Shown here: one piece after another, positions 1 to 64,000 of the stretch
Layout of the letters: each line of letters opens with the position of its first letter
Numbering within the stretch: position 1 is the first letter of the stretch
Origin: Pseudogymnoascus verrucosus
Lineage: Eukaryota
Assembly: GCA_001662655.1 (NCBI GenBank)
Contig: KV460240.1
DNA length: 64,000 nt
Direction: 5' to 3' (one strand)
Program-made: the position numbers and the translations under genes
Notes under the pieces: model-generated
What the model was told of the DNA's origin: nothing
Seen by the model: the letters and a program-made list of their open reading frames with translations, nothing else
Databases searched by the model: none

Positions 1-898
1 TCCGCACCCCCCCTCCGACTCTCCATCCTCACCTTCCCATCCCTCAAATGCTCCCTATAAACCTGCAACGCCCTGACTGCTTCAGGTCCATAGACGAGGC
101 TCTCCGCGACTTTCCATTTCTGCTGCGCTTCTGTAGCGGTGGTGGAGCATGATAGGGATAACATCTCAGCGTGAGCGCGGGAGTGACGGGAGAGAGAGCC
201 GTGGGTTGTTTGTTCGAGGATGCGGATTACAGCCGCTGCCTGCGCGGTGTAGAGGGCCAGTAACTTTACAGCCAGGTCGGTGAGGGTGGTGCGGTTCACC
301 GCCAGGCGGAGACGAAGGTCGGTGACTTGATCACGCAGGGCGATGATAGATGTGGCGAGGCTAGGGATCTGACGATGTAGGAATGAGGGGTTGGTATGCG
401 GATTCATCAGCCGCGTGAGGGGAAGTGCATGGGTCGTGAGGTGTGTGGAGACAAGGGCAGCAATGGCCTGGAGATTGGCGGGTAGGTTTGGGAGTTGAAG
501 TGGGCTTGGGGATTTGAGAGAGAGGGTGAGTAGGATGATTAACTCCGTTAGCTCTGCGGGCAGTGGGATTTCCGCAGCGGGCGTGGATTGCCGACTTGAT
601 GATGTCTTTGATGGAGGCGGCGCGGGAGAGGTGAGTGGGAGATCTTCAAGGGCTCTCCGGAGGATCTTTTCGCGCGTGAACTTTAGACGGAGGATTTTAA
701 GTTCCTAAACTTCCATTAGTAAAGCCCTCTTGTTAAAAATCCGAGGGGACGCACAGTAGCCACCGCATGACGCTCCGCCTTCTTAGGATGCTTCCTCGTC
801 CCCCCATCCGTCGTAAGCACTTTCGTCACCAGCGTCTTGTGCAGAAGTGCGAACTTGGGGTTTGCCGCCAGGACGGCGCTGTCGATTGGGGGTATCAT
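1..898 (-). CDS. Conserved fungal helical/coiled-coil protein, possibly HAUS4 (augmin subunit 4)-like; 3' end lies outside the window
   Basis: ATG at 898 (MIPPIDSAVLAANPKFALLHKTL). Intron 754-705 (GTGCGT...CTAAT...TAG). Exon 2 reads ELKILRLKF...ILEQTTHGSLSRH... towards the window edge. The HAUS4 assignment is from recollection only. Confidence 0.7.
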
Positions 899-2198
899 TG
901 CGGTGTTTATGTGGGTGGCAGCCTTGCCGAGGGGATGGAGTTGTTTACAGTGGGAGCGAGGCTGGCAGGCGCGCGCGCGGTGAGGGAGACGCGCTGAGTG
1001 GGGATCCACAGCGGGTAGATCCGCTGGGGAGGGTGTAGCGAGGTCCCTGACGGCGATGATTTATAAATTTAACATTTCGCATTGTGATTTTGGGAGGGCG
1101 AGGAAAGTACTGGCTTCATGGAATTAAAAAGTACTGCTACATCAAATTAATCCATACGTACACTTCCCCAAGACAAAAACGCAATAACCCATCTCCACAA
1201 ACGCGCATGTAACCCTCCATCCTCCATCCTCCAAACTAAGTATAGTCCCACATCCATCCCACCCCTCCTCCTCCCACCTCCCGCGTCAAAAGCCGAAAAA
1301 AGCTTCCCCCATCCCTCCCATCTTCCCACCCAAGCAAACATTCCCGAAGTAAGTAAGCAGCCACCAACCCCCCCCTTCCTGCACTCCCAAACTGCCGTGT
1401 AACCAATCACGCAAAGCACCCGACCACGGAACAACCGATGCACATGTGGGTGGTACATATATTCCCATGCTACCCATGCGGAGCTACTGCGCGGGTCGAT
1501 AGATGGGTGCCGGGGGGAGGGAGGTTGGGTTATCGAACCAAAGATCCCGGGAATAATGTGGTGTTGGATATGGAATTGGGGGGGGGGTTGCGGCTCTGCG
1601 GAGACAGGGAGGGGAGGGTGGGAGTATATGAGGGGGGGATTTGGGGGGGTTTGGGCCTCGGTAGGTGATTCTTTGTTTTATCATTTTATATTTTTAGAAA
1701 AAATTGCGAGATTGGGATTCTTGAATCGGGGATTTTTTTTTGGATTGAGAGTGTTTGAGAATTGTTTCTGAGGGGGAATACGATATATGGTTTGATCATT
1801 CACTTGAGATTTACTGAGAATTTTCCTGAACTGGACGGTGGGAATCCAAGGGAGAAATAGGACTGGATCCAGAGGCTGTAGATCAATACTCACCACGAAG
1901 ATACCCGGATTAACAGCACAGGGGAAATTGAGAAGCAGAGTTGGATGTTAAAATCTCAGGTCCATACTCACTTCATACTCACCACAGCAAGCACATATAC
2001 AGACTCACCTATTTGGGCAAGGGAGATATTCCCAAGCAACATCTCGGTTTTCTCGGAAAGATATCCCAAAGATACCAACCCACCTTCTTGGACAAGGGAG
2101 ACATTAAAAAGAAACCAACTCACCTTGTTGGATCAGAAGGACACTTCAAAGACACCACCTCACAACTCATCCACAACTCACCAACCCCGTCACCAACC

Positions 2199-3923
2199 AT
2201 GGACCTCACTCCCTCCGCCATACCCCTCGCCGTCCACCCAACCGCCGCCTTCACAACTCTCCCCCCTCCCTCTCCACCACCACCAACCACACTCCCCTGG
2301 CCTCTCTGCCCCCTCAACCCCGCCACCCGAATCAACAGCCTCACCCCCGTCCTCAACCCCCACTGGCGCCTCGACCTCTGCAGCTCCCAAGGAACCCAAT
2401 TCCACACCATCCCCCTCACTCTCCCTCTCCCACCACCCCTCTTCATCACCACCACAATCCCACCTTCATCCGCACACCCATCTCTGTCACACCTCCTTGA
2501 TCTCCCTCAAGCATTCAGCCGCCGCGGCAACTCTATCCAGGGACTCGGGATCGCTCAGCATGTTCTCCGTGCCTTGGAGCACTATTCCGCCAAACACCCT
2601 CGGTTTGCAGAGACCTACCGCACCCTTCCCTTCGGCTCCCAAATCGTCATCTCGCGCCTTAACAAAGACGTTAGAAAATGCCACATCACCCTCCTCCGCA
2701 ACACGCAGCTTGAGCACACGCTCCTCAACCCCTCCGCGCTAGCTGCGCTCGCCCCTGAGATCTCCGCCGGGGCCTGGCCAGAGGCGATCGACATCACATC
2801 AATGACTCTCGTGCGTCAGATACACGACAGTGTCTGCGTCGTCGCTCTCCCACATTCCGAGCCGGGGAAGCCGCAGGAACTGGTCATGAAAGCTGTGGCA
2901 GGTGATCCGAAGTACCTCTACCACGAGCTGATCTCACTGCTCCATCTCCCAGCGCATCCCAACATCATCCGCCCGCTATACCTGGCGACGAAGAAATGCG
3001 GGTTTGGCGGCAAGGTGGGTGTGGTGGGGATGCTACTCCCATTCCACCGCGCGGGAAGCCTTCGGGATGTGCTACCCCTTCGTTCTCTAACAGGAACATT
3101 GGCTTGGACTGATCAAATGCGCTGGGCGAAGGGATTAGTCGACGCACTGGTGCATGTTCTGCGCCAGGGAAGTTATTATTCGGACCTGAGGGTTGATAAT
3201 GTGGTGCTTGCCGAGAACGGGGAGGCTGTGCTGGTGGATTTTGAGCAGAGGGGTGTGTGGGCGGGATTTTCAGCGCCAGAGGTCGCGTGTATCGAGAATT
3301 TAGCCATCATTGCGATGAGTGCTCATGGGGAGGTGCCGGAAGTTGTGAGGGCCGAGTATCGTGCGAAGATGGATCGGTTTTTGCCGGGGTGGAGGGACGT
3401 CGGGAGGGGGGCGCATAAGGGGAGGACCGAGGGGTTTGCATTGGGGTGGTTGGCGATGAATGCGGAGGAGAGGGAAGCGGCTATGGTTTATATGCTTGGT
3501 AGAGCACTGTGGTGTATATTTGAGGCAGTGGGAATGCCAGAGCGAGCAGTGTGGAGGCAGGGTGGAGAAGGCGGGGTAGAGTTCCCAGCGTATAGGAGGG
3601 CGGGGCAGAGGGAGAGGGAGTTGATTGATAGGTGTACGAAGGGGAGGGTGGAGGGGAGGAGAGAGCAAGGAGTGGTGAGGATAGGGGGAAGGATTGTGCT
3701 GAAGGATGGAGACGGGACGGAGAGTCCAGAGGTTGTGCAGCGGGCTGCGAAGGAATGGTGGGTTGAGGAGCTGGAGAGGGGAGAAAGGTTCTTGGAGGAG
3801 AGAGAGATACGGAGGGAGGAGAGGAGAGAAAGCGGCGAGGTGGGAGGGTTTTCTGTGTTTGGTGGGAGGCCGAGATTGGAGGAGGTGCTTGATATTTTGG
3901 AGGGTTGGGAGTGTGATGTGTGA
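2199..3923 (+). CDS. Atypical protein kinase-like protein (~574 aa, intronless)
   Basis: Long ORF. Kinase motifs: LVMKA (beta3 Lys), YHEL (alphaC Glu), HPNII, YSDLRVDNVVL (catalytic loop), VDFE (DFG variant), SAPE. First ATG at 2199. Confidence 0.85.
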   Translation: MDLTPSAIPLAVHPTAAFTTLPPPSPPPPTTLPWPLCPLNPATRINSLTPVLNPHWRLDLCSSQGTQFHTIPLTLPLPPPLFITTTIPPSSAHPSLSHLLDLPQAFSRRGNSIQGLGIAQHVLRALEHYSAKHPRFAETYRTLPFGSQIVISRLNKDVRKCHITLLRNTQLEHTLLNPSALAALAPEISAGAWPEAIDITSMTLVRQIHDSVCVVALPHSEPGKPQELVMKAVAGDPKYLYHELISLLHLPAHPNIIRPLYLATKKCGFGGKVGVVGMLLPFHRAGSLRDVLPLRSLTGTLAWTDQMRWAKGLVDALVHVLRQGSYYSDLRVDNVVLAENGEAVLVDFEQRGVWAGFSAPEVACIENLAIIAMSAHGEVPEVVRAEYRAKMDRFLPGWRDVGRGAHKGRTEGFALGWLAMNAEEREAAMVYMLGRALWCIFEAVGMPERAVWRQGGEGGVEFPAYRRAGQRERELIDRCTKGRVEGRREQGVVRIGGRIVLKDGDGTESPEVVQRAAKEWWVEELERGERFLEEREIRREERRESGEVGGFSVFGGRPRLEEVLDILEGWECDV

Positions 3924-4774
3924 AGTTGGCCGATTGGGTACCCGGGTAGGTGTTGGTGATGAACTCCACACCGGTCTGTGGTCCCCGAGATGCCGGGAGG
4001 AAAAAGGACCGGATTATGGTCCATTGGATATCGATTCACACCGGTTGGTGAAGCGGGAAGGAGCGAGTTCGTGAGATATTTTAATTGTGGACTCGAGGGC
4101 GTACTCGTATTGCTGAACACGGGGATTTATTGAATTAACGCGCATGTTTTGAAGCGAGGCTCGTTTCGAGAGTGAAGCTTGGGCTCGTGTGGGCAAATCC
4201 GCAAATCTCGGTGAAGATGGAGAGTTGCAATCGAAGCACTTGTCCCGTGTCCCACGCCCCGGTGAGAATCCTTTCTTCCCAACCCATGGGCGTCTCTTGC
4301 CGGCTCATATACTTGAAGTGACGGTGAGCATGACACATCATACTCTCACCACCCTCGCTCCTTCCTTCTTCGCTGACCGGTCTATAAAGCCGTTGAGTTT
4401 CACACGATCGAAAGCACGTGCCCCTCTCTGCTCTCTGCTCTCCGATCTATTGACGCTCACCGGTGTCCGTCAAGGTGGCATTCCGATTCATCTCCACATC
4501 CATCTCCATCGGTCTAGGCTTGGCCGACGGCGGAAATATCTCCGATCAGTGTCTCCGATTGGGGGAGGTACTCTGGATTAGCCAGCCGGTGAAGGAATCT
4601 GAGTGGAGTCGATGCATGGAGTGAGAGGACCGGTGTGTGCAGTGGGTATTGTCAGTGGCCATTCATCGACTTCAATGCTGTGGTCGTCGGTGTCATGCAT
4701 ATCTAACGCTGCGATGCACCCATGATGCACTAGTTTGTGGTTCCTTTGGATCCTTGGACCCTGAACTATATGAG

Positions 4775-4832
4775 GCTCTCTCTCTCTCCGGTCGAGTTCC
4801 CCAGCTCTCTCTCTCTCCGGTCGAGTTCCCCA
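4775..4832. repeat. Tandem duplication of 29-bp unit GCTCTCTCTCTCTCCGGTCGAGTTCCCCA
   Basis: Two adjacent copies read directly, followed by degenerate CTCCCC/TTCCCC units. Confidence 0.9.
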
Positions 4833-5847
4833 GCTCCCCGTTCCCCGCTCCCCACTTCCCGTTCTGGTCATCCCTGACTCCCGCGCCGGTCCTTCCCTGA
4901 CCCCACTGCGCCTCCACAGTGGTTCCTTCTCCCACCACCATCAGCACCGCCATCACCATCATCACCCACCACCATCCTTCTCATATCATCGAATTGAAAC
5001 ATCGTATATCCATATATCATGACCACCTGTTATGACCATCTATCACTGCCACGTCGCACAGAATCTAGCACTTGCCTTTCGTGACTACAAGTGCGAAAGA
5101 ATTCCTTAATTTCCCTGCCCAGCCTTGTTGGCTGTAGCTGTCACCGTGCAGGGCGTATCTACCCACAGCATATCTATCTACTCAAGATCAGTAGCAAACC
5201 CGTCCATCAAGCATGCGTCGCCGGCTCTCCTCCTCTTTGACCGGCTCCATACAAGGTACTTTCCACTGCACCATGTAGTGTACGTACACACTCGTACCAA
5301 ACATGCAACTACTGACAAAAATATGCAGATACTCACAATACTTCTAATACTTCTAATACTTATTATGCAGCCATCCCGGTTGGGTGTATGTGCGGCTGAA
5401 TCACTTGCACTTCCCATCCCACACCGGTGAGCCAGCCTTGTTGTAACCCTGCAACCGGTGAGAATCAACCACATCAAACTTCCCCATCTACAACCAACAC
5501 AATCCAACTCAAACCTGCACTGCCCAACCCCACGGCATTTGCGGCCAACAATCCACTTTCCTTCTCACCATGTCTTTATATCTCTCTCTCTGAAACACTT
5601 GATTGCTCTGTACTCCACAACCTCGATCACAATCACAATCAACCAACCCATCACCGCCTCCACTTCTATCGCCAGTCACTTTCTATTCCCAGCCTTGCTT
5701 GTCCTTGTTTTGCTTACTATCCCTTCCTTTCCAATTACCCTCTATTCCCCGGATATTGCCTACCCAGGTGCGACGCCACCATCACTGCCCTATCGTCCAG
5801 AGGCCGCGCACTGAGCCACTACAACTTCCTACCTGAACGGAGTACTC

Positions 5848-8840
5848 ATGTCTAGTGTCCCCTCTGGCTTCGTTGCATGGTCCGACGTCTCATCCCGGCA
5901 GCGTACAGAAAGTAAGATGTCACTAGACCGAAACGGCCGTATCCCAATCCCAACTGGAGGTGACGTCTCAGCTAGAATGGTAAGCTACTCGCTATTCACT
6001 CTCTCACCGGCTCGTGATTTGATTCACTCCCTCGGCGATAGAAATATATATCTAAGCCTCTCCTCCCTTCGGTGAACGACATCAACTCACCCAACCTTCC
6101 CATGCTTCTCTATACATCATCACACCAACGACATCACTCTAACTCCATCCAGGCCAACCGCAAGAGAAAACACGACGTCGTCGTCGTCGACCCCTCCAAC
6201 CCCCCCACTTCCAAGCGTCCTAGATCCATCCACCCACAGCACTTCAACCTCGCCAGTCTCCCCACAGACGAGCGAGTTCGCCAAGCAGCTACCCTACTAC
6301 GCATGCCCGTGACCCGCCTGCGGTCAGTCATCTCCGACCTCGAGGAGGAAGAGCCTGAGCAGGAGCCCGAGCAGTTTGTGCCGTACTATGACTGGCCGCT
6401 TTCTCATCAACCCTCCAGAATGAAACGCGGAATGGGCCGGGGGAGGAGCACCCCGAAGCCTCGGTCAACTGGCTCGGTGGGCGAGAAAGCTGTGGGTGGG
6501 GAGGTGAACAATTACACGGGAGGACAAGGAGAGAAGACGGTGTCACAATGGAATGGGCAAATGGATGGCTCGTCGGAGTTTTCGGAACCTGCAAGCCAAG
6601 GCGGGAGAGATAGTACGTTTTGTTTCCCGAAGGAGGTTTTGGTGGAGTTTTTCTCAAATTGGTGCTCTGTGGACGACGAACCTTCACGGGGCAATGGATA
6701 CGGTAAGTTGATTGGCGAGACTGGGAGAGGTTAGCTGATGGTGGTTTACAGAAAATCAATCGATGCTACCACCTGCTTCGGCTTCCGCACCACAGTTTGT
6801 GGGATCTCAGTTTATGGACACCTATCCTGAGAACTATGGAACCTCGATGGCTGGCCTCCCCTATGCCTATGACAGCAGTGGAGGCCATAATAGCTTTGCT
6901 ATGGTATTTATTCCCAATGTTTCTCCTGTAGCTTAACTAACATTGCCAGGAAACGTCCTTTAGCTGTGATACCCCTGAATTCAGTGGTCCATGGATGCAG
7001 CCCCTCCAACAATACCAAGTGCAGACCCAACCCCATAAGCAAGAGATGACATATCTCCAGCCTCCTAGCTATATGGAATCCAACCTATCCTTTGCGAATA
7101 ACAATGGATATCTCGAAGCACCACCCCCAGACTCTGGCTTTGTCTCCGATGCCAGCCTTCCGCAGCAGAAGTCAGAGACTAGACAAGGCTCAGACAGCGG
7201 TCGCAGTGTAGAAGACACAGAGTCCTCACTGGCTGGTGCACCAACGCGCCGAGGGCCATTCAAGAGCCAGTTTGACCGAGTTCAGACCGCGCAGACTCGG
7301 AAAGATGGGTGTTGCCTCCGCTGTCGACACCAAAAAATACGTGTATGTGTCTCCCTTTGCAATTCCAGATCCCTGGTGTTACATATCGCTAATGAGACCA
7401 GTGCATCCCGGACCCTGAAGACCCGAAAGGCGTCTGCCTCACCTGCAAGAATGTGAAGGCGGCCAACATGAAGGTGCAGAAGCCGACGTGCATCCGCCAC
7501 AGGATCACAGATGTTCGCCTCTACAAGATGGGGCAGGTCCCTGGGCTCGAGTGGAGCCAGCGGTGGTCGAATCGGACGCTGAAGGAAATGGGTACGTGGG
7601 CGAGCGGAGAGACGATAACTATCCAGGTTAGCGAGGGGTATACGTCCACGCCACTGAAACTGGTGGTTTCCGAGTTTAGGCCTGTGAAGGGAGATGTGCT
7701 AGAACGCAGTTGGGTGAGCAGTGCGGGCGTGAAGAAGAAGGTTGCGATCCCTTCGTATGCTATCAAGGACCTGGCGGCGGCACGAGACGCTTATAAGAAC
7801 TACATAAATCAAGGTGGACCAGAGTTCTTCCAAGGGGCTCTAGACCCTAAGGACAGGTTCCTTTGGATGACCTATAATATGGCCATTACTACCTCTAACG
7901 ATCCGGATATTGTAAGTTGCTTTTCTTCTCCTCCCTAAACCGCGTCCACACTAACCTTCCGTAGCCAACGGTCCAACGCAAACTCCTCAGGATGGTTCTC
8001 CAACTCTGGGTTGCCATCCGCCTGAATACAAAGTCGACCAACATAGTCGGTCCCGAGACTCTCGGCATGGCCCCAGACATTTTCGATGCCACGCACCCGA
8101 CGCCGGGCCGCATCCCCATTCCGCCCGTGATGGGTAACCAGATCGAGCTGATCCTATCCCGGGACATCCAAGACCCGCTACGGAACGACATTCTCGATGC
8201 GCTGCAAAGGCTGATATATTCCAACAAACCTGGGTGCTGGTTCACAATCTACTTGTGCACCTTCATATTGCTGCATAACTGCTCTATGATCACCAAGCAT
8301 GACTCGGCATACGCTAGGAAGCATGGGTTACAGGTACGTCAACCCCTCTTTTCCCTTCACCTGGGAATTGATCGACCAACCAAACCGTCCCAAACCAAAA
8401 AACCAACAAACGCATATACCCCGCTAACCCGATTCCCACAGGCCCGATTTGCGCGACCGGCAATGGTGGCAGAATACCACGCCGGCGCCATGGCGCTACT
8501 TGCACATTTCCACCTTTGTAATAAGGGCTCGTACCCGTTCAGCGCGGCTGCGGGCGAGAGGGTAGATATTCTGACTAACGCGGGGTTAACGGAGAAACAG
8601 AGCAAGTTTATTGAATCGACAAGGAAATTTGTTAATGGTAATGGTGAGTAAATGCATTTTCTCTCCTTACCCACCCCGTCCCTAGGCTCCTTCCCCGCGG
8701 AGATGTGAGAATGCAGTCTTGGCTAACAGGGGCTAGCGGTCCGTTTTGAGGAGTTCCGTTGGGCAGAAGCATTCGATAATGACTACTACTTCATATCCCA
8801 GCTGTACGAGCAGGACTGGAAACCTCGTATCAAGATCTGA
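5848..8840 (+). CDS. Variant Zn(II)2Cys6 transcription factor, 8 exons
   Basis: Exons 5848-5979, 6042-6702, 6752-6903, 6950-7342, 7402-7911, 7965-8333, 8442-8643 and 8737-8840 splice in frame. Cluster CLRCRHQKIR|CIPDPEDPKGVCLTC-x13-C. C-terminus YYFISQLYEQDWKP. Exon 1 is the least certain. Confidence 0.85.
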
Positions 8841-10186
8841 GTTTCTGCGGCTGAGGCGGCTGAGGAGGCTCAACTACAGCACACCACACACTTTTTATAA
8901 GAGTCATGGGGTCTGACATGCAGTCACTGATGAAATATGAAATACCCGGAATGCTATACATTGCAGTGCATTTGCATTGCATGATATCCACATGCAGTTC
9001 GCCGAGCTGGGACGAGCAAACAAATACGTTTTTCTACTTCATTTACTGTTTTTGTGCTTTAAAAACATGTATAATAGGCAAACAAACCCAATCAGCAGGG
9101 TTCTGGGAAAATACAATACCCAGGGGACGGACGGAGGAAGGGGCGATCATGCGCCATGGAGAAATGGAGTCCGGAGGAATCTGTATGTCTAGCCTATCAG
9201 TAATGAAATGCGTTGCGTTTGCCTAGCATCTACATAATCTCACTCGCTCCCGCTCCTCACTCGCTCCTTCCCCAAGAACCTCGATAGTAAAATATAGGCA
9301 ACCAGCCCCCGTCAGCGTAGCTTACCCCATACCCAATATCAGATAATGAAACACAATAAAACCCCACTTATCCGTATCCGAATCCCAACTTGTCCCAAAA
9401 CCGAATCCCACAACAACCCCAGCTGAACCAATCCCACCGCACTCCCACCCCTCTCCCGGCATGCTAACTTATAGTTCCAACACACACCCCCGAACGCCTA
9501 TTGGTGGGCGCCATATAGGCACCCACACCTGGATATATTCACCCACACCTCCATGAACTTTGAGGCTCTAGTGTTGGGATGGTGATTGGGAGACCGAGAG
9601 GGGGAGTCATGCGCTTGAGTTGGCGTGATGACGATTCGCAAGTGGGAGGGGGGGATTGAGGCTCTGTGTGGCAGGGCTGAAGTGGGTCGGGGGGGGGAAT
9701 GGGTGACAGCCGGGGGGGGGGCGCGGTTGTTCGTTTCGTTTCGGGTTTATTTTATGATTTGGGAATGGGGACGAAGGGAAGAGGGAGGGGGGGGGGCGGG
9801 GGGGGTGATAAGATTTCCCGGGTGTATGGAGGAATGGCGTCTGTTGTTATTTATGCCTTGATTTGGACATCCAGCATCTGGAGATTGTGTTTGCGGCCCG
9901 GCGCGGGTGAGTAAGAGGCGTGAATAAAGTTTACGTAGGTTTGGAGGCGGGTGAGTGAGGTGAGTCTGAGTCTGAGTCTGACATGTGCATGATATGATAG
10001 TGGTGATGGCGTGTGTATGGACTGGTAAATGTTTTTGGGAAGGAGGGGTGCAGCACGCATGGGAAGCTAGGATATTTGGAATCTGCAGTTAATCTGCAGG
10101 GAAAGCTGAGTGCGGGTAGCTGATATCTGGGGGAGCTAGGAGCCGGGAGCTGATAGATGAGAGGAACTATAGGCGGCAGCTGTAGA

Positions 10187-10415
10187 CAAACGGAATATAA
10201 ATATTTGACTTTGCTCCGCTTCAATATTCTTTTTTCATTCTTCTTTACTTATCACAGACTACAAACGGATATATATATCTGACTTTACTCAGTCTTCAAC
10301 CTTCCTTCTTCTCTATCCATCACCAATATTCTCCGGACATTCAACCTTCTTTCTTCTCTATCCATCACCAATATCCTCCAGCCCTTCAACCTCCATCCTT
10401 CTTCTCTATTCATCA
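10187..10415. repeat. Imperfect direct repeats upstream of the dioxygenase gene
   Basis: CAAACGGA(A)TAT..AT.TGACTTT.CTC..CTTCAA occurs twice (~10187, ~10262). TTCAACCT..(C)TTCTTCTCTAT(C)CATCA occurs three times (~10295, ~10340, ~10385). Confidence 0.8.
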
Positions 10416-10520
10416 TCCTCGACGTCCTCGATATTTAACATCACTCCTACCTTACCAACACACAAACATCCACTACAACCTCACAAATCTCACAATCACA
10501 ACCCCCAAACAAACAAAACA

Positions 10521-12097
10521 ATGGCTCTCGTCCACCCAACCCACCCCCTCACCACAACCTCATCCCCAGACCCCTACGCCCTCCCCCCCTCTTTCCCCTC
10601 CTCCATCTCCTCACCCCTAGCCTGGACCGGCGCAGACCTCGCAGACGAGAGTTACATCTACCACCTCACCCCCTCCGACCTCTCCGAGATCAAAGATGCA
10701 TTAGCAGTATTCAAATGTACGTCTCCCCATTTCCCCCTCCCCCTTTCGTCCCTCTTTCGTCCAATAGCCGCCACGGCCCGTCCCGCCTTCCCGCCTTCCC
10801 GCGGCGTAGCCGCAACTTAAAGATGGTTACACAGGGCTATACACAGACAGGCAGACATACAGGCAGGCAGTTGAACAAAGACTAACCTCTTCTCTTCTAG
10901 CACACAATCTCAACGGCGACCTCGCCACCCCCACGACCTTCCCCCTCCCTACCCTCGGCCCAAAACTCCGCCTACTCTCACACGAACTATACAATGGGAG
11001 GGGGGTTTGCTTGATCCGCGGGCTGACGCCGGAGATGTATGAGCCGGAGGAGGGGATGGTGGTGTTTATGGGGGTGCAGAGTTATATGGCGGGGGGGAAG
11101 GGGAGGCAGGATGGGAGGGGGAATATGATTGGTGAGTTTGGTTGTTTGGTCTTTGGGTGATGGGCGGAGTGACTGACTGGGGATAGTTCATATTACCCCG
11201 TCGGAATATGATGCGAAGCATTCGAGGCATTCGATGGATAGTTTGGTATGTCCCCCTTCCCCCTTTCCCTTTCCCTTTCACCTACCCACTTTCCCCTACC
11301 CTGCCCCCTTTTCGCAACACCCACCAACTCACCTTCTTTTCCCCACAACCACTAAACCTCCAACTCCACAAAATCTAACAACCTTACAGCCCTTCCACAC
11401 CGAAGCCACTGGCGACATCCTAGCCTGGCAAACCCGCGCCGCCGCCGCCGAGGGCGGGAAGTGTATCGTCTCCTCCGCATACACAGCGTACAACCTCCTC
11501 GCCGCCACCTGTCCCGAGGTTATCCACACCTTAGCAAAGCCAGATTGGCCGTTTGCATAGTAAGTCTCCCTTTCCCCTCCCCCTCCTCCAAACCAAAGAA
11601 CCAGCAAGCTAACCCGCCCCAGCCCAACCCTCCACTACCGCCCCATCCTCTACCACACCTCCCCCAACCTCCTCATCAACTTCTCCCCCTCCGCCCTCCT
11701 CTCCACCCCCTCGCACCCCCGCCCCTCCCACCTCCCTTCCCTCACCCCCTCCCAACTCTCCGCCCTCTCCGCTCTTCAAGCCGTCGCCCGTGCTACCGAA
11801 TTACACATCACCACCAAGGCAGGGGACTTGCATTTCGTGAATAACCTCGCGATTATGCATCGGCGATCTGCGTTCTCTGCTCCTAACACCAAGGGAGTGG
11901 GTAAAGTGGATGGGGAGATGGAGGAGCCAAAACGTCATCTGGTGCGCATGCGTCTTCGTTGCCCGGAACGGGGGTGGAAGATACCAAGAGAGTTGGCGCC
12001 GGCGTGGGAGGAGGCGTTTGGGGAGGAGGGGGAGAGGGAGTGGCATCTTTTTCCGATGCCGGAGGGGTATTTTCCGTTGAGGAAGTATCCTGAGTAA
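10521..12097 (+). CDS. TauD/TfdA family (clavaminate synthase-like) Fe(II)/2-oxoglutarate dioxygenase, 5 exons
   Basis: Exons 10521-10716, 10901-11131, 11187-11245, 11390-11559, 11623-12097. Motifs SPLAWTG, FPLPTLG, ELYNGRG..IRGL, PFHTE, NNLAIMHRRSAF, RHLVRMRLR. Confidence 0.9.
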
Positions 12098-13250
12098 GGT
12101 GCGGCGCTCCTTGCTCTCTCACCGGGGTCCTGTGGACTGTGAGTGGGATGGGGGATTGGATATGAGTTTCCGAGTTTCGATTCTTAGGTGGATGGGGTGG
12201 TGTCGTTTGAGGCTGGACACGGTACCTCACGGCTCTGACCCCCTTTTTTTAATCTTCTCGGTAGCCCTGGAGGCAGGGTGTTCTTGGGGTTTTCTTCATT
12301 TTTTGCGAGGATTTTTGATACCAATCCCGGCGTGGATACTCCCTTTATTTTCTACCTTTTCTTTCCTGGCTAGGTTCGGTTCGCATCTCGGGATAACGGG
12401 GGGGGGGAGACAGTGGTTGTACGATGAACGAGGCAGCGCCTCGGAAAACGCCTTGCGATGACTTTCTTGATTTTTTTTTTGCCCCGAGGGGCGGAGCGAA
12501 AAGGGGCGAGAATGTCTGAAGTACAAGGCTTTCGGGTGGCGAATATGGATCGGTTGCCTTGGGATCAGTGTGCGCGGCGATGGATTTTACATAGCATGGA
12601 TTTTCTTAATGATAATTGAATTTCACAGACGAGGTTATTCACTAGCATCTTTGTGAGTGATGAAAAATGGTAAAAGCATATTGATATAACCACCTTCAAT
12701 AATACAAAAACGCCCCCCCTTGAAGATTTCTAAGTCTAGGTATCTATCTATCCAAAAAATGCAAATCCAAACAAATGCTTTCCTCGCTCCATATGTATTT
12801 CCTGTAAATGACGACCTTCTATAAATAATTGATATCCCAACCCCCCCCCCAGCTCCCCGTCTCCCTTTTTTCCCCCGCTAATATATGCATTCCCAAACTC
12901 CTGTCTGATTTTGCGAAATCGGTTTCGTGTCTTGCGTAGACAAAAAGAAAATATTGGTATATCCAAGTTGGTAGTTTAAAATAGAAAAAGCTGTATGTGT
13001 TGTATGTTTGTCGTGTGCTGTGCGCCGATAATGATTGGTGTTCTTGCATGCGTGCCCTCTTGTAATCCTCCTCTTCTGAACACGCATACCCTCTATCGTA
13101 TGCGTGTAGTCTTTCAAAGCAAACATTCCCCGTCCCATATATAACCCTCAACACCTAGTCGTCTCCCTTTTCTTATATCCAAGACTCAAGCCAGTCAGAT
13201 GAACCAGACCTGTCGTGACTGGCACCCACGTGCCCAACACACAGTCCCCC

Positions 13251-14188
13251 TCATGGACAAAACATACACTTACACCTCTTCAACCCACCCCCCACCATCA
13301 CTACATGCTTCTCAACCGCAACCGTCAACTTCGGCGCCTCCAAGCTCTTCTGCCTGAAGCAATCTCGCTCCCACTTCTCCGGCGGCTGGAGATTGCGAAA
13401 TTGGTCCGGCACTGCGGTTACAGAGACGTGGTGGTCGGTCGTTTCCTGTCGATTCTTGACCGTCTTCCGCGACAGCTTCTCCGAGATGGCGAGGTACACG
13501 AATTGGAGGTGGATGGGGCGGAGGGCAAGGGTGGTGTTGTCCAGGGTGCTGGGTGCCGTGGTGTGGTAGGCGAAACCGTCGTTGGTGATGGTGTGGGGGT
13601 AGGGGTCCTGGGACCCTTGGAGGTAGGGGCCCTGATTGTCGACGGCGTGGAAGTCCCCATGGTGGTTCGGAAGGGCGAAATCCTCGAAGCTCAAGGAGTA
13701 TGATGGCTGAAATCCGTGGGTGGTGATAGGGGATCTGTTGGCGCCCGCGGCAGCGTTGCGCCAGGTGTTGCGGTCGGCGACGCGGAGGGCTGAGCAAGCG
13801 ACGACGACGTCTGCGGTGCCGTGGCGTGCTTGCCTTATGGCTTCGTGGATGATTGCGACGAGGATTTCGGCATGGCGATTATCGTCGACGACGCCGCTGT
13901 TTGCCTTTTCCTCTTCGGTGAGGAACTGTGGAGGTTAGCTTGCTGTTGGGAGAGAGGGAAGGGACACAGATGGGGATGGGGACTCACGTCGTCGCCTTCG
14001 ATGAAGATGAAACCTAGTTTGGCGCATAGGTATTTCCCAACTCTAGACTTGCCGGCTCCCGAAGGCCCCGTTATGACCCAGATGTTGGGGGTGGCCGACA
14101 GGGCGGTCTGGGGTTGATCCCACGACGGCGGGGGCATCTCGGCCGCGCGATAATGTTTCGTTCTTCGGTTTGGTCGTCGAGACTCCAT
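13251..14188 (-). CDS. Gluconokinase/shikimate-kinase-like P-loop kinase with internal insertion
   Basis: VITGPSGAGKS, FIEGDD|F (intron 13987-13926), VVACSALR, FVYL, QFRNLQPP; all GntK-type motifs. Confidence 0.8.
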
Positions 14189-15541
14189 TATTGCAGAGTA
14201 GAAAACGGTATGAGTGGTCCCATCCTTTTCTCTCCCTATACAGTCTGGTGCTGGGGCGCTGGTATTATATATTTCGAGCACCCCTAGCGATCAGGCGGAG
14301 GAGAAAAAAGGGCGGGCGGGCGTTGGAAATGTGAGAGTGGAATTAAGTTGGGTAGGGAGGAGATAAGTGGTGATGGCGCCAAGGCTTGGTACTTGCTCAA
14401 CAACCAAGTACCTCTCAGTATACGAGTACTGATACTCCCCGTTAGCCTCCTGAATTGGAGCTCCAGTTAGCCTAGGATGGGTGTGAACATAGTAGGCTGG
14501 CGATGTGCCCAGAGTTTGACACTGACACTGCGGCACCTTGATAGTCCACTGCTCCACTATCAACCAGGCGCCCTCAGAGCACTAAGGAGGCGAAGTCGAC
14601 GGACTGAGCGGGAGAGTGTGGGGAGTGGGGATAGAGGAGTCGAAGGAGGGAGGGGGGGCGGAAACCAAAGCACAGGCGCGGCACTGTGGCACTGAACTCA
14701 CGATGGATGGAAGGAGGTGACTGGATAACCGCGTACCAACCCGCGCGTGCTTTCCTGCGAACTGTTGCGAACTCGTCCAATCCCGCCAGTGCCCGCGGAC
14801 CAAATATGCTCGCTGTGGCTGCGACCACACATAGCTCGGACTGCTCGGAGAAACACCTTGACGTCGTACCCATCGGTATGCGCAAAAAGTAATACCTCAA
14901 CGGGCGTGATTGCGAACTTCCGCGTTTCTTTTTGCCCGATCACGACCACCCCGAGGCGCAGGGCGAGTTGGTGATCGCAGGGTGGCGAAATTCAGAAATC
15001 TTTTCGTCTCGGTGAACGGATTTGGAAGGGAGTATGATAACATATCTTGGAGGTTGAGGGCGTTTGAGGGTCACGATGTTTCAGGCTCTCTGAGGGGATT
15101 GGGTTTCCATGCAGGTGATAGGCCCGGATCTTTCCATGAGTGTGGTGACATTTCCTTGATTTGGACATCTTGTAAACACCATCATCGCTCCAAGGCATTT
15201 TGATGGCTTTTTTTTTCAATCATTTTTTCTCACGCTGCCTGGTGTCCCTTGTTGGCAACGACGCGATGGCTCAGTTGATTACGCGTACCTTTTCTGGCCC
15301 CCAAGGGAAACTGTGTGTGTGTGCTGGTCTCGGAGCGAGAGAAGGCTGTGTATTTTTATCGCTACATACATAGTAGATACTTGTACAAGTACAGAGGAAG
15401 AGACGCCGTCTATGAAAGTCTAACAAGCCCCCCAAAAAATCCAGAACCGGGCTTAAACGGTCTAGATGCGCGCCAACGCTGACATTCTCCGCTCACCACC
15501 GACACGATTGACTGACAAAACGCGATTCCTAATGAACCCGC

Positions 15542-17080
15542 TTAGCCCTTGACGGCGTAGATGGCCTTTGCGAGCCTCTTGACGTTGCCGGTTGTGATGC
15601 CCGCAACGGAGATACGGCCGTCCTTGGTGGCGTAGACGGAGTGCTCCTGGGCAAGCGTCGTCATCTGCTCGGGCGTGAGGCCAGTGTAGGCGAACATGCC
15701 GATCTGGCTGGTGATGTGGGACCAGTCGTGCTTGGAGCCGAGCTGCTCGAGGTTTTCCTTGAGGAGCGCGCGCATCTCGATGATGCGGTCGGCCATGCCC
15801 TTGACCTCACCGAGCCACTGCTGGTTCAGCTCGGGGTTGTTGAGGATCTCGGCGGCGATGCGGGCGCCGTGCACGGGGGGGTTGGAGTAGAGCGGGCGAA
15901 CGATGATCTTGATCTGCGAGTCGACGCGCTTCTTCTCGGCCGCGTCCTCGCAGACAATGGAGAAGGTGCCGGCACGCTCACCGTAGAGACCCTGTGATTG
16001 TGTTAGTGATGATCGTCATATGTACCGCCGGAGTTAACTTACCATGTTCTTGGCGAACGAAGTCGCGAGGCAGATGTTGTGGCCCTGCTCAACGAAGAGG
16101 CGGACTGGGAAGGCGTCCTTGTTGGTGTCACCGGACGCGAAGCCCTGGTAAGCCATGTCGAAGAAGGCGAAGTGCTCGCCCGCCTTAACAGCATCGCTGA
16201 TCTGCTTCCACTGCTCTGGGGTAGGGTCGATACCAGTGGGGTTGTGTGCGCAGGCGTGGAGGAGGAAGATGCTGCCCTTGTCGGCGGCCTTGATGTCGGC
16301 GACCATACCCTCGAAGTCGAGGCCAATGGTGTCCTTGTTGTAGTACCTGTACTTCTGGACCTCAAGTCCAGACTCGGTGAAGATGGCGCCGTGGTTTGCC
16401 CATGATGGCGTAGGAATGTAGATCTTCTTCGCGCCTGGGTAGAACTTGGCCAGGAACTCGCCTCCGATACGGAGAGCACCAGTTCCGGAGATGGATTGTG
16501 TGATGACGAGGCGGTCGAGAGCGTTGGAGCCCTCACCGTAGGCAAGGACGGCAGCGGCCTTGGTGAACTCAGGGACACCGGTGATTCCGGCGTACTCCTT
16601 GTTGAGCTTAGCAGCGATGACCTTGTCCTCAGCGGTGCGAACGGACGGGAGAACGTATGGCTTTCCCGCGTCGTCACGGTAGGCGCCAACACCTGGATTG
16701 TATCAGTATAGTCGTAGATTCGGATTCAGAGAGCATACCGAGGTTGATCTTCTCTGGGAGGGTATCGGCCTTGAATGCCTCGGTGATACCTGGATGTTGT
16801 TAGTCGTGGCGCAAAAATATTCACGCTGATGACAACATACCTAAGATGGCCTTCACACGAACGTTTCATTAGCAATTGATTAACACAGTACATATCATCC
16901 GGGTTCTTACATCCTATCACATGTTAGCTGATACACAAGAACACCACGTCGATGCAAACTCACTGGTGGACCTTGGGGAACGTTCGCCCAGGTCGAGGCC
17001 TGGCGAGAAGCTCCGACAACGCGACACGCCGCACCACGGACGGCCACCTGCCTGCTTGCGACTCTGACTGTGCTAAGCAT
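15542..17080 (-). CDS. AAT1: Mitochondrial aspartate aminotransferase (GOT2-type)
   Basis: Arg-rich presequence [11 protein letters not shown]. Motifs [53 protein letters not shown]. Exons 17080-16964, 16913-16911, 16850-16841, 16789-16739, 16692-16043, 15991-15542. Confidence 0.95.
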
Positions 17081-17817
17081 TATGTGATGGAATTTGAGGC
17101 AAAGCGAGGATGAAGATGAAGAAGAGCTTAGAGAGAAGATGTTCAATATGTCAGGAGATGCAATTGAAAAAGATGGAGATGTGATTCACAATCGGAGATG
17201 CTGCACTACACACATGTGTCATGAAATTGTTTCGCGGGTAGGCCGGGCCTCGGCGGCTTTGCAGGGGTTTTCTTGGGGTTTTCCGCGCATCCCACCGTAA
17301 TTTTGGGGTTTGGGGTTTACTCCAGAGTGTTGCTCCAGTGGGGGCTCCACTGTGTCTTTTGCCTGTGATTGTCATTAGGCTAATTCGGAAATAAGTAATA
17401 TTTTTAGTATTTTATTTCTTATCTACTGTATGGATGACATTTAACTATGAATACTGGGGAAGGCCGGCAAAGAAAAAAGAAATATGTTTCCTTCTATAGG
17501 GCTTAATATCGCCCACTTGGATCAAATAGTGCTGTTGTTTGTTATGAGCGATACAGGAGGTAACTAATCAGATTAGTAGTGAAATTCATGTGACGAGTGA
17601 CGACTAGGCGGTGAGTAACAATTACGTGGGGTAAGATTATACTGCCAGTCATACGAGGTTAGCTAAGTGGTTTCTATCATCTCCGTCACCCCACTCAATA
17701 GCTTCACAAATTCCATGTTCTCCCCCACAGAGTCCTGTGGTTTCATTATGACAATAGTGACATCCCGGAGGTGACGGGAGCTTCCTTTTTTGAGCTATTT
17801 ATATTTACGCTAGAGGC

Positions 17818-18779
17818 ATGAGAATAACGGAAAGGAAAGCCGTAGTGGTCGGCCTCTCTGGAGCGTCGAGCTCTGGAAAGACGACATTGGCTAGGCTTTT
17901 GCGCGATATCTTCCCAAACAGCTTCATCTTGCATGAAGATGACTTCTATAGGGAAGAGAAAGAGTGAGTTCTGATATAAACCCTCTGGACGGGTCTATGA
18001 CGTTGCCCCTGCTCTTCCTCTGCCCTTCCTCTTCTCTACCTACCTCAGAGCTAATATACACGAACCCAAGACTCCCAACAAAGAACGGCCTCCTAGACTG
18101 GGACTGCGCCGAAGCCCTCTCCATCCCCGACATCAAATCCTCCCTTAGCCATATCCAAGACCACGGCACCTTCCCCGTAGGTCCCTCCCACTCCAAGCTC
18201 CGCTCCCGTCCCGAACCCACTCTGAACGCAGCCCAGCCGCAATTCGACTCCAAAGAAGACCGCAACGACGTCGGCCAATGCCCCGTCTCCGACGCTGCGA
18301 TCGCCGGGCTGAAGGGTAGAGTTGCTGCGTGGACACAGCCAGGTAGGCCGGGGCATGGGATACTCACTTCGTCGGAGTCGGCGCTTCGTCTGTGTATCTT
18401 CGATGGGTTCTTACTCTACGCACCGTCTATGGCGGAGATCCAGCCGCATATAGATATCAAGCTGTTCCTGCGCGTGGGGTATGAGAAGGCGAAGGCGAGG
18501 AGGGAGGCGCGCACGGGGTATGCGACGATTGAGGGGTGGTGGGCTGATCCGCCGGGGTATGTGGATAAGATTGTTTGGCCGAACTATGTTGAGGATCATG
18601 CGTGGATGTTTGAGGATGGGAATGTGGAAGGGAAGTTCAAGGAGGATGTCTTGAAGGAGAGGGGCATTCATGCACAGTCGCAGCAGGGACCAGATGTGGA
18701 TATGGAGACCACGCTGGTGTGGACGGTGGATGTCATTATGAAGTCTTTGGAGATATCTTCTGGAAATGAAAAGCTATGA
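17818..18779 (+). CDS. NRK1: Nicotinamide riboside kinase
   Basis: VGLSGASSSGKTT, LHEDDFY, DWDC, DGFLLY, RREARTGY, DPPGYVDKIVWPNY. Introns 17964-18070 and probably 18177-18236. Confidence 0.9.
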
Positions 18780-19445
18780 ATTGGATAGAGGAATTCAAAT
18801 ATAGCCAAATTATTCTTCACTGAACTGTGCAACCTCCCTTAATCATTAGCGTGGAGCTCCAATGCAAGGGAGCAGTTTCCCGCTCCCTAGATCCTTAGAA
18901 TGCATCTACCCGCGCTCATCCCGTCACATATCGATTTTTCTGCAAAAGTAAACATTAAACCACCGTCACCGAACTCTTCCATTGCAGAAAACAAAGAAAA
19001 CACACAGCCTTGTCAAACAGTTGCAGTTGCTTTATGCCACGTTGGACCAGGATGGCACAACGTGAGGCGGCTGCTAGGTTAATCCCGCTTGGGTTTCAGG
19101 GGAGACAGAGTCTTGGCAGGTGGGACCCAGAGCTGAATGCTTGGGCTGCTAATCTGCCAATCTACAAACGGCAGCGCTCCTATCTCAAGAAATTAAACTC
19201 TTCAATCACCCTCTCTAACGCGACTCTAATTCCCCAACAAACCCCCATGGGCGAGCCATAACCAACGCCCATTCGCACACAACCCAGAACGCCTCGTCGC
19301 CAGCTTCCTCGCCCCAGGAAAAGGCAAGGCGCATGTGTATCCTGCCAACGAACCACACCACAGCGACTCCAACAGCCTCGACAAACTCGATGTCACAAAT
19401 ATAGATATAACACTCCTCCCATTCGCAACTACCTCCTCCACAAAC

Positions 19446-21194
19446 ATGCCCGTCCAACACGCCTACCAACCGCGTCGCACGCCCCTCCGTCCCAACCCCC
19501 GCCGCCTCATCCACCTCACCATCGGCACCATCATCGTCCTCTTCATCCTCCTCCTCATCCCCCGCCACTCCTCACCGCGCCTCCCCAAACTCCCCCCGGC
19601 ATTACGCCCCTTCCGACCCTCCGCGCACGCCCCGCCCATCCAACCAAACAGCACAAGCGGCGACGCGCGCTGGCACCAAAGCTGGGACTGGCTGCGCCCC
19701 TTCTCCTCCGCGATAACTCTCGACGAGCACCGCTCCGTGCTGCCGCCGCTGGTGGAGCGCGTGCCGATATATACATACTATGACTCTGAGAGCGCCGGGG
19801 GCGCGGAGACGGAGGAGGTGCTGAATCAGATTCTTCTTACGTGGAGGAGGGCGTGGTGGGCGCAGGGGTTTCGGCCTGTGATACTGGGGAGGGCGGAGGC
19901 GAGGAGGAGTGGGTTGTTTGAGGGGGCGAAGGGGAAGGGAGGGGGGGAGGAGGTGTTGAGGTGGTTGGCGTGGGAGAGTATGGGAGGGGGGATATTGTGT
20001 AGTTATTTGGCGTTGCCGATGGGGGCGTTTGAGGATCCGGTGATTTCGTACTTGAGGGGGGGGAGGTTTGGGAATCTTACGAGGTTTGAGGGGTTGGGAG
20101 GTGGGTTGTATGTTGGGCCGAAGGAGGGGGTGAGGGAGGCTATTAAGGCTGCCCTGGCGGCGCCGGAGATTTCAAAGGTGAAGGAGATATCCGATGTGGT
20201 GCCGAAGGAGATGTTCAAAATCGATGCCACTCCAAGCTCGATTGCATACTACGCCATGGACGTGGTGAAAGCCAAATACCCCAAGATCGCAGAGGAACTG
20301 CCAATCTCGACATCGAAAGGCATGCGGCTCCTCAACAAACTCATCAACTCACATCTCCACAACAACTGGCGCACCCACTTCTCCGACGGCATCGCCGTCC
20401 TCAAACCCATCCGCACCCACATGACCGCCATAGTCGAGCCCGCCGTCCAACTCGCCGAGTACCTCGCCCAATGCCCCTCCTCTCCCATCATGTCCTCCTG
20501 CCCCCCCAACAACAAAAACTGCAAACCCTGCGTCGCCGCGGCACCAATGCGCATCTCCACCCCGCCAATCTTCAGGAACAACTCCAAACTCTACACCATC
20601 GGCGTCGTGCCCCACCCCTGGACGACCACCTCCTCCGACGCCTTCACAACCGCCATCGACGTCCCCTTCATCCGCCGCCGCAGCAACCGCGATCACTGGC
20701 TCACCCTCGTCACCAAAGAGCTCCTCGGCACCGGCGTCTCCACCTCCCCGCGCCTCGTGAAATTCAAAGAAGCAGTCGCCTCCCCCTACGGCGCCGCGCA
20801 CTCCGTCTGGTTCACAGCCGAGAAGGAATACCCCTCCGACATAGACTGGCACTTTGGCTTCCTCGTCCCGCGCCAATCCACACACGACGGGAAATCCCAA
20901 ACCCCCGTCCCGGGCCCCGAACGTCGCCCCGCAGACCCAGCGCGCGATCCGCTGGATGGAGTGCTGCCGAGCGAGAAGGAACTCAAGAAGGAGAGGGAGT
21001 TACTTGAGTACGCGAAGATGATGGGGACGACGCCGGAGCAGCAGCGGTTGATTAGGGCGATTGAGGCGTGGAATTTGGGGGATGTGGAGGCGTGGAGGTT
21101 TGCGAGGGCGTTTATGGCGAGGAGGTCGATGGAGAGGAGGGGGTGGGAGGAGGAGGAACGGTGGGTTACGGGGGGGAAGGGGAGTGAGAAGTGA
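19446..21194 (+). CDS. Uncharacterised type II membrane protein
   Basis: Long intronless ORF. N-terminal basic residues, then a hydrophobic helix (LTIGTIIVLFILLLI). PIYTYYD, WRRAWWAQGFRPVILG, and a Cys cluster CPSSPIMSSCPPN..CKPC. Confidence 0.8.
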   Translation: MPVQHAYQPRRTPLRPNPRRLIHLTIGTIIVLFILLLIPRHSSPRLPKLPPALRPFRPSAHAPPIQPNSTSGDARWHQSWDWLRPFSSAITLDEHRSVLPPLVERVPIYTYYDSESAGGAETEEVLNQILLTWRRAWWAQGFRPVILGRAEARRSGLFEGAKGKGGGEEVLRWLAWESMGGGILCSYLALPMGAFEDPVISYLRGGRFGNLTRFEGLGGGLYVGPKEGVREAIKAALAAPEISKVKEISDVVPKEMFKIDATPSSIAYYAMDVVKAKYPKIAEELPISTSKGMRLLNKLINSHLHNNWRTHFSDGIAVLKPIRTHMTAIVEPAVQLAEYLAQCPSSPIMSSCPPNNKNCKPCVAAAPMRISTPPIFRNNSKLYTIGVVPHPWTTTSSDAFTTAIDVPFIRRRSNRDHWLTLVTKELLGTGVSTSPRLVKFKEAVASPYGAAHSVWFTAEKEYPSDIDWHFGFLVPRQSTHDGKSQTPVPGPERRPADPARDPLDGVLPSEKELKKERELLEYAKMMGTTPEQQRLIRAIEAWNLGDVEAWRFARAFMARRSMERRGWEEEERWVTGGKGSEK

Positions 21195-22284
21195 GATGGG
21201 GGGTTGGAGTGGAGGATCAGCGGAGAATGCACATAGGGGAGCGGCTGTATATGATAGGGACGTCCCGTTCTATATGATGGGAGCGGGACGGGGCGTGGGG
21301 GCGTTCTTTTTTTTGGGCGGGGTGGTGATGTCGTTTTTCCTTGTATAAAGGGTTTTTTTACGATGTGTAATTACTAGTTGTAAGAAGAAGTTGAGTATTC
21401 TTAACACCTTTTTTCATTGGACCTTGGATCTCCGGTCTTGGATTCGTGGTGGCCGAGCCATGTGGCCGAGCGTTTTCCAAGAGAAAGCTTCATGGGGCTT
21501 GTTGTGTTGCAAGTTTGCCGTTTGCCGTTTGCCGGACGGAGGACAGCAGAAAGGGATGACCCGGGATGACATACTCCACTATTTAGAGTCGGACGTAAAT
21601 GATAATAATGGAGACTCGTGTTTCGGTGTAATTCGTGGCACATGTCGAGTTTCTCGTCGTTTTGACACTAACTGACCGCCGCCGCCGCCGCTGAATTATC
21701 ATGTGGAATGCCAATCCCCCTTGGACCCCTTCGCTTCCCCATACTCTGCCCCTACTAACCATACTAAATATACTAAAATCGCATACGATGATTCAAACTG
21801 CAGCTGACACCAAACCCAGCCCACTTAATTAAAACCCCCCATGTTTCCCCAGCGATTGACGCTGCACGAAATAATATTAACCCAGCATGCATCGATCCTC
21901 ATCCCTTCTCCCGAGGCCCCTCGGCACACAACGAAAACGGCCGCACAGGACGTCATCTCCCACTCCACCCCGCCGTTCCCGCTCCTTCTCTGCCCCACCA
22001 CGACTTGCGCATGTCCGGCGCAAGGTAAGAGAACGTAAATACCAAGGCGCGGGAAGCTTGAAAGCCACAGTAACATTCGTCGTACCTTGCAGCTTACTTG
22101 TACATCTCGTGTCGCACAACATAAATATTTTGGGAATACAAATTATCACTTACGTCCACACGCATACTTACTATCTTATAACCCCTCTACACTTCCAATT
22201 ATCACATACACCTCTTAACCTACCCCGCCACCACCACTCACCATCACCAAACCAACCAACCAAACCACCCACCAAACCACAGCA

Positions 22285-23080
22285 ATGGCACCTCTAACCC
22301 CCACCTGGGCCCAACCCTCCCACGGCTCCATCCAAGAAGTCGTCATCAACGAAGCGGCATTCACCTCCAAGTCCCTCTCCAAGATCAGCGTCGCGCCCTA
22401 CGGCGTGTTCGCCAAGATCGATTTCCCTCCCGCCACGCCGGCGAGCGAACCCACCTATGCGACGGTGCAGCAGGGGAGGGATACGCATTTGAATCTGAAT
22501 AGCGATTTGGTTTATATTAATCATAGTTGTGATCCTAGTTTGGTTGGTCTCTCCCTTTCCTTTTCCGTTCTCAGACTCCTTGCGAGGTTGCCCCAGTCGC
22601 CCCAGTCACCCTCCCTCAAACCCTCCTCCCCAATTCCCCGCTCCCCCCAAATTCGAGGACACAAAGAGAGAGCCAGAGAGACAGAGAAGCACAAATGCTA
22701 ACACCCCTCCCCCCAAACAGATCCTCGACATCCCCTCCCTCTCCTTCCTCGCCGGCCCCCGCGGCCTCTCCCCCGGCGACGAACTAACCTTCTTCTACCC
22801 CTCCACCGAATGGTCCATGGCCCAACCCTTCACCTGTTTCTGCTCCTCCCCCTCCTGCCGCGGGGTAATCAACGGCGCCGGTTCCATGAGCCAGAAATCC
22901 CTCGAGGGGATCTACTTGAACGGGTATATCAGGGATATGCTTGCCGAGAGATGGGCGAGGGAGAATAAGAACGGGGTTAATGGGGTGAAGAGCGAGGGAA
23001 AGGCGAGGGTTAATGGGGAGAGGGGAGTGACGTCTAGGGAGTTGAGTGGGGAGATGGGGGGCGATACTGTTAGGGTTTAG
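22285..23080 (+). CDS. Small stand-alone SET/post-SET domain protein
   Basis: Exons 22285-22542 and 22721-23080. YINHSCDPS, GDELTFFY, and post-SET FTCFCSSPSCRG. Confidence 0.9.
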
Positions 23081-23776
23081 ATGATTGGGGGGGGGGGAGG
23101 CTCAACGCAGGTGGGGGGGTATACCGCGCGGTGGGGAGGGCGCGGAGAGGGATTCAACATCCTTGAAAAGCTTAGTTAGTTTTTTGCTTGTTTTTATGCT
23201 TTTTAGACAGAGACAGATTAGATACGTCGCGTTGCGAGTGGTTTTCAGACGAGGGTTGGATAATTATCTTTCTTTCGTAATCTTCTGTCCTGATTCTGGT
23301 CTAATCTATCCCTTGATCGACACCCTTCCGCCATCCCGAGCCAACAACACAACACAACACAACGACACGTAAACACACGCCCTTGACTCCTCCAGCTGTA
23401 GCCTGGCCTATCCCCAATCGCCCTCGCTCTTGAAAAAACGGAAATAAAACACCCCTATCAGCAAGTATCCAAACCTAGATATACCCCAATCCCCTCAATC
23501 CCGCTCACCAAACCCCAAAAAAACACACACATCCATCGAAACGAACCCCCCGAGAAAAGGAGCATCCTGAGCCCCCCATAAAGACAATCCATAACACCAA
23601 CTCCCCGAAACAAAACAAAACAAAAAAGTAAAGCCGTCGCAGCCCAAACCCCCCTTGTCGCCTACCATTACCCCTCCCGAAACACCAAACGCAAACAAAG
23701 TAGTACTAATACAGTAGTCCCCGATCAAGAAAAACCACCCACACACACAAAAAAAACAGCAAAAGGGACAGGAGGA

Positions 23777-26700
23777 TCACATAATCCCCGTCTTAACCTT
23801 CCTCCTCATCGACCCCCCAGTCACAACTCCCAACGCACTAAGCGTATCCTCCGACGGCCCCGACGGTCCCGAGAGAGACTTCGATCTCGTAGTCGGGGGC
23901 ATCGGTTCCGGGTCATCCGACGTCGACCCCGCCGCCTCCCTCGACTCCGCCACGCTATTCTTCAAGCTCTGCCTCAGTTTCTCATCGAAGATACTGACCA
24001 GCCTCTCGCTATACTGATCTAACAATCCCGCCAGGGCCGCCTCGCTGATCTTCCTAGTCTTGAGACTCTTCTCCAAGACAGCTTGGGCGGTTAATCGGAG
24101 CTCCTGGTCTAGTTCCTTCAGCCCATCCTCCTTAATCGCCTCGGAGCTAGTCAGTTTCTTTCGATACGCGCGCAGCGTACGGCAGACTTGCTCAGTAGCC
24201 ATATTCACGCTGCCAAATTCATTATAACTCGCCGGCCCAGCACTCTTATTGCGCCCCCTCAAATCAACAAGCGACGCCTTGCGCGCCCCCAAATTACTCC
24301 GTCCCTTCGGCGAAGGAGGCGGCGACCGGGAGCGATTCCGCGGTGACGACCGGCGCGAACCGCTCGCGTCGTCGGAGGAGGCGAAGCTGTAGGGGCTTGG
24401 CATGGCGGGGATGGGCGGCATGGAGAGCTTGGGGGAGTTGGCGTTCATGGAGTATTTTGAAGTTTTGCGGCGGAGGAGGCGGGGAGGAGAAGAGCGGCCG
24501 CTGGGGGTGGTTGCTGTGGAGGGGCGGGAGAATTCGGCGAGTTCGGCTTTGGAGAGGACGCGGCGGAGGGGGGGCATGTTGGAGGTGAGTTCCTTTGGGG
24601 GCGAGGAGTCGTCGGGGGTGAGCGTTGGTTCGGGGGATATGATTTCTGGGGTTCGTGTGGTGAGATCCCAAATCATAATGGTAGAGTCGGACCCCGTGGA
24701 GATGAGTGTGGTCTGCTCTGGAGTCTCCAGCAAGGCAACGTCTGTGACGGAGCTTGTGTGACCAAACCCACGGTCCAAGAATGAGCCAGTACAGCCATCA
24801 TATATCCTGACGGATTTATCGGTTCCAGAAACGCCAGCTAAAATAAGAGGCCGTCCCGGCATCGGCTTCCCCATCTTCAAAGAATCCATAACGACGGCGT
24901 CATTTCCGTCAGTGTCGGCAGCCTTGAACGTAGAAAGCATCTTTCCTGTCGCAATGTCGTATGTAGCAACCGTGCGGTCCATCATCGAAACAATCACTGA
25001 AGTAACGGAGGGGTCATTATCAGTTGTTGTCATCGACACTGGCGTCGCTTTCAGTGTGATGACTCTGATAGGGATCGCCGCGATGACCTGCTGGTCACCG
25101 ACTTCCTTCGTGACAATCTGCCGTATTTGGATCGTACGATCAGAACTGCTCGAGATAATCTTATCCCCGTCGTCGCAGAAGCAAACACTCGTCACGCTCC
25201 CAGTGTGCTCATCCATGGTCTGCAGCAAGACCCAGGTATCCTCCATTTTCTTGAAAAGTTGAACTGTGCGGTCCCTACCAGAGGTCGCAAGCAGTGTCAT
25301 CGTCTTTCCTTCATATATCGCAATGTCCTCGACATCCGAGTTGTGCGCCTTCGCTACGAACGAACAGGTATGTTTGGGGCCGTCTAGAATCCGAATAACG
25401 CCGTACTTATCACCTGCCACAAAGAAGCTTCCGCCATCTGAGGCTCGTACAACCAGACATTGGTTGACGACTTCCTCATCGCCACCAAGCCCCTGCTCCA
25501 GATCAACTTGGAATGATCCTTTGCACTGGCCCTCTAGATCCCAAAATATAACATTTCCTGCAGAGTCCCATGACAAAAAGTCTGCGCTGAGACTGTTTGG
25601 GCTCAGCAGCCTCACACCCATAACCGACCCTCGGTGGGCTGTAAGGGGGGTCACATGCCCAGACTCTTCCGAGCCATCTTTCATGATCTTGATGGCATGG
25701 CGTGAATCGACAGTAACCACATGTCCGTTTATAATAGACATGGCGCAAAGATTGCCGTTTGGAGTCTCGGCAGTACTGTTGAAGTCCTCCTCAAATGGCG
25801 ACGACGGTGGGGTAGTCGGCGTTAGGAGTTCGTCAAAAGTCATAATCTTAGTCGCGCCCAGGCGGCCACCAATCCGTATTAGCTTGCGCGATGCATCTAC
25901 AGACACGCATGTCACAGCAAAACCGGCATGAGCTACCTTGAGTAACTGGTTCTGGTCGTTGTTGTCGTCGACCAGGGCAATATGGCCCTTTTCCGAGCAC
26001 ACGACAGCTTTCGTTTCAGAAATGCTGGCAGCGCAGCTGAACGTCGCGTCGATCAAACCCCCAAGCAGGCAATTTCTGCCGCTGAGAGTTCTAGTAACGG
26101 TTGCTGGAGTGGACGCTGTGCCATCTAGATTGAACCTCTGTTTCAGAGGTGATGAACTCGTGTTGTCCTCAACTCTCCAGATCTTCACATGGCGCGTGCC
26201 GACACTGTCAAGTTAGCATTGGAAAGAGGCGGAGGAGAATGGGGCGCATACGTTATTAGACTGTTTCCCATCCACATCATACTTTTAATGGTGCTAGTGC
26301 ACTTATTGCTCGCGTGCAGCCTGGCGGCGCCAGTGCTCGATATGCGCCACATGTAAAGAAAGCCGTCATTTGGAGAACCCAAAGTGGCTAGGTAGCGTCC
26401 ATCAGGACTAAAAGAAACGGCCGTGACGCCGAATGTATGCTCGTTCAATATGACGAGCGGGGCATCTGATGACTCTTGGAGGTTGAATATCAGCACCCTA
26501 GGTGTATAGCCCGTCTCGCCCACGGCGAGAAACCGCCCGTCCCTGCTTATAGACAGACATGTCGCGGCCTTGATCCTCTCCCTGCTTGTCCAGGTTTTCG
26601 AGAGGGGCGAATCGCTCCAGACTGCGCGGGAGGTGGTTGGCGTCGAAGGGGAGAATCCAATGGCAGATTCTCGTAGAGATGCGCCCGTTCTATTTCGTGA

Positions 26701-27069
26701 ATCGTTCGCGGTGTTTATGGGGGTTGATGGAGTCGTCGCAGCTCCGGGTATCACGGGTACGGCGGTCGGATGCGCTCTGAAGAATCGCTGTGAGTATTGC
26801 GAATCTTCCGCTAGCTGGACGACGACGACCGCAGCGCCCGCGACATATGCGAAAATGTTGCCATTTGGCAGGCTATCGAATCCGGTTGGGGAGCTGACGG
26901 TTGTCCCGATGATCCTCTTCAACGAGAGACCAGCTTCGTACAGAGGTCGGCATTTGTTTGGGGAACGCGGAGTTCGTGGATATGGGTATGGCGAGTTGTT
27001 TGGCGTCAGCTTAATCCCTAGGCCGCTGTTGGCGGCAATCGTCCGTGGATTCGAGGGTGTAAACAACAT
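23777..27069 (-). CDS. WD40 repeat protein, MAPKBP1/WDR62-like
   Basis: Two ORFs joined by intron 26251-26205. LKRIIG, GRFLAVGETG, HTFGVTAVSFSPDGRYL, ATSGRDRTV, GHTSSVTDV. Low-complexity and helical C-terminus. Confidence 0.85.
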
Positions 27070-27968
27070 ATTTCAGCCATGTGCTGTCGCTCAGTCCAAT
27101 GGGCGTTTGTTCAGCGATGGTTGTAGTTGAGAGAGAAAGATGCCTTGCTGCGCATTCTTGGGGTATTGTTTGTAGGAAACGAGTCGCTGGGGGTCGTGAA
27201 TTCTGTAGTCGACAAAAAGGCGGGTGTTTATCACAACAAGGGAGGCGGAGGTGAATCAAGGTGAAATTTAACAGGGTATAACGCGCGCTGATGTTTATAA
27301 ACGAGAGACAAGAAATCAGAAGCGACGAAGGAAGAAGGAGAGGAAGAAGGGAAAATCTGAGGATTCGAATGGATTGAATTGTTGAAGGAATGGAAGTAAT
27401 GAGAGTGTATTTTTTGAGGATATGAAGATATTCTCCCCTTCTTTCTTCGCCGTCGACATGGGGGTCAGGGTCAAGGGGAGCTCTGGGGATGGGCGGGAGC
27501 TTCCTCCTTGCCCTAAAGGTCCAAGCTTGCCGGATTGGGAAGACGCGGGCGCGTTTTGGGATTTTGGCGACGGGGGTGTGTTGTTAGGAGAGTTGATGCC
27601 TGAGGTATCACTTTTCTGAAATATCACCACTCTTACGGCTTCTTACTGGTAGCTGCAACTGAACGCAGAGGCGATCTATCACATCCTGATTATGTAAGCT
27701 GCACATTTACTCTTCCTTTCTTCTGCCCCTTGTGAGACAGCGCTGGGCTGGGGATTTGCTGGAGACAAGCTGGGGATAGGCAGAAGCACCAGCCACCAGG
27801 CAGTCCCGACAGGCCCCCACGCGCTGGAACAGCCTAAACAGCCTGAACACCCAAAAAGCCAAACAAAATTACAACGCGTACGCACGGAGGTAGGTAGTCT
27901 GGATTAAAGTGGTTCCATCCCGGCAATTGTGGTGGTTGGGTTAGGATAGGTGTGCGAGTAACACTTAC

Positions 27969-28020
27969 GATAGCTGATAGCTGATAGCAGATAGTAGAGT
28001 AAATAGTAAATAGTAAATAG
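27969..28020. repeat. GATAG(CT) x4 and GTAAATA x3 tandem array in the WD40/AGX1 divergent intergenic region
   Basis: gatagctgatagctgatagcagatag...gtaaatagtaaatagtaaatag read directly. Confidence 0.8.
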
Positions 28021-28398
28021 TCCCCATAGCAGAGTTCCATACCACAGTTCAGTGCAAAGTAACTCGTACGCCAAAACACTGCCAGTAGATACTTCCTTAC
28101 CTGTAGTGCAGTGGTTGGGAGTCACCAAAGAGTGCTATTAGTAAATTCCCCTCTATGAAACTACAAAAATTGGAACTTTGTGTGTGGAATTAAAAATGGA
28201 GCTTGGCAGAAAATGGAGTAGTACGTCGGAGTTGAACATCCAGAGTCAGAGCGGCTTCAGTCCGTTGAGGGTAAAATGGAAAAATACATATAGATTCCCC
28301 CATCCCCAGACTTCACCAACAACCCCCTCTGCTTACTTCATATTGCCTCAATTGATCAAATCCCAAGATCAGCTCCCCTTCCTACCCCATCAAGTTAC

Positions 28399-29963
28399 AT
28401 GTCAGCGCTGCCACGAAGCCTGGCACACGCCGGCGTCCGTCCCCCGTCCCTCTCCGTTAACAGCCGACATCGTTCCACAGCTGCGGCATTCGGACCCCGA
28501 CGCTTCCCCGCCAAAATGTCCCCCTCCACCGACCCCTCATTACGTCTGTCCATGATTTCGGCGCAGATAAAACAATCCTCCCCCGCTCTGAACTCGAGAG
28601 ACCTTCATACCACTTCAACGCGATCAATCGACACTGCAACTACTACTACTACAAACAATACAGCAACAATGTCTCGTCCTACGCTCCTCATTCCTGGTCC
28701 CATCGAGTTCGATGATGCCGTTCTCCAGGCTATGAGCCACTACAGGTATGACGTCCCTCGAAGCTATCATGTGCTGAACCCCCTCACCTTCAAACCCAAT
28801 GCTAACCCCACACCCTTCAGCGAGAGCCACACAGCCCCCGGCTTCATCTCAGTCTTCGGCGACACCCTGACCCAACTGCGCCAACTCTTCCAAACCACCT
28901 CACCCGCCTCGCAACCCCTCGTCGTCTCCGGCTCCGGTACCCTAGGCTGGGACCTCGTCGCCGCCAACCTCTCCGAAGCCGGCGATAACGCGCTGGTCCT
29001 GCACACCGGTTACTTCGCCAACTCCTTCGCTGACTGCCTCGAGACCTACGGCGCGAATGTTACGCAGCTTAAGGCGCCAATTGGAAGCCGCCCCCAGATT
29101 CCGGAGATCGAGAAGGCGCTGAAGGAGAAGAAGTACAAGCTTGTCACAGTTACCCACGTTGATACATCGACTGGTGTCCTGAGCGACCTTAAGGAGCTGT
29201 CGGAGCTCATCCAGCGTGTTTCCCCTGAGACCCTCCTCGTCGTCGATGGTGTCTGCAGTGTTGGCTCCGAAGAAGTCCTCTTCGACGAGTGGAAGCTCGA
29301 TGTCGTCCTCACCGGCTCGCAGAAGGGTCTTGGTTGCCCCGCTGGCCTGTCTATTAGCATGTACTCCGGCCGCGCCATCGAGGTCTTCAAGGCCCGCAAG
29401 TCCCCTCCTGCATCCTACTTCGCCTCGCTCAAGAACTGGATCCCTAGTAAGCTTTCCCATCCCCCCCTCCGCCCCCCCAACTTCTCATACCATACCCGAT
29501 CGGACACTAACAGACCACAGTCATGCAAAACTACGAAGCCAAAAAGCCATCCTACTTCGCCACCCCCGCCCCCCAACTAATCCACGCCCTCCACACCTCT
29601 CTAACCCAAATCCTCTCCAAGCCCCTCTCCGAGCGCTTCGCCAACCAAAAAGCCGCCTCCGCGCGCGTCAAGGCCGCCGTCGCCTCCTTGGGGCTAAAGC
29701 AAATCGCATCCAACCCCGCCGACCAGGCGAATGGAATGACCACCATCTACCTTCCCGAGGGCGTTGCGGTGCCTACTATCCTGCCGGTGTTGGCGAAGAG
29801 GGGGGTTATTTTCGCGGGGGGGTTGCATAAGGAGATTGCGACGAAGTATATTAGGGTTGGGCACATGGGGGTGAGTGTGCATGATGCGGGGAGGGGGGAT
29901 GTGGAGAAGGCGATTAGGGTTTTGGGGGAGGCGTTGGAGGAGGTGGGGTATAAGAAGGCTTAG
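28399..29963 (+). CDS. AGX1: Alanine-glyoxylate aminotransferase (class V PLP enzyme); catalytic core starts at 28669
   Basis: LLIPGP, SGSGTLGWD, THVDTSTGVL, VVDGVCS, GSQK, YFATP, IRVGHMG. Introns 28746-28820 and 29447-29520. Confidence 0.93.
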
Positions 29964-31309
29964 AGGGGGGGATGGGGTAGATAGGGGAGGAGTTTGTATA
30001 AATCAAATTTATTGTAATTATGCTCCGGTTTGATAGGTGATATGAATAGTGGTTTACTATATCTACCATCCTCGTGATGCCAAATTCGTCATGCTCCCAA
30101 TATATCCATGACGTGGATTCAAAACACTAATTCCTCGTTACGGCTTGAAGATGAAATATCAAGTCTCCACCCTCAACGCTCCAAACGTCAACACGACCGA
30201 CGCTACTGCTGCTGCTGATCCTACTGCCGCCAACACCATACTGAGTAGCATCCTTATCATTATCCTCACGTCGCTGGGGCAGCAGCGCTTTTCGTCAAGC
30301 AGACGCCCCTTGTCGTCGCGCTTCTGCTGTCACCGCTTGCATTCTTGTCACCGCACCTCTCTCGTCGTCAGCACACCGCAAACCTAGCATCACGACAAAA
30401 TGACACCACCCCCGCCAATGACCCCAGACCTCAGTAGTCTGGTGCGGACAGCCGGCGCAGTTGGGAGTAGATATACTGCGACTTTTACAGCCACGTTTTG
30501 AAGGTTGTGTGTTGCATGAGCTCTTATGCCTGGGTAGATATACATGACAGTAAGTTTCTTTCCGATTTCCGACGCTGGTCTGGTGGGGAAAAGGGGGGGA
30601 GGGGGGCCGTTGGCTTTGTTGGCGTTGTTGGGAGGCGCTTGTTGGGGGAAAGATGTATGGGGGGCCGTGGATCACTGTGTGAAGTATGTGTCTGTTTCTT
30701 GTGTCTTGTCGATGGATAAAGGTTATATATGATCTGGCTAATTGCTTTAGCTTCTTTGGCTGTGAGGCTCCCTCGTCTGTGTTCCTCTAAGTTGTGCTTG
30801 ATTTCACCTCATCCTTTCCGAATCTCTATTTCTACAAAATACATTTAATTTGCTGCCAGGGAAGCTATATAAAACATCTTCTTTCGTCGTCAATGAATTT
30901 ATAGAATATCGAACCTCTTGGATCCTTGAAGGGGGGCTGCGAGATCGCGGATAAATCTTGAAAAGAGTTGAAAAGAGATGTGGAAAATGAACAGTAGCTA
31001 TTTATCAGAAGGTAAGAGGGATGGTTGCTTTACGTTCTGATATACGTTGTGATATCTCCCAGGCTTGACACGCTGTAATTAAGTTTACCCAGAAATTTCC
31101 ACATCGATAACCACGATGGGCAAGTTGTGATGGAAGGATGATGGCTGCAGTATATTACACGGCAATAGTAGTATATGGTGAGAGGAGTATTTCGAGGCGG
31201 TAGTATGCGGTGACATGAATACGTTGACAACAGTATATGATGACAAGAATGCTCACAGGGCGACACAGAAACCCCTATCCTTCTCACTTTCATAACCTCA
31301 CGCACACCA

Positions 31310-31620
31310 CCCCCTAGATCGCTTACTCCTTTATAATCGCCCCTTAAGCCGCCCCCCCTATAAAACCACCCCCTAGCCCCCTCCAGATCGCTAAACCCTA
31401 TATAAGGACCATTAAGCGCCCACCCCCCATGAACCACAACAGACGCCTGCCTTCATAGTCAAGCGGTAAGGTATAGATCCCACACACTCTCTGTAGGAGG
31501 AGGGTGTTTCAATTACCTAGACCTCGGGTTCGAGCCCCGTTCAGCTAGGAGCCTTTCTGGTGATGCCCTACACGTCATTCAGCTGTTCCATGTACTTTGT
31601 GCGTGGCTTAGTACAGTATG
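31310..31620 (+). mobile_element. tRNA-derived SINE-like relic or tRNA pseudogene with flanking degenerate direct repeat
   Basis: Pol III A-box TAGTCAAGCGG (31456-31466) and B-box GGTTCGAGCCC (31527-31537), but the acceptor stem does not pair. An imperfect ~65-bp duplication lies upstream. Confidence 0.5.
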
Positions 31621-32296
31621 ATTATATGATGTTTCTTGTTCTTTGAATTGAAGATTCATCATTAGTACTGTGCCTTTCATTTTTGCCTTTTTTGTCTTTT
31701 TTTGGCCCTTTAGATCCAGCCTTACCAAGCTCGATTTAGATGTAGGGTTTAAGTTCACACTCGATTTGATGACTGTTCTGAGTATGCGGTGGTGTTTACC
31801 TCCTCCATTTCTCCTCGTGCAGCTGGTGATCTGGAATATATGGGTGTATCTCGGTCATGTGCGCTGCTCAAACCTTGGGATCTTGGTGCTGTCCCGTACA
31901 AGCGCATAGATTCGGGCTAATTTGGTACTGGCTGAAGAGGAGAAGGGGAGGTATTTTGAGAGGAGTTTTATACTGTATGATAACCTTCAGGGGTGCTCTG
32001 AGGGGTGTGAGTTGGTGGGAGCTTGAGGGATATCACGGGGATTTGAGGGTATTGTTGTAATTGTTGAAAGCAGTTTTTAGCCCGAGTTGCAGCCCATATC
32101 GGGTATCAATTGAACCACTATGCATAAGAAGATTAAAGTTAGTCAAGTAGAAGCACAACACCGAATACAACCGTGAGGCAAATGCGAAACGCTCATGTGG
32201 CCAAACAACAGTTGTAGCAAAGTTAGGCGCGAGGAAAACTAGATTGAGATTGAAATATCTAGCATTAATGGAAACCACTTGATATATCATTGTGGA

Positions 32297-33859
32297 TTAA
32301 TATCCTCGGATCAATTTCCTCGTGGTCCCCACGTCATGTATATCTTCTTCATCGGTATCCCCATGATACTCATTAAGATCATCGCTGCCAGGCTTATCCT
32401 CGCTCTCATCGCTCTTATAATTCTCATCATCATCCTCATCATTCTCAAAAGCGCTGGTTTTTTTGCTCCTGTCACCATACTTTTGATATCCCTCGTCGCC
32501 ATCGCTATCTTCATGATCCTCATAGTCGCTGTGGGGTCCGCGAAAGTCGTCTTCCAGGTCGAAATCGTCCACTTTTCTCTCATAATCTTCACCATCATCC
32601 CCATCGTCCTCACTAACGCTGATCTTCTTGTTTCTTCGATACATCTTGTAGCCATCGCCATCGTCAGAAGCATTATCGTCGCTGTCGCCAAAGGTAAAGT
32701 CGCTATGCACACTGCGATCGCCCTCAGTGAACTCAGAATCTTCATCATTACTCCCATCATTCTCATCATCCTTGGTATCGCTCATTGTTTCGCTCTTGTC
32801 ACCATCTTCGTCCTCACTTTTATCATCCTCGGCGATTGATGTTTTGTCGACTTCTCCGTTATCCTTATCACTCATACTAACGGAGGCTCCGTCACTTTCC
32901 CGGTCATTCCTCTCCACAGGTTTCATCTCACTTTCCCCATCAGGAACTTTCGTCCGTCTTTGAAGCTACCTAGACTGTCAGTAAGCCCCAGCACCAACTC
33001 ATCAAAGGACACCATCCACCACGTACCTTCTTATCAATTGACCCCTTAATCTCCCTCTTCTCCAACGGCTCAAACAACTCCGCCATGCTCGTCTTCAGCT
33101 CCACAATCGGGTCATTGAGCCTCTCCAGTACCTCCTGCAAGACCTCATCCGACTCCATCTTCAAATCCACCAGCTCCCCTTTGAGCGCGTCTTGGAGGTC
33201 TTTGATATCAGACATTTTGGTGGCAAACACAGCAGCCCTTTCCCGCACTCTGCGGTTTTTTGCATAGGTTTGTTCGAGTGAGGCGACTTTGGCCTTGGCG
33301 GAGAGGATCATACGCTCTTCTTCAGCTTCGGAGTCGATATCCGGCTCCTCGGCTGCTGTCTTGATTTGAGAGGTCATTGGGGAAGTGCCGGAGGGTGAGG
33401 CTGGCTCGATTGGTGGCGCTGTATCGGAGGGTGTGGGCGGTTCAATGGTGACATTTCCGTCGGTTTGAGATACCGGCAAGGGACCGACGTCGGGTGAAGC
33501 TGTGCCTGAGGTTATGGTGGGCTGATTGATGGTATTTTGATTGGGTTGAGTGGTCGTCAATGGGACGTCTTCGGACGAGTTGGAGTATAAGTCTATGCTG
33601 ATGTATTAGTATTTATCTTGGTTCAGAAGGGAGGCGGGAAGTCACCGTCTTCCTCTGGGTCTGGCGCGATGTAGCTGGGCCGAGTAAGTCGGGGTCGAAG
33701 GTTTCGACGAGGACGGTCTGTCTCTGGTGAGGGGGAGCGTCTGCGTCGAGTAGAGCGGGTTATGGTAACATCTTCGTCCTGATAGATTTCCTGATAGATT
33801 TCTCGCAGGATCTCACATTCGGCATCTGTGAGAGGAGTTGCAGGGTCGATTGAATCCAT
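32297..33859 (-). CDS. Orphan protein with coiled coil and very acidic (D/E) C-terminus, 3 exons
   Basis: Three ORFs join in frame via introns 33645-33593 and 33026-32966, both with branch points. Confidence 0.7.
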
Positions 33860-34423
33860 CTTGAAGTGAGGTTTGCTATGTCTGTGACGGTGATAGATGG
33901 CAAGTTCGGTGTGTGGGAGTAAGCAGCAAGATCGGACTTGTGAAGTTGACTTATGAATGTGCGAGAGGAAAGTTAGGGTGAGAGAGATGTGATGAACGTG
34001 TACTTGTGAGAAAATGTATAGGTGGGCGAGCTCTTGGAGTAACTAAACTTCAACCCTGATGATATAACTTGGTTTGATGTTGATGTTGCAAGGAAGCATG
34101 AGAAGAGTCAAGATCCAAAACAGAGTGAACCTCAGAAGGGAGAGAAGGTAGGAAGGTAAGAAAATAAAAAGGCGAAATGAAGTCAAGAAGGCAAGAAGGG
34201 AAGAGTGCAAGAAAATAAGAAGGTGGCGAATAGGTATAAGGTTTACGAAGGAAGATCCAAAACGTCACAAATTGAAGACAGAGATTCGGGTAACGATGCA
34301 ACTTGTCTCTTATATTTACCACTTCGCGCGACTCAATTAATGCTGATATCACCATGATTTCGCCTCAACAGACCCCAAACGCCCGCTAAATTCAATCCAC
34401 AGCATCTCCAATCTCACCCCAAT

Positions 34424-36025
34424 TCACCTCCCCCTCAAATCCGGATCAACCTCCGTCCCCAGATCATTCTCTTCCATAAACACCCTATTCCTCAGGGCAT
34501 CAGGCATATACTCCTGCCTCACCCTCCCATCCTTATAATTCGGGTTATACTTATACTCCGCCCCATATCCCAACTCCTTCATCAGCTTCGTCGGTGCATT
34601 CCTGAGGTGCACAGGGATAGGAAGGCTAGCTACCCCGGGCTCCCCAAGCGCCGCGTAGGCGTTATTCAGACTACGGTATGAGCGCGTTGATTTGGGAGCG
34701 AGTGAGAGCGCTACGGTGCAATGGCCTAACGCGATTCGGCATTCGGGCATACCGATCTTCTCGACTGCTGTATAGGTGGCGGTTGCTAGGGAGAGCATGC
34801 TGTTGTCGGCTAGGCCGACGTCTTCGGATGCTACGACGACTAGCCGACGGGCGATGAAGAGAGGGTCTTCACCCGATTGCAGCATGCGTGCGAGATAGTA
34901 CAGTGCTGCCGTTGGGTCGGACCCACGGATCGACTTATGCAGTGCTGAGATCGTGTCGTAATGCTGGTCACCGGCACGGTCGTAGACGAGGGTCTTGGTG
35001 AGAGCAGTTTTGATATCTTCCTTGGTCGTGTCTGGCCTGTTGGATATGGAGACAGAGAGCTCGAGCAGGTTCAGGGCTGTACGAGCGTCGCCATCCGAGA
35101 ATGCCGCTAGGTAGGCAATCAGTTCCGAGTCCACTAATTCAGAAGGTTTTGTATCCAAAACACCTTCAGTAGTAAGAGCTCGTTCCAATATCAACCGTAT
35201 ATGCTCATCAGTAAGCTTCTGCAACGTAAACGTCCGACACCGTGACAACAGCGCATTCTGGACTTTGAACGAGGGGTTCTCGGTCGTGGCCCCTATCAGC
35301 GTGATCTGGCCCGATTCAACGGGGCCCAGGAACACATCCTGCTGAGACTTTGAGAAGCGGTGGATCTCATCGCAGAATATGATTGTTTTGCGGCCAGTGA
35401 GACCGAGCTCGCCCCGCGCTTCGGCAAAGATCTTCTTGCACTCCCCAACCCCCGAACTCGTACTGTTGATCTCGACGAAGCGGCTCCCAACCATAGAGGC
35501 AATGCAGCGAGCGATGGTGGTCTTGCCCGTTCCTGCCCCGCCCCAGAGGATCATCGATGGCACGCGGTCTTGCTCGATGAGGTTTCGAAGGATTCCTTTG
35601 GGTCCAACTAATTCCTGGCCGCATACATCGTCGAGGGTTCGAGGTCGCATCCGCTCTGCGAGAGGTGCTGCCTTGTGAAAGGCATTGACCTTTGGCTTCT
35701 TTGCTGTCGGCGGCTGTTCATTTTCTATGGGATCTTGCCGAACTGCAGGCGTTTCCTCCTCGAAAGACCGTTTTTTCTGAGACGACAATGGCGTACTCTG
35801 CACATCATTTATCGAAGATTTTGAGTCTCCATTTGTGCCGGACTTCGGGGTACTAATCGGAAGGCTTCGTTTGGGCCCAGGTGTCTGGAAGAAGTTCGAG
35901 AGGCCATTTCCAGCCTGTTGGGTTGATGGCGGGGTACTATCGATATGGGTTTCGCAATTGGAATCGATGTGAGAATTGATATCCTTTGGCTTAACAGGCT
36001 TATCACATATCGGGCAAGCAACCAT
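34424..36025 (-). CDS. MGS1: MGS1/WRNIP1 (RarA family) AAA+ ATPase with UBZ finger
   Basis: CPIC..INSHID.C, PLAERMRP, GGAGTGKTT, DEIHRF, GATTENPSF, HKSIRGSD. Confidence 0.96.
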   Translation of the reverse strand: MVACPICDKPVKPKDINSHIDSNCETHIDSTPPSTQQAGNGLSNFFQTPGPKRSLPISTPKSGTNGDSKSSINDVQSTPLSSQKKRSFEEETPAVRQDPIENEQPPTAKKPKVNAFHKAAPLAERMRPRTLDDVCGQELVGPKGILRNLIEQDRVPSMILWGGAGTGKTTIARCIASMVGSRFVEINSTSSGVGECKKIFAEARGELGLTGRKTIIFCDEIHRFSKSQQDVFLGPVESGQITLIGATTENPSFKVQNALLSRCRTFTLQKLTDEHIRLILERALTTEGVLDTKPSELVDSELIAYLAAFSDGDARTALNLLELSVSISNRPDTTKEDIKTALTKTLVYDRAGDQHYDTISALHKSIRGSDPTAALYYLARMLQSGEDPLFIARRLVVVASEDVGLADNSMLSLATATYTAVEKIGMPECRIALGHCTVALSLAPKSTRSYRSLNNAYAALGEPGVASLPIPVHLRNAPTKLMKELGYGAEYKYNPNYKDGRVRQEYMPDALRNRVFMEENDLGTEVDPDLRGR

Positions 36026-36338
36026 TGTGAATTTTATATAATATAAATCCCAAACTACTCGTCGCTCTTCGTGCCTCCCTTAGTCGCGGTCTGGTCTTGG
36101 AGACGCGTTTTGGCGGTGTGTAGCGGCAAAATAGTTAATTAGCGGAATATACATAACCCGACGGTAGTGGCCTGGAAATAGGGGTAAGGGGCAACTCTAC
36201 GGACGGAACCAGGCAAGAGAGACAGGGGCAACATGCAATATTGGTTTAACGGTAACTTTGGTATCAAGAGAAGACTACTATATTGACTATAAAAGCTATA
36301 TATGAGGACCTTGCTTCTGAAAATGTGAGGAGGGAGGC

Positions 36339-37732
36339 TTAGAGAGCGTTCAGAATAGCAGTGTAAGCTGCCTTAGGCTGGAAGTTCGCGTCAAAGAGAA
36401 GCGGGTTGCTGCTTGCTCTCCAAGAGTCTGGGTCACGCACACCCCAAACGGTCACACCGACACACTTGGCCTCGTTGAGGCAACCATTTACGACGTTGAC
36501 GTAATCAGTAGCCGCTGCACCTACAATGTCCAGCTCAGTGACAGCAACCTCGGAGACACCAGAAGCAGCGAGGACCTTGATGGCGGCTGCCAAACCAGCG
36601 CCACCACCAGCCTGGAGATGACCCTGAGTTCCGATGCCGTCAATTGGGACACCGGCAGCGATCCACTTCTTGACGTGAGCTACCATGCCGGTGGTGACCT
36701 TGGCATAAGTAGCAGTGTCCAAGTTGTAGTCGTTGATGTACAGCTTGGCGTTGGGGTCGGCAGCGCGTGCAGCCTTGAAGGCAATGCTGACGAAATCCTC
36801 CCCGAGGACCCTAGAGAATACAGAGTCGCGCATGGAGCCGTCCTCGTTAAAGATCTCATTGACGACATCCCATTGAAGGATCTTTCCCTTGTAGCGAGTC
36901 ACGATGGTGGTGACGTGGTTTTGGATGACGCTCGTCATTGTCGCCTTGTCCGTAATCGCACTCACCCATGATGGGAGCTGGCTGTGCCAGACTGAGAATG
37001 TTAGTCAAGACCACACAACGGCCAGTTTCGACAGAACTCACCCAGGGTGTGACCACGGATCAGCTTTCCGTTGGTCTGGGCCCAGTTCACCAAGTAATCG
37101 GCTCCAGTCCAGCCAAAGTTGCCTCGCGATGCTGCATACTGTCAGCTTTAATCAAGAGCCATGGTTCGGTTGACTCACGTTCAATGGAATCCCACTTCAT
37201 GCTGTTCTCCGGGGTGACTTGACCAAAGTCTGCCTGGATGATCGGAGCGCTTCCGCTGGTCAATCTGCCCTGGTCTGTGGCAGTGCCGATGTACTTCTTG
37301 CCGTGTGCCTTGAATCTTACATCGATGCTGCCGCTGGTGGAGCCGCCCCCTGTGTTGCCAGGGTTTGAGGCGGTCGTGGTCGGGGTGGTTCCAGGGTTGC
37401 TCGAGACTGGCGGAGCAGTACCTGGGAGGCACTGGGAGTACCCTAGAAAGATTAGAGTGGTTAAATTGGTTGAACGTCTAACGTACAGGCGCTATTATCA
37501 TTAGTTTCTGCGATTCAACTGACTACACATATAGACTTACTTGGAGAAGGTGCAAACGGAGCCTGACACGCAGGTTGTAGGACCAGTCCAGCCACTTCCA
37601 CCACCTGTATCTATCAGTTCAGCCCACATGTTCAAGACTTCAATACTCACATTGGCCCCAGACAGCGCTTTGCGCCATGGCAAGTGGCTGAATGGCGGCC
37701 GCAAGAGCGACCAAGGCTTTCATGCTCAGCAT
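36339..37732 (-). CDS. Secreted GH10 endo-1,4-beta-xylanase with N-terminal CBM1
   Basis: Signal peptide; [15 protein letters not shown]...[36 protein letters not shown]. Exons 37732-37651, 37604-37541, 37491-37487, 37442-37179, 37131-37042, 36991-36339. Confidence 0.96.
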
Positions 37733-37828
37733 CTTGAAGTATCTACAGTGAAAATATTTACAAGAGAATGCTAAAGCTGGGGAAGGGGAATGGAGAGGTA
37801 GACCTTACATATATATTTATACCAAGCC

Positions 37829-37866
37829 TTATATATTAACTTCTATATCCGGGTGTTATTAGCCGC
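37829..37866 (-). promoter_or_regulatory. TATA box and XlnR/Xyr1-type site upstream of the xylanase
   Basis: On the minus strand, CGGCTAATAA (~37865-37856) matches GGCTAA/CGGNTAAW, followed by TATATAA (~37835-37829). Confidence 0.65.
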
Positions 37867-39397
37867 ATCGCGACGGCGAGTCGGTATCACTGCCGAGCCA
37901 AGCCGGATGTGCAGGCCGCATCGCTGATTGTTTCAGGCTGATCTCCCGCTGACAACTTGCCTGCAAACCAGACCAGATCAAGAAGTTGCTCGGGGCGGCA
38001 TGTAGAGTGCACCATCGCAGTGCAGCCATGGCGTCAAGTTGGGCGGTCCATTCTCACCGTAATCGTTCCTGACGATGAGGGAAGAGGGCAAAGCGGGCGT
38101 GGCTGAGGCTTATTAAGCATATGACTAGAAGACGAGAACGAAAGGTTGAGGCTATCGCCATGCCATAATATGATCTCTCCTCGTCCCATAAATGCCGACA
38201 ACCACAACTCAGGAACGCGCACGCACCGCTCCGGTAACGTGGAAATAAGTCTTGGCAACCACTTTTGCCTGAGCGCTACCCCACGTTTTCGACCTTAATA
38301 TGCGGGAGAAGTCGAATAGAAGCGGCAGGGAAATAACGTTATTACCCAAATCATCGATGGGTTGCCCGCGTTGCATAATGCTTATAGTGGTAGGTGGATG
38401 CACTTCTCCCCGCATCACGCGCATTGTATCGTCTTTGACACCCTGTCAATGGATTTTCCGTCCAGACACTTCCCTTGCTGCCACCAAGGAGTAAACAAGA
38501 TCCCCACCCACTGACGATTTGTTCTCCATCTGTCCTGCCACGTTCCTTGTCTCAAGATGCGATCGAATGTGACGGTAACGGGCCAAAGGCCAAGGTTCAC
38601 GATCATCGACACCTCACACCACCACACTTCCCCTCAAAACCCGAACTCATCCGAAGCTGTAGAGTATAAATGCAGATATGAACCGTGGTGTAATCTAGAA
38701 GTGGCTGTTGCACATTTGGCTATATAATCCTTGGCACCTATCCAGAAGAGGGGTCGATTTGCGACCAATCGCAACCCAAGGAAATACGCTGGAACGTCTT
38801 CGCCTGCAATTATATTGCCCTTTAGATTAAATCAGCTCAAAAACAATCAATTTATTTGTGGAGTGTATGACCTGTGATGGAAAAGACAGAGAACAACCGA
38901 TGGTTGACCCGAAAGGCGCCAAAAATATCGTGTTTCCGGAAACCCAGAGCTGGAAATCGGAGTAATCCCTGGTCCCCATCCCCATATCTCCCGATCTTCC
39001 AGGTCTGTCCCAGAACGCTTCTCCGGGGTGCAAATCTGAGCCAAGAAGTGTGGATAAGAGTATATGACCATAAATTGATGGCGCTTGAAGTCGATTCGGT
39101 GGACAAACTTCATGTTATCCACCAGGCTCCCCACGGCTGAGCACTCAAGTTCAGTACCAAACAAACATCAAGAACACGATATATCAATATCAAGCACAAT
39201 TACAAAACCCAATCCATTCGCGCGTTCTATCCTACAGTACAGTAATATTACAGTATTCCACCCCTCCCTCCCAAGTCCCCAACTCCGAACCTCCCCACCC
39301 CACCCCTCATCCTCCTCTCCAGCTCGCCGTAACGGGTCCTCGGGCGAGGACTTTGGTGTCAGGGCCGCCGCCAGGCTCTTTCACCGCAGTTCCCACA

Positions 39398-42336
39398 TCA
39401 CCAATCGAGCTCGAGCTTCGGCATGGAAGCGGCAACTGCGTGCCGACTTCCACGCCGACGAGCCTCGAAGGTGACCCCACCTATCGTCACCGTCTCGACC
39501 TCGAGGTGAATGACAACTGGCTGTTGGCGGCAACCAGTTGCTTCGTGGCCCTCGAGGCCGGACCGTGACAAGGATGTCAGGGCCGAGGGTGGTACGCCGG
39601 CTCCCGTGAGCTCGGCGACCAAGTGAGAGTGGGCCGTGGAGGGAGCAGCCATGGTCAGTATGCCTCGTGCATACTCACCTCCACGATCCTGCTGGAGAGC
39701 AGGATCCTCCACAATTGATGTCAACTCCAGCTCGCGCTGGAGTGACGCGCGGGAGGTGACAGATGGTGGGGGCTTGGTATTGCCATGTCCCGCCGACTCA
39801 TCTTCACGACTTGGAGCTGGGCCAGTTCCAGGCTCCAAGTCCTCCGCGATTGACGTCGCGACGCCAGTTTCCGTCTGTGTTCCAATGGAACACGATATGA
39901 ACCCAGTGTCAGTCTGGGTCCCAACTGACACGCGAGACTCGACACTGGGTTTAACGGGCTTTGCGTCGCGACGGCTCTTCTTCTTCGAAGCCGCCGCTGA
40001 TGGCTCCGATGGCCGAGATACAGGGACCCACTCCTGTTGCTCAGGAAGAGGCGCGACCCATTTGCCGCGCCTCGGCTTGACATTCTCCTGAGCAACAGGA
40101 GACGAAAGTTGCGCCAAATGAGAAGGGCCGGCAGAGATCGGGTTTGCATTGTTCAAAGAAGGCTCCACCGAGCGAGGTAAGTTCGGAGACGCGTCGGCGA
40201 GGGGTGTGGCTTCATCATCCTCGTTGGAAGCAGGTCCGGAAGTCTGGCCTGTCGGGTGGTGTAGTTTCAGATGAACGCCAGCAACATTCCCGTCATTGGT
40301 CGCACTATCCGATGTAGTCTCTGAGACTTTCTCCAATGCTCGAGGTGGATTCAAAGACAGGTTGGTAGTCTCTGGAAGTGGTCCAGAGTCTGATGGGTTG
40401 GCCGAAGTCATTGAGATTCCAAGTGCTGATGCGCGGGATAAGGTTCGCATCCGAATAAAGTCAATGCTCTGACGCCTCTCCTCACGCCTCTCCTCCTTTA
40501 TGCTGGCTCGACGGGCTCTCACTTCTTCAAGGCTCGGTTGTGGTGGTTGCGCTCTCAACTCTTCAATAACCCGAGCTCTATCCTCGTTGGTGGACTGGGA
40601 CCCATGGGTTGATGCAATATGAGCTCCAGTGTGATTTGGACTGGAACTGGCGGCAGCAACGACCTGAGGAATTACTTGGACCTCCACTGGAGCGGCAGCT
40701 TGAAGGGTCACTGCATCTTTGACTGGGGCTTGGGAAGATGCTGTGCCTCCAGTTGGGGCATCAGTTTGAGAAGATGCTGTATGTCTAGCTGGGGCAACAG
40801 CTTGAGATTCTGATTTCTTGGCGATGCTTGTGCCTGTTGTAACAATAGTCGTCGATGAAATTGCTTCATTTCTGACAAGGGCTGAGACTGAATCTGAGAC
40901 TTCTGGGATTGTTTGGCCCTGAGTCAGCTGTCCAGCTTGGTCCTCGGATTGGGCAGTGGATTGAGAAGATTCCTGGCCATGGCTTGACGTGGATACACGA
41001 AGGTTTGTCTGGCGTTGGTTTGCAATAATACCTTTTCCGTCCTTGATCGGTTCAGGGGTTCTGGCTTCAGTTTTGTTTGTAGGTGCCTCTTCCAGAAGAT
41101 GAGTGACGTCGGGAGTCTCATCTATGGTAGGCTCGAGGTCATTGTCTTCAGTAAATGCCTCCAAAGTTTCCTCGACCTTTGTGGTCTCAACTGCTATCCA
41201 TTTAGTTAGAGCTACCCTCTATATCGATAGTTTTGGGATATTGGACTCACAATTAATCTCCGTAATCTCAGCTTGAATGGTGGCAGCACTGCTGGCTTCA
41301 CCGGCCTGTTCCACTCCACCAATCTTGCGCTTCGTCCTACGGCGCTTATTCTTGCCTGTTTTCCCTTTTGGTCGCTTTTGGATGGCCATGACTGGTTCAA
41401 GCCTTGAAAAGCCCCGACTCGACATCGGAATGACCTCCAAACCATAATATAGTTTCGAAATGTTGTTGAAATTCGGAAAGCCTGGATTTGTTCCTTCCAT
41501 GTTCACAATACAGTCCTGGGTATCATTGTTCAGACATGTCTGGATCAAGAATCGACGGTTGTCTTTCATAAACTGATGGAGGTCATCGTGAGTTGGAGAG
41601 ATGATTGGTGCCTCGTCATCAGTATTGGTCTTGCAGCAAAGTGTGTCGATTGAGTCATGCTCGATCTGAAGCGGCTCTGGGTCTTTAGTGGAGATTCCGG
41701 TAATGGTCTCGTTATGGGCCTTCATTCTATTGTAAAGAAAGTCCGTGCTCCATACAGTTTGGCCAAATGTAGTGCCAATGTAGATATAGGGAATGGTGGA
41801 GTTTGAAGACAGGAGGCGGTGGCTTGCAGAAAGACTTGAATTCTCATAACCCTATGATTATTAGTGAATAGGTTTCGTGTCTTCGGACAGCTATAACCTA
41901 CCTCAACCCAAATCCTGAGATCGATAAATCCCTCTGGCTCCCCCAACTTTTTCTCCAGTCTGATAGCTTGGTAGCCAGTTTGCTGCCAGAAAACTTCTGG
42001 TATGATGCAAGTAGTAAAGTTGTGGCCAATGTTGGCATCATACACTGTGTTTGCGTAGGAAGTCATAGTATCTACTGTGACTGGTGATACTGGTGCGATT
42101 CCTACAACGTGATTCCAAAGGAATGCCAAGAAGTTATTGTCAAGGTTCCCGGCAGCTGTTTTGTTTCTGTTGACAATCTGTTGTGAGAGGGCAATCCAGG
42201 CCCTGTTCAGGACACTGGCAGGTATGGCAAAGCCACTCGTATTAGTGATGTTCACAAAGGCTGGGATGTTCAGCTTTTCCTCTTCTGGTGCCTTGCCACC
42301 ACCTCCTTTGCTGCTAATAGTTGACATTGTTAGCAT
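39398..42336 (-). CDS. Orphan protein (~940 aa): globular-looking N-terminus, basic NLS-like patch, long S/T/P-rich tail
   Basis: Exons 42336-41902, 41851-41251 and 41193-39398 splice in frame via canonical introns (GTAGGT..CTAAT..TAG; GTGAGT..CTAAC..TAG). Start codon uncertain. Confidence 0.7.
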
Positions 42337-43769
42337 AATTGTAGAACAAGGTTGAGAAATAACTGTGAAGCAATTTGACAGAAATAAAGTCAAGAAAGCA
42401 GTGGAGTGGTATGTTGTTGGTGATGTTTGGGGCGTGGTGCCACCGAGGGATGATCTGGTCAAAAATGGCGATAGTGCAGTAGTGAGGTCAATCTGATTGA
42501 TAGATGTTCGGGATATCCATGTGCCAGTAAAGGTTGTATGAGGAAGTGTGGAAGGTGTAGGGGCAATCGGTAGATCGTAGGTCAGACGAGGCACTCTGCT
42601 CGAGTTTCCGGTGAAGGTGTAGGGGCAGTTCGCTTGGGTCACACGTCCAACTGTAGAAGCAACCGAAAGATTGCAGGTGAGAAGGACTGTCTGCTCTGGT
42701 TGCTAGGGAAGCTATTGCTCTTCTGGCGAATGAGAACGGGGGTGACCCCGGTCAAGACTCCCGCCAAACTGGCGGAGGCCACCGAGCCAGCGGGGATAGT
42801 GCTTTTAAATCGAATAGAGAACAAAATAAAACTATGAACTTACTTCTTTGCTTTCAAGTTCGAAGATAGGAAACGTTAGGAAACGTTGGCGTAGAAACGG
42901 TGCCGTTAGAAATTTTGGAAAAGGGTGAAGTTATACAAATCGAAGTAAACTTAACTATTATATCAGGGGCAATGTGCGGCATGAATACGCGAAACTATTA
43001 GCGTATCCTACACTACGTACGGTAAATATGATACTCCGATGCCGAGTTTATATTGTTTCCCTTAAAGCGGCCCATGACAAAGCGAGGTTTGGTTTGGCTC
43101 ATTAGTGAAATCCATGACAAGGCTTCTCGGCCTCGCTGGTATAAACCTGGCATCACATCTTGAACATTAGAAGGAAGTAAATAAATATATGCTTCCTCTT
43201 CCCTCGACTTTTATATCAAAGCCAGCCTTATGGTGTTACGGCCAGATAATGTGTAATGAAGAAAGGTATGGAGCATCCCTACCAGATGGGCTCGTTTGGG
43301 TATCAAATATGACAAAAGTGAATAGGAAATTACTGTACATTTAGCATATATAACTTAACTGTAATACATATTAACTGAAATTATGGCATCAAAAACATTA
43401 CAGGTGCAGTTGGTGAAGTGCCTCGATTGCATGGTGATAATATGTCGTTGGAGGTTGTTGGGATGCTTTGACGCGCGCTTCAACTACAAGCGCGCTTGTT
43501 GCTTTGGGTTAGCGCGGTTTGACATAGTTTATCGCAAAACCTCTCTTGAACAGTTTGACGATCTTCAACACCCTCTTTTGCCCAAGATACAAATTTAGCC
43601 GTCGCAAGCGCATATTTGAGCCAGGCCGCTATAGTGTTGATCTCATCTGTAGCTGGGGGGGGTTTTCTAGCAGTGTCTCTGTTGCGACGCTTTCATACCC
43701 AAAGCGAAAACCACACGAAGCAACAGTCTTGATCTACACCACAGCCTCACAAAGATCTATATTGCACTC

Positions 43770-45636
43770 ATGGCTGAACAACCGAGTATCACGTCTATTC
43801 TGGCGGCTTTAGGTGAGTTTCAGATAATGCAGATAAATGACGGCGCACTAACCATCATAGCTGCTCAACATGGTGGCACTTCACAGAACCAGCAGTCACC
43901 ACAGCCAGGGTATCAGGAACAGCAGTACCAACAACAACCACAGGGCCAACCTCAGCATGGATATTCGGCTACACAATACCCATTACCTCAGCCAACGCAC
44001 TCTGGCAACGTTGACCTCAGCAGCATAAAGCCGGTTAATTCTGGGACTGTTAGCATCGCAGATGCCATTGCAAAGGCAAAAGCCATAGCTGCAGAGAAAG
44101 GGCTGGCATATGAGAGGCCAGCATATGGTGCCGACCATAGGGCTGACGCGTCAATGTCGCACATACAACCTCGATCGCGATCAAGATCCCCGCCTCCTGG
44201 TCGCCGAGAGCCATTCCGCGACAACTACAACCCCTACCGAGACGAGCGGAGGCCTGATAGGATGCCTGTGGGGAGAGACCAATATGGTAGAGAACGCTCA
44301 TTTTCCCCAGCACCACGTGCTCGAGGTGCACAGGAGACATTCTCACCCCCTCGGGCTGGTAATGCGGGGTATAATGTTCGCGAGAGATCACCAATCGGCA
44401 GAGGTGGAGGAGGAGGAGGTGACGGCGATAACTCCGAGATAATCACGATAGAGTCTAACCTTGTTGGTCTTATTATTGGCAGACAAGGCGAAAATCTTAG
44501 ACGTGTTGAGGCTGAAACCGCTTGCCGTGTCCAGTTCATTCCCATCTCCGAGGAGAATGGCCCATTCCGCCAGTGTAAAATCAGTGGTCCGCGAGCACGC
44601 CGAGCAGAAGCTATTGCAGAAATCAACCGCATTATTGACGATAGCGGTATGGGAAGCGGTGCTCGAGCCGGAGCAGATCGTCAGGGAAGAGATGCCGCCC
44701 CAGCTCGTGCTAGCTCACACCAACCAGCACTACGCGATGGTGAAGATAGTATGCAAATAATGGTCCCTGACAGAACTGTGGGCCTCATCATTGGCCGCGG
44801 CGGTGAGACTATCCGTGATCTACAGGAAAGGAGTGGATGTCATGTCAATATTGTGGGCGAGCAAAAGAGCGTCAATGGCTTGAGACCAGTCAATCTTATC
44901 GGTTCGCGTGAAGCTGCAGCCCAAGCAAAGGATCTAATTATGGAGATTGTAGAAAGCGACAGCAAGAGCATGGCTGAAAAAGGCCGTGCTCCTCCTCCAC
45001 AAAGGGAGCCTGCCAGAGATGTTAACTACGGTGGGGCGAGCGGAGGTGCTGATAAGGTCAACGACTCAATATATGTTCCTTCGGAAGCTGTCGGCATGAT
45101 TATTGGAAAGGGAGGCGAAACTATCAAAGACATGCAGAACACCACAGGCTGCAAGATCAATGTAACACCTTCATCTGGCCCTGGCGAGGTCGAGCGTGAG
45201 ATTGGCTTGGTTGGATCCAGAGATTCAATTGAGAGAGCTAAGCTGGCGATTGAAGACAAGGTAGAGGCCGTGGTAAGTCCTATCGCATTTTTTCTTTCGA
45301 AAATCTAGCTAACTGTTGTAGCAATTAAAGAATGGAGGAGGTGGTGGTCGGAACAAACCTCCCCAGAATGATCAGGGAGATCGCAGCTATTCCCAGCAAG
45401 CTTATGGAAGTGCCCAAGGACAGCCTCAATCACAACAAGGGCAAGCTCCAGCAGCGACAGGGGGCGAAGACCCATACGCAGCATGTAAGTACGGCCTTTC
45501 AAACTCACTAGATACCCACTGATTAGATATAGATGGCGGTTATCAAGCATATGTTGCACTTTGGTACCAAGTCATGGCTGCTCAACAAGGCGGCCAAGCA
45601 CCAGGCGGCCCGTCACAACCGCCAGGAACTTCCTAA
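43770..45636 (+). CDS. Three-KH-domain RNA-binding protein (FUBP/KHSRP-like)
   Basis: VGLIIGRQGE, VGLIIGRGGE, VGMIIGKGGE; C-terminal DPYAAYGGYQAYVALWY. Introns near 43813-43860, 45273-45321 and 45485-45532. Confidence 0.92.
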
Positions 45637-46646
45637 TCCCCGCCCAGACACACCATTGCCACTCTTCGGACATCGACACTATCTTGACTGCTTGACTGCA
45701 TGATTTGATTATTGAGACTCGCCTGACCGAAACTGCACACTGAGACTGTGATGCCAGCACTGGCTGGTATGACATACATGATTGCATGCACTTGTTGATC
45801 GTTATGAAGCTGCTGAAGATTGATGCCGCAACTCCAAGCTACAGGTCCTCGGCCACGACATGATCCATTGATGATGCCCCTCTTGGTAGCCAGATCGACT
45901 TTGTGGTTTTCTTGACCTGGATGACCCATATGACTGCCTGACATGCTTTACTGGCCGTTAGAATGCACCATGACCGCAATGATACTCCCCGGAGTTCTGT
46001 CTACATCCTGGGCTCCGCTAACAATATCTACAAGCACTTCATGCCGGTGTTACAGTTGGATGGAAACGGTTGCATTGCTGGTGATATTAAATGCCCTGGT
46101 ACGGTGGCCCTGTTGCCTTTTTCGTTCGTCAAGGACGCCGCCTATTGACGCCGATCACAAATCCTCTCATTTTCAATTGGACTTGTCAATGGAATGAGAA
46201 CTGACTGCATGATTTTACGGGTCCGAGGACGAGTATATATCTGCACAGAGTAAGTGGTCGGCATCGTGGTCGTCTTTTGCTATGCGAATATGTATATTGT
46301 AGGATTATTAGTTTTGCGCAATGAACATGAAGTTTCTCCAATTCCAACGTATATAAAACGACTTCTAAAGAGCAATCGGAGAGCTTAGATGTGAGAGTCC
46401 TCTGTGTCATGATAGTGAATGTGACAAGTCATGTGACGTATGTTTTTGTAACGCCTCAGGCTGACATCGCCCTTCGAAAAGTTGAAGCTCCAAACCGCGA
46501 TTGACGAACATATCATCCCAGTCTTCCATGATCTGGACTATGAAAAGAAACTAAGAAATATCTTCAAAACGTGTCAATTACGTCAATAACAACAAGAATC
46601 AAAGTTTACAGCACAAATTGCATTGTCCACCGAAGTTACAGCCATC

Positions 46647-48126
<1,480 letters not shown>

Positions 48127-49105
48127 TTTCGAAATTTGGGGCGGAAAGGAGTCTCGGAAAGGAAAACGGCGTTCAGATGAGTGATACGAAGATGCTGTCT
48201 CTGTATACTAGGCGAGAGGTGCAGATTTTAACAGAGTACGATAGATAATAAGAATACCACGTGGAAATTTATCCAGCCGTTTGGTTTATTTGCCCACGGA
48301 GATATGTCGACCACTCAAAGTTGGAGAGTTGCAGATATGCAGATGTGCAGATCGGAGCGATACAGCCATCCGTTTATATTTACAGATTTAACGAGGAACG
48401 GGCGGAATGAGCACTTACCATCCGTTTGCGGGTACTCTATACACTCCACATTCCACGGACCAACATATACCAAACGCAAGTTTTGAGCCGCATGTCGGAC
48501 GCGTTTCTTTCATGTACCACCCAGCCAATCGAATAAAATGTCCCTGGCCGGCCAGCCCTGGTGCTATTACTTCTGTTGGCATTGGTTAACTCCTCTATTT
48601 TGATTGCTTTCTCCATTGTGAAGCTATCCAGCCCATGGTAACCTCGTCCGTATGGCAGCCTATCCGCATACATGTCTCGCTTTGTAGCAAATGGACCAGT
48701 TGCTGCTTGTATCGATGCCAGTGCTCTGCGGTATACTATGATTTTCTTTGTCCAGAACCAGGTTTTGACGCTTATCTGCCGAGACATAAGGGGGCAAGAG
48801 GTGTGCAGAAAACAAAGAATCTGCTAGTTGTGAGTTGAAGCTTTAGACAAAGGTTTTATTGTGCACAATATCCTTTCATTGAGATTGTTCCCATTGATTT
48901 CTTTTCTGGCTTGTAATGGTTATTTTTCATTCATCGCTATTCTAGTTTACGCTTTGTTATTGTTTCTGTGATAAGGGCCTTTTAACGAGAAAGCTTTCTG
49001 CGAGAATCGATTCTGAGATGCTTTACTAAATTCTGTTGGGAATATCCCGTCTTCGGCATTGCTGCGTTTGCGATTTTCATTATCACCCGTACAGTGGATC
49101 TAGCC

Positions 49106-51358
49106 ATGGCCGAGGGAGAATCAACTTCTCTTTCGAGCACTCAGATGAGAGACCTTCCAAGATCACCAACGATTATATCTCCATCTTCCTCCAGGAAAGA
49201 CTCCCTCAGATCATCCAACAATACTGAGAAGGAGTCGGCGCCCTCACCGCCACTCACTCGTTTGATGAAGAAGCGGGCGGCGTCTCTCGACACTGATGCT
49301 GCCAACAATCCCTCAATTGCGAACCTCTCTCTCCACAGTGCCAGCCTCGAAAGCCCACGGACTGATTCAAATAACCAAGTCTGTCTCTGCCAACCTGATC
49401 CAAAGATCCCCCGACCACGAAACGGTACGTACAAACTATACCCTCTCTTCTGCCATGTTTGTCGTTTATGGGTCAAGTGCTCGCTGTCGCCTTTGTTTCG
49501 TTTGTAGGTTTGATTGGACACTGATAGCTAATTACTCTTTGAAGCTTTTATTCTTTATCGTCAACACTATCAAGGGCAAGTCATTGCACAAAATCCAGGA
49601 CTTGCCAACCCAGAGATATCAAAGATCATCGGAGCACAGTGGCGAGAGCAATCTATTGAAACCAAAAACGAATGGAAGAGACTAGCCGAGGTTCGTGAAG
49701 GCCCCGGAACCCTCATGAGAGAATTAGAGCTGACAAGAACACTTTAGGAAGAAAAGCACAGGCACCAGCGTCAATATCCAGACTACAGATATCAACCCAG
49801 ACGACCAGGAAAGCTCAACGGCCCTCGACCAGCAGCATCGCCTGACGACCCCTTGAGGTGTCCAAAGTGTAACGGTCGATATTTCTCAACACCAGGCACG
49901 CCTCTTACACCATTGCCACCTACCCCATCGATAGGAAACTACAACGATAAACCTGTCCAGCCGTTCTCACGTGCGATGGACCGCGAGGGTCGCTACACCA
50001 CAGACTCGCCAGGGCCCTTTCAAGATTTTCGAACTGGCCCTCCCTATCCACAGCCACACAACCGCCGCCCACAATTACATATTGAGGAAACAGGAAGTCA
50101 GTGGCACGATTCAGACACTGAGGTGGTTCAATCCCCGCGTGCTAAGCGTCAAAGGCCCAACGACAATCCAAATCCATACCCCTATCCCACTCAATCATGG
50201 CCAAACGGGCCACAACGTATATCACGCGTCCCCATGTCAGCAGTAGCCTATGAGCCTGCCCGAATTCCCAATCAACGCGTCGTGGCATATCACCATCATG
50301 GACACCATGGGATGATGGAGCCGCCTCCCCGGTCTACACCAATCAGCGGACAATTTCCTCCTCATACACCTAGCCATGTACGGCCTCAGAACATGGATGA
50401 CCTGCGTTTGCCGCCTCTGCAGACCAAGATCCCTATTCCAGGATCCGCGCAAGTACAGCAGCATCAATTTCACGGGCAACAACAGCTACTACGGAATAGT
50501 ATCAGCAACTCACAATCCGTTGAGGCTATGGTCATGACGATCCCATTCCTCAACAAGATCCGCGTCCTTGCCAAAATCGCTCCACCGCTGGCAGCACCAG
50601 GACCCACGAGTCCAACGCAAGAAGTTCGCGGTCCAGTCGTTGCAGTAGAAGGAACAAACCAAAAGCTCGTCGCTGAGGTGGGGGAATACATCGAAGACTG
50701 TCTGAAACAGAAAGCAGAATGCCTTGTCAAAACATGGACCAGCGACTCTCAAACTCCCTCGAGGCGCTCGGAATCAACACCAACCGACATTTCCATGTCC
50801 GGCACTGAGAACGGCGTTCCAGTGCCAGCCGGTATCACAAGCAACATCCAGAGCAGAGGCCCAATAATCGACTACCTCGAAGCAATAGGCACCTGGCACT
50901 CCAAGTCCGCCGAGATCCGCAACTTCATCTCCACGCGCCCCGCACCCACAACCCCTCCCAAATCCCCAGAGGGAACCCCCAAATCACCAGCCCCCACCTC
51001 AGCTCCGCGCCTCCCTATCGCGCTGCTACCGAGAGGTTTCTCACTTTCCCTCTCAGACCGAGCTGCGATCCATATCCCTATCAACGACGCATATGCGCCG
51101 GTGGACCATTGGCAGTGGATGGCTACCTTGTGGCGGGGTATCATTGGCGTGGATCTCACGGTGTATGTGTGCAGTGGGGCGATCGGGGACGAGGATGGAA
51201 GCCGGGGAGTGCATCCGGGTATGGGGGGGGTGGAGGTTAGGAATGATGCGAGGGCTATTGTTGTTTACGCTCCAAGTGGGAAGTTGGAGGATAAGTGGTT
51301 GCGGAGGGTTGGGTTTGAGGTTGCTGAGTTTGTGATTGGAGGAGGGTTGAAGGGGTAG
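49106..51358 (+). CDS. HMG-box transcription factor (Rox1/Rfg1-like)
   Basis: KIPRPRN|AFILYRQH...NPEISKIIGAQW...W.RLAE|EEK.RH..QYPDYRYQPRR across two introns. C-terminal DHWQWMATLWRG. Confidence 0.9.
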
Positions 51359-51610
51359 AGTTGTTTTTTTTTGGTCTGGGGAGCGAGGTTAAGTGAGGCG
51401 TCGTGTTTTAATTTTCTAGAATTGTGTTTTTTATTAAATTGGATAATTAATGAAGCTTTGTTTTAATACTTGTAAACCTGGACCTTCATATTTTACATGT
51501 ATATCACGAAAAATAATCAAATAATAATAGTTCATTATATTCCGAAAATACCCCTTGAAATTCCTACAAATGAGATCTAAATGTATGATGCAAGTGTGCT
51601 ACTAGGTAAC

Positions 51611-54600
51611 TTAAATGTCCTCAGGCTCAAACCCATCTTTGGCCAACACCTTCTCCAGCTGCTCAGAGACATAGTGGGCTACGTGCTTATTCACCTCATC
51701 CCGTTCCATCTCCCCTTCCCGATCAACCGAATTACGGACCGAGCCCGCGTCGCGTTCTGTGTGATCATCTCCATTGATGGAGGTATTAAAATCGCTTCGA
51801 GCTCCGATAGATCGGCTGGTCGACGAGCGGCGCATGGGCTTCGGCTTGAACGACTCCGGTTGTCCAATATGCCTTCCGAAAACGTCATCGAAGTAGTGCG
51901 CCATGCCTGTAGATGGCGTCCGGGGTGTTTGGGGAAGTCGACAGCTGACTCTGTATGGACATTAGTAAGAGTAGAATGAACAGAATATTTTGAAACTTAC
52001 CCAGTATCGTGGATCATCCTGGCAATGAGACCAGTCCATCCACACTGGTGCGTGGCTCCCAGCCCACGTCCACTGTCGCCATCGAAGAACTCATAAAACC
52101 AGAGGTTGTCCTTCCAGTAAGGGTCAAAGTCTAACTTATCGTCGCCGTCATTGATAGCACGTCTTCCATCGTCGCCGCGAGCAAACAAATGCTGAAGACG
52201 ATGCTGGATCTCTTCCGCCACATGGCCCAAATGCATGAATTCTCCAGAGCCAGTGGGGCATTCCACCTGGAGCGATTGGCCGTAGAACATGTAGAAACGC
52301 TGGAGAGATTCGACAAGCAAGAAGTTGACGCAGATCCAGATAGGTCCACGCCAGTTGCTGTTGCCTCCAAACAGTCCACTATCGGAGTCGCCTGGGATAT
52401 AGCTCACTTTGAATTCCTGTCCGTTGACTTCCATTGAGTAGGGATTCTTCTCATGAAATTTTGAGAGCGATCTAATTCCGTGATCTCCAAGGAATTCATC
52501 CTCATCCAGCATGCGCTTGAGGATCTTCTCAAGACGATCCTTGCTCACTAAAGAAAGCAGGATTCTATTGTCCTTTCCTCGCTTTCTGATGCTGGCCATA
52601 TTGCGCTCGGCGACATCGTGACGATTCTCAATAAACCAATCAACCCTCTTCTTGAAGTTAGGCAATTGATTGATGAGCTCGGGCTCTAGCGTCAGAGTTG
52701 CGTAGAGTGGAATCAATCCAACTAAGGATCGTACTGGGAGTTGTTGAGAATATGGCCCACCCCAGGAAATGGCATCGTAATAGAAGCCATCCTCTTCGTT
52801 CCAGAGTGATTGCTCCTCTGTTTGCCCGGGTTTGTACGTCATCGCATCACTGATGAGCATGAAGTGCTCGAAGAACTTAGATGCAATATCTTCGTAGATG
52901 CGACGATGCTTTGCAAGCTCCAAGGCAATGTTCAACATGCAGAGGCAGTAAAATGCCATCCAACCAGTGCTATCAGCCTGCTCAAGCACTCCTCCTGTCG
53001 GAAGCGGCTCTGAGCGGTTGAATAACCCAATGTTATCCAAACCGAGGAATCCACCCTCAAACACATTCTTTCCTTCCAGATCCTTTCGGTTCACCCACCA
53101 GGTAAAGTTAAGTAAGAGTTTCTGAAAGACACGCTCCAAGAAGTCCAAATCTTGCCTGCCGTACATCTTACGCTCAATCTTAAATGTGCGGAATGTAGCC
53201 CAGGCATGAACTGGGGGGTTTACATCGCCGAAATTCCACTCATAGGCAGGTAGTTGGCCATTCGGATGCATATACCACTCCCTCGTGAAAAGATCCAGTT
53301 GTTTCTTTGCGAAATCAGGGTCGATCATTGCCAGTGGGATGCAGTGAAACGCTGAGTCCCACGCGGCAAAGAAGGGGTACTCCCAAGAATCAGGCATGGA
53401 TAGAATATCATCGAGATGCATGTGCTTCCATTGCGTGTTCCGGACAGCCTTCCGCTCCGGAGGCGGTGGTGGAGATGACGGATCGCCGTTCGCCCACTGG
53501 TCCCAGATGAAATGGTAGAACTGCTTGGTCCACATCATACCGGAAAGCGCTTGCCTCTGGATGTTGCGAAGATCATCCGCCATTGGGAGCGGGCTGATGC
53601 GGTAGAAAAACTCATCAGTTTCCTCTCGTCGCTTTTCAATTATATCGTCGAATACCTCCTCGTCCAAGTATGCGTCATTCTTCTTGGAGAAGCGGAATCG
53701 AACAACAGCACACTCTCCTGGTGGCACTCCATCTCCCTCGTCGAACGCAAACCAGGCAGCGGCTTTGGTGCCAGTCTCCTTAGGGTTGATAGCGGCCTTT
53801 TCTCCATCAACAATATACCGATGAAACGCATCTTTGACATAAGGCTGTGGATTCTCAACATTATAGAGGTGCTCCCGATTTGTGTCGTTCTCCGTGAATA
53901 TTAATTCAGGTTGTATGTCTTGGCCACTTGGTCCAGTGCCTGGGGATGGCGATAATTGAAAGTACCGGTCACCGAGCTTGTAATGTTTGCTATGCACTGT
54001 TGATTCTCCTGACTTTTCGATTGACGGCTTCTTATCCTCAGACTCATGTCCCCACGCCCAAGTATTTCTGAACCACATGTGGGGGACAATGTGCAACGGC
54101 GCTGGGTCAGGGCCACGATTCCATGCTGTCACTCGGAAGAGGAGTTCGTCTGGATCATCGCTCTCTTTCGCGGTCTCGATGAATATATCCCAGTAGCGGT
54201 CTTCTTCAAATATTCCGGTATCTAGTAGTTGGTATTCTCTGTCTTGCTTGCCCCGGCGGGCATTCTCATCGATGAGATCTTTGTAGGGGAATGCCTTCTG
54301 TGGGTATTTGTATAGAAATTTCATGTACGAGTGCTAAAAAAGTCAACAGCGGCCAGTTTTTATGTACGATGACCATACTGTAGGGACATTGTCCAAGTGA
54401 AAATGAGCTTCCTTGATGCTTTCGCCATGGTTTCCCTGCGGGTTAGACAGGCCGAATAGTCGTTCTTTCAGAAAGTCACTGGCAACTGTTAGCTATATCC
54501 CTGGCAATAAAATAAACGGGCGCATACTCTTTCTCATTCCAAAATGCGAACGCGATGTTCTGGAAGCCGTGTGTATCTGAAACGCCTGCAATACCATCCT

Positions 54601-54911
54601 CTCCCCATCTGAAAGCCCTTGAGCGGGCGTCGTCGTGGGTGAAGTCTACAGACAATTAATTGCCATTGATTGAAGCTGGACACTGAACTTACGGCTCCAA
54701 GCATCGCCATCAGCACTGTAATCCTCACGAACTTCACGATGTTGTCAGCGGCGAGGTCCAATACGACGGAGGACGTGGGGTAAATACCAGTTGCCCATTG
54801 CCTTTCTGCGACGTACGGGCCCCATTTCTTCCAATACTTCGTTTTTTCCCGATCTTCCTTGAGACGCTTCTCTTCCGCAGACAGAAGGTCGACCTGGTCG
54901 ATGCGAACCAT
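51611..54911 (-). CDS. GH63-like (alpha/alpha)6 glucosidase, YMR196W-like
   Basis: [59 protein letters not shown]; several short introns. Confidence 0.92.
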
Positions 54912-55534
54912 TTGGGCAGTGAAGACTCAGAAAAGCCTTTCTGGTGTTTATGAATGAGAGAGGTGTATTTTTTTCAATGAGAAAGTTGAAGATACGGCTG
55001 GCCCCGCGTATGACAATAAGCCCACTATAGTGGCGTATTCAGCAGCTAGCAGTGTACCTCAGTACGCGTGAATTAATTAGCTATTTTATAGAAGGGATCG
55101 TTCAATTGGCTGGTAAATATCAAAACAGATCGTTCCAGCCAGCGCCGATGTCTGTACCACATGTATTCAACAATATTCCCGATGACGTATCTGCCAGATA
55201 AGGAAAACCGGGCACTTGTATAGTATAAGTACCAATGTACCCACTGAATGTAATATTTTGACGGGTAGAGTGTTCTGAACGGTTGATCACATGACTTCGT
55301 GCGCGCGCAGAGCGCGTCGGGCGCGTTGAACAAGCTTAAGCTTCCTGAACTATTCCAAACCTCAAGTCCAGCCTCGCTCACAACCCACACCTTGTCTATA
55401 GCTGACGATACAATTCTCGGCCCTCGCGATTAGTTGCAATTTAGCAATCTTTTGGCTGGCATATACAACTCCAGTATCTCAACAGACTTCATAGAATTGA
55501 CAGGGGAAGAACATCTCTTCGGCCGAGTAATACA

Positions 55535-56699
55535 ATGGCGCTTCTTGTGGACAAGCATCGTCCCCGCTCTCTCGACACATTGAGCTACCATGACGACCTT
55601 TCTGAGCGCCTTCGGTCCCTGGTATGCCGCTCAAACACCATCCCAACCCAGAGGCTCAGCTAACCTCAACCTTTCAGGCACAAAGCGGGGACTTCCCTCA
55701 TCTCTTGGTATATGGCCCATCCGGCGCGGGCAAGAAGACGAGGATAGTGGCTACTCTCAAAGAGCTCTTCGGCCCAGGAGTAGAGAAGATCAAGATCGAT
55801 TCTCGCGTTTTCCAAACCTCGTCAAACCGCAAACTCGAATTTAACATCGTAGCTTCTGTCTACCATCTCGAAATTACGCCCAGCGATGTTGGAAACTACG
55901 ATCGAGTCGTTGTCCAAGATCTGTTGAAAGAAGTAGCACAAACACAACAAGTCGATCAAAGTGCTAGGCAAAAATTCAAGGTTGTGGTCATCAACGAGGC
56001 GGACCACCTCACCAGAGATGCACAGGCGGCACTGAGAAGGACAATGGAGAAGTACAGTCCGAATCTGAGACTCATCCTCCTGGCAAACAGCACAGCGAAC
56101 ATTATTGCTCCGATTAGGTCAAGAACCTTACTCGTCAGAGTCGCAGCCCCAACTGTGGCCGAGATATGCGACGTGCTCGCCAAAACAGGCGCAAAAGAAG
56201 GCTGGCCGTTGGCAGAAGAATTAAATCTCAGAGTTGCACAAGAAAGCGGCAGGAACCTGCGGAGAGCACTACTCATGTTTGAAGCTGTGCACGCGCAAAA
56301 GTAAGATTGATGGCCCATCCTCAGATACACCGGGTGCTAATTCAACTCAGTGAAAAAGTCACAGACAAGACCCCCATCCCACCTCCAGATTGGGAAGCGT
56401 TGATCTCCTTGATTGCCGATGAAATCATGGCCGAGCACTCACCCGCACGAATCCTACAGGTTCGCGCGAAACTATACGACCTACTCACACATTGTATCCC
56501 GCCTACGACAATCCTCAAGACCCTTACCTTCAAATTGATCCCCAAAGTCGACGACGAGTTGAAGGCAGAGGTTATTATGTGGAGTGCGTTCTATGAACAT
56601 CGCGTCCGGATTGGGTCAAAGGTTATATTCCACCTGGAAGCATTTGTCACGAAGTTCATGAAGATACATGAGACTTGGCTCATGAGCATCGACTTTTAG
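55535..56699 (+). CDS. RFC5: Replication factor C subunit 5 (yeast naming)
   Basis: MALLVDKHRP, YGPSGAGKKTR, INEAD, ALRRTMEKY, IFHLEAF; two introns. Confidence 0.96.
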
Positions 56700-57107
56700 A
56701 TTGGGTGGTGGGAGAACGCCCTGACGCAAGGGATAAAACTGTGTGACTATTTTGGTTAGGGGGTTGGGGGGTTGGGGGAAGTGATGATAATGACTCTCAG
56801 GCATTGAGAATGGAGTTAACCTACGGATAGGGGCATGAGATTTCAACATGAAACTACTACGTCTTGCCACTCCTTTCGTAATACTTCCATGTTCATATGT
56901 GTGATCCGCCCACAACGAAAACATTACAGAATACAAAGATCACCATAGTAGCATCGAGCACGCACCAGTAGAATTTAATTTCTTTAGATTCTGATGAAAC
57001 CCGCTCTTCGTACAAAAAGCCCAACAAATGAATATCGCTCAAAAACTGCCCTATGGGCCACGCCAAAAAACTCCGCATCAAACGTCGTCTATAGCACCCA
57101 TCAATCA

Positions 57108-59364
57108 TTATAACATCATGCTCCTCCTCCTCGCCCCAAGCCTCTCAATCCCCTCCCCCTCCTTCGGCGGCACCTGCATACTCGAAGGCCGCTGCACTGT
57201 CTTCTCTCCATTCTTATACTCCTCCATCTTCGTAGCAGCTGCATCTCCCACCCCAACTCCAAGCGTAGATTGTCTCCGCCTCGTTGACTGTCGCCCCGCT
57301 GTCGTTAAGTCCAGCATATCCGTCGCGCTCTGACTCCGCGAAACTCTTTGTTTCTGCGGATCTTCATTATTGCGGCGGGTCCGGGATTCTCGTGGGGGCG
57401 ACCCAGAGAACTCGTAGATGTCTAGGTCGGCCATCCTTTTCTCCATCTTCTTGAATGCCGATGCAACTGGATCCCTATCCGACAGCTCTGTCTTAGGCTT
57501 CCGATTCGCTGACATTAATGCGGCTATGGCCGCCCCTGAACCTGACTTGGCCTCTTCATCCCCGCTGTTGGTGTGTAGTTGCGAGCTTCGGCGCTTGCGC
57601 TGCGGTATTTCTTGTATAGGGGCTACATCAGCCACCTTGCCGGAAAGTGGGCTATTGCTGTAAACACTGGCGTTTGAGGCGGTGGGAAGTTTGCTTTTCC
57701 AAGAAGCATCGTCACCTGTTCCAGGCTCTGGTTTGATCTTAACCGCCGTCAGTGGTTCGTCTTCAGCTGGGACACAGCTAGCACGACGGTATTTGCTTTC
57801 TCCTGAGACAGCATCGATCTGCCCCTCCGCTGGCCGCCTCATTTTATCACGTAAATTAGGCTCGGCGTAGTTAACACTAGCTCGAGCGCGTCTGCTTGGC
57901 CTATGGCCCTCTCCGCCCTGGCCGATTTCTTGCGGTGGAGGCGTGTCCCGAGATATCTGGCGAACAGTTGATGGTGCAGAGGAAGTTGGTGAGAATAAGT
58001 CTTCAAGAGCCGCAGGTGTTTCTGGCTCCGGGATTGTCTCAACAGATGGCATGGCGACGACAGGGTCGACTTGTGCGGGTATGACAATCCTTGGTTCATT
58101 TCGACTGCGTGGGCGTTCTTTCCCTTTAATTCCAGCGATCTTCCCTGGCAGAGAGGAATCGTCTCCCACTGGTGGCTTGGAGGGTTTCTTGGGAGAATTC
58201 GCGATGTCCGTGTTCGATGTTTTTGGTCCAAGTGCCTTCCTTGGAGGCCCTGATGCAACTATTGGAGCACTGGCCTGGACGTTTGATGCAGCCTTATCTC
58301 TGGTTTTGGCCCGAGCCAGTGCAACCTCTCTTTGGATTCTCGCGACAGGTTTCTCAGCAGGCGTAGATTCCTTCAACGGTTGTGACTTATCTACAGCCGT
58401 TCTCCTGCTGTGCCTCGAATCTTCCGGTGCGATTGAAACTGGTCTTGCTTCTCTTTCGTCTTCTACGTCGTCACTGACGTTGAATTTCCTCTTCGCACCA
58501 CTCTTCGTGGGCTGAACAGACTCCTTCTTCTCGCATGGTGCCGCATCGTTCTTGACCGGCCGTTCATGATCTGGTATGCCGCTCATATCCTTTCTCTTGC
58601 GCCTTTGTTCCAGGTTTACTGGCAGTGTTGGACCAAAGTCGGCCACTTCTTCCACATCTGTTTTCGAACTAGTAGGAAGATCTATCTTGACAGGATCTTC
58701 ATTCATAAAATGCGACACAGGTGGTGGCCCAATATCAGGCGAATCACTGATTCCGGGTATTGGGTCGGAGAGAATTTCTGTAATTTCCTGCGCGCTTTGA
58801 ACTTGTTAGATCATGTTTGTATCAATGAGGAGGGTGCATACTCTAATGTCCGTCTTGGATAGTGTTTGTTTTCTACTATCGCCGGTAGTCGCCCTTCCTG
58901 CTCGGCAAGTGCATCCATCATTTGCCCTCGTTCTTCTGTGTTCCTCCGTTTGGCCTTTGGAACCTTGGTGCCAGCTGAGGACCTTCTTGGCTCCTTCACA
59001 GGCCGGTCCAGCTTTGCAACCAAAGCCATAATGTCCTGTAATTTGGCATCGAGTTCCGACCTGACTTCCCCAACATGGCTAATAAAATTCCGTGAGCGGT
59101 TTGGTTGTGTCTCCTGGGTTATAATCTGTCCACGAAGATTCAGGTTCTCTGCCAGAAGGCGGGACACTTCAGTTTCGAGATTGCGAATTCGCACTGCCTG
59201 GATCGAGTTCACACGAGCAATATCCTTGTTTTGTCGTATATATTTTCGCCGTACTAAAATCACAGAGTCAGTTGATGTCCTGCACAAAGATAGACACCAT
59301 GAAATTGGAACTCACAAAGCTCAACAGGATCAGCAGGCGCAGATGCCTCGTTCAAACGCGCCAT
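57108..59364 (-). CDS. SGO1: Shugoshin
   Basis: MARLNE..., N-terminal coiled coil RQNKDIARVNS...IRNLE, and SGO motif RRARASVNYAEPNLRDKMRRP. Confidence 0.92.
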
Positions 59365-59767
59365 GGTTGTTTCTCATGCGGCAAAGGAATACCATCCACA
59401 GATTATGGCGCTTGGCAATATATCCAAGATATGAGTGGCAGAGGTGCTGGTTTGAAAGCAAGCAAGAGAGTTGAAGCTGTCGTTGTAATTATGAGGTTTT
59501 TTGTCATGGACCAGCTTTGATGTTTACACAAAGGCTCGAAGTGGCTAGACGAATCCCCTGTTGCTAGAGTGTACTAGCGCGGGCCATGGCGGGATACTGC
59601 CGACCTGACAGATAGAACCCCACCCATAGACAAAATATACCACAGTACCATTGTCGCCCATTGAACAATTAGAAGGTCCACTTGCTACCTTTGTGCCAGT
59701 CTACAATATCTAAGATATTTTACTTTGATACAGAGAATCTTCTGGGGACAAGCCCAGAAGCGCCACG

Positions 59768-60309
59768 ATGTCCTACCCCTCACGACCCCTCCCATCACAC
59801 TTGCGACAAGCGTCCGCCTCAAACAATGGAAATTCGTTGCAAGGACAGTCTCCTGTTCTACTTGCGCGCATCAACGAGAAACGGCAGGAACTTGAGAATC
59901 TGAAAGAGCTGAGAGATCTCAGTGCTGGCCTGGCTGGGCAAATGACCGTTCTGGAGGAGAAGCTTGCAACCCTGTCTAATGGCACTGAAGGTAGGATACA
60001 ACATGATTTGATCCGGCTTCAAAGCTATACTGACAAACCCGTAGCTGTTGCGATGGTATTAGGCAACTGGCATAATGTTCTCAGGGCGATAAGCATGGCA
60101 TCAAGTAAGTATATATCCTACAGTAGAAAGGCTCCCACTGACGCGCCGCAGCGAAAATACCGATGCCTAAGGACTCCCAAAACTACGAAGAAGAACGAGA
60201 TGAGGATGTACCTCTGCCACAAACCCTTGTCAGGATTCCCACAGAGCAGGCTCCGTTAATACAGCAACACGAGGAGGCAGCGAGAGAAGCTATCAATGAG
60301 GACCAATAA
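59768..60309 (+). CDS. DAD2: DASH/Dam1 complex subunit Dad2
   Basis: ARINEKRQELENLKELRDLS...LSNGTE|AVAMVLGNW.NV.RAI.MAS|...PLPQTLVRIP; two introns. Confidence 0.92.
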
Positions 60310-60605
60310 GGGTTGGAATAACACTGGATTGTACAACGCTGGGTTTGGGTTATACATATGACTGATGAGATAATGAGGCTGGTGCAGGATATGGAGTCAG
60401 GCGTAGGGTTTGGTAGGCTGGTACTGCTGGAAATACATGGTATGGGCAAGTCCATAGTAGGCTTGTTGCCACAGATATGGCGCTTAGTTTCAGCGCACCC
60501 ACGAGAGGTCGTGAGAGCGTGAGCATCTATGGAATAAATCGAGTTTCCACTTAACTGTACATTACCATGAGTCACTGGAGGCTGGAAGATTGAAACACAC
60601 GTTTT

Positions 60606-60682
60606 GTCGCGTCGCATTTTCCTAGAAACGCGAAATCGCGTCAGCGTTTCCGCGTCTATTATTCGTTGCTGTAGTGACGCGT
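60606..60682. promoter_or_regulatory. Cluster of MCB/SCB-like elements
   Basis: CGCGTC x3, ACGCGAAA and ACGCGT within ~80 bp, about 300 bp upstream of the ATG at 60965. Confidence 0.6.
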
Positions 60683-60964
60683 TGGTGTACTTTTCGATTT
60701 ACTCAAGGCCATCGCGACCCGATTCTCATATGAATAGATACCTTCCCCGCCAACCCGTAAGCATACCTCGAATTCTCCAAAACGACCAAATCACACAAAC
60801 GGCACTGTTCATCCATTTCCCCCTGCTTAGCAGAAGGATTATTCACATTTCATAGACACTGTCTTGAAGTGTTGTCTTTTTAGTTACTGAGCCAAGCCTC
60901 AGGCGCACCACAAACCAAAACAACATTACTGCGTGTCTCAAGCGCATCAGTCGCAAGCGCAGCC

Positions 60965-63265
60965 ATGGCACGAGTTACAAGGTCCACGAAAATTACAATC
61001 TCAGAGGATGAAACCAGCCAGTCCATACCCCAGACCCAGCATATTCCGTCAGCCGAAGCACGGGCTCCTTTACAAGAGATTAGCAACACCACCGAAGAGA
61101 TTGTGAGCCTCGAAGACGCCCAGATCGCCGACGAAGAGAAGATACTCAAAGCCGCGTTTAAGACAGCAATTGGCATCAAGAAGAAGAATAAACGAACGAA
61201 GAGTAAGAGGAATGTCGACCAGGAGCAACACCGCAACGACGAAGTTATCCCAGACGATCAACCAGCATCCTTGTCACCCGCCGCGGCCGCAACCCGCGCA
61301 CTTCTGCGATCCGACTCAGGGCCCATTGCGCAAATCCGCGACGAACTGCAAGCAACACATCTAGGAGGATCAGAACAAGACCCAATGGCAATTGACGCGC
61401 CCAATCCGACTACTACATTCACAGGGCGACTTACGCGCAGTCAAATGAAAGGTGTACAGCCAGGTCAGTATAACTACAATTCTTATGCCAATTATGGCAC
61501 GTTTGCGCCGGCGGTTCCCAGTGCTCCCCATTTTCATTACGGCTATTCTAAGTATCATACGGGCCATGTTTCGCCAGGCAAATCGATCCCTCCCGCTCTC
61601 GGGTGGCCTGTTCCACGTTGGCTTCCTTACCGTTATGGCGATCCAATATCCCAATATACTAACACGGACTATCGCGTAGTGGGGCAGGAACAGGCTTATT
61701 CCTATAGTGGACCCAAAATATCCGAATATATAGACGGGGATGGAGATGTTGCGATGGGAGGCGCCACTCGAGGCTCTGCCTTGCATATTGAGGACATCGA
61801 CGAATGCGCCAGAGACATAACACCTGAGCCAAAATCTTCGCATGACGACTCGTTCGTCGAGCATATTGTGGGCCGCTCTCCTGCGAAGCCAGTGTCCCGA
61901 CGCCTCTCGGTGGAGGAGATGGTGGCCCTCCACTCATCTGCTAAGTCTTCCCCAAGAATCGAAGACTCAGTGGATGAGTTGGATAGATTTGAGGAAACTA
62001 TCATTCGATCGCCTGCCAAGCCTGTCTCGCGCATCGAGGATTCTGTCGAGGAGCTAGACTTATTGGAAGACATCATGGAAGCACTCACAGAGGCCGCGAG
62101 GGCCCAGGAGCTCGCGTCTCCAGTGAAGTCTAGAAAGGCAACACCTGCTATACTGAAATCTTCTCGTCCACCTACTTTGTCGCCAGCTTTAAGGCCTACT
62201 CCTGTCAAGGCTAAAACCATCGGGGTTCGAGAAGGAAAGGCTCTGATGAATGAGATGTTGGCGAAGAAAGCTGCCTCGGGAACGTCGACTGTCCGCTCAA
62301 AACAAGTCGCCGCGAAGAAAAGCGTACTGCCACCCACCTCAACACGTTCTGCCTCGGCCGAGCCAAAGCCTGCCGCACCTATCACCAAGCGGCCAGCAGC
62401 CAAGCGTCCGGTCAGCCTCATGCCTCCAAAGGAGCCAATCAAGTCTACCAAAGCCCCAACGCGCTCGACATTTGAGCTTCCTGGTGAAGCCATCTCGCGG
62501 AAGCTGAAAGAGCAACGCGAAGCACGCATTGCTCAGCGCCAGTCAAGCGTCTCCTCGGACTCGACGCCACCAATCGTTTCCGCCAAGGCAATGGCACCGA
62601 AGGTCAAGTCAACAAAGGCCCCAACTAGACCTACCTTTGAGCTTCCGGGCGAGGCCCTCTCTCGCAAGAAGCGTGAGGCTCACGAGGCACGCCTAAAGGC
62701 GCAAGAGGAGGAGGAAAAGAAGCGCAGGGAGTTCAAGGCGAAGCCTGTTCGCAGGAGCATCGCCCCGAGTATGCAGCCAAGGCAGACAGCCGCCAGTCTG
62801 GCGCGAAGGAGTATAATGAACCCCGACGACGCCGGAGAGGGGTTGGTGGTGTCGAAGCGACGCTCAGTCATTGGCGTACCTCGTCCGTCACTCACAGCCC
62901 AGAACCTTGCCAATTCATCTGCCCCACGCACGCGTGTGACTGCCCAAGGCGGTGGCCACATGACGGCTACGGCAATGAGCGATGCGTCTCAACGCTCGTC
63001 ATCTGGGGTCCCATCATTGGTACCAAAGCTGAGTGGAAGGGATATATATAAGCGTGATGCGAGAGCGCTGGAAGGTGCGGAGAGGGAGAGAAAGGAGAAA
63101 GAAGCTGCTGCGAAGAAGGCCAGAGAGGAGGCAGCTGAGAAAGGCAGACAGGCGAGTAGGGAGTGGGCAGCGAAACAGAGGAGGAAGATGATGGAGGGCA
63201 AGATTCCCGATGAGGGTCTCAGTGCTGGGTATGGACCCGGTGGGCAACTGGGCTTGAAGGGCTAG
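60965..63265 (+). CDS. Basic, repeat-containing protein, putative TPX2-like microtubule-associated protein
   Basis: 766-aa ORF with duplicated KSTKAPTR.TFELPGEA.SRK, EFKAKP motif, many SP/TP sites and a C-terminal charged helix. Probable in-frame intron 61464-61679. Confidence 0.75.
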   Translation: MARVTRSTKITISEDETSQSIPQTQHIPSAEARAPLQEISNTTEEIVSLEDAQIADEEKILKAAFKTAIGIKKKNKRTKSKRNVDQEQHRNDEVIPDDQPASLSPAAAATRALLRSDSGPIAQIRDELQATHLGGSEQDPMAIDAPNPTTTFTGRLTRSQMKGVQPGQYNYNSYANYGTFAPAVPSAPHFHYGYSKYHTGHVSPGKSIPPALGWPVPRWLPYRYGDPISQYTNTDYRVVGQEQAYSYSGPKISEYIDGDGDVAMGGATRGSALHIEDIDECARDITPEPKSSHDDSFVEHIVGRSPAKPVSRRLSVEEMVALHSSAKSSPRIEDSVDELDRFEETIIRSPAKPVSRIEDSVEELDLLEDIMEALTEAARAQELASPVKSRKATPAILKSSRPPTLSPALRPTPVKAKTIGVREGKALMNEMLAKKAASGTSTVRSKQVAAKKSVLPPTSTRSASAEPKPAAPITKRPAAKRPVSLMPPKEPIKSTKAPTRSTFELPGEAISRKLKEQREARIAQRQSSVSSDSTPPIVSAKAMAPKVKSTKAPTRPTFELPGEALSRKKREAHEARLKAQEEEEKKRREFKAKPVRRSIAPSMQPRQTAASLARRSIMNPDDAGEGLVVSKRRSVIGVPRPSLTAQNLANSSAPRTRVTAQGGGHMTATAMSDASQRSSSGVPSLVPKLSGRDIYKRDARALEGAERERKEKEAAAKKAREEAAEKGRQASREWAAKQRRKMMEGKIPDEGLSAGYGPGGQLGLKG

Positions 63266-64000
63266 GTGTGGAGTAACTGTATGAATGATGTCGACAGGTT
63301 GTGGGTGACGAGACGGGAGTGTGTTTTTGTTAAACACCATGTTTTGATTTACTTTGCTTGCTGACAGTCAGATTGGGGAGCACAAGTCGATGTATGGTCG
63401 GCTTGGGAGGGATCAATCGATCATTGCTTGTGAGTTGAGGATGATTACTCGCTCGTTTTATACATATGTTTCATTTGTTGGCGCGGCGAGTTGGGAAGCG
63501 TGTATTATTGGGGAGAGCGGGATTGAGTCTGGCGTCAGCTGACAGCGTGTATTATTGAATGATTATTAGTGAAAGAATTGACTGAATGGAACAATTGAAA
63601 ACAAGTTTAGCTATGGAGTGAATGCTGAATGAAGACAAATATATATCAAAAGCAAAAGGGTTTCCCATATTGTAATATGACATTAAGATGAAAGATGACT
63701 TGGCATGATAATGCCTGGACTGTTCTGCCGTCGATAGCCCCCCCTGCCAGATCTGTATGTACCCTTGTACCGCCACATTGCATACCACGCCTTAATCCCT
63801 GTCCCCTCTCCTTAAACCTTTTCCCGACACGATTCTTCCAGACCACCGTCCTCTGAAGTTCAACCAGGCTACAGAGTATCGTCGTCGTCGTCGAGTATAT
63901 TGCCTGCACTGGAGTATTTTGCATATTGCATCTCCCCCACGATCGTTTTCACCGAGACAACTCGAGCAACAATCCGATACCCCGAGACAACACCGACCGA

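Follow-up and report, generated by a model that had tools for sequence, protein, structure and literature searches.

The window analysed here, a 64,000-nucleotide stretch of contig KV460240.1 of Pseudogymnoascus verrucosus (GCA_001662655.1), carries a protein kinase, a Zn2Cys6 transcription factor (TF) and an Fe(II)/2-oxoglutarate dioxygenase whose genes stay linked through rearrangement and co-diverge. The chances appear evenly balanced that this trio constitutes a developmental regulatory module of filamentous ascomycetes. In the literature searched, no account of the linkage was found. The parts are not entirely uncharacterised: the TF falls in the KpeA family, and the kinase is probably FfkF.

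Genes of the window

2199-3923, + strand: protein kinase, 574 aa; one exon, no intron
5917-8840, + strand: Zn2Cys6 TF, 780 aa; 8 exons (5917-5979, 6153-6702, 6752-6903, 6950-7342, 7402-7911, 7965-8333, 8442-8643, 8737-8840)
10521-12097, + strand: Fe(II)/2-oxoglutarate dioxygenase, 376 aa; 5 exons (10521-10716, 10901-11131, 11187-11245, 11390-11559, 11623-12097)
14188-13251, - strand: gluconokinase-like P-loop kinase, 291 aa; exons 14188-13988, 13925-13251

The four genes named in a preliminary description of this DNA are real and intact: the models built from the window sequence are complete, with GT..AG introns and one terminal stop each, and that of the dioxygenase matches database protein P0318 at every residue. 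With the in-frame ATG at 5848 as its start instead, the TF would be 23 aa longer. Introns 2, 5 and 7 of the TF are skipped in contigs of three runs from relatives, guessed to be RNA, and breaks at introns 3, 4 and 6 also occur in pieces of one such run (likewise guessed to be RNA). The window is contained in no run recorded as RNA. In the four runs examined, as contigs that cannot rank gene expression, the other three genes are represented by short pieces only, from one run.

The kinase-TF and TF-dioxygenase spacers measure 1,993 and 1,680 nt, whereas five other spacers nearby span 666-1,494 nt. The long, repeat-containing spacers described earlier are thus confirmed, with an excess in length that is only modest. 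The repeats in the window (29 nt x2 at 4775-4832, 45 nt x2-3 at 10295-10415, 49 nt x2 at 1992-2115) look like ordinary slippage duplications. The previous remark on backbone genes holds: the long ORFs of the window, some of which were scanned against Pfam, include no recognisable PKS, NRPS or terpene synthase, and none recurs in related loci.

Linkage across lineages

Partners were counted within 10 kb of the kinase in 42 non-redundant kinase-bearing metagenome loci or clusters. The TF is present in 13/42, the dioxygenase in 11/42, one or both in 17/42 and all three genes in 7/42, in five gene arrangements. In named genomes, adjacency of accessions places the trio in Sordariales (Schizothecium, KAK0746282/284/286) and Hypocreales (Stylonectria, g7145/7146/7148), and the TF-dioxygenase pair in Xylariales; TF and dioxygenase have consecutive accessions in Diplogelasinospora and Hypoxylon, and the accessions of kinase and TF are two apart in Apodospora. 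Far from being unlinked in other genera, the orthologues therefore support the earlier proposal that kinase, TF and dioxygenase form a unit.

The same was not true of the gluconokinase-like gene, which had been included in the unit. Together with three other neighbours in the window, it occurs in 1/42 clusters, that of the closest relative, and the aspartate aminotransferase gene in 0/42. Its two exons, scanned separately, score 26.5 and 32.9 bits against TIGR01313, the best family for both, whose cut-off is 113.75. It is a putative, divergent GntK/IdnK-like P-loop kinase, a neighbour outside the conserved module.

At the orthologue level the trio is single-copy in its own genome, and it follows the species tree in Sordariomycetes. 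The own-genome paralogues of dioxygenase, TF and kinase (C45, C46 and C19) are unlinked within the 20 kb examined around each. A separate clade of seven rows is nested in the same way in the kinase tree (100/99) and in the dioxygenase tree. In the TF tree, the TF of this clade in loci L050/L054 groups with a Hyaloscypha paralogue, whereas L041 has the orthologous TF. Judging from these trees, the trio as a whole also exists in a second, divergent version. The idea that the clade represents a third fungal class was abandoned in view of the TF tree.

Functionless, inherited microsynteny would account for the 25/42 clusters in which partners were not seen, mostly short contigs, and the distance correlations between module genes (Mantel r 0.84 and 0.71) are expected from shared ancestry alone too. 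This explanation is nevertheless highly improbable, given that the flanking genes are retained in the closest relative alone, whereas the trio has survived in five orders and orientations and as the divergent second version.

Transcription factor

The zinc cluster of the TF lies mid-protein, with Cys 377/380/387/398/401/416 (x2-x6-x10-x2-x14). Among its homologues, the six-Cys pattern is found in 108/126, and the x10 and x11-16 spacers in 93/126. Pfam PF27566, which is KpeA by its Atlas name, is precomputed on 50/50 TF search matches, near-identical Pseudogymnoascus proteins included; against the local Pfam copy, TF protein P0121 matched no family. A six-Cys, mid-protein zinc cluster with a long last loop is what we take to define the KpeA family, and by its sequence the TF is a member (PF27566). 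The earlier statement that each of the four proteins departs from its family norm was thus only partly right: the odd Cys spacing is normal within the family to which the TF belongs, and the motifs of the dioxygenase are canonical for the clavaminate-synthase type.

PF27566, the mid-protein zinc cluster and the long last loop are shared with the family of KpeA of Aspergillus oryzae (AO090003001186). In the published passages available to us, KpeA appears as a solitary regulator, and neither a linked kinase or dioxygenase nor a binding site is described; these passages report that it controls conidiation genes and kojic acid (PMC11121810, PMC8303533), and that brlA, abaA and wetA are down after kpeA deletion. 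The family comprises several paralogous clades in the TF tree, and no named KpeA sequence is among the TF matches.

CRG1 is a Zn2Cys6 repressor of conidiation, for which AN4197 is given as orthologue; deletion of crg1 increases conidiation, and the Neurospora orthologue is NCU07745, not NCU03248 (PMC12232718). AN4197 adjoins FfkF AN4196 by locus number. The supplements contain no confirmation of CRG1/AN4197 as a KpeA-type module gene. AN4195 is labelled acetamidase. The sign of the effects is not uniform, as kpeA deletion lowers conidiation regulators and crg1 deletion raises conidiation.

Promoter motifs

3924..5916, no strand: TF upstream region, seven ACCGGT palindromes (3970, 4040, 4376, 4459, 4629, 5423, 5454)
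9367..10253, no strand: three GATAAG upstream of the dioxygenase (9367-9372, 9807-9812, 10248-10253)
1403..1409, + strand: CCAATCA box upstream of the kinase

A new observation is that ACCGGT clusters upstream of the TF but not of the dioxygenase, whose promoter has GATAAG. The TF upstream region holds 7/10 of the ACCGGT sites of the window, that is, 7 in 1,993 nt versus 10 in 142 kb of own-genome background. In 11 other loci, TF promoters contain 41 sites in 44.6 kb versus 21 in 144.7 kb, which ranks ACCGGT 1/2,080 among hexamers; 3/11 of these promoters have only one. No ACCGGT was found in the dioxygenase promoter of the window or in those of 8/8 other loci where this promoter is not shared with the TF, a result that lends no support to the chain from kinase to TF to dioxygenase suggested earlier. 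The sites upstream of the TF are candidate autoregulatory or upstream-regulator sites.

Elsewhere in the own genome, paired ACCGGT occurs in six other places (seven close pairs in total) with no common theme seen; since close pairs are this rare genome-wide, no wider regulon is seen. The reversed-pattern control gave 33 occurrences and is not comparable, because it lacks CpG. The sites do not fit the Grainyhead/CP2 target, AACCGGTT, in which A and T flank ACCGGT: their flanks are mostly C/G, at -1 in 54/65 and at +6 in 46/65 of the oriented sites.

Dioxygenase promoters contain 17 GATAAG in 10.6 kb, in 9/11 loci, versus a density of 0.28-0.31 per kb for the promoters of the kinase and the TF, and the proximal GATAAG of the window has the same position and orientation as in other loci. 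The SreA-type ATCWGATAA, present in 1/11 dioxygenase promoters (the window only), was rejected. CCAATCA occurs in 23/33 kinase promoters and, since it is also common in other promoters, is probably a generic CCAAT element.

The arrangement of these sites bears on the idea that selection acts only on the long enhancer-like region of the TF, kinase and dioxygenase being bystanders without a common pathway, kept in place as breaks would harm shared cis-elements. In Sordariomycetes the kinase points away from the TF over 5.7-7.6 kb containing ACCGGT sites, in L050/L054 the TF promoter is shared by the dioxygenase, and the kinase can be lost, as in L043/L045, where it is a pseudogene beside partners that look intact. 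In the window and in L004, by contrast, the kinase is followed downstream by the ACCGGT sites and the TF by the dioxygenase, so that both kinase and dioxygenase are off the TF promoter and are still kept. Moreover, partners change sides between lineages, and L007 retains kinase and dioxygenase with no TF in between. Such an effect is therefore an unlikely explanation.

Kinase

The kinase, which has a conserved N-terminal region of ~190 aa, carries K231, E243, YxD329LR331xxN334, D347FE and P360E, with 15 residues in the DFE-to-PE segment. The beta3 Lys, alphaC Glu, catalytic Asp and Asn and Mg-binding Asp (K231, E243, D329, N334, D347) are invariant in 30/30 homologues. Among the best 120 of 283 matches, the catalytic-loop and DFE...PE motifs are each found in 118/120, and Q(L/I)HDS(V/I) replaces the missing Gly-rich loop GxGxxG in 98/120. 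This loop excepted, the protein has the residues predicted for an active eukaryotic protein kinase.

Its fold is of the TK/TKL type. Structurally, the protein is closest to Src (Z 21.3, rmsd 2.7, 233 aligned), FES, EGFR and JAK, with the TKL kinases RIPK and IRAK4 at most 2 Z units behind, in a search that barely covered the first 176 residues. As in tyrosine and TKL kinases, Arg replaces Lys two residues past the catalytic Asp; unlike them, it has no Gly-rich loop and has large C-lobe insertions. The diagnostic tyrosine-kinase motifs, DL(R/A)A(A/R)N in subdomain VI and xP(I/V)(K/R)W(T/M)APE in VIII (PMC3937382), are not found, the family having DLR(L/V)(D/E)N and GVWxxFxxPE. FslK, unlike the kinase here, is reported absent from ascomycetes (PMC3937382). 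A complex prediction for the kinase with the C-terminal part of the TF (P0121 residues 352-771), alignments unused, scored 0.00 and speaks neither for nor against an interaction.

Gene position indicates that the kinase is probably the orthologue of FfkF (AN4196/NCU03250): NCU03250 and the TF orthologue, NCU03248, differ by two in locus number, and the same spacing is seen in other Sordariales. The AN4196 and NCU03250 sequences are not among the best 120 of 283 kinase matches. In the passages of PMC3591445 available to us, which give no gene context, FfkF is likewise an unclassified fungus-specific kinase, with no phenotype reported upon deletion; it is also reported missing from five aspergilli, and A. 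oryzae is reported to be without it. One candidate, Fg11812, was rejected, as this is Kin4 in the available passages of the Fusarium kinome paper, where nothing identifies FGSG_00531/00532 or NCU03247.

Dioxygenase

The dioxygenase scores 84 bits against PF02668 (TauD; cut-off 27), with the Fe triad H165-x-E167...H298 and 2OG-binding R327. H165 and E167 are found in 21/23 homologues (two gaps), and H298 and R327 in 23/23. These residues indicate a clavaminate-synthase-type Fe/2OG enzyme with an intact Fe triad. The nearest solved structures are TtnM (7N7V, E 8e-24) and FrbJ (5EQN, E 4e-11), followed by OrfP, VioC, AsnO and clavaminate synthase. The fold and H-x-E...H triad are common to TtnM, FrbJ, OrfP, VioC and AsnO, from which the dioxygenase differs in identity (at most ~23% in structural matches) and in an invariant H-x-R-H ahead of the triad.

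Developmental or metabolic function

From gene order, NCU03247 (= FGSG_00531) is likely to be the dioxygenase, and FGSG_00532 is slightly favoured as the TF. Knockout of NCU03247 advances the formation of protoperithecia by 48 h or more (PMC5509106). FGSG_00531 climbs from 17 to 847 FPKM at 72 h, FGSG_00532 peaks ahead of it at 48 h, and both are down in MAT deletions; knockout of FGSG_00532 increases perithecia and lowers the number of asci (PMC4559316). The papers label these genes 'hypothetical' and 'COPII vesicle coat'. Translated qPCR primers of FGSG_00532 had no significant match in a set of 459 proteins that included no named protein of F. graminearum, no Neurospora dioxygenase is among the 42 dioxygenase matches, and the supplements of PMC4511438 contain nothing identifying FGSG_00531/00532 or NCU03247. 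Genes being assigned by position, these reports suggest mating-type-dependent, fruiting-stage expression and a braking role for the module.

The same temporal order, with the FGSG_00532 peak preceding FGSG_00531, would suit a backbone-less metabolic cluster, in which the dioxygenase is under a pathway-specific activator, the TF, and hydroxylates a primary or foreign compound in catabolism, detoxification or tailoring; either the TF or the enzyme would be adjusted by the kinase, and developmental effects would be secondary. GATAAG would suit nitrogen control, and the closest solved relatives of the dioxygenase are natural-product hydroxylases. Database homologues of TF and dioxygenase are auto-named after SAT20 and SAT17, the Cys6 factor and TauD hydroxylase of Stachybotrys SC3, a small backbone-less cluster of unknown function (PMC4117958). 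SC3 differs in having no kinase, in its extra methyltransferase, acetyltransferase and MFS transporter, and in being strain-specific; set against the trio by description, it looks paralogous, given that its best published homologues are only 39% and 30% identical (PMC4117958). Against a metabolic cluster, no transporter or further enzyme recurs across related loci, and the TF-linked ACCGGT is missing from unshared dioxygenase promoters. Most secondary-metabolite clusters are patchy, whereas the trio is single-copy and, in Sordariomycetes, tracks the species tree. A multi-site promoter of 2-7 kb would also better suit a developmental regulator. Taken together, a metabolic cluster is a possibility to be held tentatively.

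In the developmental module, the KpeA-type TF would be the core, turned on at the transition to fruiting or sporulation downstream of the mating-type locus, and would bind the CCGG-core palindromes of its own promoter as a feedback switch. The kinase may be an optional post-translational input into the TF. The dioxygenase, switched on later via a GATA factor, would hydroxylate a small metabolite, acidic or similar to an amino acid, and in this way create or abolish a signal for which the conserved 400-aa C-terminal domain of the TF may be the sensor. The net output would be restraint or timing of the commitment to spores and fruiting bodies. This reading is less secure because the identities of NCU03247 and FGSG_00532 are positional, not sequence-confirmed. 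The lack of phenotype upon FfkF deletion, the kinase losses, the three single-ACCGGT promoters and five clusters that have neither partner despite >5 kb on both sides (L009, L010/24, L017, L034, L057/58) run counter to it. Rather doubtful is a bolder version, an ancient, self-contained, operon-like circuit in which a TK-like-fold kinase, possibly of Tyr or dual specificity, and a signal-making or signal-destroying hydroxylase both act on a KpeA factor that senses a ligand, is autoregulated through ACCGGT and times fruiting and spores below the mating-type locus.

To our knowledge, conserved fungal clusters are usually metabolic; a cluster of a protein kinase, a TF and a single enzyme, kept across classes, is unusual. 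The trio joins three orphan lines of research and makes each testable: it offers a partner for FfkF, a kinase without a deletion phenotype, ACCGGT as a candidate binding site for the KpeA family, which is linked to conidiation and kojic acid yield, and, in the dioxygenase, a possible enzyme for a developmental signal that acts later than mating-type control. Neurospora allows tests of all three genes.

Results

The window DNA is fungal: its nearest kinase matches are Pseudogymnoascus proteins (76-90% identity), and P0318, a database protein named P. verrucosus, is identical to the dioxygenase gene model. The preliminary description had united four genes in one module, and all four are intact as gene models:

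2199-3923: kinase, one exon, 574 aa
5917-8840: Zn2Cys6 transcription factor (TF), 8 exons, 780 aa
10521-12097: Fe/2OG dioxygenase, 5 exons, 376 aa
14188-13251, minus strand: gluconokinase-like gene, 291 aa

TF introns are skipped at the predicted places by contigs of three runs, which we guess to be RNA. Kinase, TF and dioxygenase are each single-copy at orthologue level, and other contigs of this genome hold only distant paralogues. The spacers between them, described as long and repeat-containing, measure 1,993 and 1,680 nt and do exceed five nearby spacers, but modestly; the repeats are present as short tandem duplications. Degenerate repeats of ~75-nt period also lie just 5' of the kinase (1992-2130), in an open frame extending 89 codons before its conserved Met, and some database models extend the kinase N-terminus into this region. 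TF intron 6 (8334-8441; 108 nt) is open in frame and its retention would add 36 aa; the contig of one relative starts within it. CRG1, a conidiation repressor, reportedly has an in-frame retained intron under light regulation. The gluconokinase-like protein (13251-14188) has a ~75-aa insertion relative to typical GntK length, between two matched stretches. In the window's less GC-rich middle, the long ORFs at 41219-42702 and 32297-33605 were not recognised, and the part scanned against Pfam (41725-42702) gave no match.

A 30-sequence kinase alignment, scanned over metagenome contigs, yielded 55 kinase-bearing loci (L-numbers), forming 42 clusters at 90% nucleotide identity. Within 10 kb of the kinase, 13 of the 42 clusters have the TF and 11 the dioxygenase; at least one partner is present in 17 and the full trio in 7. 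The 25 clusters with neither partner are mostly short contigs. Five clusters whose DNA extends over 5 kb to each side of the kinase also show neither partner (L009, L010/24, L017, L034, L057/58). In some, the DNA may end short of the TF, which sits 5.7-7.6 kb upstream of the kinase in Sordariomycete loci; L017, with 10 kb on each side and no partner, is a real miss at that range. Five arrangements were seen.

Arrangements of kinase (K), TF (T) and dioxygenase (D) in the window and metagenome loci
K>T>D: window, L004, L045
<T...K>, divergent: L018, L022, L023, L028
T>D>K>: L049, L053
<T D>K>: L050, L054
T><D K>: L056

Linkage beyond this genus holds in named Sordariomycete genomes as well as in these loci. 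By accession adjacency, kinase, TF and dioxygenase are KAK0746282/284/286 in Schizothecium, and the Stylonectria trio is g7145/7146/7148. TF and dioxygenase accessions are consecutive in Diplogelasinospora and Hypoxylon, kinase and TF accessions are two apart in Apodospora, and several pairs occur in Pseudogymnoascus. The gluconokinase-like gene has to be dropped from the module, since it recurs only in L004, the closest relative, together with three other window neighbours, and the aspartate aminotransferase gene recurs in no locus; these flanking genes serve as an internal control. The trio is very probably a selected unit of some kind; with partner-less clusters on one side and five arrangements on the other, neutral synteny is highly improbable. 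That the kinase and dioxygenase are bystanders within a regulatory block is improbable.

In L007 (5839-10365) the dioxygenase directly follows the kinase; no TF lies between the two genes or in the 5.8 kb upstream. A convergent gene with no Pfam match lies 3' of the kinase in L034 (7886-9700), with matching ORFs in L010, L017, L018, L023, L024, L026 and L051; in these eight Sordariomycete loci it may reflect lineage-level synteny or be a fourth member.

A careful kinase tree, built from 48 rows (the window, 20 database proteins and 27 of the 55 loci), contains a clade of Sordariomycetes (100/100); seven other rows form a clade of their own (100/99), nested likewise in the FastTree dioxygenase tree. 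The TFs of L050/L054 cluster with the Hyaloscypha paralogue P0312, that of L041 is nearest to the main Hymenoscyphus and Hyaloscypha proteins, and those of L049 and L056 have long branches without resolved placement. Read most simply, the trees suggest that all three genes were duplicated or transferred together as one unit; being midpoint-rooted, they give no order of events. Genes flanking the divergent-trio loci include a HET-domain gene, another kinase and a cyclic-nucleotide phosphodiesterase (L039:5317-6858; L049:17704-19182; L050:9445-11362), and none recurs.

At L043:4248-5962, L045:2268-3953 and L058:6439-8040 the kinase is a pseudogene, broken by numerous stops and frameshifts. In L043 and L045, TF and dioxygenase stops are confined to apparent introns and both genes look intact; no partner was seen beside the L058 pseudogene.

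Of the ten ACCGGT palindromes in the window, seven fall in the 2 kb upstream of the TF, whereas other DNA of this genome has 10 in 142 kb and at most 2 per any 2 kb. The cluster was found in the window and then tested on other loci. Across 11 loci with TF-upstream DNA, ACCGGT ranked top of 2,080 hexamers in hand-drawn regions (41 vs 19; Markov expectation 8.4, maximum 17). Under a fixed rule it occurred 41 times in 44.6 kb vs 21 in 144.7 kb and in 11/11 loci, three with a single site; the loci are related, so that formal P values overstate independence. Window and L004 promoters are otherwise unalignable, and their longest shared exact word is a 13-mer containing ACCGGT. The hexamer is absent from unshared dioxygenase promoters (0/8 loci, the window likewise). 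Counting the window, 9/11 loci have GATAAG in the dioxygenase promoter, mostly on the antisense strand and 180-430 nt upstream. Since the CCGG core suits a Zn2Cys6 protein, TF autoregulation through ACCGGT as a candidate site is our first guess. L009, L010, L017 and L034 carry three to six ACCGGT upstream of the kinase while the TF is absent from the fetched DNA; a TF is therefore predicted further upstream. Elsewhere in this genome, five ACCGGT lie in 3 kb (G000:C24:115667-118695, L085).

Discussion

The TF is a KpeA-family protein (PF27566) and has the x10/x14 Cys spacing usual in that family. The kinase retains its catalytic residues and has no Gly-rich loop; its activation segment is very short, and an Arg stands in place of the Lys usual in Ser/Thr kinases. 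Its model (pLDDT 83.5) gave tyrosine kinases in every row among the Foldseek matches listed, and a wide structural search placed Src best with TKL kinases close behind. The kinase does not match the diagnostic tyrosine-kinase motifs of PMC3937382. A small-molecule developmental signalling circuit including a tyrosine-kinase-like enzyme seems unlikely.

The Neurospora TF orthologue is NCU03248. NCU03250 is listed among the unclassified kinases, with A. nidulans FfkF (AN4196) as its orthologue (PMC3591445), and AN4197 is given as orthologue of a Zn2Cys6 factor (PMC12232718). From these positions, the kinase is probably FfkF, and Eurotiomycetes probably share the linkage. FfkF deletion gave no phenotype and the gene is absent from five aspergilli (PMC3591445, PMC5307856).

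On the far side of the Neurospora TF lie NCU03247 and then CDC14 (PMC8875772). Sordariales loci hold no dioxygenase between TF and kinase, and NCU03247 is therefore likely the dioxygenase. Knocking out NCU03247, the orthologue of FGSG_00531, advances protoperithecium formation by at least 48 h (PMC5509106). FGSG_00531 (peak at 72 h) and the adjacent FGSG_00532 (peak at 48 h) are both lowered in mating-type deletions; FGSG_00532 knockout increased perithecia with fewer asci (PMC4559316). That source names FGSG_00532 a COPII protein; gene order suggests that it may be the TF.

The dioxygenase scores above the TauD cut-off and retains H165-E167-H298 and R327. TtnM and FrbJ are its nearest solved relatives; its structural model is only moderate (pLDDT 63). 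Stachybotrys SC3 combines a TauD hydroxylase and a Cys6 factor (PMC4117958, PMC9027890). According to reviews, deleting KpeA increases kojic acid six-fold and reduces brlA, abaA and wetA (PMC11121810, PMC8303533, PMC9969635, PMC10890517). A backbone-less metabolic cluster is a doubtful though real possibility.

We found no description of the trio linkage or the ACCGGT element in the full-text literature covered; most subscription journals and supplements, where a synteny remark or binding motif could be missed, lie outside it. The trio is a member of the TF-containing fungal gene clusters. Its linkage, the parallel divergence of its genes, their catalytic motifs and both promoter motifs are observed, whereas the identities of the genes with published phenotypes, the protein that binds ACCGGT, the kinase target and the hydroxylase substrate are inferred. 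The reading we favour, with an even chance, is a developmental regulatory module, in which the KpeA-type TF would form an autoregulated core, the kinase would be an optional input through a putative target, and a GATA-controlled hydroxylase would act on a small-molecule signal, which together may restrain or time fruiting and sporulation.
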